A DNA stretch of 64,000 nucleotides from Porphyromonas sp. GTDB lineage: Bacteria; Bacteroidota; Bacteroidia; Bacteroidales; Porphyromonadaceae. Location of the stretch: contig JAXFND010000002.1 of assembly GCA_034181285.1 (NCBI GenBank), positions 104,379 to 168,378 of the forward strand, in the 5' to 3' direction. The notes beneath the pieces were generated by a model. The model did no database searches. It was not told the origin of the DNA and saw only the letters and a program-made list of their open reading frames with translations. Shown piece by piece: positions 1-64,000 of the stretch. Numbering within the stretch: position 1 is the stretch's first letter; the number at the start of each line of letters is the position of its first letter. A program made the translations under genes and the position numbers.

Positions 1-473
1 AAGTCGAAACTCCGTGCGGATCGCAATCTTCAAAATACACAAACAGAAATTCGCATTATAATTATTGAATTATTTCCTGATAATATCTTATCGATTTAGC
101 TTTATGATTTACTGGAAAGATCCCAGATTCAGATTTATATCCATCGAGAAAGAATGTACTTTATTCATCTGATCAACCAGAACGTATAAAACACGAAATC
201 AATCTATTATACATTGCGATATAAACTACTCGATGGGGGACAGCAGCCCGTCTGGGTATTGTGTGTAACATTCTATTTCCAGATATATGGACGCACATCC
301 TACTATACACCTTATAATCAGCCTATTACTTGCCTAATTCTTAATAATAAGAAGATGTTTAGGTTGCTGGTGCTGCAGAAGAATAGGATACAAGGGATTT
401 CCATTGATTCATCCTTCGAAATACGAGGGTGTGTAGTTTGCAAATCCACCTTGCTAAATAAAAACTAAATCCA

Positions 474-481
474 TATATTTG
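474..481 (+). promoter_or_regulatory. Bacteroidetes-type -7 promoter box (TATATTTG, consensus TAnnTTTG)
   Basis: Exact TAnnTTTG match about 30 nt upstream of the ATG at 513. Confidence 0.45.
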
Positions 482-512
482 TATTCACAATTACGAATCG
501 TATAACTTTGAC

Positions 513-1040
513 ATGATGACAGACAATAGAGGTATAGATGCTGGACAAATTCGTGATCGTATCCAATACATTATAGATCAGTTGAGGTTGAAACCTTCTT
601 CTTTTGCCGATTTATGTGAGTTACCTCGATCTACAATTTCCAACATCCTCAATGGGAAATCCAATGCTACATTGGATGTGTTAAATCGGATAATAACATC
701 CTTTCCTGATTGGTCTGAAGCCTGGATCTTGTTTGGAAAGGGAGGGATGTACAATAGTGATCGATCTCTATTCGATGAAGACATTCCAGAAAACAAGGAA
801 AGGCATCCACAACAACAAGGATTGAATTTTTCCTCCCCAACTCCGGATTCATCCGGAAAATTGCAGTCATCACGACTTAACGAAGCTCCATCTACTGAAG
901 TAGAAGTGAACCACCATCCTCAAATTCTAATCCAGCAGCCGAATAAGAGTATCGAAAAAATCATTGTATTCTATACGGACAATAGCTATCAGGCATTTTT
1001 CCCATCAGAAAACGCTGAAGAGAAAGAGAAGAAACAATAG
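513..1040 (+). CDS. XRE-family helix-turn-helix protein with low-complexity C-terminal half
   Basis: HTH-like segment LCELPRSTISNILNGKSNATLDVLNRIITSF in the N-terminal 70 aa. Confidence 0.6.
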   Translation: MMTDNRGIDAGQIRDRIQYIIDQLRLKPSSFADLCELPRSTISNILNGKSNATLDVLNRIITSFPDWSEAWILFGKGGMYNSDRSLFDEDIPENKERHPQQQGLNFSSPTPDSSGKLQSSRLNEAPSTEVEVNHHPQILIQQPNKSIEKIIVFYTDNSYQAFFPSENAEEKEKKQ

Positions 1041-1183
1041 AAAAATGCCCGATATCAAAGGTGGCCGAAGATTCGCCTAATCCGGCGTGGCCTATTATTA
1101 AACATAACTATGATAAGAGCTGAATCCTTTGAACAGAGAGTCCGCCTACAGTGGAGCATTTCTAGATAATCAGGATAGCACTT

Positions 1184-1900
1184 TTAAGAATAGATCTTCA
1201 TTCCCGTCAAATTCGGTAGTTGTCTTAATTCTGCAGATAGATCATTCTCTTCTTTTACAGAAGCTATTCGCACACTAAGAGAGATGGCCGAGGTATTTTT
1301 GTGTAGATCAAATTCCGTGCTAAAGTTGATGATCTTGACATTGTGCTTCCCGAAAATTGACTCCAACTCTCTGAGAGATTTTGGATCACCATCGAACTGT
1401 AACTCAATTAATTTATTAAATCCCCGGATACGTTTGGAAACTTCCAACCTATCCATAAAAGACAGCACCCCTATCATCATTGCTGTTACCACAATGGAGG
1501 GAAGATAAAGACCTGCCCCAATTGCTAAGCCAATAACAGCTGAGACCCATATGCCTGCAGCCGTTGTAAGCCCTTGGATACTCCCTTTGGTTCGCATGAT
1601 TGCACCGGCCCCCAAGAATCCGACCCCAGTCAGAACCTGAGCAGCAATACGCCCAGGGTCTCCGGGGTTCGTGCTACTCAAGTGGGTTGAGACGGGCGTC
1701 CAAATAGATATTAACATCGCCAATGTGGCCCCTAAACAAATTAAGGTGAATGTGCGAAAGCCAGCTGAGTGATACTTGGCTTCTCGCTCGAATCCAATGG
1801 CTGCACCTAGTAGTAAGCTAAGCGATAAACGTCCAACTGCTTCCCAGAGAGTTGGGTTGGAGTAGGACCATAGAGCGGATAAAGAAAAATCGGACACCAT
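1184..1900 (-). CDS. MgtC/SapB family membrane protein
   Basis: LLGAAIGFEREAKYHSAGFRTFTLICLGATLAM signature, several TM helices and a soluble C-terminal domain. Confidence 0.8.
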   Translation of the reverse strand: MVSDFSLSALWSYSNPTLWEAVGRLSLSLLLGAAIGFEREAKYHSAGFRTFTLICLGATLAMLISIWTPVSTHLSSTNPGDPGRIAAQVLTGVGFLGAGAIMRTKGSIQGLTTAAGIWVSAVIGLAIGAGLYLPSIVVTAMMIGVLSFMDRLEVSKRIRGFNKLIELQFDGDPKSLRELESIFGKHNVKIINFSTEFDLHKNTSAISLSVRIASVKEENDLSAELRQLPNLTGMKIYS

Positions 1901-1944
1901 GTCTGGTATGGGATATATAATTAGCGGGCCAAATCTTTTCTTAT

Positions 1945-2862
1945 CTAATTGTACATGAGCCCTCCTATCAGTTCGTGTACATCTACGATTTTTTCCCGAT
2001 CGAGATAAGAGTCTAATTCTTTCACCAATCGAGACGAAACAGATGGATCAATAAAGTTGTAGTATCCAATCTGTACCGCCGTTGCACCTGCCAAGAGGAA
2101 TTCGATCACATCGTCCAAACACGAAATTCCTCCCATACCAATAACGGGAATAGAAACAGCTTGAGCCACTTGCCATACCATCCGCAGTGCAATAGGCTTA
2201 ATAGCAGGCCCGGAAAGGCCCCCGGTTATTGTACTCAAGACTGGTTTGCGAGTGCGTGAATTGATAGCTATTCCCAAAAAGGTATTAATCAAAGACAAAG
2301 CATCTGCTCCTGCTTCTTCTACAGCTCTTGCTATACTGCAGATGTCAGATACATTTGGTGATAGCTTCACAATCAGAGTTTTGTTGTAAGATTTACGTAC
2401 TGCAGCCACAACTTTGGCTGCAGAATCTGGAGAAACCCCAAATGCCATCCCCCCTTCTTTTACGTTGGGACAAGATATATTCAGTTCTATAGCGTGTATC
2501 TGATCCAATTCATTGACTCTGCAGGCTGTTTCGCGATAGTCGCTAAGAGTTGCTCCGCTCACATTGACAATGAATTCTGTGTCAAATTTCACGAGATCAG
2601 GATAGATATGCCTAACAAAGTATTCTACACCTTTATTTTGCAGGCCGACTGCGTTGAGCATACCAGCAGCGGTCTCGGTCATTCGAGGATAGTCATTCCC
2701 CTCTCTGCGATGTAGTGTTGTTCCCTTTACTACAATACCTCCTAAAGAGGAGATGTCCATTAGGTCGGCAAATTCGACTCCATAGCCAAAGGTGCCCGAA
2801 GCAGTCATAATGGGATTTTTCAATGTCAGACCTCTTCCTATGGTCACTGCTGTTTTAGCCAT
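1945..2862 (-). CDS. pyrD: Dihydroorotate dehydrogenase, class 1B catalytic subunit
   Basis: 305 aa TIM-barrel flavoenzyme pattern (NPIMTASGTFGYG, ELNISCPNV, GGLSGPAIKP). Overlaps the pyrK stop. Confidence 0.9.
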   Translation of the reverse strand: MAKTAVTIGRGLTLKNPIMTASGTFGYGVEFADLMDISSLGGIVVKGTTLHRREGNDYPRMTETAAGMLNAVGLQNKGVEYFVRHIYPDLVKFDTEFIVNVSGATLSDYRETACRVNELDQIHAIELNISCPNVKEGGMAFGVSPDSAAKVVAAVRKSYNKTLIVKLSPNVSDICSIARAVEEAGADALSLINTFLGIAINSRTRKPVLSTITGGLSGPAIKPIALRMVWQVAQAVSIPVIGMGGISCLDDVIEFLLAGATAVQIGYYNFIDPSVSSRLVKELDSYLDREKIVDVHELIGGLMYN

Positions 2863-3635
2863 CGCAATTCATTTAGGTTAAATACAGGTCCTTCTGTACA
2901 TACACAGCGATTGCCTGTTGTCGTATGTTCTACACAACAGAGGCAAGCTCCAATTCCACAAGCCATTTTATTCTCTAGTGAAAATTCGGCATAAACATCA
3001 GGTCCTCCAACTTTACGTGCTATGGCCTTCATCATAGAGTTTGGACCACAGACATATACGTGCGAATGCTTCTTCTCATTCCACAATGGGTGTTCTGAGA
3101 CAAAACCTCTAAATCCCAGTGAGCCATCATCGGTACAAAGATGAAGAGTGGAAATAGGTTCAACTCTACCTGATATATCAAGACACGCAGCAGTCTTCGC
3201 TCCCAACAAGACATCGGGTTTAACGCCTAATTTTTGCCAAATGCAACGGGTCAAATATACCATCGGGGCAATCCCTACCCCTCCACCTATCAGCAGGGGA
3301 GTTGCTTTGGAATGTTTGGGCAAAGCAAATCCCTTTCCCAAAGGGAATATGAGATCTAGCGAGTCTCCCTCTCTCACCTGACAGATTAACTGAGTTCCCT
3401 CCCCTACTGCATCAATGAGCAATAGAAGACGACTATGCTCCACTTCTATATCACATATCGAGATGGGGCGCCTAAGCATAAACTTGCGATTGGGAACCGC
3501 TACTTCCACAAACTGACCAGGCTGTATCTGTCTTAAATCTACACGCCTATCACAACTCAATTCCAGAAGGAAATAGGCTCCATCTCTGTGAGTTACTCTC
3601 ACAACTTCTACTACCTGTCGGTATTTCTGACGCAT
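2844..3635 (-). CDS. pyrK: Dihydroorotate dehydrogenase electron-transfer subunit (FAD/2Fe-2S)
   Basis: C-terminal Cys cluster CGIGACLCCV..CVC and position upstream of pyrD. Start moved to the internal ATG (MRQKYRQ) because a TAnnTTTG box lies inside the longer ORF. Confidence 0.8.
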   Translation of the reverse strand: MRQKYRQVVEVVRVTHRDGAYFLLELSCDRRVDLRQIQPGQFVEVAVPNRKFMLRRPISICDIEVEHSRLLLLIDAVGEGTQLICQVREGDSLDLIFPLGKGFALPKHSKATPLLIGGGVGIAPMVYLTRCIWQKLGVKPDVLLGAKTAACLDISGRVEPISTLHLCTDDGSLGFRGFVSEHPLWNEKKHSHVYVCGPNSMMKAIARKVGGPDVYAEFSLENKMACGIGACLCCVEHTTTGNRCVCTEGPVFNLNELRWLKQQ

Positions 3636-3660
3636 TTGTCCTGAACCATTTAGATAGGCA

Positions 3661-3668
3661 CAAAGATA
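3661..3668 (-). promoter_or_regulatory. -7 promoter box (TATCTTTG on minus strand) for pyrK-pyrD
   Basis: Exact TAnnTTTG on the minus strand, about 25 nt upstream of the ATG at 3635. Confidence 0.45.
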
Positions 3669-3838
3669 GATCATACAGATCTATTTTAAGGAGTAATTAT
3701 GAGTCCTGAGACTACGACGGAGATTTAGAAGGTGAATTTCCAACGAATCTATACTTCGTCTATCATCAAGAAATAGAGAATGCCAATGATCGAAATTTGA
3801 GTTTCTCTCAGGCAGAAGTCCTGATACTATAATGTGCT

Positions 3839-4897
3839 ATGTCTATCTTTGCAATCATGAGTTCTGATTTCGATATCCACAGTGAACGAGAACTACCGCT
3901 TGGCACAGAGGAGCGGGATATAGATAGAGCGCTTCGCCCCAAGCAGTTTGGGGATTTTAGAGGCCAAGATAAGGTGGTTGAAAATCTAACTGTCTTTGTG
4001 CGAGCAGCCAAGATGCGAGGTGAAGCATTGGACCATGTTCTCCTCTACGGACCTCCTGGATTGGGCAAAACAACTCTGTCGCACATCATCGCCAATGAGC
4101 TCGGTGTAAACATCAAGATCAGCTCCGGGCCTGTGCTGGACAAACCCGGAGACTTGGCCGGCCTCCTAACTTCTCTTGAGCCAAACGAAGTCCTCTTTAT
4201 CGATGAGATACACCGTTTAAGTCCGGTTGTGGAGGAATACCTCTATTCTGCGATGGAGGACTATCGGATAGATATAATGCTCGACAAAGGGCCATCAGCT
4301 CGATCTATCCAGATTGAGCTGAGTCCTTTCACTCTCATTGGGGCCACGACCCGATCGGGATTGCTCACAGCTCCACTTCGAGCTCGCTTTGGAATTAATC
4401 TCCATCTAGAATACTACGGAGTGGCAACAATCCGAGACATCGTCCTACGTTCAGCAAAAATATTGGAAGTCGGTTGCGACTATGATGCCGCCACAGAGAT
4501 TGCGGGTAGGAGTCGTGGCACGCCGCGTATAGCGAATGCGTTACTCCGAAGAGTGAGAGATTTCGCTCAAGTCAAAGGGTCCGGTAGGATTGATTCGGAG
4601 ATTGCCTCCTTTGCTTTGGAAGCTCTGAACATTGACACATACGGGCTTGATCAAACAGACAACAGGCTGCTATGCACCATGATCGACAAGTTCGCCGGAG
4701 GACCTGTTGGTCTCACCACAATTGCCACAGCTTTGGGCGAAGATCCTGGCACAATAGAAGAGGTTTACGAGCCATTCCTCATTCAGGAGGGCTTTCTCAA
4801 GCGCACTCCTCGGGGGAGAGAAGTAACAGAATTAGCTTACAAGCATTTAGGAAGAGATTTCCGCTCTTCTGGGGATCTTTTCGCCAGAGAACAATAG
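3839..4897 (+). CDS. ruvB: Holliday junction branch migration ATPase RuvB
   Basis: Walker [18 protein letters not shown] and [16 protein letters not shown] motifs. Confidence 0.95.
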
Positions 4898-5050
4898 ACT
4901 TTTCCTCTGAGCTATTTCCCTTACTGATCCGTATACCACCTTTATTCATCACACAAGTGCAGGGCTTTTGGTACATTTGCCCAGACACCTCAAAATTCAG
5001 GCTGGAGATTAAGGCCGGGATACAGTGGTTCAAAACTTATACCAAAGGAT

Positions 5051-5983
5051 ATGCAACAGAATAATAGACCGGCTCTTCTGATATTGGCAGCCGGCATGGG
5101 AAGTCGCTACGGGGGGCTTAAACAACTTGACGGGATAGGGCCAAATGGAGAGACCATAATGGACTATTCCGTCTATGATGCCATCCAAGCCGGATTCGGG
5201 CAAGTGGTGTTTGTGATACGTCACAGTTTTGAGAAAGAATTTAGGGAGAAGATCCTCGCCAAGTATGAGAGTCTAATCCCCACAAGCGTTGTGTTTCAAG
5301 AAACGGAAAAACTACCTGATGGCTACACTTGTCCTGAAAGGCGGGAGAAGCCTTGGGGCACAGGACATGCTGTACAAATGGGGGCAGAAGTAATAGATGT
5401 TCCATTTGCTGTAATCAATGCGGACGACTTTTATGGACGTCACAGTTTTGAGGTGCTGGCAGATGAACTTAGATCGGTATGGGGACGGAGTGGCCTCTAC
5501 TCCATGGTTGGGTTCGAATTAGGGAGGACCTTGAGTGAGAGCGGAGCCGTGTCTCGTGGCGTTTGCTCTACGAATTCGAACGGAGATCTGATGACAGTAG
5601 TAGAGCACACTGGCATAGAACAGAAAAAAGGGGTAATCGGATGTCCTGATCCAACCAACCCTATCAAACATAAAGATCTGAGAGCCGACACCATTGTGTC
5701 TATGAATATGTGGGGATTCACTCCGGACTATTTCGCACAAAGTGAATTGCTTTGGAAAGATTTTTTGGACCATCATATCCACGAACCTGAGAGCGAATTC
5801 TATATCCCCTATGTGGTAAGTCGACTCATAGAAAACAGGAAAGCATCCGTAAAAGTCCTTCATTCCGACGCCCAATGGTTTGGTGTGACTTATGCAGCCG
5901 ATCGCCCGATGGTACAATCCAGACTCCATGAAATGTGTGGAGAACAAACTTATCCGAATAATTTATTTTCAACTACGTTATAA
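5051..5983 (+). CDS. Sugar-phosphate nucleotidyltransferase family protein
   Basis: N-terminal LILAAGMGSRYGGLKQL nucleotide-binding signature. Substrate not determinable. Confidence 0.6.
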   Translation: MQQNNRPALLILAAGMGSRYGGLKQLDGIGPNGETIMDYSVYDAIQAGFGQVVFVIRHSFEKEFREKILAKYESLIPTSVVFQETEKLPDGYTCPERREKPWGTGHAVQMGAEVIDVPFAVINADDFYGRHSFEVLADELRSVWGRSGLYSMVGFELGRTLSESGAVSRGVCSTNSNGDLMTVVEHTGIEQKKGVIGCPDPTNPIKHKDLRADTIVSMNMWGFTPDYFAQSELLWKDFLDHHIHEPESEFYIPYVVSRLIENRKASVKVLHSDAQWFGVTYAADRPMVQSRLHEMCGEQTYPNNLFSTTL

Positions 5984-5994
5984 CAGTTATCTAA

Positions 5995-8046
5995 GTGATG
6001 AAAAAGACAAGAATCCTTCTGACTGTAGCTGCCGGCTGTACATTGGCTCTCAGTGCATGCAGTGGCAAGAAGACAGACCAGCAATCTGGGAAAGTTCCGG
6101 CTATAGATCTGTCGGATATGGACACCACCGTAAATCCTCGGGATGATTTCTTCCGCTATGCTAACGGAGGATGGATGGCAAAAAACCCGCTGAAACCGGA
6201 GGATAGCCGATATGGAGCATTCGATGTGCTTCGTGATTCTACGGCAGCACGGCTCCGTCGTATCGTGGAAGGCTATTCGGGAAAAGGGCAAAAACCCGGA
6301 ACCAATGAATATCGTATCGCTACGCTTTTCAAGTTGGCGATGGATAGCACCAAATTGAACGCAGATGCGTCCGAACCTATACGAGGTGAACTCAGAGAAA
6401 TTGAAGCAATAGCAGACAAGAGAGAGTTGGCCAAGTATGCTGGGAACCAGGATAATGGCGGGGGAAACACATTCTTTGGCTCGGGTGTTTCTGCCGACAT
6501 GAAAAATAGCAGGATGAATATCATGCACATTGGTCAAATTGGTCTGGCAATGGGCGATAAAAGCTATTATCTGGATCAGGACGAGTCAACCAAAGCATAC
6601 CGGGAGGCCTATGTCAACTACTTTAGACAACTGGCCAAGCTCTCTGGCTACGATGAAGCAGCTGCAGCACGTATCGCTGGTAATATGCTGAAAGTAGAAA
6701 CTGATTTGGCGAAAATAAGCCTATCGTCAGTAGAGCTCCGTGATCCTATCGCGAACTACAATATGATGCTCGTAGACAACTTTGTAGCAACACATCCAGC
6801 TTTCGATTGGAAGACCTATCTAGGCGAACGCAACCTTTCCAACCTCAAAGAGTGGGACGTGATGCAACCTTCCTTCTTCGACAAATTCGACAAGTGGTTT
6901 GCATCAACACCTATTGAGGAGATCAAAGATTATCTATTGGCAGCCACAATGGACGGGGCGGCTCCCTTTTTGAGCGATGAGTTTAGTGTAGCTCGCTTCA
7001 ATTTCTACGGTAAAACTCTCAGTGGAGCCACGGAGCAACGAGCCCGATGGAAGAGAGCTATTTCTACGATCGAAGAAACAATGGGTGAACTCCTGGGCCA
7101 GGTCTACGTGAAAGAGTACTTCCCCGAAGAAGCTAAGAAGAAGATGCTGGGGCTCGTAGAGAATCTTCGTCAAGCCCTTAGCAAACGAATTAATGGTTTG
7201 GAATGGATGACTGAAGCAACAAAAGCGAAGGCACAGGAAAAGCTCAATAATTTCTCTGTGAAGATCGGTTATCCCGACAAATGGAGGAACTACGACAAGC
7301 TTGACATCAAAGAGGACAGCTATTATGCCAATCTCAAGCGAGCGATGAAGTTCGAGCATGAATATGAAATGGCTCAGCTTGGCAAGGAAGTAGATCGTAC
7401 GAGATGGCTAATGACTCCCCAGACCGTCAATGCATACTACGAGCCATCATCCAATGAAATTTGTTTCCCTGCAGCTATCTTACAACCACCGTTCTTCAAT
7501 ATGGATGCCGATGATCCAGTAAACTATGGTGCAATAGGTGTGGTAATCGGTCACGAAATGACACATGGATTCGATGACCAAGGCCGCCTATTCGACAAAG
7601 ATGGCAATATGGTTGATTGGTGGACAGAAGCAGATAGCAAAAGATTTGAAGAAGCCACAGCTAAGCTCATCTCCCAATTCGACCAGTTGATTGTAGCTGA
7701 TGATGTCCATGCTGATGGTGCCCTTACGTTGGGCGAGAATATAGCTGACCAGGGAGGCTTGTTGATCTCTTACATGGCTATGCAAGAAGCAATCAAGGGC
7801 AAGAAAGTGGAGCTAATTGATGGCCTCACTCCTGACCAACGCTTCTTCATTGGCTATGCTCGAGTGTGGGGACAAAATGTCCGCAAGGAGACAGCCTTGC
7901 GATTAACTAAGATAGATGTGCACAGTTTGGGAGAAAACCGTGTCAACCAAACACTGAGAAACATTGATGCTTTCTTTAAGGCATTTGATGTACAACCGGA
8001 AAACAAGATGTATCTCGCGCCGGAAGAGCGAGTACTTGTGTGGTAA
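5995..8046 (+). CDS. pepO: M13 family zinc metalloendopeptidase (PepO-like lipoprotein)
   Basis: HEMTHGFD zinc motif, downstream ENIADQGG, lipoprotein signal ending LSAC, C-terminal ..RVLVW. Confidence 0.9.
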   Translation: MMKKTRILLTVAAGCTLALSACSGKKTDQQSGKVPAIDLSDMDTTVNPRDDFFRYANGGWMAKNPLKPEDSRYGAFDVLRDSTAARLRRIVEGYSGKGQKPGTNEYRIATLFKLAMDSTKLNADASEPIRGELREIEAIADKRELAKYAGNQDNGGGNTFFGSGVSADMKNSRMNIMHIGQIGLAMGDKSYYLDQDESTKAYREAYVNYFRQLAKLSGYDEAAAARIAGNMLKVETDLAKISLSSVELRDPIANYNMMLVDNFVATHPAFDWKTYLGERNLSNLKEWDVMQPSFFDKFDKWFASTPIEEIKDYLLAATMDGAAPFLSDEFSVARFNFYGKTLSGATEQRARWKRAISTIEETMGELLGQVYVKEYFPEEAKKKMLGLVENLRQALSKRINGLEWMTEATKAKAQEKLNNFSVKIGYPDKWRNYDKLDIKEDSYYANLKRAMKFEHEYEMAQLGKEVDRTRWLMTPQTVNAYYEPSSNEICFPAAILQPPFFNMDADDPVNYGAIGVVIGHEMTHGFDDQGRLFDKDGNMVDWWTEADSKRFEEATAKLISQFDQLIVADDVHADGALTLGENIADQGGLLISYMAMQEAIKGKKVELIDGLTPDQRFFIGYARVWGQNVRKETALRLTKIDVHSLGENRVNQTLRNIDAFFKAFDVQPENKMYLAPEERVLVW

Positions 8047-8069
8047 ATAAATACCCTCTAAGGTAGTCC

Positions 8070-8108
8070 TCCCCGGTGCTCAACTAATGAGCATCGGGGA
8101 GTTTTTTT
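8070..8108 (+). terminator. Rho-independent terminator after pepO
   Basis: 13-bp stem (TCCCCGGTGCTCA / TGAGCATCGGGGA, one G-U pair), 5-nt loop, then a G followed by a run of seven T. Confidence 0.8.
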
Positions 8109-8199
8109 GTTCAACACTCTTCGTAACGAGCTCACGAAATTCAAGCCTCGTGAGAGGGAAGATGAGATGGACACTGATTTCAGAAGGAAACTCCATCTA

Positions 8200-8228
8200 T
8201 AAAAATAGGGCTGCCATGGGGCAGCCCT
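8200..8228 (-). terminator. Rho-independent terminator for the minus-strand lipoprotein gene
   Basis: 9-bp GC-rich stem AGGGCTGCC/GGCAGCCCT with a 4-nt loop, followed on the minus strand by a T-rich tail (ATTTTTAT). Confidence 0.65.
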
Positions 8229-8282
8229 ACCCTTCTCTATGGGAAACTCAATCGCGTTGAGTCCTCTGTGCAGTTAGCAGAT

Positions 8283-10016
8283 TCACTTGCTCCCTTCAAG
8301 CTCTATATTGTCGAGACGCAGACCATTTTTGAGGGCTTCTTTCTCCACATAGAACTTGAGTGTGACAGTCTCCCCATTCAAATCTCCAATCTCTACCGAA
8401 TTATTTACATAGCTATCCTTTTTCGCGAAAGAGGTTGCTCCTTTGACTGTTTTTTTCTCGCCATTAACCTCAACTTTGAGAAGTAGAGGCGTATCGTCTG
8501 TACCATTAGCCGCAGTTTGATACCTCAGTACCACTTTCTTCTTGTGCCCACTCAGTGGGATATTTTTCATCTCCAAGTGATTTGCATAAGATTTCCCAAA
8601 CCACACATGCCCATCGAGAGTCTTCGTAGCCCTTAGAGTCTTGGAGTCATAAGAAAACTCGTACTGGAGTTCCGGATGATCAGCATACTTTTTGTACTCG
8701 CGGAAATTTATTTGCTGAGATGAGCCTTTTGTCAATTTTGTGAAGCTCTCGCTAAAGAACTTTTCTACTTGTTCGGGTTGTTGAGGATCGCTACCACCCT
8801 TGCCTTGTTGAGTGATCGTTATAACGACACTTTTGCTTGTGGACGACTTTGTTGCCACAGTGCTAATTGTAAGGGAGGCACTCCGCTGTTGGCTAGTCTC
8901 GTTTGCACTGACTGTCACATTGAGTTCCTGACTCCCTTCGCCATTCATCGGAGTAACTGTAATCCAAGAAGTATTGTCCGATTTTTTCACATCGAATTTC
9001 CCATCTGTTTTGATAGAAAGTTTCTTTGTCTCGCCCTGAGCTGAAAAGCTAAGTGCAGTCTCGCCCTCAACTGTTATCGTCGGTTCGCCAGCCTCACCCT
9101 CGGGTGTCAAATTGTATTCACCCCCGTCTACAACTTCCCAGTCGGAAATTGTACCTCCCGGATTAAGTGTGACGGCCTCGCCTCCCTGAGTTAATTTGAT
9201 GTCGAAAGAATACTTTTTGCCACTTTCAAGGGAGGTGAGATCTTGCTTGGGTGTCCAGATATAAGTCTTGTCACCAATGAAAAACTCAACTGTCCCTATC
9301 GGGGTCTTGTTCGGCACGACAATAGCCTCAGCTGTACTTCCTTTCACCACCGCAGCAAAGTCTGCGACGCCTTCCTCGTTGGTCAGAGTGGCATTGGATA
9401 GGTTGAACTTAGCCTTGGGTTCGAAACCTTTGAGTTTGGCAGACATACCGCTGATGATTGAGCCGCTCTCCATTGAAACATTGAAGACCAGTTTAGATAA
9501 GATATGCCGAAAATTAAAGAGAATCTGCTCTTTGGGTGTTGAAGCACTCACGCTCTTCAGATTATCCGAATAAAGCAAATCAATTGCATTTTGAGGATCT
9601 TGCTTGCTCACATTGATGTTGTAGAGGTTACCACTCTCCAAACCGGCTGTGTGGGGATAATAGGCAACAAAGTCTACCTTTTGATCAGCTTCTGGGAACA
9701 CTATCTTGTTCTCTTCATTGGCCGGGACAAATTTCCCGTCGCCAGCAACTGTGATGTACTGCTTATTGGTCGCTGGAAGTTGAACCACAGTAGCTAAGCT
9801 CGTGCCGGCATTCGTCATAAAGATGCCGATAGCATCATTTGCTTCCCATTTCGCATCGAATGCGCGAGTAGTCAATGGACGGATGTTTGAGTCAAAATGC
9901 ACGGTCTGACTACCGTAGCCATTAATGCAGTCGTTGGGGGTTGTGATTTTGTTGCAGGCAGCCAGGCCTATGAGGGATGTCACTGCAAGCAAAACTGTAC
10001 GAAAGTTCTTTTTCAT
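8283..10016 (-). CDS. Surface lipoprotein with fimbrillin-like N-domain, BACON-like domain and unknown C-terminal domain
   Basis: Lipoprotein signal (LAAC). N-terminal region paralogous to the neighbouring nuclease. BACON-like segment SFSAQGETKKLSIKTDGKFDVKKSDNTSWITVTP..LNVTVSANETSQQRSASLTI. Confidence 0.5.
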   Translation of the reverse strand: MKKNFRTVLLAVTSLIGLAACNKITTPNDCINGYGSQTVHFDSNIRPLTTRAFDAKWEANDAIGIFMTNAGTSLATVVQLPATNKQYITVAGDGKFVPANEENKIVFPEADQKVDFVAYYPHTAGLESGNLYNINVSKQDPQNAIDLLYSDNLKSVSASTPKEQILFNFRHILSKLVFNVSMESGSIISGMSAKLKGFEPKAKFNLSNATLTNEEGVADFAAVVKGSTAEAIVVPNKTPIGTVEFFIGDKTYIWTPKQDLTSLESGKKYSFDIKLTQGGEAVTLNPGGTISDWEVVDGGEYNLTPEGEAGEPTITVEGETALSFSAQGETKKLSIKTDGKFDVKKSDNTSWITVTPMNGEGSQELNVTVSANETSQQRSASLTISTVATKSSTSKSVVITITQQGKGGSDPQQPEQVEKFFSESFTKLTKGSSQQINFREYKKYADHPELQYEFSYDSKTLRATKTLDGHVWFGKSYANHLEMKNIPLSGHKKKVVLRYQTAANGTDDTPLLLKVEVNGEKKTVKGATSFAKKDSYVNNSVEIGDLNGETVTLKFYVEKEALKNGLRLDNIELEGSK

Positions 10017-10165
10017 GTTCTTGGGACTGGTTACTGAGTTTGACTTAAAGGTATTGATGGCCAGGCAATCTCTACCTCCATCTGTTTCATCTTGTTTTTA
10101 ATTGTTTTATGCTTGAAGAAAGACGATCAATTCTTTCCCTTAATTGCACGCTGCGAATATGATCC

Positions 10166-11854
10166 CTATTTCCGAGGCTTGAGAGTCACCTTGTTCCAGG
10201 TATCAGCATCCCTTGTTTGCTTATAACGAGTGGAAATAGCAGGGAAGAAAATAAAGCCTGTACGACGCTCCAATTCCTCTACTGTAACCGAAAAGTCTCT
10301 GAAATTTCGTCCTTTGAGGTCTCTGTGAGGCAGGCAGAATGCTATTGTACGGTACTCGCCGTTGGGCAAGCGTCGTGCCAACGCCTTGTAGTAATAGACC
10401 GGCAAAGTCAATTGACTGTGATAATGGTCAGTTACGGATGTATGCAAATAGTCATCGGCCATACCGGCATAGGGCTTGGGCATGGCCCCTGTCACAACAT
10501 AGAGAGTATCGTACCCAACAGGATCATTGGCCATCTTCTTCATTTCGTTACGCACATACTCCTCCAAGTATTTCCAGATGTTTTGATTGAACTCTTTGCC
10601 TTTCTGTGGGGTGGAATTAGCTGAAGTGAATGTAGAGTGGTTGAATGCAGCCGAGCTTGTTCGGTCTGCAGATGGCACCTGATGGCCACGGTCAAATGTT
10701 CCCGTGGGGTAATAAGCTGGGGCCTTGGATATCTCAGCTTGTATCTCTTGTGGCAGGGCATGATCCTTGTGCCACTTGTTTTCGCGCTTGAAATTCCCTA
10801 CATAATAATTGTGCAAGGGATAAGCAACCCAGAGGGCCATCTTATTGGCGTTGTCATACAGGTAGGTATAGTTGCGTACATCGGGTTTCTCTTGACTATC
10901 ATCAGCGTCACTTATTGGCTCGTTGTGGAAGACAAGGGTATAACCGGCCTCTTTAGTAAGTTTGGGGATCTCCAAGTAAGGATGATGGAGCATAGGAGTT
11001 TCCGGATCCGGTGTGGGTTGCAATTTGAATGTATGGACATACTTCTTGCCGGCCTGGATCATCCCCAGATCAAGCTCCTGCATGTATGACTTATCGCCCA
11101 ATGCTATTTGGCAGCTGAGTTTCATGGGCTTTTCCGATGGGAGGAGGTAAGCAGATAGAAGACGCGTAGCTCCTTCTCCCTCCACATGCATCCTAACAGA
11201 AGTAAGTTCGGCCCTATCTGTCCAAGATTTATCGAATAGATTAAAGGTAGCTTTGGTTCCCACTTTGCCAATTGTTGCCTCCGGTTTGGCTGCTTGCTGC
11301 AAAGCCGGGATATTTATCAACTGAATCTCAATCAGAGCCAATTCGCGAGTGAAAGTAAGGTTATAGTTGCCATACTTCGATATATCGCTCAGGTTATTGG
11401 CTACCAAAAAGTCGTATTCAGCATGGCCTGTCTGATCCTCCAAATCAATTGCCACTTGTCCGTTGGCACTAGCATCTGCCCGATAGGGATAGTAGGCGAT
11501 GAGGCTGACCGTTTTCGATTTGGGGATTTGCAATTTATCCTCCATGCCCATTGCTAGAAAATGTGCACTGGTACCGATTCGCGTATTGTTGAATCGAGCA
11601 TTGGCCTTAATCACATTACGCTCTTTCGCCTCCAGCATGTAGATCCCGACAGATTCTTTGCCCTGCCATTCGCTTCCCAACCGCTCAAGAGTCTCTTCCC
11701 CATCCGAATTGAACTCGCGAGACTTTGCCGTGAAGCTAAACTCCTTATGATGGCTGTTGGTCGGAACCGTGGTTCCTGTGCTTCCGCAGGACAGCAAAGA
11801 GAACGAGGCCAAAAGCAAGCAGATGGCTTTCAAATTGAAAAAATACTGTTTCAT
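10166..11854 (-). CDS. Lipoprotein with fimbrillin-like N-domain fused to a DNA/RNA non-specific endonuclease domain
   Basis: Signal LLSC. C-terminal FDRGHQVPSADR (DRGH beta-beta-alpha-Me nuclease motif). Confidence 0.7.
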   Translation of the reverse strand: MKQYFFNLKAICLLLASFSLLSCGSTGTTVPTNSHHKEFSFTAKSREFNSDGEETLERLGSEWQGKESVGIYMLEAKERNVIKANARFNNTRIGTSAHFLAMGMEDKLQIPKSKTVSLIAYYPYRADASANGQVAIDLEDQTGHAEYDFLVANNLSDISKYGNYNLTFTRELALIEIQLINIPALQQAAKPEATIGKVGTKATFNLFDKSWTDRAELTSVRMHVEGEGATRLLSAYLLPSEKPMKLSCQIALGDKSYMQELDLGMIQAGKKYVHTFKLQPTPDPETPMLHHPYLEIPKLTKEAGYTLVFHNEPISDADDSQEKPDVRNYTYLYDNANKMALWVAYPLHNYYVGNFKRENKWHKDHALPQEIQAEISKAPAYYPTGTFDRGHQVPSADRTSSAAFNHSTFTSANSTPQKGKEFNQNIWKYLEEYVRNEMKKMANDPVGYDTLYVVTGAMPKPYAGMADDYLHTSVTDHYHSQLTLPVYYYKALARRLPNGEYRTIAFCLPHRDLKGRNFRDFSVTVEELERRTGFIFFPAISTRYKQTRDADTWNKVTLKPRK

Positions 11855-12039
11855 TACTTTTTGATTAAATAGACTGCCGATATACTCCCGAATGGCGTAA
11901 CAACCAACCTACCGACGAATACACAGCAAAACACAACACATCCGTGAATAAGCTATAACTCAAACAGATCGGCCGAATTCTCCTCATAATAAAGTTCATC
12001 GACCCCTCTACAAAGGTAACCCTTTCTTGGTACCAGCCA

Positions 12040-12290
12040 AACACGTACGAACGTGGGACTCAGACACTGAAATACGTCAGTCACAAATGGCTATCGTGCA
12101 CCATCTGGATAGCATACAAGATAGAATGGGATCACCCCTATCGACACCTATTAAAGCCTATGAATTGTGGCAGTCAATTTTCCACACGTAAAAAGTTTTG
12201 CTGCGACACGTCGCAATTTTCTCTCTAACGCGTCACAACAAAATTTCTCACGGGAAATAGTTTGGGGCATCACGTAAGGCTCGTTTCATT
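12040..12290 (+). repeat. Intergenic 20-24-nt periodic ACGT-core minisatellite (locus A)
   Basis: Head-to-tail units, e.g. TCCACACGTAAAAAGTTTTGC | TGCGACACGTCGCAATTTTCTC | TCTAACGCGTCACAACAAAATTT | CTCACGGGAAATAGTTTGGGG. Confidence 0.5.
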
Positions 12291-12497
12291 GAAGCGAGAA
12301 ACGATTCTGCCACCCTTCCGAATGGACTTCAGACCCAATGGATACAGATGCTTTGGAGACAGAAAAAAAGCAAAGACTGTTCTCCCGTAGAGATACAAGA
12401 GATGTTGGTGATAATCCGATCCAGATCGGCCAACTAAAAAGTACAAACAAAGGAGAAATATGTGCCTTAGACCTCTTGCTCAATCAAAAAATATATC

Positions 12498-12505
12498 TAC
12501 CTTTG
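12498..12505 (+). promoter_or_regulatory. -7 promoter box (TACCTTTG) for tRNA-Pro
   Basis: Exact TAnnTTTG ending 10 nt before the tRNA 5' end. Confidence 0.6.
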
Positions 12506-12515
12506 CGTCCGTATT

Positions 12516-12590
12516 CGGGGTGTAGCTCAGCCCGGTTAGAGTACACGTCTGGGGGGCGTGTGGTCGAAGGTTCGAATCCTTTCACCCCGA
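12516..12590 (+). tRNA. tRNA-Pro (anticodon GGG)
   Basis: Hand-folded cloverleaf with acceptor CGGGGTG/CACCCCG, anticodon stem CACGT/GCGTG and loop CTGGGGG, T-arm GAAGG TTCGAAT CCTTT. No encoded CCA. Confidence 0.9.
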
Positions 12591-12750
12591 CTGAATACAA
12601 GGTGTTGATCATAGGTGGGTTGCCACTGGGTCGGCACCTTTTTCTTTTACTCAATTTGGATCTATCTCGGTTGAGGAATGATACATCCTTTTCCTATCCT
12701 TATGTTGAGGCTGCGGGGCGGATCTCCAAATGAGAGATAGCAGTAAACGA

Positions 12751-12788
12751 CAAAGGCCTCGCGGTGAATAGTTCTCGCGAGGCCTTTG
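12751..12788. terminator. Hairpin between tRNA-Pro and the convergent asnS
   Basis: 13-bp perfect stem CAAAGGCCTCGCG/CGCGAGGCCTTTG with a 12-nt loop. Weak T tracts. Confidence 0.4.
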
Positions 12789-12813
12789 CTGGTACAAAAG
12801 GATCTATGCTTTC

Positions 12814-14214
12814 TTAAAATTCAGCACTTTTAGGTGTACGAGGGAATGGAATAACGTCTCGAATATTGGCCATCCCACTCACAAAGAGCAGGAGGCGCTC
12901 AAATCCTAAGCCAAATCCTGAGTGAGGGCAAGTACCGAATCTGCGCGAATCGAGGTACCACCAGATATCTTTTTCCGGCACGTTCATTTCTTGAGCTCGC
13001 CTCGTGAGCTTCTCAAGATCTGCCTCACGCTCACTTCCTCCGATAATCTCACCTATCTTTGGGAATAGGATATCCATCCCTCTTACAGTTTTATTGTCAT
13101 CGTTCAGCTTCATGTAAAACGACTTAATCTCCTTAGGATAGTCCGTCAAAATGACCGGAGTTTTGAAGTGTTGTTCCACGAGATAACGCTCATGCTCACT
13201 GGCTAAGTCGGCTCCCCAATAGATTGGGAACTCAAACTTATGGCCATCGGATACAGCCTTCTCCAAGATCGCCACACCCTCCGTGTACGTCAGGCGAATA
13301 AAGGGCTTTTCAAGGACAAAGTGCAGACGCTCTACGAGCTCTTTATCGAAGTGCTCGGATAGGAACTTAATGTCGTCCATACAGTGGTCCAGAGCCCACT
13401 GAACACAGAACTTTATGAATTCCTCTGCCAAGTCCATGTTGTCCTCAATCTCATTGAATGCAACCTCCGGTTCACACATCCAAAACTCGGCAAGGTGTCT
13501 CGGCGTATTGGAATTTTCGGCTCGGAAAGTGGGACCAAAGGTATAGACTCCGCCGAGGGCTAAGGCTGCCATCTCGGCCTCCAGCTGCCCTGATACAGTG
13601 AGTGATGTCTGTCGGCCAAAGAAATCTTTGCCGTAATCGACTTTTCCCTCCTCCGTCTTGGGGACATTTTCAAGATCCAAAGTCGATACCTGAAACATTT
13701 GCCCAGCCCCCTCACAGTCACTGCCCGTGATAAGAGGTGCATTGAAATAGAAAAATCCCTTCTGGTGGAAGAATGTATGGATAGCGTAGGCCATGTGATG
13801 TCTCAGCCTGTAAACAGCACCGAATGTATTGGTTCTGGGACGCAAATGCGCAATCTCTCGCAAAAACTCCAGCGAATGCCCTTTCTTCTGTAAGGGATAA
13901 GTATTGGGATCGGCAGTCCCATACACTTCGATGTCTGTCGCTTGTAGCTCTACGCTTTGTCCTTGTCCTTGGGAGGCAACCAGTTTACCGGCAGCCCGTA
14001 TACAAGCACCAGTGGTGATCAATCCCATCAGCTCTGCAGCAAAAGCAGACAGATCCACTACGATCTGTAGGTTGTATATAGTAGACCCGTCATTAAGAGC
14101 CAAGAATGCTACATTCTTGTTACCTCGTTTGGTTCGGACCCACCCTTTTACCGTGATCTCCTGATCTATCAAAACTCCATCGAGGAGCTCTCTGACCATC
14201 CTTCTTTTTGACAT
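12814..14214 (-). CDS. asnS: Asparagine--tRNA ligase
   Basis: 466 aa class IIb synthetase with N-terminal OB fold, [21 protein letters not shown], and C-terminal [10 protein letters not shown]...PFPR. Confidence 0.9.
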
Positions 14215-14240
14215 TGCACATATATTTTGAGGAGGTTTGC

Positions 14241-15659
14241 TTATTCAAAGCTACCCATCCTAAGATTGTTTACTTCTTGTTCGTTGAGGTAGCGCCATTT
14301 ACCCCGCGGCAAGTTTCTTTTGGTCAAGCCGGCGAAATAGACACGATCCAACTTCACCACATGGTAACCCAAGTGCTCGAATATTCGCCTAACAACACGA
14401 TTGCGACCGGAGTGAATCTCAATGCCAACCTGCGACTGATCCTCAGCCTTTATATAGCTGATGGCATCGGCGTGTATCTCTCCATCTTCCAACTCTATAC
14501 CCTCAGCTATACGTTGCATGTCCTCTATTGCAACGTCTTTGTCGAGCCATACCTGGTATATCTTCTTCTTTTTGAACTTGGGATGCGTGAGCTTAGCCGC
14601 CATATCGCCATCATTGGTAATGAGGATGACGCCGGTAGTATTACGGTCTAGCCTTCCGACAGGATAAATGCGCTCTGGGCAAGCCCTCCGCACCAAGTCC
14701 ATCACAGTGAGCCTGCACTGTGGATCGTCAGAGGTTGTGACACAGTTTTTCGGCTTATTTAGCAACACGTAAACCTTGCTTTCGATGGAAACAGGCTTTC
14801 CCTGAAATAACACCTCATCCTGGCGAGTAATGCGCGTGCCAAGCTCTGTCGTCACCCGCCCATTTACTTCGATCAATCCCTTTTGGATCAATTCGTCAGC
14901 CTCTCTACGCGAACATATTCCGGCATTGGCAAGAAACTTATTCAACCGAATAGGTTCATTCGGATCAACCAGCGCTTCCTCATACTTTACTGGTACGACC
15001 TTAGCGGAGGGACGTTTTGATGTGGTCTTCTTCTTTGAATTGTTGTTCTTGTTGAACTGATTATTGGGTTGTCTCTGCTTTGGGTACGGACGCTGTTGCC
15101 AATACATTCCCTTCTCTTGACCAGGCTCTGCCTGTTGCTCACTGGCAGAAAAAACATTCTGCCTCTGCATAGGCCGATGCGGGTATTGAGGGCGATTGGA
15201 AGCCTGACGATGATCGTCATTAACTCGTTGGAACCGGTGATAACCGGTATTCTGCGACCTCTCCGGATAGGAGGCGAAAGTTTCTTGATCGAAGTTCGGT
15301 CCTCTCCTACCCTCTTCCAGAGATACACTCCTTGGTCTCTCGGTGAAACCATTACGAGGCTCCATCCCTCTTTTATCGAATTGTGAATTTCGAGGTGCTG
15401 GCTCAAAAAGCCTATCGGGAACCCGATCGCTTGCCCTGCCTACATGAAGCGTACGAGGCTTTTTGTTCATCGTATAGGGGACACGCTCCGCACTGGGGGC
15501 AGAAGAGCCTGAGCCTACACTTTCGCCAATACGCACCCGCCTACGACGAAGTTGCGTTCCTCCTGTTCTCAAGGACTGATCGGCCTGTAGTCTTTCATCG
15601 CTCCGTCTTTTCTCATCACGAGATAACGTGACATCACTTGAACTTAATTGTTCTTCCAT
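14241..15659 (-). CDS. RluB/RsuA-family pseudouridine synthase with a long basic low-complexity N-terminal extension
   Basis: S4 domain ([21 protein letters not shown]) and catalytic motif [17 protein letters not shown]. The first ~230 aa are R/Q/P/N/S-rich. Confidence 0.8.
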
Positions 15660-15754
15660 TTTGTTTGATGGGTTTATCTGTTACAGCCTCACGGCTGGTA
15701 AGGACTTTTGTCCGAAACTATTGTTACTTAGTGGTTTGTTCTGTACTACTTTGT

Positions 15755-17098
15755 CTAATACACTCCAACGTAGGTGAATGGGGTGATTGCTCTCAGTTCC
15801 TCTTTCAGTGCATCAGAAATGTCCAAACAGTCTATAAATGAGGCTATAGCAGCCGGAGTGACGGCCTCACCTGTACGAGTCAAGGCCTTAAGTGTTTCGT
15901 AAGGGTTAGGATACCCCTCGCGGCGAAGGATCGTCTGGATTGCTTCTGCCACAACGGCGTAGTTACGCTCCAAATCGGCATCAATAGCTGGTCTATTAAG
16001 GAGAAGCTTGTCCAGTCCCCTGCTCAAGCTTTTGAGGGCGATAAGCCCGTAGGCAAGAGGCATGCCAATGTTGCGGATTACCGTAGAGTCTGTGAGATCT
16101 CTCTGGAGACGAGATATCGGCAACTTACGGGCAAGGTGAGACAATAGAGCATCGGCCATCCCCAAATTACCCTCAGCGTTTTCAAAGTCTATGGGATTCA
16201 CCTTATGAGGCATAGCCGAAGAGCCCACCTCCCCTTCTTTGATCCGCTGTTTGAAGTAGTCCATAGAGATATACATCCAAATATCGCGACTTAGGTCGAT
16301 TAGGATGGTATTGAGACGAGCCAAACCATCGAAAATAGCAGCCAAATGGTCATAGTTCGATATCTGGGTAGTGTAGGCCTCTCGCTGCAAGCCTATGTGC
16401 TGCAAGAAATCGTTTGCAAAAGGCTCCCACTGGTGTTGTGGATAGGCTATATGATGTGCATTGAAATTACCTGTAGCCCCTCCGAACTTTCCCGAGTAAG
16501 GGATCTGTCGCAATAAGTCAAGTTGCTGATCCAAACGGTAGACATAAACCTGAAACTCTTTCCCCAGCTTGGTCGGTGACGCCGGTTGTCCATGAGTTTT
16601 GGCTAGCATAGGAATATCCATCCATTCCGAAGCCAAATGCTGGAGCGCATTACGGATTTGCTCAATTGCCGGCACATAGACCTCTGTCATTGCCTCCTTG
16701 AGCATCAGAGGGAACGCCGTGTTGTTGACATCTTGGGAAGTCAATCCAAAATGGATAAACTCCTTTGCCGCACTCCATCCCCTTTTGTCAAACTGCTCCT
16801 TGATGTAGTACTCCACGGCCTTTACATCATGGTTGGTTGTCGCCTCGATCGTCTTTATTCGCTGAGCATCAGGCAACGAGAAGTCTGTGTAGATGGCTCT
16901 GAGTTGCTGTTCAGAGCTACCTCGGAGGGCATCTCTTACTGCAGGAAGCTCCTTGCTGAGGGCTATCAAATACTCAATCTCCACCAATATTCGATACCGA
17001 ATAAGGGCATATTCCGAGAAGAAAGCACTCAGCTCCTGTGTCTTGGAGCGGTAACGGCCATCTACGGGAGAAAGGGCACTAAGTTCTTCAAATTGCAT
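15755..17098 (-). CDS. purB: Adenylosuccinate lyase
   Basis: 447 aa fumarase/lyase-family pattern, SSAMPHKVNP signature. Confidence 0.9.
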   Translation of the reverse strand: MQFEELSALSPVDGRYRSKTQELSAFFSEYALIRYRILVEIEYLIALSKELPAVRDALRGSSEQQLRAIYTDFSLPDAQRIKTIEATTNHDVKAVEYYIKEQFDKRGWSAAKEFIHFGLTSQDVNNTAFPLMLKEAMTEVYVPAIEQIRNALQHLASEWMDIPMLAKTHGQPASPTKLGKEFQVYVYRLDQQLDLLRQIPYSGKFGGATGNFNAHHIAYPQHQWEPFANDFLQHIGLQREAYTTQISNYDHLAAIFDGLARLNTILIDLSRDIWMYISMDYFKQRIKEGEVGSSAMPHKVNPIDFENAEGNLGMADALLSHLARKLPISRLQRDLTDSTVIRNIGMPLAYGLIALKSLSRGLDKLLLNRPAIDADLERNYAVVAEAIQTILRREGYPNPYETLKALTRTGEAVTPAAIASFIDCLDISDALKEELRAITPFTYVGVY

Positions 17099-17121
17099 AG
17101 GTGATCCATATTTTACGCATG

Positions 17122-17129
17122 CAAAGTTA
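17122..17129 (-). promoter_or_regulatory. -7 promoter box (TAACTTTG on minus strand) for purB
   Basis: Exact TAnnTTTG about 24 nt upstream of the purB ATG. Confidence 0.5.
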
Positions 17130-17307
17130 GTAATATCATACCGATTCTTCCTTTGTCACTGTCTGAAAGCTGTCGAATATTAACACCCCCTCTCACCGTC
17201 TGCGCTCAGATCGATCTATTTTACTTTTCCAATGGCATTCGTAGGCAAGGCTCAGTCTTTTATGCCTCTACAGGAATGAAGAATATGCACATAACGAAAA
17301 GTATTGC

Positions 17308-17315
17308 TATCTTTG
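17308..17315 (+). promoter_or_regulatory. Orphan -7 promoter box (TATCTTTG) with no downstream ORF
   Basis: Exact TAnnTTTG. The next credible CDS is more than 800 nt away. Confidence 0.4.
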
Positions 17316-17321
17316 TCGTAG

Positions 17322-17560
17322 ACCAAAGGAAGAAGGGCCGCAGGTCTCGATATTGCGAAACTCAACATATAACACAATTCCGAGACTTAGCTCCGTGGTT
17401 AATGGCGGGCCGCACCGCTTTCGGGTGGAGGTTGTTTATCAGCTCAGCGGATTACAAAGGCTTTCGGGGCGCTCAAAACCTGTCTTTAGGAGTTTAGATT
17501 ATCCGGTCTGCGGCTTACCTATAGCGAGGGTTGGTACTCAGAGGAGTACTAACCCTCTTT
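17322..17560 (+). ncRNA. Candidate ~240-nt structured small RNA (family unknown)
   Basis: Bounded by the TAnnTTTG box and a 14-bp terminator hairpin. Long-range pairing between GGGCCGCAG (about 17333-17341) and CTGCGGCTT (about 17507-17515). No credible ORF. Confidence 0.3.
17526..17560 (+). terminator. Terminator-like hairpin
   Basis: GAGGGTTGGTACTC / GAGTACTAACCCTC 14-bp stem (one G-U pair), AGAG loop, then TTT. Confidence 0.5.
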
Positions 17561-17768
17561 CGTATAGAACAAGGTCACATCGATAATCTCCCGATAAAGG
17601 CCTCACTCAAATAAGTTTTTCATGGATCTACTCGTCTGTCTTATCTCTTAGCACTTTACCCCACAATGTAAGTGCATAAATGGGTAACAGAGGGAGATAA
17701 GATCTTTTTTGCAGTTTGACAACAAGGATGCATAAGGAGTACACTACCCTTTGCTGTCAAGCAAATTA

Positions 17769-17935
17769 CTCCGACTTGTGGCACTCAGAATGATGTCACG
17801 GGAGAGAGCAAAAACTCCGACGGGTCGTAGCAAAAATTATCACGTGTCGCAGATTTCTTTTCCACGCGCTCGAAAAAAGGGTTGGCGAATGAGGCAGTTC
17901 CCTCTAACTTCCGATGCAGATTTTACACCTTGTGC
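17769..17935 (+). repeat. Intergenic periodic ACGT-core minisatellite (locus B)
   Basis: Units e.g. CTCCGACGGGTCGTAGCAAAAATTA | TCACGTGTCGCAGATTTCTTTT | CCACGCGCTCGAAAAAAGGGTT. Confidence 0.5.
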
Positions 17936-18146
17936 ATTCGGTAGAGATGGAATTAAGCGCAAAAAACACATACATTTGCGCCCGAATCAGATTATTCAGA
18001 CAGTTGATTGATAGCAAAGCACAATTCTTCTTCCCTCTATATCTGGAGGCGTTGTTTAGACGATGGATGAAGGATTTTCGTCTCGTGCTTAGAAATAGAG
18101 AATTAGCTCAAAAGAGGCGAGAGAGCAGAATAGACGAAAACAACGT

Positions 18147-18608
18147 ATGAAAAGATTAAGTTCCCTACTGGTAACACTCGTGGCATTTTCTATCCTTGTG
18201 TCAAGTTGTGCAACCATTTTCACAGGCACAAGAGACCACATCTCTTTTGAATCCACCCCTTCCGGTGCGACCGTGTACTTAGATGGTGTAGAACTTTGCA
18301 AGACTCCCTGCTCACAGGAGATAAAAAGAAGCCTATCGAAGAAATCAGTTGAGTTCAGATTGGATGGCTATAAAACGAGGTTTATTGTGTTGGATAGGGA
18401 GTTTAATCTGGTTTCTGTTCTGAACCTTACATCTCCTTTTGGATGGGCGATCGATATGCTTACAGGGTCGATATACAATTATGACAGAAAGCATTATGAC
18501 ATTCAAATGGAAGAGAAGATAGAAAAAGGCCTTTCTAAGACAAAAGAGATCCGCATAGACACGGAGAAGAAAGAAGTTGAAATCGTATCTATAGCCCAAA
18601 GTAAATGA
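18147..18608 (+). CDS. PEGA-domain lipoprotein
   Basis: Lipoprotein signal (LVSSC) and PEGA-like FESTPSGATVYLDGVELCKTPC. Confidence 0.55.
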   Translation: MKRLSSLLVTLVAFSILVSSCATIFTGTRDHISFESTPSGATVYLDGVELCKTPCSQEIKRSLSKKSVEFRLDGYKTRFIVLDREFNLVSVLNLTSPFGWAIDMLTGSIYNYDRKHYDIQMEEKIEKGLSKTKEIRIDTEKKEVEIVSIAQSK

Positions 18609-18727
18609 TTTGACTTTGCAGATGTGCCGTAAAAGCCTCCATCACACTACTGCCAATCGGATGCAGGTGGTTTACTGATGCTTGAGAATTGAGTTTCTCT
18701 TTGTAAGGGGGCCGGGTTGGCAAGAAA

Positions 18728-18767
18728 ACACAGAAGGGTGATCTCTCATGAGATCACCCTTCTGTGT
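18728..18767. terminator. Bidirectional terminator hairpin between convergent genes
   Basis: 18-bp perfect stem ACACAGAAGGGTGATCTC/GAGATCACCCTTCTGTGT with a 4-nt loop. Confidence 0.7.
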
Positions 18768-18868
18768 TTAAGTACTGATATTTCCTTATTCAGGGTGGTA
18801 AAAGAAAACAGCAAGTAAGGCTCTGCGAAAATTTTAACCAGCTCACAGGTTCAACTCATCTGCAACAA

Positions 18869-20368
18869 TCATTTCATCGGATAGTCACTCCAATCGGTAA
18901 GGCGCATATCTCCCTTCTCAACCAAAGCTCGATGGAAAGCGAAGCAGGCCGTAAGGTCTTGTGGTGTCTGTCCGGCTACACCTCGATTCAAGTACTCATT
19001 TAACAGAGGTCGGTAATCCGGGTGCACACAATTGTCTATGATGGTACGGGCTCGCTCAATCGGAGATTTGCCTCGCAAGTCCGCGATCCCAAATTCACTG
19101 ATGATGATCTTAACAGAGTGTTCGCTATGATCAAGGTGGGATACCATGGGGACAAAGGCCGAAATTTTACCTTCTTTAGCTGTGGATGGAGTAGTAAAAA
19201 TGGAGATATATCCATTGCGAGTGAAATCCCCCGAACCTCCAATTCCATTCATCATCTTTGTGCCGGTCACATGCGTAGAGTTGATATTGCCAAAGATGTC
19301 TGCTTCCAGAGCTGTATTGATGGTGATGACCCCCAATCGACGCACGATCTCGGGATTGTTGGAGTATTCCTGAGGGCGAAGTAACAGCTTGTCTTTGAAG
19401 AAATCAAGATGATGGTAGATATCCAAAATCACCTCTCGGCTGACAGACAGCGAGCAGCCACTGGCGAACTTTACACGCCCTTTCTTCATCAGTCCGATTA
19501 CAGCGTCTTGGATGACTTCGGTGTAGACCTCAAATGTTGGGATTTGCTCGTTGTCTCCCAAAGCTCCCAGTACAGCGTTAGCCACATTACCCACGCCACT
19601 TTGCAGAGGCAGGAAGTCAGCCGGCATTCGACCAGCTTTCATCTCTTCGACGAGAAACTTCGCTACGTTGTTGCCTATAGATAGAGTCACTTCGTCAAGT
19701 GGAGCAAAGCCACTGTCATCATTGGGTTCACTGGTACGTACCACCCCGACAATCTTGGCAGGATCTACCTGCACGTATGGCTTGCCAACCCTATCGGAAG
19801 GCTTGTACACAGGCATATCCCTTCGATAGGGAGGGTCGAGAGGCTCGGCTATATCGTGCATTCCACAAATCTCTTTTGGGTGTCTGTCGTTGAGCTCTAC
19901 GATGATGCGGTCAGCCATGCGGCATATCGTTGGCAAGATGCCTACACCGGTGGTCGGCACGATCCGCCCATCCTCGGTGACATCCGCGGCTTCAACAATC
20001 GCCACATTCACCGGGCCAAAATATCCATAGCGTATTTCCTGAGCCAATTGTGACAGATGGAGGTCGAAGTAGCTCGTCTGTCGTTTGTTGATCAGGTTGC
20101 GCAGATCTTTGTTGGACTGGTAAGGCGTGCGAAACTTTACCGCCTCAGCTCGGGCCAGCTCTCCATCCAGACGGTCTCCCGTACTGGCTCCGGTAAACAT
20201 GCCGATCTTAAATTCTCTGCCAGCTTGGTGCTCTTTGCGTGCACGCTCGGCGATGGCGTGTGGGACAACTTTGGGGCATCCGGCCGGAGTAAAACCACTG
20301 AATCCTACATTGTCATTGTGCTGGACAAACGCAGCTGCCTCCTCGGCAGTGATAAATCTTAAAGCCAT
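18869..20368 (-). CDS. Acetyl-CoA hydrolase/transferase family protein (succinate/propionate CoA-transferase-like)
   Basis: 499 aa with family-typical segments GSGDFTRN, NSTHVTGTKMMNGIGGSGDF. Confidence 0.8.
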   Translation of the reverse strand: MALRFITAEEAAAFVQHNDNVGFSGFTPAGCPKVVPHAIAERARKEHQAGREFKIGMFTGASTGDRLDGELARAEAVKFRTPYQSNKDLRNLINKRQTSYFDLHLSQLAQEIRYGYFGPVNVAIVEAADVTEDGRIVPTTGVGILPTICRMADRIIVELNDRHPKEICGMHDIAEPLDPPYRRDMPVYKPSDRVGKPYVQVDPAKIVGVVRTSEPNDDSGFAPLDEVTLSIGNNVAKFLVEEMKAGRMPADFLPLQSGVGNVANAVLGALGDNEQIPTFEVYTEVIQDAVIGLMKKGRVKFASGCSLSVSREVILDIYHHLDFFKDKLLLRPQEYSNNPEIVRRLGVITINTALEADIFGNINSTHVTGTKMMNGIGGSGDFTRNGYISIFTTPSTAKEGKISAFVPMVSHLDHSEHSVKIIISEFGIADLRGKSPIERARTIIDNCVHPDYRPLLNEYLNRGVAGQTPQDLTACFAFHRALVEKGDMRLTDWSDYPMK

Positions 20369-20651
20369 AGCTACTATATTGAAATTTGGTGTGAGTGCCT
20401 ACGATTGTGTACTCGAGAAGGGCTATATCCCCTCCGGGATTCTATCCTTCAAGTCGCGATATCCATCAGTTTGTCGTATTTTTGAACACCCAAAAGTACA
20501 CAATTAAGTGCTACGCATAGCTTGGTGGAAGCTCAGGACAACAAAGTACTAGACCATTGTCGATATACTACAATATCAAGATGCTCTTTTGCCTCAAACG
20601 GATGAGTGAGACATGGCTTTGTGATAGGGATAAGCGAATGAAAAGCAAACG

Positions 20652-22010
20652 ATGAACGAGCCAATTACGACAAAAAGTACCAAACTCCTATACATCGAGA
20701 CCTACGGTTGTCAAATGAATGTGGCAGATAGCGAGGTCGTAGCCTCAATCATGCAGATGGCCGGATATGTGCAAGTGGAGCACCCCGAAAAGGCCGATGC
20801 TATCCTTATCAATACTTGTTCAGTGCGTGACAACGCCGAGCAACGAGTGATCCACAGGATAGATCAGCTCAAAGCCCTGAGACGTAAACAGCGTAGACAA
20901 ATTGCAATCGGAGTGCTTGGCTGTATGGCTGAGCGCGTGCAGCAAGAACTCATTGAGCAGCATGGAGTCGATCTGGTAGCCGGCCCCGACAACTACCTCG
21001 ACCTCCCAAATCTGATTGCCGCTGTAGAGCGAGGAGAAAAGGCCATCAATGTGGAGCTGTCCAAACAGGAGACCTACAAGGATGTAATCCCCCTAAAGAT
21101 TGGAGGCGTGCGCATCTCCGGTTTTGTCTCTATCATGCGTGGGTGCAACAACTTTTGCTCTTACTGTATCGTCCCGTATACGCGTGGTCGGGAACGAAGT
21201 CGGGAAATAGAAAGTATCCTGAGCGAAGTGCGTGACCTTCGGGATAAGAATTTCCGAGAAATCACTTTGCTGGGACAAAATGTCAACTCCTACTCCTACA
21301 CCACTACGGAAGGTGAAGACATAAACTTTGCCTCCCTACTCTCTCTCGTAGCGAGGGAAGCCCCCGAGATGCGCATCCGATTTACCTCTCCCCATCCGAG
21401 GGATATGGGAGATGACGTGATCAACGTAATGGCTAATCACCCCAATATCTGTAAACACATCCACCTGCCAGCACAGAGCGGGAGCAATAAGATACTGAAG
21501 GCAATGAAGCGATGCTACACTCGCGAATGGTACTTGGATAGAGTAGCTGCGATTCGTCGTGTGATGCCAGATTGTGCTATCAGTAGTGATCTTTTCTGCG
21601 GATTCCACTCCGAAACAGAGGAGGACTTTCAGGAGACCCTATCCCTTATGCGAGAAGTTGGCTACGACTCATCGTTTATGTTTAAGTATAGCGAACGACC
21701 GGGAACCTACGCAGCCAAACACCTCCCCGATGATGTACCAGAAGAAGTCAAGGGGCGTCGATTGGCCGAGATGATCGACTTACAAAATCAACTTAGCGAG
21801 GAAAGTAATCGTCGGGATATAGGAAAAGTCTACGAAGTGCTGATAGAGGGATTCAGCAAGCGAAGCCGTGAACAGTTGTTCGGCCGTACTGGCCAAAATA
21901 AGGTGGTTGTGTTTGATAAAGCCGGCCATCGTGTGGGACAGTATGTTCGAGTGCGCATCGAAGAAGCCAGTAGTGCGACTCTTCTCGGTACCGTGGTCGA
22001 AAGCGACTGA
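20652..22010 (+). CDS. miaB: tRNA-i6A37 methylthiotransferase MiaB
   Basis: N-terminal YIETYGCQMN, radical-SAM GCNNFCSYCIVP, C-terminal TRAM domain. Confidence 0.9.
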   Translation: MNEPITTKSTKLLYIETYGCQMNVADSEVVASIMQMAGYVQVEHPEKADAILINTCSVRDNAEQRVIHRIDQLKALRRKQRRQIAIGVLGCMAERVQQELIEQHGVDLVAGPDNYLDLPNLIAAVERGEKAINVELSKQETYKDVIPLKIGGVRISGFVSIMRGCNNFCSYCIVPYTRGRERSREIESILSEVRDLRDKNFREITLLGQNVNSYSYTTTEGEDINFASLLSLVAREAPEMRIRFTSPHPRDMGDDVINVMANHPNICKHIHLPAQSGSNKILKAMKRCYTREWYLDRVAAIRRVMPDCAISSDLFCGFHSETEEDFQETLSLMREVGYDSSFMFKYSERPGTYAAKHLPDDVPEEVKGRRLAEMIDLQNQLSEESNRRDIGKVYEVLIEGFSKRSREQLFGRTGQNKVVVFDKAGHRVGQYVRVRIEEASSATLLGTVVESD

Positions 22011-22051
22011 CGGGAATCCGTCTGTAAACCCCAAGAATGTCATAGAATCCA

Positions 22052-22459
22052 ATGATAAAACCTAAGCTATTCTACACGATAGGTGAAGTGGCTCGCATGC
22101 TGGACGAGCCAATCAGCACTATACGACATTGGGAGAAGCTCATGCCTGAACTCAGGCCAGGAACTTCACGTCGTGGCACTCGGCTCTACAAACAGGGAGA
22201 TATCGATCGCTTGATGTCGCTGAGGATCCTTCTCCGTGAACAAGGGCTTACAATAGAGGGAGCAAAACGAATGATGACCACTCATGGATCGGGCGTGGAG
22301 AACCGAGCTAAAGCTTTGATACTATTGCGTAATGTGCGCTCACAGCTCTACGACCTACGCAAGGCCCTTGACCAAACAGAGCGGAAGAGTATGCTCAGTC
22401 GGATAGCTGGCGAACTGCAGCTGGAAGGTCTTTTGGATGCCGAAGATGAGCAAATCTGA
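22052..22459 (+). CDS. MerR-family transcriptional regulator
   Basis: N-terminal HTH YTIGEVARMLDEPISTIRHWEK followed by a coiled C-terminus. Confidence 0.75.
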   Translation: MIKPKLFYTIGEVARMLDEPISTIRHWEKLMPELRPGTSRRGTRLYKQGDIDRLMSLRILLREQGLTIEGAKRMMTTHGSGVENRAKALILLRNVRSQLYDLRKALDQTERKSMLSRIAGELQLEGLLDAEDEQI

Positions 22460-22505
22460 GCAGAGCTATTGACATATCTCTCTGTCGGATATATCGTGCA
22501 AAAAG

Positions 22506-22544
22506 AACAAGGGCTGCCCCTATCCTGTGGAGACAGCCCTTGTT
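22506..22544. terminator. Hairpin between convergent merR-like and TonB-receptor genes
   Basis: 11-bp stem AACAAGGGCTG/CAGCCCTTGTT with a 17-nt loop. Confidence 0.4.
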
Positions 22545-22562
22545 GGGTATGGCAAGATTATT

Positions 22563-25160
22563 TCAAAAGGCAAATCGACAACCCATGTACCCACTCCGAG
22601 GAGCAGAGGGTCCATATATATAGGCACTGTCGCGGGCTGCGCCCCTATCGTAATCCTTTTGTCGAGAATCAAGGATATTGTTCATCCCCGCATAGACTTC
22701 CACATTGGTCGTAGTGAACATCCTGAACGCATAAGCAATTTTGAAGCCCAGATCAAAAAAGCTTGGCGTTTTGGTTAGTTCATCGATGCGTACAGACCTG
22801 TTTGCTTCGTCTACACCATGTGCAGCAAAATAGGTAGCGAATTTATCTGCATTGTTGCCCGCTTTTATATCACTCTCGGCCACTCCCGCGCCATATTCAA
22901 TTGCGTGCGGCGCGTACATCGGTCCTGTGATTGTACCCGAGAGCGATAATTGCAAACGCTTGATAGGCTCGTATCCCACTGTGAAGTAGCCATAAGCTGA
23001 TGGTGTACGCAGGATGCGTCTATCGGTTAGCTTATTGTTCTTCACCTTGTTTTCATCATCAAGAGCGGGCATACCATCGGGCATAAACTCCGCATACTCA
23101 CCATATTCTTCAGGTTTATCGTACAAATTTTTCGCATAGGTGAATCCTCCTTGAATTTGGAGCTTACGCCAAGCAAACTTCGCCTCTACATTTACGCCAT
23201 ACACCTTAGCTCCCTGACTATTGGTACGTAGCAGTCGTTTCACGCCATCGTTTACCGAGGGCTGCTCCTCATTCACAAAAACATCAGTGATCCTGTTGTA
23301 AAAACCTTCTACCAGGAGGTTGCTACTCACCTCTCCAAAGTTGCCATAAAGATCCGCGCTCACATTAAACGAATGGCTGGTCTCCGGCTTGAGGTTTTTG
23401 CCGTTCACGACTTTTTTTGCCTCACCTCCAACAACACTGACGTGTAGATCTTCATCAAAAATTTGAGGTGCACGGAAACCTTTTGCATAGGAGGCTCGGA
23501 GATTGACATCTTTGGTAGGATTGTAACGAAGTGTGGCACGCGGGCTAAAGATCGGCCTACCTACTATAGAGTGCTCGTCCAATCGACCCCCAAGAAGGAT
23601 GGACAGGAGATCATTCTTCCATTCGATCTGAGCCAACTGACTCCAATTGTGCAAAGTCTGATGGATGGAGGGGAAAGCTGGTACGAGCTTGCCATTCTCC
23701 ATAATTGGATTGTTGTCTTTATCTGTCCTATTGTGCCACATCCGCAAAGGCATTTCGTCGTCTAGTTTGTCGTAGACATACTCAACACCGAGCAGTAACT
23801 CCGCAGGGAGGAAAAAGAGTTTCTGAAAATCGTACGTGTATTGCACTCCTCCCATATAGGTACGACCGTTTGTCACACCATAGTTGTCTCCATAGAGTTC
23901 TTTGGGCAAAGGTTTGCCTAGAATCCCGATACTTTGCCCAAGCTCATCGCCTTTATCTTCCAATCCTCCATAGTAGCTATTGCGATCGACAATCTGTCCT
24001 GAAGCGAAAAGCTGCAAGTGCTGCAAATAGTCTTGAGAGAAGAGGTCTAATTTCACATTGCCACTATAGATACTATGGTCCAAATGCTCCGACACGGCTG
24101 CTGCATGGTCGGGCAAACGAAAATGGTCTCCACCTCGCCTATACTCCTGTGTGGTATGAATGTCACCGGAGAGTTTGGTGTAATCACTGGGCTTGATATA
24201 AGCATGAGTACCCAAAGTACGTGAATTCAGTTTGCCCAACTCGCTAAAGCCATCACCATTGGCGTCCCAAGGCTCACGATATCGGGATTGCCCGTAGGCC
24301 ATTGCTCCCGACCGATTGTCTACGCTGACCAGAGATGCATTGAAGCTGAGGTTATTGTCTGGATTTCTCATGCCTGTAAAGGAGAGAGACTCATTGAATG
24401 AGAAGCTATTCCCAACCGGCTCTTTGGTGATGATGTTCACTACACCTCCAATAGCCGAGGAGCCAAATAGAGCCGATCCTCCCCCTCGCACAACTTCCAC
24501 GCGATCCACCATGTTTGTGGGGATCTGCTCAATCCCATAGACTCCGGCTAGGGCACTAAAGATCGGTCGACTATCGATCAGAATTTGAGAGTAACGGCCA
24601 TCAAGCCCATTGATACGCACCTGATTAAAGCCACAATTCTGGCAATTATTCTCTACTCGTACCCCAGGCTGGAAAGATAGCCCCTGCATCAGGTTATTCG
24701 CGTTGACTCGACCAAAGAGCTTGTCGTCCACAATTGTCACAATTGTAGGAGCCACGCGTCTAAGGGTTACCTGTCTGTTGGCAGATACCACGACCCCATC
24801 AATGCTCACCGCATCTTCTTCCGCCTCAAAATTGACTTCCAGGAGTTTGTTTCGTTCCACCATCACCTCTCGCTCTTGGCTCCGATACCCTACTCCACGC
24901 ATCAGCAATGTCACTCGACCAGCTTTGAGGTGGCGCAAAAAGTAATGTCCTGTAGCATCGGTAGAAGTTCCGAAAGTAGTCCCTTTGATCTGAATCGTCA
25001 TTCCTGGGAGATGCTCCTTGGTTACAGCATCTATCACGTGACCGATAATGTTGGCATCAGACGGGACTACTCCACTCCCCTCAGCGACTATTGAGCAGTG
25101 AGCCTTATGGCTGCATAATGAAACAGTTAATAGAAATAATAATAGCAGGTTTCTTTTCAT
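22563..25160 (-). CDS. TonB-dependent outer-membrane receptor with CarboxypepD_reg-like N-domain
   Basis: Signal peptide from MKRNLLLLFLL (start moved to this ATG), plug region, terminal beta-strand ending ..GCRFAF. Confidence 0.85.
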   Translation of the reverse strand: MKRNLLLLFLLTVSLCSHKAHCSIVAEGSGVVPSDANIIGHVIDAVTKEHLPGMTIQIKGTTFGTSTDATGHYFLRHLKAGRVTLLMRGVGYRSQEREVMVERNKLLEVNFEAEEDAVSIDGVVVSANRQVTLRRVAPTIVTIVDDKLFGRVNANNLMQGLSFQPGVRVENNCQNCGFNQVRINGLDGRYSQILIDSRPIFSALAGVYGIEQIPTNMVDRVEVVRGGGSALFGSSAIGGVVNIITKEPVGNSFSFNESLSFTGMRNPDNNLSFNASLVSVDNRSGAMAYGQSRYREPWDANGDGFSELGKLNSRTLGTHAYIKPSDYTKLSGDIHTTQEYRRGGDHFRLPDHAAAVSEHLDHSIYSGNVKLDLFSQDYLQHLQLFASGQIVDRNSYYGGLEDKGDELGQSIGILGKPLPKELYGDNYGVTNGRTYMGGVQYTYDFQKLFFLPAELLLGVEYVYDKLDDEMPLRMWHNRTDKDNNPIMENGKLVPAFPSIHQTLHNWSQLAQIEWKNDLLSILLGGRLDEHSIVGRPIFSPRATLRYNPTKDVNLRASYAKGFRAPQIFDEDLHVSVVGGEAKKVVNGKNLKPETSHSFNVSADLYGNFGEVSSNLLVEGFYNRITDVFVNEEQPSVNDGVKRLLRTNSQGAKVYGVNVEAKFAWRKLQIQGGFTYAKNLYDKPEEYGEYAEFMPDGMPALDDENKVKNNKLTDRRILRTPSAYGYFTVGYEPIKRLQLSLSGTITGPMYAPHAIEYGAGVAESDIKAGNNADKFATYFAAHGVDEANRSVRIDELTKTPSFFDLGFKIAYAFRMFTTTNVEVYAGMNNILDSRQKDYDRGAARDSAYIYGPSAPRSGYMGCRFAF

Positions 25161-25475
25161 AAGAGATTTAGATTTGTTGTTCACCACAAAGTTATGGAGC
25201 ACCCCAAACCAGCACATAACTATCTTTAAGGATTATAATCCAAAAGCATTGCAATACAGTAACTATTATGGGTGAAATTGCTTGCCTTGCAAACGGATTC
25301 CGTTCTTTTTGTGGCAGAAAGCGGCATTTGATCTTTTGTAAATGGGCTAAGCAAAACACCTCTAAGGAGAAACAAACGATCAAGAGCAAGACACGAACTA
25401 GGTCACGCAAAGGAAATGCGAATAAAATTGAGAACAGCAGAAACCGGAGCCGGAGGGAAAAGGCAAGGATAAACT

Positions 25476-26613
25476 TCAGAGGGCAAGTAGGCTACGACGA
25501 GTGTCAGTGTCCAAACGTTCTATTGCATACCGGAGAGTAGTACGTGGCATTTTCGCCACTGTCAGTTCCAAAAAATTAAGCATTCGACTCTCATCTCTCT
25601 TTCCTACTTCACGCAACATCCATCCCATGGCTTTATGAATAAGATGGTGTTGGTGAGAAAGATTTGCCTCTACAACTCGTAAAGTTGGATCCAATATTCC
25701 CTGACGAATGAGCCCAAGAGTTGAAACAATTCCGATGCGCTTGATCCATAAATCACTGGATAGAGCCATTGAATAGATCTCTTCGTAACAAAGACGCTCA
25801 GAGAGACCGATCAGATCATCAAAAGGATAGAGCCATTGAATAGATCTCTTCGTAACCCATCCCTTTGAGGTAGGCGTATGAGCCAATCAGATGGGGAGCT
25901 GATAGATCGACCAGATCCCAATTGTTGATTCCTCTGAGGTGCTGTACGTAGTAGTCATGAAGCCGTTCTTTATCCGCCATTGCCTTGCTTCGCACAAACT
26001 GCTCCTTCAAGGCAATTACTGCCAACATGCGTAAATCATGGATCGGATGAGAGATAAGTTCATTGAGCAAAGGCTGAGAGAAAGGCCCCAACACTTGCTC
26101 TTGACAACGAAGATCCGGCATAGATAGCGGTAGCACAAGATCGTCCGAAGCATAACTGCCTGGTTTGATTCCTAATACTCGCTCTACAAAGGGCTTGTCT
26201 ACTGCGGGGCGTTTCTTAGGGTCCAGGTAACGATGAATATCCTGAGCTGTAGCAGCAAGATCGGAGGCCAATGGATCTCTCGATATTAACTTGGCAGCAT
26301 AATCGCAGGCCGATAGGAGCTTCATTTCCTTTGAACGAGTGTAGTCGACACTCTTGCACAACAACTCCCAACCAACACCTTGCCCTCGAAACGGAGGAGC
26401 AACCACAGTGTGTAATATCTTTAAGAAGCACCCTTCTATCTCTACGACCTCTACATAACCACGTTCCTCTCCGGAGGGAGAGAGAGCATGGAAACGAAAT
26501 GGCTTGCTCGGAAAGATATTCGGACTGGAGTAGCGTCGGAGATAAATCATGGGTGACAAGTGGTATTCGGGGAAAAGCGACAGAGACAGATCTCGGTAGT
26601 GATTGCTCCTCAC
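25476..26613 (-). pseudogene. GNAT-like / AlkD-like DNA alkylation repair fusion gene split by a 67-bp insertion
   Basis: ORFs 25819..26613 and 25476..25886 both encode YEEIYSMALS. Removing 67 bp gives one 1071-nt (357-codon) frame. Confidence 0.6.
25758..25856. repeat. 32-bp perfect direct repeat pair flanking 35 bp (67-bp period)
   Basis: GGATAGAGCCATTGAATAGATCTCTTCGTAAC occurs at 25758-25789 and at 25825-25856. Confidence 0.9.
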
Positions 26614-27341
26614 TCAGTTGGTAGAGCAGCCATGATTCTATCCTTAGCGACTTGGGTGGCTAAGAGCAGTGATCGTGGCTTTTCTCCAAACTCGGAGACT
26701 CTCAATTCGGGATGGATTGTAAGCTCAAGACGAGTTGGATGAGGGAGCAAATCACCGATGGGTAGTACACGATACGAACCATTAATGCTGACAGGCAGAA
26801 TCGGGACATCCAACTCATCGGCCATCATCACAGCCCCTTTCTTGAATCGACCTATCTTGCCATCATGTGTACGACTTCCCTCAGGGAATATGAAAATTGA
26901 GGTTTTCTCACGCAGCACTTGTTTAGCTTGGGACATTGTCTGTTGTATCGAACTGGGCTTGCTATCGTCTACAAAGATAAAGCCCGCATATTGGCAGGCC
27001 AATCCCACAAAGGGAATCTTACGTATACCGACCTTCATCACCCAACGAAAGGCAATACCCAAATAGCCGTACATCATGAAAATATCGAAAGCCCCCTGAT
27101 GATTTGCCACCACCACATAGTTCTGCCCTTTACGAATATGTTCTTTCCCTCGGACATCAATACGACAGCCCGACAAAAGAAGTGCCGAACGAGACCAAAT
27201 CATGCCAGGATAGTAAGCAAAGATGCGCCTGCCTCCGAGCGAGCACCCAACCACCGTAACAAAGGTGGAAAGAATCGTGATGACGACAAACAAGGGGAAA
27301 GCAATCAAGCAGAAATAGATCAGGTATAGAAAACGAAGCAT
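26610..27341 (-). CDS. plsC: 1-acyl-sn-glycerol-3-phosphate acyltransferase
   Basis: HX4D motif (NHQGAFD) and FPEGSRT motif, with an N-terminal TM helix. Confidence 0.8.
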   Translation of the reverse strand: MLRFLYLIYFCLIAFPLFVVITILSTFVTVVGCSLGGRRIFAYYPGMIWSRSALLLSGCRIDVRGKEHIRKGQNYVVVANHQGAFDIFMMYGYLGIAFRWVMKVGIRKIPFVGLACQYAGFIFVDDSKPSSIQQTMSQAKQVLREKTSIFIFPEGSRTHDGKIGRFKKGAVMMADELDVPILPVSINGSYRVLPIGDLLPHPTRLELTIHPELRVSEFGEKPRSLLLATQVAKDRIMAALPTE

Positions 27342-27370
27342 GGTTTACGAGGCTTTGGGTTAATTGAGTA

Positions 27371-28291
27371 TTACTGTCGATTGAATTGTTTTCGCCGAAG
27401 CTTGAAATCTTTGCCTAAATACTTCTCTCGCACGATCTTATTCTCAGCCAACTCCTCAGCCGACCCCTGAAAAAGGACTTTCCCCTCAAATAGGAGGTAA
27501 GCCCTATCAGTAATACTAAGTGTCTCATAAACGTTGTGGTCGGTGATCAGGATACCGATGTTTTTATCTTTTAGACCAGCCACAATGTGCTGGATATCCT
27601 GTACTGCGATGGGGTCTACACCGGCAAAAGGTTCATCAAGCATGATAAACTTCGGATCAATAGCGAGACAACGAGCGATCTCAGCGCGTCTACGCTCACC
27701 TCCCGAGAGACGATTCCCGTGATTCTTTCGTACCTTCTCCAGATGAAACTCGGCAATTAAACTTTCAAGTTTCTCTCTCTGCTCCTCACGGCTCTTGTCT
27801 GTCATCTCCAGCACAGCTCGTATGTTGTCCTCAACCGACAGTTTGCGGAAAATCGAGGCCTCCTGAGCCAAATATCCAATGCCGGACTGTGCTCTCTTAT
27901 AGACGGGATACTGGGTGATGTCCGTATCATTGAGGAAGATACGCCCCTCATTGGGCACGACCAAGCCGGTCGTCATATAAAAAGTTGTCGTTTTACCGGC
28001 TCCATTCGGGCCAAGCACTCCTACAATCTCTCCCTGATGAAGTTCGATAGAGACATGATTGACTACCGTACGATTACGATACCGCTTGACCAAATTCTCC
28101 GTCCGAAGTACCAATGGTTTCTGAGGCTCCTTTTCCCCATCCCCTGCATGATTGAAAGATTCCGGCAAAGCGAGTTCTCCTCGCTCATCATCCGGCCGAT
28201 CGCTTCGTCCTACTCCATTCCCAAGAGAGACATCGTAGTCGGGATCTTCCGCCAAATTGGGCTGCAAACCGAGAGTTGAATTGTCGTTCAT
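27371..28291 (-). CDS. lptB: LPS export ABC transporter ATP-binding protein LptB (with ~60-aa acidic N-terminal extension)
   Basis: Walker [10 protein letters not shown], signature LSGGERRR, Walker B FIMLDEP. Start placed at MNDNST; the ORF remains open up to 28513. Confidence 0.75.
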
Positions 28292-28688
28292 ACCAAGGCA
28301 CTGAGTTGCAGCGCAAATATAGGTAGAACTTTTGGTTGAATAACCGACCGAAAAGGGCAAAAACAAGGCAAAAATCAGCAGGGAAAGAGATGCCCTCTCC
28401 CATTGCATCTGTGGTATCCATACTTTTGCTACCAAGCAACCAAAATCTGTAACGGGAGAGAAGAATTGCTTCGACCCGTCAAAGCTTTTATTCTCACGCG
28501 TCGGAGGTTTCACTGCATCGTGTGAGAATTTTCATTCAGAGAAGTTCTCCCACCAAGCCTCTTGTGTTCGCCTCTCGGATCGATGGTGAGAGCTGACTGT
28601 TCCAAGGGGTGCTGTGTCCTCACATTGGATGACTTGCTAAGAAGCCGTAACCCTCATTTTACTCTTTGGGCATATGCCTCCTTAGTGC

Positions 28689-28696
28689 TATCTTTG
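28689..28696 (+). promoter_or_regulatory. -7 promoter box (TATCTTTG) upstream of asd
   Basis: Exact TAnnTTTG about 85 nt upstream of the asd ATG. Confidence 0.4.
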
Positions 28697-28779
28697 GCGT
28701 GGAGCTTGCCGTGCATACGATCGAGAGGTGTGGCAATACTCGCAAGATATTGAATGTACTATAAAATGCAATTGAATCA

Positions 28780-29811
28780 ATGGACAGACAACTAAATATT
28801 GCCATCGTGGGAGCAAGTGGTGCTGTTGGGCAGGAATTACTGAACGTTTTGGCTCAGCGTCAATTTCCCATCAGGAACCTCTTTCTTTTCGGATCAGAAC
28901 GCTCAGCCGGTAGCACCTATGCTTTCGAAGGCAAGGAGTATTGCGTACAACTACTCAGACACGAGCCGGAGGATTTCCGAGGGATCGACATTGCATTCTG
29001 CTCGGCTGGGGGGTCGGTATCGACAGCCTTTGCTGATACCATCACCAAGTACGGCTGCCTGATGATTGACAACTCGAATGCATTCCGCATGGACGATGAA
29101 GTACCCTTGGTTGTTCCTGAGATCAATGCCACAGATGCCCTTCACCACCCCAAAGGGATCATTGCAAATCCTAACTGTACTACAATACAGATGGTTGTAG
29201 CTCTCGGTGCAATCGAAAAACTATCGCACATTCGCCGTGTACACATAGCAACCTACCAAGCGGCCAGTGGGGCCGGAGCTTCGGGGATGGCTGAATTGGA
29301 GCAACAAACCGAGCAGATCGCCAACGGTAGAGACGTGACAGTCAAAAAATTCGCTCACCAACTGATGTACAACTTGATCCCTCAAGTTGATGTCTTCCTG
29401 GACAACGACTATACCAAGGAAGAAATGAAGATGTACAATGAGACGCGTAAGATCATGCACAGCGATGTACAAGTGAGTGCCACCTGTGTACGTGTTCCTG
29501 TAATGCGCGCGCACAGCGAAGCTGTTTGGGTAGAATGTGAACGGTCCCTTACGATAGAGGAGGTGCGGAAAGCTTTCGCCGAAGCGGAAGGTGTCATGCT
29601 GATGGATGATCCTTCAAATGGTATCTACCCGATGCCTCTACCCACAGCCTTGCAAGACCCGGTGTATGTGGGGCGCATACGCAAAGACCTAGCTAATCCG
29701 CTGGGGATAACGTTTTGGTGTGTGTCCGACCAAATCCGCAAAGGTGCTGCCCTTAATGCAGTACAAATTGCTGAATGGTTGATCACTCAAAATGATTGGG
29801 ATAGGAGATAA
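28780..29811 (+). CDS. asd: Aspartate-semialdehyde dehydrogenase
   Basis: [12 protein letters not shown] Rossmann start and active-site NPNCTT segment. Confidence 0.9.
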
Positions 29812-29890
29812 TCCAAAACATTGTGTACCTTTCGGTGGGATTGAATAGCAACAAAGTGAGTCTAAACCTAAATACGGAAGGATTACAGTC

Positions 29891-31021
29891 ATGAGAACAA
29901 ACAACCTAATGCTCCTTTTGGGGGTGATCCTCATCGCCTCCGGAAGTTTGTACGCTCAAAGCAATGACCCCTATGCCGATGATGCCTACACAACTAGAGC
30001 TCACGCCAAAAGAGAATATCTGAAACAGGAAAAAGACTGGGAAGAGGCTCGTGCTCGAGCTTATACCAATACCAACGAAGACCAGGTCTACCCTTTTGCC
30101 AACAATGACGAACTCGATGCCTACAACAGGCGTAAAGCTGGTAAATCCGACTCGGTTAGACGTCCGAGTAGAGATCGCCAGCTCAAACAGCGTGGCTCGA
30201 GCAGACCAGGGCTGTACAGTAGACGGTTGAGCCGCTTCCACAATCCCGATGTTCGGGTAAGGAATGTAGATGAAGTAAATATCTACGTGAGCGAGTGTGA
30301 CCGCTATGATTACGAGAGTGGTTACTATGACGATGGTGACAGCTACATCAACATCCATGTAGGTGCCTCATGGGGCAGCTGCTACGACCCTTGGTGGCCT
30401 GGATTTGATCGTCCTGTATGGTATGGTTCTTGGTGGGGCTATCACCGGCCATTTTGGCATGTCGGTTGGCGATGGGGCTGGGATTATGGCTGGGGTGGTG
30501 TTTACTCTCCATGGGGACCATACTATGCCGGCTGGTGGAGTGCGTATCCCTACCCCGACAGTTGGTACTACAGTGGCTACTACCACGGTTACTACAACGG
30601 GTACAATCGCTATCGCCAAGATAACTATGGCCATGGAGCTCGCTCGAACAGTTATTACCAGAACCGGGACAGGTATAATGGTAGTCGCTCTACCTACGAG
30701 GGAGGGCGCAGTCGCTCTATCTTCAATGACAGAGGTAATCGGAATACCGGTCGAAGCAGGTACGAATACAATGGGAATCGCTACGACAGTCCATCCCGAA
30801 GTACATACAACAGCGATCGCCGCTACGATAGCCCGTCTCGGAGCACATACAACAGCAACCGTCGCTACGACAGCCCGTCTCGAAGTACGTACAATAGCAG
30901 TAATAGCCAGTATGACAGTCCATCCCGAAGTACGTACAGCAGTGGTGAAAGCTACTCTTCACCATCTCGGTCTTCCTCAAGCAGTTCCTCTTCTCGGTCT
31001 ACTTACACAAGAAGCAGATAA
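29891..31021 (+). CDS. Secreted W/Y/G-rich and Ser/Arg-repeat low-complexity protein
   Basis: Signal peptide MRTNNLMLLLGVILIASGSLYAQ, central WWGYHRPFWHVGWRWGWDYGWGG-type aromatic block, C-terminal RYDSPSRSTYNS repeats. Confidence 0.6.
   Translation: MRTNNLMLLLGVILIASGSLYAQSNDPYADDAYTTRAHAKREYLKQEKDWEEARARAYTNTNEDQVYPFANNDELDAYNRRKAGKSDSVRRPSRDRQLKQRGSSRPGLYSRRLSRFHNPDVRVRNVDEVNIYVSECDRYDYESGYYDDGDSYINIHVGASWGSCYDPWWPGFDRPVWYGSWWGYHRPFWHVGWRWGWDYGWGGVYSPWGPYYAGWWSAYPYPDSWYYSGYYHGYYNGYNRYRQDNYGHGARSNSYYQNRDRYNGSRSTYEGGRSRSIFNDRGNRNTGRSRYEYNGNRYDSPSRSTYNSDRRYDSPSRSTYNSNRRYDSPSRSTYNSSNSQYDSPSRSTYSSGESYSSPSRSSSSSSSSRSTYTRSR
30779..30975 (+). repeat. ~42-bp (14-aa) in-frame tandem repeats, about 4.5 copies
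   Basis: RYDSPSRSTYNSDR / RYDSPSRSTYNSNR / RYDSPSRSTYNSSNSQ / YDSPSRSTYSSGES / YSSPSRS. Confidence 0.85.
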
Positions 31022-31027
31022 GATCAA

Positions 31028-32725
31028 ATGATGTACACCATGATAACGAACAAAAAGCTCCTGCAGGCGGTCGTGGCTGCCATAGCTCTGCTACCGGTCT
31101 CGTTGGCAGCACAGTCAGAGACGGATGCGATCCGTTACAGCAGAACTGAACTCGGAGGGTCGGCTCGTTACTCAGCCATGGCAGGTGCTATGGGGGCTGT
31201 AGGTGTTGACTACTCTTCCCTGCGACAAAATCCGGCTGGATCGGCTCTTAATCGGCGAGATTTGGTTATCTCATTTACAGCAAACTACAATCAGGACAGT
31301 TGGGATGCCACTTGGAAGGGGAATAGGAACAATCAAAAAGGAGGAGGGCTCTCTTTTGAGGAGCTATCCCTGATGTGGAAGTTTCCCTCCTTGGACGACA
31401 ACATTACTTACGCCTTCGGGGTACAAAGGGAGTGTGACTTCAATCGCAAAGTGGATATATCCGCAGCAAGTCCCGGAGCCTCTTTGGCTGACTATGTGTC
31501 CGCCATGATCAATAATATGCAGAGAAAGGGTAACCTTATACCTCACAAAAATCTCTCCAACAAAAACTTCCAAAACTCCTCCACTCCTTGGATTGGAATT
31601 CTTGGTTACGAAGGGGGATGGATAGACTCCAACGATCCAGCAGGAGGTCTGTATTTCCCTCGCTATGTCTACGATGGCAAGATAGAACTCCCCCAGTCGG
31701 CCGAGATTCAATTGCAGGAATCGGGAGAAAAGTGGCGGTACGATGCTAATTTTTCTTTTGATATTGATGACAATCTCTTCCTGGGGATAGGAGTTGACTT
31801 CCATACCTTAGTCTATCAGGCAAAGAGTAACTATACGGAGTTCTATCTACAAGATGAGAAGGACAAGAAGAAGGATTATTTGGGGCTCGATGGATTGGTA
31901 AAAGCGACCGGTTCTGGAGTTGGGTTCAATTTCGGGGTAATCTATGCACCCATCCCTGAGCTTAGATTAGGAGCCGCCTACTACTCGCCTACATGGTGGT
32001 CTATGCGACGCGAATACGTAGCCACCGGATCATCTCGTTACGGGGGAGATCGAGCTCAAACCAATTCGAAAGGGGAGATTGTCAAGACCTTGTCGATCGA
32101 AACGCCACAAGGGATGAGTGCCTATGCCTTGCGCACACCATGGAGATTCACAGCCTCTTTGGCCTCTATCCTAGGACAAAGGGCGATCTTGAGTGTAGAC
32201 TATGAGTACAGAAATCTCGGAAGCAACAGATTCGGAGACGAAGAGGATGCGTCGGATGCTTCTTACATCGGAGACAATCAAGCCATCAAAGAGGATTTTG
32301 GACATGAACATACACTACGTATCGGAGCCGAGTTTCGTGTAACAAATCGCTTTAGTTTGCGAGCTGGTGGCATGCTCCGTAACCAACCGGTGAAAAACAG
32401 TCGAATCAATGATTATACTAAAGGACAAGAACAAGAGGTTTATGTAGCGGGTACCACTCCTCACTATGTATTACCAGACAAAAGCTCCGCCCTTACTTGT
32501 GGATTTGGGTACCGCCTTTCTCCCAATTGGTCTCTTGATGTGGCTTTTTTATGGCAACAATATCGGAGCCATTTGATCACCTTCCCTTTCATCAACGATG
32601 AAGGTCCGCTACTTGATCCTAAAGTTGGAGCTTCGACGCAAGCCGAACCACGACCTACTCAACTCCCGATAGAACTTAATAGACATAAGTTCAGCTCTTC
32701 GGTAACCCTCTTGTATCGATTCTAA
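31028..32725 (+). CDS. FadL/TodX-like outer-membrane beta-barrel protein
   Basis: Signal peptide, N-terminal DAIRYSRTELGGSARYSAMAGAMGAVG...NPAG pattern, C-terminal ..VTLLYRF beta-signal. Confidence 0.55.
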   Translation: MMYTMITNKKLLQAVVAAIALLPVSLAAQSETDAIRYSRTELGGSARYSAMAGAMGAVGVDYSSLRQNPAGSALNRRDLVISFTANYNQDSWDATWKGNRNNQKGGGLSFEELSLMWKFPSLDDNITYAFGVQRECDFNRKVDISAASPGASLADYVSAMINNMQRKGNLIPHKNLSNKNFQNSSTPWIGILGYEGGWIDSNDPAGGLYFPRYVYDGKIELPQSAEIQLQESGEKWRYDANFSFDIDDNLFLGIGVDFHTLVYQAKSNYTEFYLQDEKDKKKDYLGLDGLVKATGSGVGFNFGVIYAPIPELRLGAAYYSPTWWSMRREYVATGSSRYGGDRAQTNSKGEIVKTLSIETPQGMSAYALRTPWRFTASLASILGQRAILSVDYEYRNLGSNRFGDEEDASDASYIGDNQAIKEDFGHEHTLRIGAEFRVTNRFSLRAGGMLRNQPVKNSRINDYTKGQEQEVYVAGTTPHYVLPDKSSALTCGFGYRLSPNWSLDVAFLWQQYRSHLITFPFINDEGPLLDPKVGASTQAEPRPTQLPIELNRHKFSSSVTLLYRF

Positions 32726-32753
32726 GGCGCAAGAGCCCTTCGTACAAGCAAAA

Positions 32754-32800
32754 GAGACCGGTCAGTTGGCGGTATAGTCGTTACAGCCAGGACCGGTCTC
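32754..32800 (+). terminator. Hairpin after the beta-barrel gene
   Basis: 10-bp stem GAGACCGGTC/GACCGGTCTC with a 27-nt loop, then AGTTGTTTCT. Confidence 0.35.
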
Positions 32801-32875
32801 AGTTGTTTCTGATCAATTTTCAATAAGATATTCTTAGCCGAGTGAGGATCAACTTTGCCAAAGGTCGGGATTGAT

Positions 32876-32883
32876 TAACTTTG
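32876..32883 (+). promoter_or_regulatory. -7 promoter box (TAACTTTG) for the cbi-hem operon
   Basis: Exact TAnnTTTG about 135 nt upstream of the cbiM ATG. A near copy (CAACTTTGCC) lies 25 nt upstream. Confidence 0.45.
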
Positions 32884-33018
32884 CCTTGGTATTATGATTT
32901 CACGTGCAATGATAGGATTTTGCCATCCACAATATCGTAACGGCACAATAGTAGTTGTTGAGAGGTGGAGTCGATCTACTCGCTTCACTCCAGTAAGACA
33001 AAGCATTACATCTTGATA

Positions 33019-33768
33019 ATGAAAAGAATCACGTCTCTATTTCGGATGGCCTGTATGATGGCCTTGGTAATTTTGAGTACCCAACCGGCTTCGGCGATGC
33101 ATATTATGGAAGGATATCTGCCGATGAGTTGGTGTGTGATATGGTATGTGGCCTCCCTTCCTTTTATTTTCCTGAGCTTTTTGTACCTGCGTAGGTTAGT
33201 CAAACGCTCGCCTCGTTCTCGTATCGGTTTAGGATTGGCAGGGGCCTTTGTTTTTGTTCTCTCTGCTCTCAAACTTCCTTCGGTGACAGGAAGCAGCTCA
33301 CACCTCACAGGGACAACACTCGGGACCGTGACCGTAGGCCCCATGGCGATGCCCTTATTAGGACTGATCGTCTTGCTTTTTCAAGCCCTCTTGTTGGCTC
33401 ACGGGGGGCTTTCAACTCTTGGCGCTAACATCTTTTCTTTGGCCGTAGCAGGGCCGTTCGTTGCCTATGCAATCTACACCACATTAGGCAAACTCAAGGT
33501 CAATCGAAATATAAATCTCTTCGTGGCAACCTTTTGCGGTACTATGGCTACTTACATCACAACTTCTTTCCAATTGGGCATCGTTTACCCAGATGCACAA
33601 ACTGGGATCTTGGGTGCCGCAATGAAATTCTTAGGGATCTTCGCCATAACTCAAGTTCCTCTAGCAATCCTTGAAGGGGTAATCACAGCTTTAGTGTTTT
33701 CTATCCTACTTAAACAAGGGATTGAGCCAGTCAATATGCTTATACCAGAACAGGAGAAGAACGAATGA
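33019..33768 (+). CDS. cbiM: ECF cobalt transporter substrate-capture component CbiM
   Basis: Signal peptide followed by the characteristic mature N-terminus MHIMEGYLP, multi-TM. Start moved to MKRITS. Confidence 0.85.
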   Translation: MKRITSLFRMACMMALVILSTQPASAMHIMEGYLPMSWCVIWYVASLPFIFLSFLYLRRLVKRSPRSRIGLGLAGAFVFVLSALKLPSVTGSSSHLTGTTLGTVTVGPMAMPLLGLIVLLFQALLLAHGGLSTLGANIFSLAVAGPFVAYAIYTTLGKLKVNRNINLFVATFCGTMATYITTSFQLGIVYPDAQTGILGAAMKFLGIFAITQVPLAILEGVITALVFSILLKQGIEPVNMLIPEQEKNE

Positions 33769-34049
33769 GACATACAGCTAATAAAGTTATATTGGGATTT
33801 TTAGCTCTGTTGGCCTTATCTGTGCCTATTGTAGGGATATTTGTGGACTTCGGAAGCGGTACAGATGATGCTGCAGGAGAAATGATTTGGGAAATAGCAC
33901 CAAGCTACCAACCAGCCGAGCGAAACTTCGGGCTATCTCCAAGTGAAGATGTGGAGCCCTGGCTCTTCGTTCTCCAGATAGTGATTGGCCTTGTGGTATT
34001 CGCTGTTGCACTGTATGCGTTGAAAAGAAGTCGTAAAAAGCGGGGTTAG
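33765..34049 (+). CDS. cbiN: Cobalt transport protein CbiN
   Basis: 94 aa, two TM helices, GTDDAAGE..PSYQP..EPWLFVLQ pattern, ATGA overlap with cbiM. Confidence 0.7.
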   Translation: MRHTANKVILGFLALLALSVPIVGIFVDFGSGTDDAAGEMIWEIAPSYQPAERNFGLSPSEDVEPWLFVLQIVIGLVVFAVALYALKRSRKKRG

Positions 34050-34064
34050 TTTCCGATAAGCAGT

Positions 34065-36167
34065 ATGCAAGGCGAAGCATCTCACACTCTTTCTTCCAAG
34101 AAGTTCGTATATTTCTTAGCTCTCTGTATTATCTTGTTAATCGGAGTCCTGTTATCGCCTTCTATCTTGGTGTTGATGGTTATATCCATTGGCATATATG
34201 GTTTTTTACTTTGGAAGAAAAGTGATGAGCTGAAGAAGTTAAAACATACGATCTCGGTAGCATTGGTCTTCATATTGTTCGGTGCTCTACCACTGTTGCT
34301 AGAGCGTGTGGATGCAAACAGCCAAGCATATATCTCCTACTGGAAATGGGGTATTACTCCCTCTTCTCTGCAAACAGCTCTTTTGGTCGGCAGCCGCTGC
34401 TTCGCCTCTTTTAGTGTCCTTCTGGTTATCATGATCTACGTTCCTATTTACTCATTAGCCACCCAAATGAGAAGTATTGGCATCCCGACACTTTTTGTCG
34501 ATCTATTCGAATTGGTATACCGCTACACACACGTGCTCTCGGAAACTGCGGATCGTGTCCGAACAGCCCAAATAGCACGTTTAGGATATGGCTCGTGGCA
34601 CAACAAAGTGCAGCACTCGGCTCAACTCGTTGGTCAGACACTGGTTCTGGCATACGATGAAGCCGATAAAATGTACAATGGTCTACTCTCTCGTGGTTTT
34701 GACGAACAACTCGGCAACTTAACAGACAAAACCACTCCTAATTACGATCCCTCCGCTCCTATCATTCGCCTTGAGAAAATCTATTGTGGCTACAATCGCA
34801 GCAAGACGATCCTCAAAAATCTTGACCTCAGCATCAATAAGGGGCAGAAACTCGTAATTCTTGGGAGTAACGGGGCTGGGAAATCGACACTATTCCTCCT
34901 TCTCGGTGGCATACTCAAGCCTACAATTGGGAGTTTCCAACTAGGAGAAACAAAGCTTGACCTCTCCTCTGCTTCTCTTACCCTCCTGCGCAGAGAGGTT
35001 GCCCTAGTTTTCCAAAATTCTAACCACCAGCTTTTTACTCCAACGGTAGAAGACGAAATCGCTTTTGGTCTCAAAAACATCGGAATGCATGGAGATGAGT
35101 TAAGAGAGCGTGTGGAGCGACAGCTTGAGCAATTCGGTCTTAAGGATAAGCGACATACTCCCCCTCACCAACTTAGTGATGGGCAAAAGAAATGGGTGGC
35201 AATGGCCGCCGTATTGGCGACTGATCCTTCCATTATCATTTTAGACGAACCAACCTCAAACCTGGACTGCTACTATAGTCGCAAGGTTATAGAACTGACG
35301 GAAGATCTGAGCAACAGAGGAAAGACGGTCATACTCTCTACTCATGACATGGATCTGGCTTTCGACTGGGCAGATAGAGCTGTGGTGATACAAAAGGGAG
35401 AAATCCTTGGTGATGGTACTCCCTTGGAAATATTTTCGGATACAGAACTACTACAAAAAGCACATTTGAACAGACCTCGACTACTTCAAACCAGAAATTC
35501 TAAACAAATAGATAGTATTCTTCCTTCGACAAACTCACATCCGACAACAATTCCACTCAGACGGTTGCCCGAAACAAAGGCTTACTTCCCTCTCTTTCTC
35601 CACAGTAAGGCTATCAGAGCCCTTGTGGTGGGAGGGGGACGCGGAGCTGCAATAAAGGCTTTCTCTCTCTCGAACTCAGGAGTACAAACTACTCTAATCG
35701 CTCCTCAGAACGAAGAGAGTATGCAGAAGCTTTCGAGAGTAGATCTATTAAACATCGAGAAGCGTGAGTTCAAGGCTGGAGACACAACTGGATATCAGTT
35801 GGTAGTCGCAGCCACAGGGAGTTTGTCGAAGGACAGAGAGATATGTTCTGAAGCAGCTTCTCATTCGGCTCTTTACGCCCTCCTAAGCGATCCACAAAAT
35901 AGTTTGTGTCAATTTGCAGCCACAGGACGCAAAAATGGCGTCGAAGTAGCCGTCCATAGTACATATCGACTACCCAGGCTTTCCGTGATACTGCGTGATA
36001 AATTCATGTCCTCTCTTCCCTCTTTCTCAGAACAAGACTTGGCTGAGCTCAAGCGACTTCGGGAAGATTGGGTCGAGAATAGAACCTCACATCCGTCTAA
36101 GGCGACTTTGTACGAACAGGCCTATGACAATCGATTGAAAAGACTCTTAGACAATGCCACACCATGA
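34065..36167 (+). CDS. Triple fusion of CbiQ (ECF T component), CbiO (ABC ATPase) and SirC/CysG-N-like precorrin-2 dehydrogenase
   Basis: TM region with YRYTHVLSETADRVRTAQIARLG. Walker A GSNGAGKST, LSDGQKKW, ILDEPTSNLD. C-terminal YFPLFLHSKAIRALVVGGGRGAAIK...LIAPQ...VVAATG. Confidence 0.8.
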   Translation: MQGEASHTLSSKKFVYFLALCIILLIGVLLSPSILVLMVISIGIYGFLLWKKSDELKKLKHTISVALVFILFGALPLLLERVDANSQAYISYWKWGITPSSLQTALLVGSRCFASFSVLLVIMIYVPIYSLATQMRSIGIPTLFVDLFELVYRYTHVLSETADRVRTAQIARLGYGSWHNKVQHSAQLVGQTLVLAYDEADKMYNGLLSRGFDEQLGNLTDKTTPNYDPSAPIIRLEKIYCGYNRSKTILKNLDLSINKGQKLVILGSNGAGKSTLFLLLGGILKPTIGSFQLGETKLDLSSASLTLLRREVALVFQNSNHQLFTPTVEDEIAFGLKNIGMHGDELRERVERQLEQFGLKDKRHTPPHQLSDGQKKWVAMAAVLATDPSIIILDEPTSNLDCYYSRKVIELTEDLSNRGKTVILSTHDMDLAFDWADRAVVIQKGEILGDGTPLEIFSDTELLQKAHLNRPRLLQTRNSKQIDSILPSTNSHPTTIPLRRLPETKAYFPLFLHSKAIRALVVGGGRGAAIKAFSLSNSGVQTTLIAPQNEESMQKLSRVDLLNIEKREFKAGDTTGYQLVVAATGSLSKDREICSEAASHSALYALLSDPQNSLCQFAATGRKNGVEVAVHSTYRLPRLSVILRDKFMSSLPSFSEQDLAELKRLREDWVENRTSHPSKATLYEQAYDNRLKRLLDNATP

Positions 36168-37405
36168 TCGGATTAATTGGAATCAATCATAATACAGCTC
36201 CGGTAGAAGTACGACAGCAATTTGCCCTATCTGCTCCCGAAGCCTCATCTTTCGTCGAAGGCTTGGTACAAGCAGGGCATGTCCTTGGTGCAGTTGTACT
36301 CTCCACGTGCAATCGCATTGAGGTATATTTCGAGCACGAAGCTGACAACACTTCTGTCTCTCGTACCGTAGCAAACCGGCTCCGAACATTCAAGAAAGTA
36401 AGAGACGCAATAGAGCCACATCTATACGACTACCATTCTAGAGATGCGATGTCACATCTATTTCGCTTAGCGTCCGGGTTGGAGTCCATGGTAATAGGGG
36501 AAACACAGATACTAGGGCAGCTAAAAGATGCTTTCCGTCGAGCTAATGACAACAATCAAAGTACATCTACCCTCTCGAGACTCTTTCACAAGGCTTTTGA
36601 GACAGCCAAGCTTATTCGTACAAGGTTTATTGTCTCCTCAACTCCTATCTCGGCAGGTGCAACGGCTGTACGCATGATGGACAGCTTAGATGGTGTCTCG
36701 CGAGATATGCCTGTTCTGATTTTGGGTGCGGGACAAATGGCTGAGACGATCTTTGAAGCTTTGACAGAATTGGGTTACACATCTATAAGCATGTATAACC
36801 GCACCCGAGAGCGTGCGGCCAAAATGGCATCTTTGCGTGGGATCGCCTACTATTGTGAGGGAGAATTGTGCAAAGCATTAGCCTCTTCTCGACTGATCTA
36901 TGTAGCAACATCTTCACTGACTCCTATTGTAAGCAAGAATGAGATACCTACTTCCAAAGAGGATGTGTTTCTCTTCGACATGAGCGTGCCTTGCAACATT
37001 GATCCAAATGTGAAAGAGCTCTCGTACGCAAAGGTCTTTACGATAGATGACCTCAAAGAAAATGGAAATACAGAGACGTCCTTAGATTTTGATCAAATCG
37101 AACGCTGTATCCAGCTTAAGGTAGATGAATTCGCGGCATGGGTCGAAGCGTCTCAGCTTAGACAAATCATAGGAAGGGTACAGGAGGTCAGCAAGATAAT
37201 TCTGCAAAAAGAACTCTCTTTTCTCTCCCCCCTTTTGCAACCACAAGTCCGAAGCGTAATTGAGGAACACAACGAGCACTTTCGCATCACTGCATCTACT
37301 GCTATAGTTACGGCCCTCAAGGATATTACAGACGGCGGTCGCAACATGAAATATGCCGATGCCATCAATGCCCTTTGCCAAGCAATAGAGGAAAAAGAGA
37401 GATGA
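36164..37405 (+). CDS. hemA: Glutamyl-tRNA reductase
   Basis: Active-site VLSTCNRIEVY, NADPH domain ILGAGQMAE, overlaps the upstream stop. Confidence 0.9.
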   Translation: MIGLIGINHNTAPVEVRQQFALSAPEASSFVEGLVQAGHVLGAVVLSTCNRIEVYFEHEADNTSVSRTVANRLRTFKKVRDAIEPHLYDYHSRDAMSHLFRLASGLESMVIGETQILGQLKDAFRRANDNNQSTSTLSRLFHKAFETAKLIRTRFIVSSTPISAGATAVRMMDSLDGVSRDMPVLILGAGQMAETIFEALTELGYTSISMYNRTRERAAKMASLRGIAYYCEGELCKALASSRLIYVATSSLTPIVSKNEIPTSKEDVFLFDMSVPCNIDPNVKELSYAKVFTIDDLKENGNTETSLDFDQIERCIQLKVDEFAAWVEASQLRQIIGRVQEVSKIILQKELSFLSPLLQPQVRSVIEEHNEHFRITASTAIVTALKDITDGGRNMKYADAINALCQAIEEKER

Positions 37406-38292
37406 AAAACCGCATTGTCATTGGCACCCGCGGGAGTCGCCTAGCACTTAAGCAAACTGAAATAGTTGCGGAAGCTCTGGTGAAAGTCTTCCCTGAAATA
37501 AGCCCGGAAATTTGTGTTATTTCAACCCAAGGAGATAGAGACTTGAAAATCTCTCTTAGTGGGCGATTAACCAAGGGGCTTTTCACAGAAGAGATCGAAA
37601 GGGAACTTCTCAGTGGAAAGATAGATATTGCTGTACATAGTCTTAAAGATTTACCAACGCAGTCCACACCTGGGATTGTCATTGGGGCCTATCTTCAACG
37701 GGCGATGGTGGAAGATGTGTGGATAGGCCATATACCATTGGATGAGCTACCGCCTAATAGTGTTGTTGGGACTTCCAGCCCAAGGCGGGAAGCCCAACTC
37801 TTGCGTATGTACCCTCATCTGTTGATTAAAGAGATCAGAGGAAACGTGGAGACTCGAATTGAAAAGGTCAAAAGAGGGGAATACGCGGGTATCCTGATGG
37901 CCCGCGCAGGAATGATTCGATTGGGTATGGAAGATCAAATTACACAAGTATTACCGACATCGGTTATTGTTCCAGCTCCTGGACAGGCAGCCATTGCTGT
38001 GCATAGGAGAGAAGATGATGACCAGATTGCCTCCTTACTCGATACAATCAATCACATTCCCACACAAAAAGAAGTGCTTACCGAACGATATATCCTATCC
38101 TCTATGGGAGGTGGATGTGCCATCCCTCTTGGTTGTTGCTGCAGCTATGATGAGAAAGAAAATGACTACACCGTGGAAGCTTTTTATCAAAGACAAAAAC
38201 ATGGCCATTCGATCTATCTCAAACATACTTTCCCCGAAAACGAATACCAACAGGGTATCTCCCATATCACAGGCCAACTCAACGAGCTATAA
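37402..38292 (+). CDS. hemC: Hydroxymethylbilane synthase (porphobilinogen deaminase)
   Basis: IGTRGSRLALKQTE start and ATGA overlap with hemA. Start moved to MKNRIVIG. Confidence 0.9.
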   Translation: MKNRIVIGTRGSRLALKQTEIVAEALVKVFPEISPEICVISTQGDRDLKISLSGRLTKGLFTEEIERELLSGKIDIAVHSLKDLPTQSTPGIVIGAYLQRAMVEDVWIGHIPLDELPPNSVVGTSSPRREAQLLRMYPHLLIKEIRGNVETRIEKVKRGEYAGILMARAGMIRLGMEDQITQVLPTSVIVPAPGQAAIAVHRREDDDQIASLLDTINHIPTQKEVLTERYILSSMGGGCAIPLGCCCSYDEKENDYTVEAFYQRQKHGHSIYLKHTFPENEYQQGISHITGQLNEL

Positions 38293-38297
38293 CCACA

Positions 38298-39818
38298 ATG
38301 ATACAGCAAGGCAAAGTGTACCTCGTAGGTGCAGGACCCGGAGATCCCGATCTTATTACCTTGAAAGCCGCTCAGCTATTGACAGAGGCGGATGTAGTGG
38401 TTTATGATGCGTTGTCGAATGATTCTCTCCTTGGTCTGTGCAAGGCCACAGCTGAAAAGGTCTTCGTGGGTAAACGCATCGGGCGACATTCATATGCCCA
38501 AGAGGAGATCAACCAAATCTTAGTAGTCCAAGCACAAAAAGGGCGGAGCGTCGTGCGGCTCAAGGGAGGAGACCCTTTTGTCTTTGGGAGAGGAGGGGAA
38601 GAAATGCTGGCTCTACACAGAGAAGGACTCCCCTATGAAGTTGTCCCGGGTGTTACTGCTGGTATAGCAGTACCCGCCTATGCAGGGATACCAGTGTCAC
38701 ACCGTGGGGTATCGACGTCCATCATTTTCATTACAGCTACTACCAAGGAGCACCAGACTCCTGATATAGATTGGGATGCCCTCGCTCGAATGGGTGGGAC
38801 AATTGTTTTCTATATGGGAACCCAAGTGGCTCCGCTTATCAGCCAAAAGCTCATTGAAGCCGGACTAAAACGAGATACGCCCATGTGCATCATTAGTGAT
38901 GGAACACTCCCCACTCAGCGTATCATCAAAGCAAGTGTGGCAGATTTCACACTAGACTACACCGACTATGAAAGCCTTTCTCCTGGGCTGGTTGTAATCG
39001 GGGAGGTAGTAGCCTTTGCAGAACAATACGCTTGGCGGTTATCCAAGCCTTTGACTGGCAAGAATATCCTTGTTACACGCTCCCTGGCGCAATCCTCCAG
39101 ATTAGCCGAGCAATTGATACAAGAAGGAGCAAGCGTTACAACTCTGCCAACGATTGAAATTATACCTTGCAAAAATCTTTCTGAACTGAGCGAAGAAATT
39201 CAGCACATAACCAACTATCGGTGGATTGTATTCACCTCAACCAATGGGGTGGAAATCTTTTTTACTAAGCTTCGTACAATGGGATTGGATCTACGCAAAC
39301 TACATCAGCTCAAGTTTGGAGCCGTAGGTAAGGCTACTGCAGCGGCTCTACGCAAGGAGGGGATTCTTGCTGATTTTGTACCACTAAGACATAGTGGAGT
39401 TGACTTTGCAGAAGAATTCATAAGCAAACAGCCGGATCTGCGAGGTTTGCGTATTCTCATTGCCGGGTCAACTCTATCTTCCGGAGCTTTACCTCAACTA
39501 TTGGGACAGGCAGGGGCGATGTGTCGTTTTGTAGCGATATACGACAATCGTCCCATCACATACAGCAAGGAGCAGATCGACTCCCTGACAACAAGGCCTA
39601 TTGACTACATCACATTTTGCAGTTCTTCAGCTGTAGAAAACTTCTACCATATGGTCGAGCAATATAGATTGCAAGATTGGGTGAAAGGGATACGCAAAGT
39701 CTCCATCGGGCCTATGACATCAGCCTCAGTGGCTAAATATGACCAGGGCAATCTTCTACAAGCATCGCAAGCCAGTATACCGGCTTTGGTACAGGCAATC
39801 ATAACAGACAACAACTAA
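38298..39818 (+). CDS. Uroporphyrinogen-III C-methyltransferase / uroporphyrinogen-III synthase fusion
   Basis: N-terminal [20 protein letters not shown] (CobA/SUMT) and a HemD-like C-terminal half from about [11 protein letters not shown]. Confidence 0.85.
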
Positions 39819-39834
39819 TCATACAACATCTACC

Positions 39835-40818
39835 ATGTTTCCACAGACCAGACTTCGTAGACTAAGAAGCTCAGTCCAAATGCGAGCATTGGTGCGTGAA
39901 ACAGCCATTGCACCGAGTGATTTCATAGCCCCCTTATTTGTCGTACACGGCCAAAACATTAAGGAAGAAATATCGGCCATGCCGAATCAGTATCGCTTCT
40001 CCATAGATAAGGTGGTGGATGAGTGCCGCGAGCTGGATGCCGAGGGTGTCTCTGGCGTAATGCTCTTCGGGATACCTGCGCACAAAGACTCGACCGGATC
40101 CGAAGCCTACAACAGCGATGGCATCGTACAGCAAGCTATCAGAGCTATCAAGGCCGAGCTTCCCCACTTCCTGGTGATTGCAGACATCTGCATGTGCGAA
40201 TATACAGACCATGGACACTGCGGTATCATACATGACCATGATGTGGACAATGATGCCACACTCGAGTATCTATCAAAGCAAGCTGTATCTCTGGCCAGTG
40301 CTGGGGTGGACATGGTGGCTCCTTCTGATATGATGGATGGACGCATCGCAGCAATGCGCCAAGCATTGGACAAGGCCGGCTACACCAATTTGCCTATCAT
40401 GGCTTACTCAGCCAAGTTCAGTAGTGCGTTCTATGGTCCGTTTCGCGAGGCCGCAGACTCTGCGCCTTCTTTTGGAGACAGACGCTCCTATCAAATGGAT
40501 CCGGCTAATACCGATGAGGCGATACGTGAAATACGTGCAGACATTGAGGAAGGAGCGGATATCGTAATGGTAAAGCCTGCTCTACCCTACCTGGACATCA
40601 TTCGTCGAGCTACTGATCTTTTTGATCTCCCGATGGCAGCGTACAATGTCAGTGGCGAATATGCAATGGTCAAGGCAGCAGCAGCCAATGGATGGATTGA
40701 CGAAGAACGTATCATTCTTGAATCCCTTCTAAGCATCCGGAGAGCGGGAGCCAAAATTATCATTACTTACTTCGCCAAGGAAGCAGCGAGGTTGCTGAAC
40801 AATAGATCGACAAGATGA
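39835..40818 (+). CDS. hemB: Porphobilinogen synthase (ALA dehydratase)
   Basis: [12 protein letters not shown] metal site, [18 protein letters not shown] active-site Lys. Confidence 0.9.
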
Positions 40819-42107
40819 GTACGCATGAGCATTCAGAAGCCTTATTCAACGAGGCTTGTCGGTATATTCCCGGAGGAGTAAACAGTCCTGTGCGTGCATT
40901 CCGCAGCGTAGGAATGACTCCCCTGTACATAGATCATGGTGTCGGAGGCCATATTTTTGATGTTGATGGTAACGAATACATCGACTTCATTTCTTCTTGG
41001 GGGCCGCTTATCCTCGGCCATGCCAACCCTGCCATACAGGAAGCTATTTGTGCAGAGTTACAAAAGGGGACCAGCTATGGAGCTTGCAATGCTCTAGAAG
41101 TAGAGATGGCCAAAGCTATTTGCTCTTTTTTCCCATCGGTAGAGAAAGTACGCATGGTCAACTCGGGCACAGAAGCTACGATGAGTGCCATTCGTTTAGC
41201 CCGGGGCTATACGGGGCGCGAGTTGGTCATTAAATTCGATGGCTGTTACCATGGCCACGCAGACAGTTTTCTTATCCAAGCAGGATCCGGTTTAGCGACC
41301 TACGGTACAAGTGGTAGTGCAGGTGTTACAGCTCGTACCGCACACGACACCTTGGTGGCTACATACAACGATATTGATTCCGTTCGCCTTTTACTTGATA
41401 CCCACCCGAACGAAGTTGCAGCTGTGATTTTGGAGCCAATCATGGGCAATATGGGACTAATCCTACCTCAGGGGAATTTCTTGCAAGAGTTGAGAGACTT
41501 GACTCAGGATCGAGGCGTCATCCTTATTTTCGATGAAGTGATCAGTGGATTCAGGGCTGCCAAAGGAGGTGCACAGGAGCTCTATGGGATTCGACCGGAT
41601 CTCACATGCTTAGGCAAAATTATCGGGGGCGGATTACCGGTAGGTGCGTTTGGGGGGCGTGCAGATATCATGGACAAATTGTCGCCTCTCGGCCCAGTCT
41701 ACCAAGCCGGCACGTTATCGGGCAATCCTCTTGCCATGGCCGCTGGTATAGCTATGCTTCAGCAACTTGCCACTCCGAGATTTTATGAAGAAATGGAGAA
41801 GATTGGAGAGCGGTTTGAGAGTCTTGTTCGGGAAGCGATTGCACCCTATGCCAATCGTCTGTCATTCAATCGTAGCGGTTCTCTCTGCACCTTGTTTTTC
41901 AAAGCCGGAGGCGTAACGATGAATGCAGAAGCCAAACAAGCAGACACGGCTCTCTACGCTAAATATTTCCGTCTGATGCTCAACGAAGGGATTTATTTAC
42001 CTCCCAGTCAATTTGAGTGTATGTTTCTAAGCAAAGCGCACAGCGAGGAGGACTTACAGAGGACAGCTCAGGCTATGCGCAAGACTCTCGATCGTATTTT
42101 GAACTAG
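40815..42107 (+). CDS. hemL: Glutamate-1-semialdehyde 2,1-aminomutase
   Basis: PLP aminotransferase class III pattern with [17 protein letters not shown]. Confidence 0.9.
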
Positions 42108-42154
42108 CGTTCTGCACTCTCTACAGGTCCTGCCCAAACAACCCATGTGACAGG

Positions 42155-42214
42155 GCATGCTAAAAGCCAGCTGAGTAAAAGACTCCCTTTTTACTCAGCT
42201 GGCTTTTAGCATGC
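42155..42214 (+). terminator. Very long perfect hairpin after hemL (terminator-like)
   Basis: 26-bp perfect stem GCATGCTAAAAGCCAGCTGAGTAAAA / TTTTACTCAGCTGGCTTTTAGCATGC with an 8-nt loop. Confidence 0.6.
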
Positions 42215-42254
42215 AATCCGAGAAAAACGACAGACAATTCAATAGATGACACCA

Positions 42255-42415
42255 AAGCTCCTATTACAGAGTCCCAAATTCCACGTGTCGTAGCTATTTC
42301 TCCGACACGTGGGAACATCGGCTACAACGCGTGAGAGTTTTTGCTGAGATAGGAAAGAAGCCAACACCATTGTGGGGACTTCGTTTGGTCCCCTTCGCAG
42401 CCTGCGTTTTCTCAA
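42255..42415 (+). repeat. Intergenic periodic ACGT-core minisatellite (locus C)
   Basis: CCACGTGTCGTAGCTATTTC | TCCGACACGTGGGAACATCGG | CTACAACGCGTGAGAGTTTTTG ... Confidence 0.5.
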
Positions 42416-42456
42416 ATGAAAAGCCTAGGAAATTGGTCACTGCAAAATAAACAGGT

Positions 42457-42464
42457 TACCTTTG
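42457..42464 (+). promoter_or_regulatory. -7 promoter box (TACCTTTG) for the sulP-family gene
   Basis: Exact TAnnTTTG about 37 nt upstream of the ATG at 42501. Confidence 0.5.
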
Positions 42465-42500
42465 CACGAAAATTTAATAAATGCAAAACCCAAGTTCATA

Positions 42501-44189
42501 ATGGATAGCAAAAAAAATAAGCTCTTTCGGCCTAAGTTTTTTGATGCAATACGCTCCTACAACGGCTCACTACTCGTAGCCGATCTAATGTCGGGACTGA
42601 TTGTGGGGATTGTGGCCCTCCCTTTAGCCATCGCATTTGGTATTGCTTCGGGAGTTTCCCCCGAGGTAGGTCTCCTTACAGCGATCATAGGCGGATTCCT
42701 CGTTTCGTTCCTGGGAGGATCCTCAGTACAGATTGGTGGGCCTACCGGTGCGTTCGTTGTCATCATATATGGCATTATACAGCAACATGGTATTGATGGG
42801 TTGATTATTGCCACTCTCATGGCCGGGGTGATGCTACTCCTTATGGGGCTATTCCGCTTGGGGAACCTCATCAAGTTCATCCCTTATCCGATCGTTGTCG
42901 GCTTCACTGCCGGTATTGCACTCACGATATTCTCCACACAAATAAGTGACTTACTCGGTTTAGGTCTTAAGTCCGTCCCCGGAGATTTTATTGGGAAATG
43001 GGAGGTGTATTTGCAAGAATTATCGGCAATAACACCTATAGCTGTTGCTTTCGGGATCGGAGCCATCATAATTATCGCCCTGACGCCCAAACTGACGAAA
43101 AAGATCCCCGGATCGCTCGTGGCCATTATCATTCTCACAGTGACCGCATATTTTCTGCGCTCGCACGGAATAGATGGGATAGAAACAATCGGAGACCGAT
43201 TTGAAATTACCACGGCTTTGCCCACGCCCCATCTGCCTATTTTTTCAATCGATACTATACGAGATCTATTTCCATCGGCCTTCACAATTGCTCTTTTGGG
43301 AGCTATTGAGAGTCTTCTATCAGCCAGCGTAGCAGATGGGATCACCGGGGACAGACATCGGTCCAACACAGAACTTATTGCTCAAGGGGCGGCCAACATT
43401 GTAGTTCCCCTCTTCGGGGGGATACCTGTCACGGGTGCAATCGCCCGCACAATGACAAACATCAATAACGGCGGACGTACTCCAGTCGCAGGAATCATCC
43501 ACGCAGTCGTACTTCTGCTAATTCTTCTTTTTCTGGGGCCTCTGATGGATTATATCCCGATGGCCGTATTGGCCGGAGTCTTGGTGGTTGTCTCTTACAA
43601 TATGAGTGGTTGGAGGTCTGTTTGGAGTATTGCCAGAGGAGAACGAGGTGGCTGTATCGTTATGCTTACGACCCTCATCCTCACTGTCTTGTTAGACCTG
43701 ACGATTGCCATTGAAATAGGAATCCTATTGTCGATGCTCCTATTGATGAAGCGCATTACCGATACGACAAGTATTGTTGTAAGCAGGGACAAAATGAAAG
43801 TTGATGCCGATAGCGAATTAGCCGACACACAGCAGACCGATGCCGAGCTATCCCTACCCAAAGGCGTTGAGGTGTATGAAATCAACGGTCCCTACTTTTT
43901 CGGTATTGCGAATCGATTTGAGGAAGCGATGAATGCAATCGGAGATAACCCGAAGGTAAGAATCGTACGAATGCGTAAGGTCCCATTCATGGATAGTACG
44001 GCTGTGCACAATTTGGAAGGAATGATACGTAACTCTCGAGGGAAAGGGGTCGAAGTGATCCTTAGCGGAGTGCGACCCGATGTCAGAGAAACACTTAGGG
44101 CCAATCAAATTGATCGTCTCTTACCTGATCGCTATATCTGCTCAGATATTCATCAGGCAGTTGCATTGGCGACTGATCTATGTCGGTAA
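42501..44189 (+). CDS. SulP-family anion transporter with C-terminal STAS domain
   Basis: Multi-TM core and a C-terminal STAS-like region (VYEINGPYFFG...VPFMDSTAVHNL). Start moved to the ATG (MDSKKNK) from a TTG. Confidence 0.85.
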   Translation: MDSKKNKLFRPKFFDAIRSYNGSLLVADLMSGLIVGIVALPLAIAFGIASGVSPEVGLLTAIIGGFLVSFLGGSSVQIGGPTGAFVVIIYGIIQQHGIDGLIIATLMAGVMLLLMGLFRLGNLIKFIPYPIVVGFTAGIALTIFSTQISDLLGLGLKSVPGDFIGKWEVYLQELSAITPIAVAFGIGAIIIIALTPKLTKKIPGSLVAIIILTVTAYFLRSHGIDGIETIGDRFEITTALPTPHLPIFSIDTIRDLFPSAFTIALLGAIESLLSASVADGITGDRHRSNTELIAQGAANIVVPLFGGIPVTGAIARTMTNINNGGRTPVAGIIHAVVLLLILLFLGPLMDYIPMAVLAGVLVVVSYNMSGWRSVWSIARGERGGCIVMLTTLILTVLLDLTIAIEIGILLSMLLLMKRITDTTSIVVSRDKMKVDADSELADTQQTDAELSLPKGVEVYEINGPYFFGIANRFEEAMNAIGDNPKVRIVRMRKVPFMDSTAVHNLEGMIRNSRGKGVEVILSGVRPDVRETLRANQIDRLLPDRYICSDIHQAVALATDLCR

Positions 44190-44767
44190 GAGAAAATAAA
44201 CACAGCCTATTCGTGGAGAAACATATCATCCTCGAGACATTTGAGGTACTGCATAGGAAGGGGGAAATCCCTGCCCTTCGGAAGCTCTGCGGACTGTATC
44301 ACTCAGCTTTTGCTCGGAATGAACAGCGAGACTGGAAAGACATTATAGCTCATGGCAAACCGCGCAAAGCGGCCTATACTCCCACGGCAGTCTATGCCGG
44401 AGATGATTTAGTGGGGCTATGTACTTATTGGACTTTAACCCCGGGATGGTGCTATCTGGAACACCTTGCCTTCTTCACCCGCTACCGAGGCTGTGGGTTG
44501 GGGAGCCAACTACTTAAGCAGTTACGAAAAGGCTGCGAATTAGTCCTTGAGGTAGAACCACCAAGTCTTTCGTCAATGGCAGAAAAGCGATTACGATTTT
44601 ACCTTAGGAATGGCTTTGAAATCCTATCGAAAAATTATTGGCAGCCTCCATATCGCCTGGAAGACCAACCCACAGCTCTTTGGCTCCTTTCAACGACCAA
44701 AGTAGGAACCCAAAAGCTGGAAACAGAAATTCACCAATGCGTCTACAACGCAACGGAGATAGATTGA
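44180..44767 (+). CDS. GNAT-family N-acetyltransferase
   Basis: Acetyl-CoA motif region HLAFFTRYRGCGLGSQLLKQL. Confidence 0.65.
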   Translation: MSVRENKHSLFVEKHIILETFEVLHRKGEIPALRKLCGLYHSAFARNEQRDWKDIIAHGKPRKAAYTPTAVYAGDDLVGLCTYWTLTPGWCYLEHLAFFTRYRGCGLGSQLLKQLRKGCELVLEVEPPSLSSMAEKRLRFYLRNGFEILSKNYWQPPYRLEDQPTALWLLSTTKVGTQKLETEIHQCVYNATEID

Positions 44768-44777
44768 AACATTTGCA

Positions 44778-45758
44778 ATGAAGATTGGGAGTATAGAGCT
44801 TGGGGATAAACCGCTATTGCTCGCACCGATGGAGGATGTTACTGACATGGCCTTCAGACAGATGGTGAAGAAGTTCGGGGCAGATTTAGTATACACGGAA
44901 TTTGTAGCGGCTGATGCACTAATAAGGGATGTTGCCGGCAGTATTCGCAAAATGCAAGTGAATGACGATGAAAGGCCAGTTGCTATCCAAATCTATGGCC
45001 GAGATGTTGAGACAATGCGTAGAGCAGCCGAGATCGCAGCGGCAGCCAAACCTGATCTTATCGACCTCAATTTCGGTTGCCCTGTCAAGCGAGTTGCAGG
45101 CAAAGGAGCAGGGAGTGGCATGCTGCGAACGCCCGAATTGATGCTTGATATTGTCCAATCCGTCGTCAAGGCAGTAGATCTACCAGTTACAGTTAAGACT
45201 CGTTTAGGCTGGGATGCCTCTTCCATCATCATTGAGACATTAGCCGAGCAACTGCAAGATTGTGGTATAGCGGCTCTTTCGATCCATGGCAGGACACGCG
45301 CTCAAATGTACACGGGAGAATCCGACTGGGAACCGATAGGTAGAGTGAAAGCAAATCCTCGAATACACATCCCAATCATCGGGAACGGTGATATCACCAC
45401 GCCCGAAAAGGCAGCTGATGCTTTTGAAAAATATGGGGTCGATGCAGTAATGGTGGGACGGGCCTCAATTGGTTGCCCATGGATATTCACCCAAATGAAA
45501 CATTATCTCCACTACGGATCGAAGCTACCACCGCTTTCGACACCCGAGGCCATCGAAATCCTCAAACAACTTGTGCGCAATAACATTGCAAAACTCGGGG
45601 AAACACGGGGAATCCTACACTCTCGCAGACATATCGCAGTAAGTCCCATATTCAGAGGTATCCCAAATTTTCGTCCTACGCGGATTGCAATGCTCAGAGC
45701 CACTAACACGCGTGAGCTATTCGGCCTCATGGACGAAACCGAAAAACTATTGAGCTAA
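44778..45758 (+). CDS. tRNA-dihydrouridine synthase
   Basis: LAPMEDVTD, DLNFGCPVKRV and HGRTR motifs of the Dus family. Confidence 0.85.
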   Translation: MKIGSIELGDKPLLLAPMEDVTDMAFRQMVKKFGADLVYTEFVAADALIRDVAGSIRKMQVNDDERPVAIQIYGRDVETMRRAAEIAAAAKPDLIDLNFGCPVKRVAGKGAGSGMLRTPELMLDIVQSVVKAVDLPVTVKTRLGWDASSIIIETLAEQLQDCGIAALSIHGRTRAQMYTGESDWEPIGRVKANPRIHIPIIGNGDITTPEKAADAFEKYGVDAVMVGRASIGCPWIFTQMKHYLHYGSKLPPLSTPEAIEILKQLVRNNIAKLGETRGILHSRRHIAVSPIFRGIPNFRPTRIAMLRATNTRELFGLMDETEKLLS

Positions 45759-46295
45759 AAACAAACTGGGCAATAGAGGTGAGGCCATCTGCCACAAAGC
45801 GATACCAGCTGCGACAGAAACGTTAAGCGAATGCTTAGTCCCAAACTGAGGGATCTCCAAGCAGCAATCACACAAATCTATTAGAGATTGCTTTACGCCA
45901 AAGACTTCATTTCCCAGTATCAGGACATAGCCCTCGTTTACATCTACAGATAGCTTTTCGAGAGAGAGGCTTCCATCAGCCTGCTCAAGGGCACAGATGC
46001 GATATCCCTTCTCCTTATAGAGCCAAACAGCTTCGTGTGGGTCTTTGAAGCTTTGCCAATAGACGCTATCCTCTGCACCCAAAGCTGTCTTGTGAATATC
46101 CGGATGAGGGGGGATAGCTGTGATGCCACAGAGCAGAACGGCCTCTAAACGAAAAGCATCAGCTGTGCGCAACACAGATCCTACATTGTTCATCGAGCGA
46201 ATATCATCCAGTAAGACTACAATAGGTAGCTTTTCCAATCGTCGAAAAGTATCGATGTCCGGCCGTTGCATCTCTGTGATCTTCAGTTTCCGCAT
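45747..46295 (-). CDS. TrmH/SpoU-family RNA 2'-O-methyltransferase
   Basis: SpoU motifs NVGSVLRTADAF, LILGNEVFGV, IPQFGTKHSLNVSVAAGI. Confidence 0.75.
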   Translation of the reverse strand: MRKLKITEMQRPDIDTFRRLEKLPIVVLLDDIRSMNNVGSVLRTADAFRLEAVLLCGITAIPPHPDIHKTALGAEDSVYWQSFKDPHEAVWLYKEKGYRICALEQADGSLSLEKLSVDVNEGYVLILGNEVFGVKQSLIDLCDCCLEIPQFGTKHSLNVSVAAGIALWQMASPLLPSLFLAQ

Positions 46296-47167
46296 GTAAT
46301 CATTCGTTTTACGGCCTCAGCCATTGCTATCATTTGGTGTTTGGGAGTGGAAGTTGCGCCACAGATCCCGATTGTACGAGGCAGTGGGGTAAGATGTTTG
46401 GCAGTAAGCTCCTCGGGTGCGCTCAAAAACACCGACCGAGGGTTGGCATTTCGGCAGTGCTCAAACAGGACTTTACCATTAGAACTTTTACGACCGGCCA
46501 CGAAAAAGATCAGTTCGTGCGAAGCAGCGAACTCCCGAATATGAGGGATACGATTGGATACCTGCCTACAGATGGTATCGTAATGCTCAAAGCGGAGTCC
46601 TGCATCAAGCCTTTGACCAATCATCTCTATGATCTTGGCATAGCCTTCCAGACTTTTCGTTGTCTGAGAAAACAGCAAAACGGGGCGGCTCTTGTCTATC
46701 AATTCAATTTCTGCTGGAGACTCGATCACGACAGCATTGCCCTCACATTGCCCTACCAAACCATTCACCTCGGCGTGTCCTCGCTGACCATAGATAACGA
46801 TCTGTGCACGCTCCCCTACCGAACTTTGGTAAGCGTCTCGAATACGCCTTTGCAAGGCCAAAACCACCGGACATGTGGCGTCCACTATTCTTAGGCCTCT
46901 CTCCTCCGCCATTCGATAGACAGACGGTGGCTCCCCATGAGCCCTCAACAACACTTTAGCATCGGAAAGCTCTTGTAGATCCGCATAGGAGATTGTCCGC
47001 ATGCCTCGCCCCTCCAGACGCTCCACCTCTCGGCCGTTGTGTACAATGTCTCCGAGGCAATAGAGAGTCTCACCACTGCTATCGAGTTCTCTCTCTACTG
47101 ATCGAATAGCATTGACCACCCCGAAACAAAAGCCAGAGCCTTCGTCTATTTCTATTTCAGGAACCAT
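46283..47167 (-). CDS. ispH: 4-hydroxy-3-methylbut-2-enyl diphosphate reductase
   Basis: GFCFGV, DATCPVV and conserved SSN segments. Start moved to MVPEIE just after the cmk stop. Confidence 0.9.
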   Translation of the reverse strand: MVPEIEIDEGSGFCFGVVNAIRSVERELDSSGETLYCLGDIVHNGREVERLEGRGMRTISYADLQELSDAKVLLRAHGEPPSVYRMAEERGLRIVDATCPVVLALQRRIRDAYQSSVGERAQIVIYGQRGHAEVNGLVGQCEGNAVVIESPAEIELIDKSRPVLLFSQTTKSLEGYAKIIEMIGQRLDAGLRFEHYDTICRQVSNRIPHIREFAASHELIFFVAGRKSSNGKVLFEHCRNANPRSVFLSAPEELTAKHLTPLPRTIGICGATSTPKHQMIAMAEAVKRMITCGN

Positions 47168-47169
47168 CG

Positions 47170-47865
47170 TTACCCCATGATCTCTCGATAGCGCTCCAAT
47201 AACCATTGGCTCTGCTCGGATATGGTCATATCGGAGTTATCCAATACCAGCGCATCTGGTGCCTGGCTAAGAGGAGAGACAGCCCTGTGGGAGTCGATGT
47301 AGTCACGCTCATTGATATTGTCCAAGACTTCCTGCAATGTTGTGGAAGTATCTCCTTTGGTCCGCAATTCGTCAAGCCGTCTTTGAGCCCTTACTTCAGG
47401 CCTAGCCGTAACAAAGATTTTCATCTCAGCCTCGGGGAAGACTGTCGTGCCAATATCTCTCCCATCCATTACGATCCCTTTCTGCTTGCCCATCTGTTGC
47501 TGCAATTTGACCATTGCGGAACGGACAATCGCCAAAGTACTAATCGGGCTAACCTTGGCAGAGACTTCCATCGTTCGGATCTCATTTTCCACATCTCGGC
47601 CATTGAGCAGGGTATGCGAGCGTCCCTCCTCAGGTACGAAACGGAAGCCAACCTGAATGTCATTCATTGCATTTTTGATGGCTTTCTCGTCCGGCTCGCC
47701 ATCCTTCCACAAGCCATGTTGCAGGGAATAGAGTGTCACAGCCCTATACATTGCTCCCGTGTCGATGTACACATAGCTCAAATTGCGAGCCAAATCCCTT
47801 GCCATGGTACTTTTGCCACAGGAGCTATGGCCATCTATGGCAATTATTATACGTCTATCTTGCAT
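47170..47865 (-). CDS. cmk: Cytidylate kinase
   Basis: [14 protein letters not shown]-loop and IDTGAMYR motif. Confidence 0.9.
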
Positions 47866-47888
47866 TGTATTATTTACTTGAATGGTGG

Positions 47889-48902
47889 TCAGATTTCACT
47901 CCGCGACGAACCGATTGGGAAACTCACACTGAGCATCAGAGAGAGAGCCGAGGGATGGTACGATGAGGCGGCAAGTTGGATGTGCATCAGCGATGTCTTG
48001 AGACCCGCTCCCAAGGAAAAGCCAGACAACGCTCCTCCATTTTGTACGTGCAAATCCTCTGCCAATGCCGAATTGTACGAAGCAATCAAATTGAATTTCT
48101 CTGCCGTATGGAACTCCATCCCAACAATTAGGTGCCGCAAACTTCGCTTAAGCAAAGACCCTCTCTCTTCCCTCCACAGTTTGGGATTCATATTGTGAAG
48201 CAACAAATGGACTCTGAAAGGAGCATGTGACAATCCCTGACTAAGACCTATCTGTAAGTCCCAAGGCAAAGACTCCCGCTCTTTGTGAAATCCCTTGAGC
48301 TGGGTGCCGATATTCGTCGCTGCAGCAGCCACGGACAAATCTTTCTCATCGTTGTAGTAGCTAATCCCGACATCCGCTCCCAAACCAAGAGAAGAATAAC
48401 CCTCAATGTGTGAATACACCCCCTTGAATGTGACCCCTCCTCTGAAAAAGTAGGAAAGGTCATAGGCATAACTCGCCTGCATAGCCAAGTCTGTAGCAGA
48501 GAAACTACCGGTGGATTTGCCTGCAATATCATAGCCGACCATCTTGCCATATTGCACAAAACGTGAACCTACAGCCCATGCTCCACGCTCGCCCCAACTT
48601 TGTCCATAAAGGACAGAGCCACTATGTGCCATGCCAATATAGTTAAGATAGGAGAGAGAGAGCTTGCCACGCATCTCTTGGCCGAAAAGTCCAGGATTGG
48701 AAAAAACCATTGCTGGATTTTGACTGATGTAAGAGACCGTTCGCCCACCCAATGCCGCAACTTCGGCAGAAGCCGGCAACTGCAAAAAGCCATAGACACC
48801 ACGCTTAGTGAATGACTGAGCAGCGGCTGGCTGCACGATTGAAAGCAGCAGTGCCATTACCAATGTAGGCGATACCGATGAACAAAACAGGAGCCTCTTC
48901 AT
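47889..48902 (-). CDS. PorQ-like (PorV/PorQ family) outer-membrane beta-barrel protein
   Basis: Signal peptide from [27 protein letters not shown] pattern as I recall it for T9SS PorQ/PorV-type barrels. The assignment is tentative. Confidence 0.45.
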
Positions 48903-48974
48903 ACGCACAAAGATAGCACAAAGCACCACTTAGGAATGCAACCAAGCCTCATCATCCCGATTCGGCCTTCGGTA

Positions 48975-49365
48975 GCGAACTCGCACACGACTCACAAAAA
49001 TCCGATCGAATTAGGTTTATCCCACCAATGCCCACACCTCGTTATTTTGTTCACGTCAGAAATTTTGCTCCGACGCGTAAGAGTTTTTCTCCGGACGCAT
49101 CAGATTTATTGTTCTCTCCTGTGAGAATTTCGCCCGGCTTCTCATTATCCACATAATAGGATATAAACAAAGTTCTTAGACAGCAAAGGCTGACAAACAA
49201 AAAGGAGTGAGTGAAAATAACCGAATCCACGAAAGGTAAAACGGCAACACGCTTTCCTCTCTCTCAGAGATCACGTAAGAGAAAAACCTTGTGAGCGCAA
49301 GGCAATAGAAAAAGCCGTCCGGGCAAGTATTTCTCCGCCAAATCCAATTTTTCCCTTAAGGAAGC
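48975..49365 (+). repeat. Intergenic periodic ACGT-core minisatellite (locus D, the largest)
   Basis: TCACGTCAGAAATTTTGC | TCCGACGCGTAAGAGTTTTTC | TCCGGACGCATCAGATTTATTGT ... CACGTAAGAGAAAAACCTTGTGAG | CGCAAGGCAATAGAAAAAGC | CGTCCGGGCAAGTATTTCTC. Confidence 0.5.
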
Positions 49366-49415
49366 GTCAATTACCTCTTCAGTAATCAATAAGTCGGAAT
49401 ACAACTCAAAAGGAG

Positions 49416-49423
49416 TACTTTTG
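49416..49423 (+). promoter_or_regulatory. -7 promoter box (TACTTTTG) upstream of leuS
   Basis: Exact TAnnTTTG about 134 nt upstream of the leuS ATG. Confidence 0.35.
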
Positions 49424-49556
49424 TTCCTTGACTGGGGTTTATCAGCTTTCTTATCAGTATGTAAATCTGCAACGATAGCAAACTGCTAAGAAGTGGAGCA
49501 ACGAAACGCTGCTTTTGCACAAGGGATATATCTCAACTCGAAAGGAATGTTTGCAT

Positions 49557-52355
49557 ATGAAAGATTACAACTTTGCCGAGATAGAATCTCGGATTCAGGG
49601 CTACTGGCAGAGCCATCAAGTCTACAAGGTCTCTGAGGATAGTACGAAGCAGCCATACTACGTTCTCGATATGTTTCCCTACCCCTCCGGAGCCGGATTA
49701 CACGTGGGGCATCCGCTCGGTTACATAGCCAGCGACATTGTCGCGAGATACAAGCGACATCGAGGCTTCAATGTGCTGCATCCCATGGGATTCGACTCTT
49801 TCGGTTTACCTGCCGAGCAATATGCTATTCAGACTGGACAACATCCCGAAAAGACAACGAGAGACAATGTAGCCCGCTATCGCGAACAACTTGATAAGAT
49901 AGGATTCAGCTACGACTGGGATCGAGAGATACGCACTTCGGATCCCGAATACTACCGCTGGACTCAGTGGTGCTTCATCAAACTATTTGAATCCTATTAC
50001 GACACAACTCAACGAAAAGCAAGGCCCATATCTGACCTCATCCAACACTTTGAGATAAGAGGAACCGATGGGATCACAGCCGTGGTGAGTGAAGAGCTGC
50101 ATTTCACAGCTGATGCATGGAAAAGCATGAGCCTCAAGGAACAGTCTAATGTATTGATGAATTATAGGTTAGCTTACCAAGGCGATAGTTTGGTGAATTG
50201 GTGTCCTGCATTGGGTACTGTTCTGGCAAATGACGAGGTAAGCGAAGGCCTCAGTGTACGTGGAGGGCACCCGGTAGAGCAGCGCAAAATGCGCCAATGG
50301 TGTCTAAGGGTATCGGCCTATGCTGAGCGTCTACTTGATGATCTTGAAACTCTTGATTGGACCCCGGCCCTGAAAGAAATGCAGCGCAATTGGATTGGGC
50401 GATCGGAAGGAGCCGAATTAAACTTCCATGTGGACGGGGCCGATCTGGAATTTACGGTCTTCACAACCCGTGCTGACACGGTCTATGGAGTTTCCTTTGT
50501 TGTTTTGGCTCCCGAGAGCGAACTGGTTGAGCTGGTTACTCGCCCGAGGCAACAGGAGGATGTAGCTAACTATCTTGAGGCAACAAAGAAGCGAACGGAA
50601 CGCGAACGCATTGCCGACAAGAGAGTGAGTGGCGTATTCACTGGCTCTTACGCAGTCAACCCGATTAGTGGAACAAAAGTCCCCATCTGGATCAGTGACT
50701 ATGTACTAGCCGGGTATGGGACAGGGGCCATCATGGCCGTACCAGCACATGATAGCCGAGATTTTTCCTTCGCTAAAAAATTTGACTTGCCCATCATCCA
50801 AGTAGTGGTACCAGAAGGAGAAAAAGCCTCCGATCCCTCTGCATGGACAGATGCCATCGATAGCAAATCCGGCTCTATGATCAATTCGGATTCTCTCAAT
50901 GGGCTATCAGTATCTGATGCCATACAAAAGGCAAAAGAAATTATCTTGGAGAAAAGGATTGGCCGAGTGAAAGTAAACTACCGTCTCCGTGATGCAATCT
51001 TCAGCCGGCAACGCTATTGGGGAGAGCCATTCCCCATTTACTACAAGGATGGGATCCCCTATCCTGTCGAAGAAAGTCTGTTACCTCTCTGCCTGCCAGA
51101 GGTGGACAAATTCCTTCCCACCGAAAACGGAGAGCCGCCCTTGGGAAGGGCGAAAGGTTGGCATACAGCAGATGGTTATCCCTTTGAACTAAGTACTATG
51201 CCAGGGTTTGCAGGAAGCAGTGCCTACTATCTGCGATACATGGATCCTCGAAATAAAAAGACGCTGGTTGGAGCAGAAGCAAATAGCTACTGGAAGCATG
51301 TCGATCTCTATATCGGGGGGACGGAGCATGCCACAGGTCACCTCATCTACAGCCGTTTTTGGAATAAATTCCTGTATGACTTGGGCATTGTTTGTGAAGC
51401 CGAACCATTCCGCAAATTAGTCAATCAAGGCATGATTCAAGGGCGATCCAGTTTCGTGTATCGTGTCAAAGACACCAACAAATTTGTTAGCTTCAATCTG
51501 AAAGATCAATACGAGGTTAGCCCCATACATGTGGATATAAGCCTGGTCAAAAACGATGTGTTGGATACTGAGGCGTTTAAGCAGTGGAGACCTGATTTTG
51601 CTTCAGCAGAATTTATTTTGGAAGACGGTAAATATGTCTGTGGGTGGGCTGTAGAAAAGATGAGCAAGTCGATGTTCAATGTCATTAATCCGGATGATAT
51701 CATCGAGCGATATGGTGCCGATACACTACGTATGTACGAGATGTTTCTCGGACCACTCGAGCAAAGCAAACCCTGGGATACCAACGGCATTGATGGTGTG
51801 CATCGTTTCTTGAAAAAATTCTGGGCACTCTATTGCGATGAAAATGGTCTACGCGTGGACGACTCTAAGCCAACGGTCGACGAGTTGAAGCTCCTACACA
51901 AACTCATCAAGAAAGTAGGAGAAGATATTGAGCAGTTTTCTTTCAACACCTCGGTACCGGCATTCATGATCACAGTGACAGAGCTCGGCAAACTGGGTTG
52001 CCGTAGCGTGGAGATCCTACGCCCAATGCTAATTCTACTATCTCCGTTTGCACCTCATATCGCAGAAGAGCTGTGGCAAGCTACAGCCCCTGAGAGCGGG
52101 GGGGAACAACCGAATAGTATTGTGGACGCCCATTGGCCCGTACTCGACGAATCATTGCTGGTAGAAAAAACGATCTGTTATCCGGTAAGTTTCAACGGGA
52201 AAGTTCGATTCAACATTGACTTGGATGCCAACCTTACAAAGGAACAGATCGAAGCAGCTGCGCTGACCTCTCCCAATGCGACCAAGTGGCTTGATAGTAA
52301 ATCTCCGAAGAAAGTAATCGTTGTACCAGGTCGCATCATCAACATTGTCATTTGA
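49557..52355 (+). CDS. leuS: Leucine--tRNA ligase
   Basis: HVGHPLGY (HIGH) and KMSKS motifs. Start moved to [10 protein letters not shown]. Confidence 0.95.
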
Positions 52356-52386
52356 CCAATCATAAAATATCTAATCTCACATCGCT

Positions 52387-53382
52387 ATGACAGCAACTTC
52401 TACTCCTATCGTGACCAAGAAAGATTCGATTCAGACGGTCCTACGAGATCTCTTATTCATGTTCATGGGTGTCGCTGCCTATACTTTTGGTTGGACAGCT
52501 TTCATCCTATCGCAAGACGTAACTTCCGGAGGACTGGCCGGTATCACCACAATCATCCAAATCGCTACCAACATACCGGCAACAATCCCTTACAACATCA
52601 TTAACGTTGGGTTGCTGGTTCTCTCTCTTATCTTTCTGGGATGGAAGTTCTCCCTCAAGACAGTTCTCGGTGTAGGGATGTTGGCTTTCACCATACCTGT
52701 GGGACAAGCCCTCTTCACCCCGACCGATACCGCCCAGGGGTTGCAGATCTACCAAAATTTGCCCGACTTCGTTACCAGCACGATTCCTCATGTAGGCCCA
52801 ATGCTCACTAACGAACCTTTCGTGGCCCTTTTCATTGGTTCTATTTTCTGTGGGATAGGATTGGGATTCGTATTCTCTGTTAACGGTAGTACAGGGGGGA
52901 CAGACGTTGTCGTAGCAATCATCAATAAGTACCGAAACATCTCTTTGGGGCGTGCAATGATCATGGTCGATACCGTTATCATTGTCACTGGCTGTATCGT
53001 GAGCCACTACTTCGGCCCCCAATATTCTTGGAGCGTGGCTATCGGCAAACTAGCATTCTCTGTTGTTGAAATATTGGTCGTAGCACAAACCCTAGACTTC
53101 TACATGAATAGCAATCGTCAGTCTGTTCAATTCTTGATCTTTAGCCTCAAATATGAGGAGATCAACGAGGCTATCACCAAGCGACTGCAACGGGGCTGTA
53201 CAATACTGGAAGCTCAAGGAGGATACAGTCGCCAACCAGCTAAAGTTTTGATGGTAGTAGCACGGAAAAATATGTCTGTACCTATTCACAGAATTGTGCG
53301 CGAGATTGATCCAAAAGCCTTCGTATCCGAAGCTCGGGTTCGGGGTGTGTATGGAGAGGGATTTGATGCTCTAAACAAATAA
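52387..53382 (+). CDS. YitT-family membrane protein (DUF2179-type C-terminal domain)
   Basis: Five or six TM helices plus a soluble C-terminal domain ..ILEAQGGYS....VVARKN...V. Confidence 0.65.
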   Translation: MTATSTPIVTKKDSIQTVLRDLLFMFMGVAAYTFGWTAFILSQDVTSGGLAGITTIIQIATNIPATIPYNIINVGLLVLSLIFLGWKFSLKTVLGVGMLAFTIPVGQALFTPTDTAQGLQIYQNLPDFVTSTIPHVGPMLTNEPFVALFIGSIFCGIGLGFVFSVNGSTGGTDVVVAIINKYRNISLGRAMIMVDTVIIVTGCIVSHYFGPQYSWSVAIGKLAFSVVEILVVAQTLDFYMNSNRQSVQFLIFSLKYEEINEAITKRLQRGCTILEAQGGYSRQPAKVLMVVARKNMSVPIHRIVREIDPKAFVSEARVRGVYGEGFDALNK

Positions 53383-53411
53383 GATCGGCCCAAACAAGAA
53401 GGTAGCTCTTG

Positions 53412-53470
53412 ATCGAGAGGCGACCATCTCACAGCCATTGAATATGGGAGATGGTCGCCTCTCGATTTTA
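53412..53470 (+). terminator. Rho-independent terminator
   Basis: 19-bp perfect stem ATCGAGAGGCGACCATCTC/GAGATGGTCGCCTCTCGAT, then TTTTA. Confidence 0.7.
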
Positions 53471-53670
53471 GGCTCTGCCAGGGGGTAGCTTTCACGGGAA
53501 GTAATAAGGAACAAAGAACAGGGGTGTAGTAGAGAATTACGGCGAGGGTTCTAGATCCTCAGTAAAAGCCACAGAAATGCACGAATTTGCATCTGCTGCC
53601 ATCACCCTAAAGGCTATCTTGTTCGATTAGCTCTTCGGAAAACTCCTCTTGTCTCATCTTGGGAAAGATG

Positions 53671-53678
53671 TACCTTTG
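53671..53678 (+). promoter_or_regulatory. -7 promoter box (TACCTTTG) for the rhomboid operon
   Basis: Exact TAnnTTTG about 95 nt upstream of the ATG at 53774. Confidence 0.45.
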
Positions 53679-53773
53679 CTTGCGGGTGCGAAGCGGGTTC
53701 CCAAGGAAGGATCTCGCATAAGCGTCCCCTTTGTCGGATATGTGGTGCACACAATTCAAGCAATCAGAATCAT

Positions 53774-54499
53774 ATGAACAGTAGATTTTACTCCAATATC
53801 AGCAACCTTGTACCCCCCATCACGAAGCATCTGATTTTGATCAATATTATGATGTGGATTGCCTCCATTGTAATGTCCCGAGTGGGGGTTGATTTAGTGG
53901 ATATTTTGGGTCTTCATTATGTGGAGGCACCCAAATTCTACCTGTTTCAATTGGCAACAAACATGTTTCTTCACAGCACAGATAGTGTCTCTCATCTCTT
54001 TTTCAATATGTTCTCTTTGTGGATGTTTGGGAGAGCCATTGAGCAATATTGGGGAGGCAGTCGATTTCTACTTTTCTACTTAGTTTGCGGTGTATCCGCC
54101 TCCCTGCTGCAAGAATTAGTTTGGTACTTCGAATGCAGGAGCTTTCCGGAAATAATTTCGGTGATAAACCACTATGGTTTAGAGGAAATTCCCCGAGCAG
54201 AATTTCTGAACGGGATCTTAGCTGTAGGGGCATCGGGGGCTGTTTTCGGGTTATTGCTCGCTTTCGGCATGTTGTTTCCCAATGCCAGTATTTACCTCTT
54301 CTTCATCCCTGTTCCTATCAAAGCGAAATACTTTGTCGTAGGTTATGGACTTTTGGAACTGTTCTTTGGAATTCGGAGTGCCATGCCCGATAGTTCGGAC
54401 AGTGTAGCTCACTTCGCACATCTTGGAGGCATGATTGGTGGTTTGTTGTTGATCCTCATTTGGAGACGGAAAGGAAAGATCGATGGCCCGTTCGTTTGA
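53774..54499 (+). CDS. Rhomboid-family intramembrane serine protease
   Basis: GASGAVFGLL (GxSG) and AHLGGMIGG catalytic His region. Confidence 0.75.
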   Translation: MNSRFYSNISNLVPPITKHLILINIMMWIASIVMSRVGVDLVDILGLHYVEAPKFYLFQLATNMFLHSTDSVSHLFFNMFSLWMFGRAIEQYWGGSRFLLFYLVCGVSASLLQELVWYFECRSFPEIISVINHYGLEEIPRAEFLNGILAVGASGAVFGLLLAFGMLFPNASIYLFFIPVPIKAKYFVVGYGLLELFFGIRSAMPDSSDSVAHFAHLGGMIGGLLLILIWRRKGKIDGPFV

Positions 54500-55304
54500 T
54501 CGTCACTACCGAGTCTGGTCCCTACTCGATAGGATCAGATATACCCCTTTTGCCATCGTAGCTCTTCTCATCCTGCTTACCTTAGTCCTCTTCCCCGTTG
54601 GCCTAAACATGGGGTTCAATCGCATTGGAGAATCACTAGGATTCTTGCCAGATATCTATTCTCTGGAGTATAAACAGTGGGGGATATTCACCTACATGTG
54701 GATCCACAACAGCCCGTGGCACTTGATTGTGAATGTCTCATTACTCTATCCTCTTGCCCAAGTTTTTGTACGCAGATACAGTAACCGATTCTTCTGGATC
54801 AGCTTCATTGGGGGAGGTATTGCTGGTGGGGCAATCTATACTCTTTGCTACACACTGCTTCGTACGGGACTGAAAACAAGTTTTCTTCCTTTGCCTCTCT
54901 TAGGGTCATCAGCAGCGATCCTTTGTATTTTCGCCATACTATCCTTCGGAGGCATATCCATTTCTGTACAGTTACCCGTTTGGGGGAAGTTGCAAATAAG
55001 AAGTATCGGTTACATCGTTGCGGGGTTAATTTTTCTGGAATTTGTGGGAAGTACTACGGGGATATTATCCAATCATTTGGGGTCTGCATCGGCTCATTCG
55101 GGGGGGATGTTAGCCGGGTACCTGATAGCTTGGTTCGACAAACGAAATAGGCGAATATCGGAACGGGGAAAAGCCATCCAAACCCAGTTCCAAACAGAGA
55201 GACAAGCCATATTGAACAAAATTCGACAGTCTGGATACAGCAGCCTTAACTCATCGGAAAAAGAGATCCTACTAAATCGAAACAGAGATGTCCAAAAGAG
55301 GTAA
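54483..55304 (+). CDS. Rhomboid-family protein (second paralog)
   Basis: GSSAAILCIF and AHSGGMLAGY motifs. Overlaps the upstream gene. Confidence 0.65.
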   Translation: MARSFDRHYRVWSLLDRIRYTPFAIVALLILLTLVLFPVGLNMGFNRIGESLGFLPDIYSLEYKQWGIFTYMWIHNSPWHLIVNVSLLYPLAQVFVRRYSNRFFWISFIGGGIAGGAIYTLCYTLLRTGLKTSFLPLPLLGSSAAILCIFAILSFGGISISVQLPVWGKLQIRSIGYIVAGLIFLEFVGSTTGILSNHLGSASAHSGGMLAGYLIAWFDKRNRRISERGKAIQTQFQTERQAILNKIRQSGYSSLNSSEKEILLNRNRDVQKR

Positions 55305-56409
55305 AAAAACAAATACTACCGCCAAGCTGCTGTCCAAGGCCGGAGGGCGTGTGATGCTTTTTATCTGCATAGGAATCAATGTTTTCTATTTGCTGGCAGT
55401 GCTCAGCCCCTATTTGTCCGGGAGGTTGGTACTGCCTTCTTTGTTGGGATTAGCCTTCCCGCTCACCCTCTTATTAGAATTATTCGTTTTAGCCTATTGG
55501 CTGTTATCTCGCAAATGGGTTTGGGTGACAATAAATCTATTGTTGTTGCTATCAGCCTACGATGCTGTGCACACTATTTTCCCCATGAACTCGCCCCGCA
55601 CAGTTCCCGTTCAGGACTCAATCACCATTGTTTCCTACAATGTGAGTGCTTTCGGTTTTGTTGAACATACCCGTTCAACGCCCAATCCCATTTTAAAGTA
55701 CCTGAAAGAGACTGGTGCCGACATTGTCTGCCTTCAAGAGTCTCGCTTCTCAACATTTAACTTGAGCGAGATGAAATCCTATCTCCCGCTGTATAAGTAC
55801 ACTCATTCAGATCATGCACAACCGGATCGAGGATCACGTCTAACGATCCTATCCAAATGGCCTATACAAGAGCAGGAACGCATCGCCTATCCCTCCCGTT
55901 TCAATGGGTCAATAGCTTATCAAATAATGGTGAGAGGACGTAACATACTGGTAATTAATAACCATCTGGAGAGCTTTAAACTTTCAGAACAAGATCAAAA
56001 AAGCTACTCTCGCTTAGCTAAGCAAGGAGAGGCTAAATTGTTATCCTATTCGGTAGCTCGAAAGTTAATTCCAGCTTTCGCAACTAGGGCGGCCCAAGCC
56101 GAACGTGTAGCTAAGTACGTGGCAGAGCACAAGGACTTACCCGTGATCTCTTGTGGAGACTTTAATGACACACCTCTCTCTTATACTCGCCACTGCATGA
56201 GTCAAGGACTAAAGGACGCCTTCAAAGAAAGTGGCTACGGCTTAGGCTTATCATTTCATTCGTCTTACAGTAAATACATTCGTGCAAGGTTAGATTATAT
56301 CCTTTACTCTTCTGCATTTGAATCAGCTCGGTGCAAAGTTGACAACTCAATCAAAATCAGCGACCACTACCCTATTGTCGCGACATTGTATTTCCCCGAA
56401 CACCATTGA
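55288..56409 (+). CDS. Membrane-anchored endonuclease/exonuclease/phosphatase (EEP) family protein
   Basis: N-terminal TM helices. EEP motifs SYNV, DIVCLQE, GDFNDTP, SDHYPI. Confidence 0.7.
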   Translation: MSKRGKKTNTTAKLLSKAGGRVMLFICIGINVFYLLAVLSPYLSGRLVLPSLLGLAFPLTLLLELFVLAYWLLSRKWVWVTINLLLLLSAYDAVHTIFPMNSPRTVPVQDSITIVSYNVSAFGFVEHTRSTPNPILKYLKETGADIVCLQESRFSTFNLSEMKSYLPLYKYTHSDHAQPDRGSRLTILSKWPIQEQERIAYPSRFNGSIAYQIMVRGRNILVINNHLESFKLSEQDQKSYSRLAKQGEAKLLSYSVARKLIPAFATRAAQAERVAKYVAEHKDLPVISCGDFNDTPLSYTRHCMSQGLKDAFKESGYGLGLSFHSSYSKYIRARLDYILYSSAFESARCKVDNSIKISDHYPIVATLYFPEHH

Positions 56410-56708
56410 GTGTAACTTTCCCTCCAAGGACTTAAGATAAAAGGGCCTCCACAAATTGGATTGCATACTCAGTCGCTCTCATTCTCGAATTGGAATTGGC
56501 GTATGGCAAAATGGAGTTCATAGAGGTATTCTTGTTCTACATGCCGAGGGTTCGCTCTTGCCATGCCTTATTTTCACATGGCGTTCTAATCGAGTAACTG
56601 ACAACCTTCAACTAAAACAGAGACTGACTCTCCAAAACCAGAGGATACACCAGCCTTCAAGAAAGCCTTCCCTTTCCATCTGAAAAGGGCACGGGAAAGA
56701 GATTTAGA

Positions 56709-56780
56709 CACAACGCGTCAGAAAAGTTGCTCCTTCACGTCAAAAATTTAGCTTCTTCCCCATACCGTACTTTTCCTTTC
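56709..56780 (+). repeat. Periodic ACGT-core minisatellite (locus E, upstream of cas4)
   Basis: CACAACGCGTCAGAAAAGTTGC | TCCTTCACGTCAAAAATTTAGC | TTCTTCCCCATACCGTACTTTTC. Confidence 0.45.
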
Positions 56781-56935
56781 CATCAAAGCAAGTATCAGAT
56801 AACACAACCAGTCCTCCAAGCAACGCCCTAAATCCGACACAAAAACCCATGTCAGTTTTTACTAAGACTATATTTAGTCCATATTTATTTTGAGTGGTAT
56901 TTAATTTTAATTTTGTTTTTACAATTTATTTCGTA

Positions 56936-56943
56936 TACATTTG
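56936..56943 (+). promoter_or_regulatory. -7 promoter box (TACATTTG) for cas4-cas1-cas2
   Basis: Exact TAnnTTTG about 29 nt upstream of the cas4 ATG, preceded by a very AT-rich stretch. Confidence 0.5.
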
Positions 56944-56971
56944 CGACCAAAGAGATAAACACAAAACGAAA

Positions 56972-57517
56972 ATGGATAAGCCAAACAAAATACACCCACC
57001 CTCCATCACGAGAATAACAGGTGTTCATTTCAACTATTACCAAGTATGTCACAGAAAACTTTGGCTCATGTCTTCCGGAATAACCATGGAACATAACTCA
57101 GATCTGGTACTCGAGGGAAAATTAATTCACGCATCAGCCTACCCTCAACGTCCCGACAGATATGAAGAACTTGAAATAGACGGCATTAAAGTGGACTTTT
57201 ACGATCCCCTAAATAAGGTCGTACACGAAATAAAAAAATCCAATGTAATCTCACAGGCACATCGCCTTCAATTACTCTACTACCTCTATGTCCTAGATCG
57301 AAATGGTATCCATGGAGTAACAGGAATATTGGAGTATCCGATACTCAGAAGACGGGAAGAGGTATTTCTGGCCGATGCAGACAAAAGGTATATTGAAGAG
57401 ACCGAACAAAAAATCCGCCAAATCATTCATCAAAAGGAGTGCCCGCAAAAAATCAACTCCAAAATTTGCAAGAAATGTAGCTACTACGAATTCTGTTTTT
57501 CAGGTGAAGAATTATGA
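56972..57517 (+). CDS. cas4: CRISPR-associated exonuclease Cas4
   Basis: N-terminal Cys (YYQVCHRKLW) plus C-terminal CPQKINSKICKKCSYYEFC Fe-S cysteines. Start moved to MDKPNK. Confidence 0.8.
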   Translation: MDKPNKIHPPSITRITGVHFNYYQVCHRKLWLMSSGITMEHNSDLVLEGKLIHASAYPQRPDRYEELEIDGIKVDFYDPLNKVVHEIKKSNVISQAHRLQLLYYLYVLDRNGIHGVTGILEYPILRRREEVFLADADKRYIEETEQKIRQIIHQKECPQKINSKICKKCSYYEFCFSGEEL

Positions 57518-58533
57518 AAAAGACATACTATCTATTTAACTCCGGAGAGTTAGTTAGAAAAGACAACTCCCTCTGCTTTATCCCTTCTAATTCCGAGGAT
57601 AGTAAATGCGACGAATCCAATAGGCAAGTTCGCCACATTCCAGTTGAAGCCGTCAGTGACTTCTATGTTTTTGGTACTCTTAAAGCGAATAGTAGCCTGT
57701 ACAACTTCCTCGGCAAAAACGACATCGCTGTCCATTTCTTTGACTATTACGAAAACTACACCGGATCATTTATGCCTCGAGATTTTCTACTCTCGGGCAA
57801 AATGCTCCTATCTCAAACAGCTGCCTACAGAAACAAAAAGAAGCGAGTACAATTGGCGAGAAAGTTTGTATCCGGAGCTGCGTTCAACATGCAAAAGAAC
57901 TTGGCTTATTACAGCAATCGAGGAAAGGATACAGTCCCCATGATCGAACTGATCAATAAATACTCATCTCGCCTAGATGAAACCTCCTCTATAGAAAGTC
58001 TCATGGGAACAGAAGGTAATATTAGACAGGCCTACTATGATGCTTTCAACTTGATCATAGATCCGTTTGTGATGGGAACTCGGAGTAAACAACCTCCACT
58101 GAATGAGGTAAATGCACTCATCTCTTTCGGAAATATGATCTGCTATACCGTATGCCTTAAGGCTATACATCAAACGCAACTTAACCCTACAATAAGTTTC
58201 CTTCACACTCCTGGGGAGAGAAGATATTCCCTTTGTCTAGATATTGCTGAAATATTCAAGCCCATACTTGTGGATCGCACAATATTCAGAACTGTAAATA
58301 AGCGAATCATACAAGCCAAACATTTTGAAAAGCATTTGAATCGTTGTGTCCTGACTCCCTCTGGCAAAAAACTGTTTGTACAAGCTTTTGAGCAAAGACT
58401 CGATGAAACAATCCAACACAGAAAGCTAGGACGTTCAGTGAGCTACAAACATTTGGTTAAACTTGAATGCTACAAGATAGCAAAAGATATACTTGGCATC
58501 GAAGAGTACCTCCCTTTTAAAATGTATTGGTAA
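57514..58533 (+). CDS. cas1: CRISPR-associated integrase Cas1
   Basis: 339 aa with ATGA overlap with cas4. Typical YLFNSGELVRKDNSL start and conserved FLHTPGERRYSLCLDIAEIFKP region. Confidence 0.9.
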   Translation: MKKTYYLFNSGELVRKDNSLCFIPSNSEDSKCDESNRQVRHIPVEAVSDFYVFGTLKANSSLYNFLGKNDIAVHFFDYYENYTGSFMPRDFLLSGKMLLSQTAAYRNKKKRVQLARKFVSGAAFNMQKNLAYYSNRGKDTVPMIELINKYSSRLDETSSIESLMGTEGNIRQAYYDAFNLIIDPFVMGTRSKQPPLNEVNALISFGNMICYTVCLKAIHQTQLNPTISFLHTPGERRYSLCLDIAEIFKPILVDRTIFRTVNKRIIQAKHFEKHLNRCVLTPSGKKLFVQAFEQRLDETIQHRKLGRSVSYKHLVKLECYKIAKDILGIEEYLPFKMYW

Positions 58534-58796
58534 TGTACGTTATCTTAGTATATGACATTGGGCAAAAGCGTGTAGGTAAAATGCTCAAACTGTGCAGAAA
58601 ATATCTAAACTGGATTCAGAACTCAGTATTTGAAGGTGAAATAACCCCGAGTAAATTGTTGGAGTTAAAGTGTATTGCTTCAGAAATACTGAAAAAAGAG
58701 GAAGATAGCTTGATCATATTTTCCTCTAGACAAAATCGTTGGCTAGAAAAAGAGATCATCGGAAAAGAATTAGGCAAAGTCGATATATTTTTGTGA
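58527..58796 (+). CDS. cas2: CRISPR-associated endoribonuclease Cas2
   Basis: 89 aa with MYVILVYDI...NWIQNSVFEG pattern. Overlaps the cas1 stop. Confidence 0.85.
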   Translation: MVMYVILVYDIGQKRVGKMLKLCRKYLNWIQNSVFEGEITPSKLLELKCIASEILKKEEDSLIIFSSRQNRWLEKEIIGKELGKVDIFL

Positions 58797-59024
58797 CCCA
58801 CGACTGTAGTGATGTCTAATATATTACCTCGTCGCACCCTCTTTCGGGTGCCAGTGAGTGATACTTTTTTATGCAAAGCGATCTTTGAAATACTTGGTAC
58901 ACAGAGATATAGTAAGGTCGTCGTTACCTCCCAATTTTAGTTGAACCGGATATCGACAACTTTTCGAAGACAAAAAGGACTTACCAACTTCCCCTAACTC
59001 CCTTTCTGACAAGGAGAAAAACCG

Positions 59025-59032
59025 TACCTTTG
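59025..59032 (+). promoter_or_regulatory. CRISPR leader -7 promoter box (TACCTTTG)
   Basis: Exact TAnnTTTG ending 5 nt before the first repeat. Confidence 0.55.
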
Positions 59033-59037
59033 CACGG

Positions 59038-61127
59038 GTCTCAATCGAACTACTCTAGAATTTAAAGAATCGACGCGGACGCGGCTCTCTTCGCTCTCGA
59101 CAAGTCTCAATCGAACTACTCTAGAATTTAAAGGAAGTCGCAACGACGGGGGTGTCGTCCGTGTTCCGGTCTCAATCGAACTACTCTAGAATTTAAAGTT
59201 GCAGCAGCTCCATGGAGACCTTGCGGAGCTTGATTGTCTCAATCGAACTACTCTAGAATTTAAAGAACTTGTCCTTGATCCAATCTGCGTCGATCTCAAA
59301 GTCTCAATCGAACTACTCTAGAATTTAAAGTTGATTGATCGGCTAACGCTTTCGGAGAATAAGTCCGTCTCAATCGAACTACTCTAGAATTTAAAGCACT
59401 TCGCGATAACAGCGATCGCGGCGTCCTTTTTCGTCTCAATCGAACTACTCTAGAATTTAAAGGAAATGCTCGACATTCATACTCCAAGTGGAAATTTTGT
59501 CTCAATCGAACTACTCTAGAATTTAAAGCATATCCGAGTTTGTTGTCGGTAGCGTCTACAAGACAGTCTCAATCGAACTACTCTAGAATTTAAAGTCCGA
59601 ACTCGTAAAAGTGTGCGTACGTTGGTTGTCTTGTCTCAATCGAACTACTCTAGAATTTAAAGTGGGAAGAGTCTAAGTCCGATATTTGGGTGAGATCTGT
59701 CTCAATCGAACTACTCTAGAATTTAAAGTCTCAATCGCCATCCGGAAAGCGTTATACTGCGTCTTGTCTCAATCGAACTACTCTAGAATTTAAAGCTAGC
59801 TCGGTTGTGTCGAATGGTAGACGCCATGCGGTGTCTCAATCGAACTACTCTAGAATTTAAAGGTTTCATCTTTCTTATTGCCTTATCGCTGTCTGTTAGT
59901 CTCAATCGAACTACTCTAGAATTTAAAGCTTGGCAAGAGCTATTAGTCTTTATTCTTCGTATGCGTCTCAATCGAACTACTCTAGAATTTAAAGACTATT
60001 AGCCAAATGACGCTCCAGCCTGGTCCGCATGGTCTCAATCGAACTACTCTAGAATTTAAAGATATCCATCACGAATACTTGGTGCCGGTGCGTCAATAGT
60101 CTCAATCGAACTACTCTAGAATTTAAAGATCTCTTTCACCGCTTCGGCTCCGAGATCATCGCCCAGTCTCAATCGAACTACTCTAGAATTTAAAGTATTG
60201 GACGATTTAGCGAGGCCGCGGGCCCACATGAGTCTCAATCGAACTACTCTAGAATTTAAAGTTCTCCTTATCTCTCACTACAAATATACGTCACTTTTGT
60301 CTCAATCGAACTACTCTAGAATTTAAAGAGTATCACTGCGGTTGGTACATGATGGGAGCGGATGGTGTCTCAATCGAACTACTCTAGAATTTAAAGCGAA
60401 TGAGGCTCTCTCAAATCCTTCTGTCGCAGCAGTAGTCTCAATCGAACTACTCTAGAATTTAAAGACCATCGATCACCAAGCGACTGAGCTCATCTACATA
60501 GTCTCAATCGAACTACTCTAGAATTTAAAGGTGATGCTTCTAAGTGTCTCATATTCATTTTTAACCGGTCTCAATCGAACTACTCTAGAATTTAAAGATC
60601 TTCGAGAAGTTAATGAACATATTCGAAAAGTTAAGTCTCAATCGAACTACTCTAGAATTTAAAGATCACAAGCTCGAAAATAAGTTTTTTATCTGCTTTG
60701 GGTCTCAATCGAACTACTCTAGAATTTAAAGATCACAAGCTCGAAAATAAGTTTTTTATCTGCTTTGGGTCTCAATCGAACTACTCTAGAATTTAAAGAG
60801 ACAATGGACGTGTCTTGGCAACATTCTCGTAGTCGTCTCAATCGAACTACTCTAGAATTTAAAGTCAGGAGCACTTTCTGCAATTGCAAGGCTCAGGAGT
60901 GGTCTCAATCGAACTACTCTAGAATTTAAAGTCTACATTTGCGACCACAAGAGGCTCGCCGATCGGCGTCTCAATCGAACTACTCTAGAATTTAAAGTCG
61001 CTTATCGCTTTGATATACTCCATGTCGCGGTCGTCTCAATCGAACTACTATAGAATTTAAAGGTGGTCGCGATGACGGGGGTGTCGTCCGTGTTCCGGTC
61101 TCAATCGAACTACTCTAGAATTTAAAG
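59038..61127 (+). CRISPR. CRISPR array of 32 x 30-nt repeats (GTCTCAATCGAACTACTCTAGAATTTAAAG) and 31 spacers of 35-38 nt
   Basis: Repeat starts counted by hand from 59038 to 61098, period 65-68 nt. One variant repeat at 61033 (C18 to A). Confidence 0.97.
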
Positions 61128-61202
61128 AAAAAACAATCGTGGTAACTAACTTGCCCCCCCACTCGGGGGGCTCTCAAAATCACACAAGAGACATCCGACA
61201 CA

Positions 61203-61589
61203 ATGCGATATACAATAACTAACATACGAGAGCAAAAAGGAGGCAAAGCTGTACTACAGCTCACAGACGAGCGCGGCGAAGAATACGCAATCAATACGAC
61301 AGTCGAAAGTCTAAAAGTACTCGCCAACATCTTGCAAAAAACGACACTAAAGCATGTCAATATCGACAGTCTTCAGCTGCGATTGTGGCGTGCGGCTCGA
61401 CTGATCAAGCGCAAAAGATTGCTGTTAGACATACCACCACGCAAGACAAGCATCAGTCATCAACGCTTGTACTTGCTCGAGAGCGGCAAAAGTACAACAG
61501 CCAACACCGCGCTCACGGTCGCTATCGCGACTGGCATACCGCTCTACTTAGAGTCTCCTGACATCAGTGATCGAGTAGAGTACATATAA
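61203..61589 (+). CDS. Small protein with C-terminal XRE-like HTH (phage regulator-like)
   Basis: ISHQRLYLLESGKSTTANTALTVAIATGIPLY resembles an XRE HTH. The N-terminal ~50 aa are not recognisable. Confidence 0.4.
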   Translation: MRYTITNIREQKGGKAVLQLTDERGEEYAINTTVESLKVLANILQKTTLKHVNIDSLQLRLWRAARLIKRKRLLLDIPPRKTSISHQRLYLLESGKSTTANTALTVAIATGIPLYLESPDISDRVEYI

Positions 61590-61872
61590 TATATATGTAT
61601 AACAAATCTATAAAAAGAGTGACGGCACATCGAGAGATCGCCGCCACTCAACAACACAAAAACAAAACAAAAACTATAAAGAGCTAAACATCATCAGCTC
61701 TTTATATGTCAATCCTCTCGAGCGAGAACCGACGCGCTCGACGCGCTCCGCCCACGAAAGGCTACCACAAGAAAAAAACACTATCCGAAGTAAAGAAAGA
61801 ACTCAAATCGGGGTGGTGGCTTTATCTGGATGTAAGAATTATGAACTTTTCACTCTCAAAAAATAATGAAAT

Positions 61873-62196
61873 ATGGAACAAGTAGAAAAACTAAAAGAGC
61901 TTCAAAAGCAAGAACAAAAAATCGAAGCAAGTAAAAGCACAGCTTGGGAGAGCACTTTGCGTGTGGTTGCATGGCTCTCAATTATTGCGGCGTTGATTAG
62001 TATTGTTGCCGCAGCCGGAGAAAGTAATCCAGCAATACTTATAGGTGGTGCTGTTGCGTTTTTAAGCGGTATCTCTCTTCATATTCTGTGTAACATCTCA
62101 ACTCACTTGTCAGACATAAAGGAAATTCTTAGTAAGGATTATGCGCTTAAGAAGATCCTTGAATTTGGCTCTCAAGAAGAACAAACAGAAAAATAA
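61873..62196 (+). CDS. Small two-TM membrane protein, unknown function
   Basis: Coiled N-terminus and two hydrophobic helices (VVAWLSIIAALISIVAAAG, ILIGGAVAFLSGISLHILC). Confidence 0.35.
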   Translation: MEQVEKLKELQKQEQKIEASKSTAWESTLRVVAWLSIIAALISIVAAAGESNPAILIGGAVAFLSGISLHILCNISTHLSDIKEILSKDYALKKILEFGSQEEQTEK

Positions 62197-62242
62197 GTAT
62201 CAAACACTTGTACAATCAAAAAATACTCACTACCTTCGTAGT

Positions 62243-62449
62243 GCTTAGAAAATGGTAGTATTCTACTTCGTAGGAGCAAGCGGTTAAGTTGCTCAATGAT
62301 ACATTGGGCTTTTTTGTTGCCCAAACAAAATATCGGCGGTTGCCTATTACGTGAAAATTTTGCTCTTCGGAGTAGACCATTTTCTAAGCAGCGTAATATG
62401 GCGACCGCTTTTTTGTTCGTCTAAAAGTCATTAAATGCTTAGAAAATGG
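62243..62449 (+). promoter_or_regulatory. Operator-like 13-nt motif GCTTAGAAAATGG, three copies (two direct, one inverted)
   Basis: Copies at 62243-62255 (+), 62377-62389 (inverted) and 62437-62449 (+). The last overlaps the Rha ATG. Confidence 0.4.
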
Positions 62450-62923
62450 CAGGTTTAGTAATTCAAAGCCCACAGGGGCGAGACGTAACGACAAGTCTAA
62501 TCGTTGCGGAAGTGTTCGGCAAAGACCACCGCAAAGTATGTAGAGACATCGAAAGTCTCTCTTGCTCTGAAAGTTTTAGGGTGGCCAATTTTGGCCAGGC
62601 TACTTTTGAGAACCAAAAAAACAGGGCAAATGCACAAGATGTATGAGATGACCAAAGACGGATTCAGTTTCTTGGTTATGGGCTATACGGGCAAGAAAGC
62701 TGGTGAGTTCAAGGAAATGTTCATCAACGAGTTCAACAAACGAGAAATGATGTTGAAAAGCGATGATTACATCTTGGCACGCTCACAAGAAATTCTGCAC
62801 AACCGCTTACAGTTGGCTGAAAAACAACTGCAAGCTGCACGGGCTACCATCACGAGCCAAAGCGAGCAACTCAAAGCCCAAGCCCCAAAGGTTGAGTCTC
62901 AATCGAACTACTCTAGAATTTAA
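62446..62923 (+). pseudogene. Rha-family phage regulatory/antirepressor gene, frameshifted in an A7 tract and 3'-truncated by a CRISPR repeat
   Basis: VTTSLIVAEVFGKDHRKVCRDIESL in frame 1 continues as MYEMTKDGFSFLVMGYTGKKAGEFKEMFINEFN in frame +1. The last 9 codons are repeat sequence. Confidence 0.65.
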
Positions 62924-63055
62924 ATACCGCAGCGACTGCCGCCTTTCCTTTGCCGCTCCCGTCTCAATCGAACTACTCTAGAATTTAAATGTCGTATGCA
63001 CACCTGCTCTTTCCACTGATCTGCCGTCTCAATCGAACTATTCTAGTATCTCCAC
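62896..63055 (+). CRISPR. Trailer CRISPR remnant of 3 repeats (two ending ..AAAT, one degenerate terminal) and 2 spacers
   Basis: Repeats at 62896, 62961 and 63026 with 35-nt spacers. The last repeat is GTCTCAATCGAACTATTCTAGTATCTCCAC. Confidence 0.85.
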
Positions 63056-63074
63056 TCCTACGAGCAAAAAATAC

Positions 63075-63150
63075 AACGGCTCAGAAGAAAAATTCCGACA
63101 CGTGGGAAAATCGACTCCAACGCGAGAGAACTCTCGCGTTGCTTTTCGAG
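63075..63150 (+). repeat. Periodic ACGT-core minisatellite (locus F, just after the CRISPR trailer)
   Basis: CAACGGCTCAGAAGAAAAAT | TCCGACACGTGGGAAAATCGAC | TCCAACGCGAGAGAACTCTCGC | GTTGCTTTTCGAGAC. Confidence 0.45.
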
Positions 63151-63172
63151 ACTTGTACACAAATGAGCAAAC

Positions 63173-63207
63173 AAAAAAAGGCGTGACACCAAAGTGTCAC
63201 GCCTTTT
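63173..63207. terminator. Bidirectional Rho-independent terminator (rpsA side is strong)
   Basis: 10-bp stem GGCGTGACAC/GTGTCACGCC with a 4-nt loop, flanked by A7 upstream and T4 downstream. Confidence 0.8.
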
Positions 63208-63227
63208 CATATCATCAAAACGCTGCT

Positions 63228-64000
63228 TTAGTCGTTATTGAGCTTTTCTTTCAAGGCGGCTAATTCGCCAAGATCTCCAAGAGTAGCTTTCTCCACAGAT
63301 GCAGCATTTGCAGCTATGGTAGCCTCTTCTTTCTGAGCATTGGCACGACGCTCACCGGCAGCTTCTCTACGAGCAGCACGCTGGTCATCTTCGAACACTC
63401 GGCTGTGAGAAACAATGATCCGCTTGGAATCCTTGTTGAACTCAATCACCTTAAATGCCAACTTCTCATGAAGGGCAGCCTGAGAGCCATCCTCTTTCAC
63501 TAGATGCTTAGGCGTAGCAAATCCTTCAACCCCGTGGGGCAAAGCAATCACAGAGCCACGCTCCATCTGCTCGATAATCTCACCCTCGTGGATGCTTCCG
63601 TTGGTGAAGATCGTCTCGAACACGTCCCAAGGATTATCCTCAAGCTGCTTGTGACCCAAGCTAAGACGGCGGTTTTCTTTATCGATTTCAAGTACCTGCA
63701 CCTCGATGTTGGCTCCCACTTCTGTGAATTCGCTCGGGTGCTTAATCTTCTTGGTCCAAGACAAATCACTGATATGGATCAGGCCATCAATTCCCTCTTC
63801 GATCTCGACGAATACGCCAAAGTTTGTAAAGTTGCGCACACGTGCCTGGTGGCGAGAGCCTACAGGGAAACGCTCCTCGATATTTTCCCATGGATCTGGC
63901 TTGAGTTGCTTAAGACCAAGGCTCATCTTACGCTCTTCTCGATCAAGAGTGAGCACCATTGCCTCGATCTCATCTCCTACATGCAAGAAATCTTGAGCTG
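63228..64000 (-). CDS. rpsA: 30S ribosomal protein S1, C-terminal part (gene continues beyond the window)
   Basis: Repeated S1 domains (GSRHQARVRNFTNFGVFVEIEEGIDGLIHISD...). The frame is open to the window edge. Confidence 0.9.
   Translation of the reverse strand, partial: AQDFLHVGDEIEAMVLTLDREERKMSLGLKQLKPDPWENIEERFPVGSRHQARVRNFTNFGVFVEIEEGIDGLIHISDLSWTKKIKHPSEFTEVGANIEVQVLEIDKENRRLSLGHKQLEDNPWDVFETIFTNGSIHEGEIIEQMERGSVIALPHGVEGFATPKHLVKEDGSQAALHEKLAFKVIEFNKDSKRIIVSHSRVFEDDQRAARREAAGERRANAQKEEATIAANAASVEKATLGDLGELAALKEKLNND

Follow-up and report, generated by a model that had tools for sequence, protein, structure and literature searches.

CRISPR arrays are usually treated as strictly periodic structures, changing only by Cas1-Cas2 acquisition and by deletion between repeats. 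An array in the genome of a Porphyromonas sp. (assembly GCA_034181285.1, contig JAXFND010000002.1) raises the question of how a long, gene-bearing stretch of foreign DNA came to occupy a single spacer position. The window, meaning the whole 64,000-nucleotide stretch of DNA that was analysed, holds 34 copies of the repeat GTCTCAATCGAACTACTCTAGAATTTAAAG, as found by exact and near-exact search with none expected in shuffled sequences; to their left are the leader and cas4-cas1-cas2 (Table 1). The array's reading direction is fixed, since the 5' PAMs of sister systems sit in the cas1-to-array orientation. An earlier, sequence-only reading of this DNA had ended repeat 32 at 61127, started the next repeat at 62896, and described 32 upstream repeats ending in ..AAAG and two downstream full repeats ending in ..AAAT, with the switch at the insertion and the ends of the fragment at repeat boundaries. 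The repeat search confirmed all of these points, and both flanking repeats proved to be complete 30-mers. Repeat R31 carries a single internal C>A change relative to the consensus, and R34 starts at 62961. The insert begins with AAAAAACAATCG and reads ..CCCCAAAGGTTGA where it abuts R33, at the old, trailer end of the array. Like a canonical Cas1-Cas2 spacer it is phage-derived and flush with the repeats on both sides; unlike one, it contains whole genes and, at 1,768 nt, lies far outside the spacer range of 35-38 nt (n = 33; 36 nt in 11 of them).

Table 1. Features of the array, its adaptation genes and the insert, with positions in the window.
Feature	Position	Strand	Remarks
cas4	56894..57517	+	Pfam Cas_Cas4, E 5e-53; NCBIfam cas4
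cas1	57514..58533	+	Pfam Cas_Cas1, E 5.5e-85; 81% identity to P. gulae, 79% to P. loveana
cas2	58527..58796	+	Pfam CRISPR_Cas2, E 2e-22
Leader	58797..59037	+	identical in another strain (L004), whose leader-proximal spacers differ
Repeats R1-R32 and spacers 1-31	59038..61127	+	all 32 repeats end ..AAAG; spacers 35-38 nt
Phage-derived insert in one spacer position	61128..62895	+	1,768 bp vs 35-38 nt
Putative former spacer spA	61128..61163	+	about 36 nt at insert start; required by the recombination model
G/C hairpin GCCCCCC-CACTC-GGGGGGC	61153..61171	.	near left end; no T-run after it on the + strand
128-aa ORF	61203..61589	+	near-orphan; possible degenerate HTH at residues 80-114
59-aa ORF	61706..61885	+	probably a remnant
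107-aa two-TM protein	61873..62196	+	conserved in Porphyromonas phages directly upstream of antirepressor genes
Terminator-like hairpin, then TTTTTTGTTG	62291..62319	+	hairpin itself 62291-62309
Rha-type antirepressor pseudogene	62446..62895	+	N-terminal Phage_pRha domain; frameshift, truncation
Conserved linker (..SQSEQLKAQAPKVE)	62821..62895	+	83-97% nucleotide identity across antirepressor genes
CCA	62857..62859	+	matches the 5'-CCW PAM of homologous P. gulae/P. loveana systems
Putative former spacer spB	62860..62895	+	36 nt between CCA and R33
R33 (..AAAT), spacer 33, R34 (..AAAT), spacer 34	62896..63025	+	oldest array units
Terminal repeat	63026..63046	+	degenerate and 3'-truncated; followed by trailer and rpsA terminator

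The locus appears to be a natural type I (PGING/I-B-like) one. The effector genes cas6-cas5p-csp2-csp1-cas3, present in a P. gulae locus (L010), are absent next to cas4-cas1-cas2 in the window and may lie elsewhere in the genome; upstream of cas4 are found Exo_endo_phos, two rhomboid-like ORFs and LeuRS. The likely true start of cas4 is near 56972, giving a protein of 181 aa, and Cas4 is 69-72% identical to the proteins of P. loveana, P. gulae and P. crevioricanis. The repeat differs from that of P. gulae at about 12 of 30 positions, and the trailer flank has no conservation in other Porphyromonas loci. The adaptation module is active, as leader-proximal spacers differ between strains. Variant spacers have also been re-acquired in the same register (sp2 and sp31 in this array, sp7 and sp10 in L004), which is expected for PAM-guided acquisition.

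Nucleotide homology identifies the insert as Porphyromonas phage DNA, in agreement with the sequence-only reading, which had called it a phage-like fragment. Over positions 61839-62451 the insert and a Porphyromonas phage contig (L088) are collinear, with 86% identity; the native order of two-TM gene followed by antirepressor gene recurs in L088 and L089, and bases 61750-61812 are 84% identical to positions 7279-7340 of L007. Homology to seven phage loci (L003, L007, L088, L089, L100, L103 and L104) reaches 2 nt into the repeat and stops at 62897, and the GT that they have in common with it is probably due to chance; in all seven, this end point falls inside an intact gene. The claims made earlier for the individual genes have fared unevenly. 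The small two-TM protein is borne out by hydropathy, with hydrophobic segments at residues 29-49 and 54-74 of the 107-aa ORF, and homologues at 80-90% identity have their native contexts in L088 and L089. The Rha-type antirepressor is correctly assigned (Pfam Phage_pRha, E 8e-10 and 7e-14), but a frameshift in it had been missed: relative to L007 and L100, an additional A (+1) in the A-run at 62614-62620 splits the Phage_pRha domain into two frames. The gene had been said to be cut about where KilAC-type domains begin, and it is truncated at ..QAPKVE, exactly at the start of ANT/KilAC in homologues, so that the C-terminal ANT/KilAC domain is missing; at least this remnant of Rha is without function. 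Many Porphyromonas phages carry its linker in their antirepressor genes, be these of the Rha, Bro-N or KilA-N type. For the 128-aa ORF, described as an XRE-like HTH protein, the comparison with HTH_3 gave E=0.12 and 12.8 bits, below the cut-off of 23, so this description is weakly supported. No Pfam or PHROG match was obtained at E<=0.01, and the AlphaFold model was unusable (pLDDT 44). Among 5.8 billion proteins it had no relative but itself, a scan of IMG/VR found nothing, and an exhaustive HMMER search yielded two remote relatives. Neither this protein nor the 107-aa protein had a match in INPHARED (tblastn), and these searches did not turn up the native phage flank of the insert's left end.

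Since the window comes from a metagenome-assembled genome (MAG), the placement of the insert in the array rests on the MAG assembly. A real repeat-insert-repeat unit might have been wrongly threaded into the array, or the contig might be chimeric. Per-run Logan assemblies of two runs (contigs L001 and L002) carry the identical fragment including the frameshift; the contig of SRR21357810 runs into repeat sequence on both sides (29 and 30 nt), and that of SRR21357813 contains the left junction only. The repeat-fragment junctions therefore exist in the reads, while contigs built at k=31 verify repeat adjacency only and leave the spacers further out unseen. L002 breaks at 62824, which shows that another element in that sample carries this linker too and fits a misassembly. 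Against this, the spacers are unique, so the path would be resolved in any assembly with k>66, the insert and its frameshift recur identically in at least two runs, always repeat-ended and in no other context, and free phage copies of the 128-aa or 107-aa genes are not on record. An artefact of assembly or placement is accordingly considered quite improbable.

Phage DNA is known to enter arrays through site-specific integration. PhiAP1.1 is inserted by its integrase at an 8-bp core within the type II-A repeat of Streptococcus pyogenes (10.1101/2020.10.09.333658), and the use of a CRISPR repeat as attB by S. pyogenes prophages gives a model for integration of a prophage or transposable element here, followed by internal deletion. 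In one phage (phage005a) the integrase and the antirepressor module are separated by about 2 kb, as this model would favour. PhiAP1.1 also resembles the present case in that phage DNA lies inside the array and downstream spacers are, in the present case probably, severed from the leader promoter. However, it is a whole inducible prophage that splits the repeat, whereas the fragment described here is a dead 1.77-kb piece in a spacer position between two complete repeats. The insert was searched for an integrase, a transposase, terminal inverted repeats and a target duplication, and none was found; its right junction, moreover, cuts through a gene. Insertion of the PhiAP1.1 type and insertion of an IS element were both rejected on the grounds of intact repeats and missing machinery. 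Integration by a site-specific element is largely refuted already and its probability is very low.

The coincidence of the insert with the G/T switch brings to mind recombination within the repeats themselves, the insert having come from an element with its own repeat or repeats, or from fusion with a second array, through crossovers in repeat sequence. In such an event the insert could have been imported with or without an ..AAAT mini-array. Phage-borne mini-arrays are known in general, and phages of this genus can have repeat-like DNA beside a protospacer: one of them (phage019b) matches a P. loveana spacer together with 16 of the 20 repeat bases that follow. For the repeat of the present array, in contrast, no exact match turned up in JGI metagenomes or among 2.9 million IMG/VR contigs, searches that would miss diverged copies. 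Ten related phage loci (the check took in L003, L007, L088, L089 and L100-L104) contain no repeat-like sequence, the best match being 10 nt. In addition, the phage would have to carry a repeat joined into an antirepressor gene that is itself truncated. A second leader ahead of R33 was considered and rejected, no leader-like sequence being present there. The earlier proposal of a phage or mobile element with its own repeat thus finds no support, the repeat being absent from all three collections, and exchange through repeats, including the fusion of two arrays that had also been proposed, is regarded as unlikely.

A further possibility is that Cas1-Cas2(-Cas4) integrated a linear 1.77-kb phage fragment at the leader-proximal repeat as an oversized spacer. 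The array would then have held only spacers 33 and 34, and a slip of 1 nt at the spacer-side cut would have made the ..AAAG ending that all later repeats copied. Flush junctions with intact repeats on both sides fit this proposal, as does the active adaptation module, and the slipped second-site attack would give the G/T boundary a cause. An aberrant long integration had also been put forward in the sequence-only reading. The ruler mechanism, however, argues against kilobase-long Cas1-Cas2 substrates, and we know of no precedent for them in vivo.

What such an integration does not predict is the sequence at the right end of the insert, where exactly 36 nt separate a CCA from the repeat. A 5' CCW PAM was measured, in the cas1-to-array orientation, for 6/6 protospacers of P. 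gulae and 2/3 of P. loveana (8/9), in homologous type I 'PGING' systems and not in that of this organism. By the PAM of these homologues, a PAM-flanked protospacer of normal length abuts R33, and the right end therefore looks like a former spacer (spB). The match is suggestive and not decisive, because a CCW would be met 35-38 nt from an arbitrarily chosen end point with a probability of 5-13%. The differences of this organism's repeat and Cas4 (about 70% identity) from those of the homologues count against carrying their PAM over to it. Both the PAM and the spB protospacer are conserved in phage005a, and the block that spB would have targeted, 75 nt long, is conserved in many phages. Set between repeats as an ordinary spacer, spB would stand in the sequence TTTAAAK+AAGCGAGCAACTCAAAGCCCAAGCCCCAAAGGTTGA+GTCTCAAT, and spA, its putative counterpart at the left end, in TTTAAAG+AAAAAACAATCGTGGTAACTAACTTGCCCCCCCACT+GTCTCAAT. 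No protospacer was found for any spacer of this array or of L004: those of the window array gave only a chance Streptococcus match among phages and no match among plasmids, those of the L004 array none among phages, conserved spacer cores none in IMG/VR, and the degenerate core pattern of L004 sp7/sp10 none in JGI metagenomes, while all spacers against the collected loci gave matches of 13-15 nt only. Gaps in the P. gulae array, considered as further inserts, were rejected as runs of N. With the signature at its right end unaccounted for, integration of a giant spacer is judged to have only a small probability.

In the best model, to which we give about even weight for and against, two spacers of the array recombined homologously with their protospacers in an infecting Porphyromonas phage, and the insert is the scar left behind; this route was not among the three hypotheses of the sequence-only reading. 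The old end of the array would first have held two same-strand spacers from one phage, with targets about 1.7 kb apart: spB, aimed at the conserved antirepressor-gene linker, and the newer spA, possibly acquired by priming from spB. Phage DNA would then have recombined with both spacers, possibly as one double crossover; alternatively, the phage may have integrated via spB, after which a deletion ran from spA to its protospacer. On both routes, the phage segment between the protospacers would have taken the place of the repeat, and of any spacers, that had separated spA from spB, leaving R32-[spA...phage...CCA-spB]-R33, which is the structure observed. Had this event removed several units lying between the two spacers, the G/T boundary would fall at the insert without coincidence. 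The product would be stable: lacking an upstream repeat, spB would yield no crRNA against its PAM-flanked copy, and spA would be flanked by a repeat instead of a PAM.

Support for this model comes from the insert's lack of mobile-element features and from the lack of a leader at R33, and the shortness of 36-nt homology arms for RecA-type recombination counts against it. No sister array was found in which spA or spB is an ordinary spacer. The Cas1 look-up led to L004, whose array ends inside a different spacer set; the route through rpsA gave only partial proteins at <=82% identity, a search for the 65-aa trailer ORF found no record of it, and the species is absent among GTDB representatives (best Cas1 match 81%). 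The insert is now decaying cargo, its Rha gene being frameshifted and truncated. From its sequence, the hairpin at 62291-62309 would halt read-through from the array before Rha and the downstream spacers. Transcription of the array probably stops within the insert, at about 62310, and spacers 33 and 34 would thereby be silenced.

Two natural or laboratory cases stand close to this one. An 899-bp fragment of a pNOB8-like plasmid has been described between two repeats of CRISPR locus F in Sulfolobus solfataricus (Lillestøl et al. 2009, as described in PMC4390879), so the earlier statement that no standard category exists for such an arrangement was overstated. The two loci share long mobile-element DNA between regular, intact repeats without transposon features or machinery. 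The Sulfolobus fragment is archaeal and plasmid-derived and sits in a leaderless, inactive locus, and neither a junction analysis nor a PAM signature is known to have been reported for it; the insert described here is bacterial and phage-derived, adjoins an active adaptation module, and shows a PAM and 36 nt at one end. In staphylococci, targeting spacers are reported to recombine with phage genomes (Varble 2019, cited in 10.1101/2020.10.09.333658). That case and the recombination model have in common that short spacer-phage homology joins phage and array DNA. The staphylococcal products are reportedly phage-side ones, transducing particles with CRISPR loci, obtained in laboratory work with a type III-A host, whereas here a stable array-side insertion, apparently involving two spacers, is found at a natural type I locus. 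Most likely, this is a rare natural scar of DNA exchange between phage and array and not a novel type of system.

In practical terms the consequences are modest: this is one decaying insertion in a MAG-derived sequence. The case also bears on annotation, in that CRISPR finders treat a locus of this kind as two arrays and label the cargo as ordinary genes. Should the giant spacer be the true explanation, the locus would be natural evidence for casposase-like, kilobase-scale insertion by a CRISPR integrase in vivo. Should spacer-protospacer recombination be true, it would represent the natural, array-side footprint of a process shown mainly in laboratory staphylococci. Such recombination could erase the spacers that take part in it and silence older ones, and immune memories would then also be landing pads that bring phage genes into the chromosome.

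The array is built on the repeat GTCTCAATCGAACTACTCTAGAATTTAAAG, present in 34 copies at no more than one mismatch (against zero expected), and 33 of its spacers measure 35-38 nt, with 'spacer' 32 reaching 1,768 nt. The cas genes and leader lie on the left and a degenerate repeat on the right, and in L004, a metagenome contig of a different strain, Cas1, leader and repeat are identical but the leader-proximal spacers wholly different, indicating that the array grows at its left end; only two spacers thus separate the insert from the old end. Spacers 25 and 26 are identical, reflecting duplication of one repeat-spacer unit, and spacer 11 begins with TCTCAATCG, the same as repeat positions 2-10, which together with the preceding G makes a 10-nt partial copy of the repeat. 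Upstream of the cas genes are found LeuRS, a membrane protein, two rhomboid-like proteins and an Exo_endo_phos protein. This neighbourhood holds no effector genes, which are either elsewhere in the genome or lost.

Features of the CRISPR locus and insert, in window coordinates
Feature	Position	Remark
Upstream neighbourhood and cas genes	49515-58796	
Imperfect 22-nt tandem duplication	56716-56758	non-coding, between Exo_endo_phos gene and cas4
cas4, cas1, cas2	56894-58796	left of array
Leader		241 nt, left of array
R1-R32	59038-61127	all end ..AAAG; R31 with one internal change
Spacer 2 (sp2)	59134-59168	
Spacer 11 start	59729-59737	
Spacers 25 and 26	60665-60701, 60732-60768	
Spacer 31 (sp31)	61063-61097	
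Insert	61128-62895	between R32 and R33
spA (putative)	61128-61163	left end of insert
Segment collinear with L088	61839-62451	86% identity
Terminator-like hairpin and T-run	62291-62319	
Run with one extra A	62614-62620	reference L007 and L100
Antirepressor linker	62821-62895	final 75 nt of insert
CCA	62857-62859	exactly 36 nt before R33
spB (putative)	62860-62895	right end of insert
R33, R34	starts 62896 and 62961	both end ..AAAT
3'-truncated degenerate repeat	63026	right-hand end of array

The insert is of phage origin. Part of it is collinear with a Porphyromonas phage contig (L088), in which, as in phage locus L089, a small membrane-protein gene precedes an antirepressor gene; the 107-aa ORF of the insert has two hydrophobic segments, and the N-terminal domain of its antirepressor is Phage_pRha (Pfam), with PHROG matches as well. 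This domain is divided between two frames by the extra A. The Rha gene ends at ..QLKAQAPKVE, a motif that does not vary among homologues headed by Rha, Bro-N or KilA-N domains, and is cut where these continue directly into the ANT/KilAC domain. The linker shows 83-97% identity to several phages, and the phage alignments over it all stop at 62897, the phages having GGTTGAGTAC there and the window GGTTGA followed by GTCTCAAT. For the left 700 nt no known relative was found. Neither Pfam nor PHROG gives a match to the 128-aa ORF at E<=0.01 (HTH_3 is a sub-threshold match, E 0.12). Among 5.8 billion proteins there is no homologue that shares a word with it, and an exhaustive search gave two remote relatives. 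Neither integrase, transposase nor terminal repeat was detected in the insert. With this machinery missing and the flanking repeats intact, an IS-like insertion, or one like PhiAP1.1, the S. pyogenes prophage integrated in a CRISPR repeat (10.1101/2020.10.09.333658), which represents another route for phage DNA into an array, is barely plausible. Insert plus one repeat amounts to 1,798 nt, or 27.1 average repeat-spacer units, a closeness to a whole number that has a ~16% chance of arising and is probably coincidental.

The identical insert, frameshift included, occurs in the Logan per-run assemblies of SRR21357810 and SRR21357813. The first contig consists of exactly 29 nt of repeat, the 1,768-nt insert and 30 nt of repeat, and the second begins within the left repeat and ends at ~62824, covering the left junction only; repeat-insert junctions are therefore real in the reads of more than one run. 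Logan uses k=31 and its view ends at the repeat, and placement within this array therefore rests on the MAG assembly, which is quite unlikely to have misplaced a repeat-insert-repeat unit. The species of this Porphyromonas sp. MAG is not among the GTDB representatives, its best Cas1 match being P. gulae (81%). The SRR21357813 contig ends at the exact start of the linker, which implies a graph branch and with it another element bearing an identical linker in the sample.

As a search with all spacers of the array found no targets, the PAM was measured in the closest related systems. The P. gulae locus is arranged as cas6-cas5p-csp2-csp1-cas3-cas4-cas1-cas2 (type I 'PGING' arrangement), and its repeat, which runs the same way, is related to the one here. 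Six of its spacers match P. gingivalis phages, and CCT or CCA lies directly 5' in 6/6 protospacers, the reading direction being set by the cas1-to-array orientation. In P. loveana, two of three protospacer matches agree with 5' CCW (CCA or CCT), the third being a diverged variant with mismatches at the PAM-proximal end. By analogy with these systems, to which identity is ~70% for Cas4 and ~80% for Cas1, the PAM here would also be CCW. The CCA in the insert stands 36 nt from R33, and 11 of the 33 spacers of normal size are this long; a CCW occurs 35-38 nt from an arbitrary end point at 5% of insert positions and at 7-13% in related phage loci. The right end is thus laid out like a normal spacer picked by its PAM, which is suggestive rather than decisive.

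We propose, with about an even chance of being right, that the insert is the product of recombination between phage DNA and two putative former spacers, spA and spB. The phage origin of the insert, the precision of its junctions and the PAM geometry are shown, whereas spA and spB themselves, the PAM of this strain and the route of recombination are inferred. The ancestral array would have been ..R-spA-R-(..)-spB-R(T)-sp33.., with both spacers derived from one strand of a single phage, ~1.7 kb apart. Primed adaptation is established for type I systems, and same-strand spacer pairs are expected from it. Phage DNA would have recombined with both spacers, the intervening phage DNA replacing everything between them, either through a double crossover or through integration via spB and then deletion between spA and its protospacer. 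The product would be unable to self-target, with spB lacking an upstream repeat and spA flanked by a repeat instead of a PAM, and this would explain its survival. Provided that the event took out at least two repeat-spacer units, the coincidence of the G/T repeat boundary with the insert would need no separate explanation. Exchange of this sort between targeting spacers and phage genomes is on record (Varble 2019, cited in 10.1101/2020.10.09.333658). Giant Cas1-Cas2 integration of a phage fragment with a 1-nt slip would neatly account for the G/T switch, but it has no known precedent, does not predict the internal PAM and appears quite unlikely. Phage-borne repeats, or the fusion of two arrays, are also unlikely: no exact copy of the repeat occurs in IMG/VR or JGI contigs, and nothing repeat-like in ten related phage loci, although one P. 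gingivalis phage has a protospacer followed by 16/20 repeat-like bases (against the P. loveana array), and array-to-phage exchange may therefore occur in the genus. No leader-like sequence was found ahead of R33.

In the P. loveana array, the stretch L008 12148-12204 includes a spacer that matches P. gingivalis phage019b (PP754931.1 17092-17149; L096 401-458) with PAM CCT, and the next 20 nt of the phage agree with the start of the CRISPR repeat at 16/20 positions. The site is located where a gene annotated 'acr candidate' starts; it may reflect either DNA transfer from array to phage or repeat mimicry. Within the window, sp2 and sp31, 29 units apart, are same-register variants of one protospacer, sharing 24 identical 3' bases, with a reverse complement translating RNTDDTPV(I/V)AT. 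They have a 15-nt exact match to antirepressor genes in three phage loci (L003, L103 and L104), ~60 nt upstream of the linker. Targeting of this gene family by sp31, which adjoins the insert, is only a hint, with ~0.3 such matches expected by chance. Likewise, spacers 7 and 10 of L004 (5019-5054, 5218-5252) represent one coding protospacer (..VEDYEGDVWE..) in two variants of the same register, which suggests that a site set by the PAM was acquired repeatedly as the phage drifted.

Given the hairpin within the insert, leader-driven transcription should stop before R33, and spacers 33-34 are predicted to be silent. Transcription could still yield an RNA in which the R32 handle and spA are followed by a long tail. 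Both the 128-aa and the 107-aa ORF are unbroken and lie in sense orientation, so they may be expressed; the insert Rha is dead. The closest literature description is of S. solfataricus locus F, where a passage in PMC4390879 has an 899-bp pNOB8-like fragment 'inserted between two repeats'; Garrett et al. include a similar length remark on the 899-bp Sulfolobus insert. Spacer-protospacer recombination is the closest known mechanism. The kind is known but rarely documented, and what is new is that the insert is bacterial, phage-derived and bears a junction signature pointing to mechanism. As a single case from a MAG, it constitutes a neat natural footprint.
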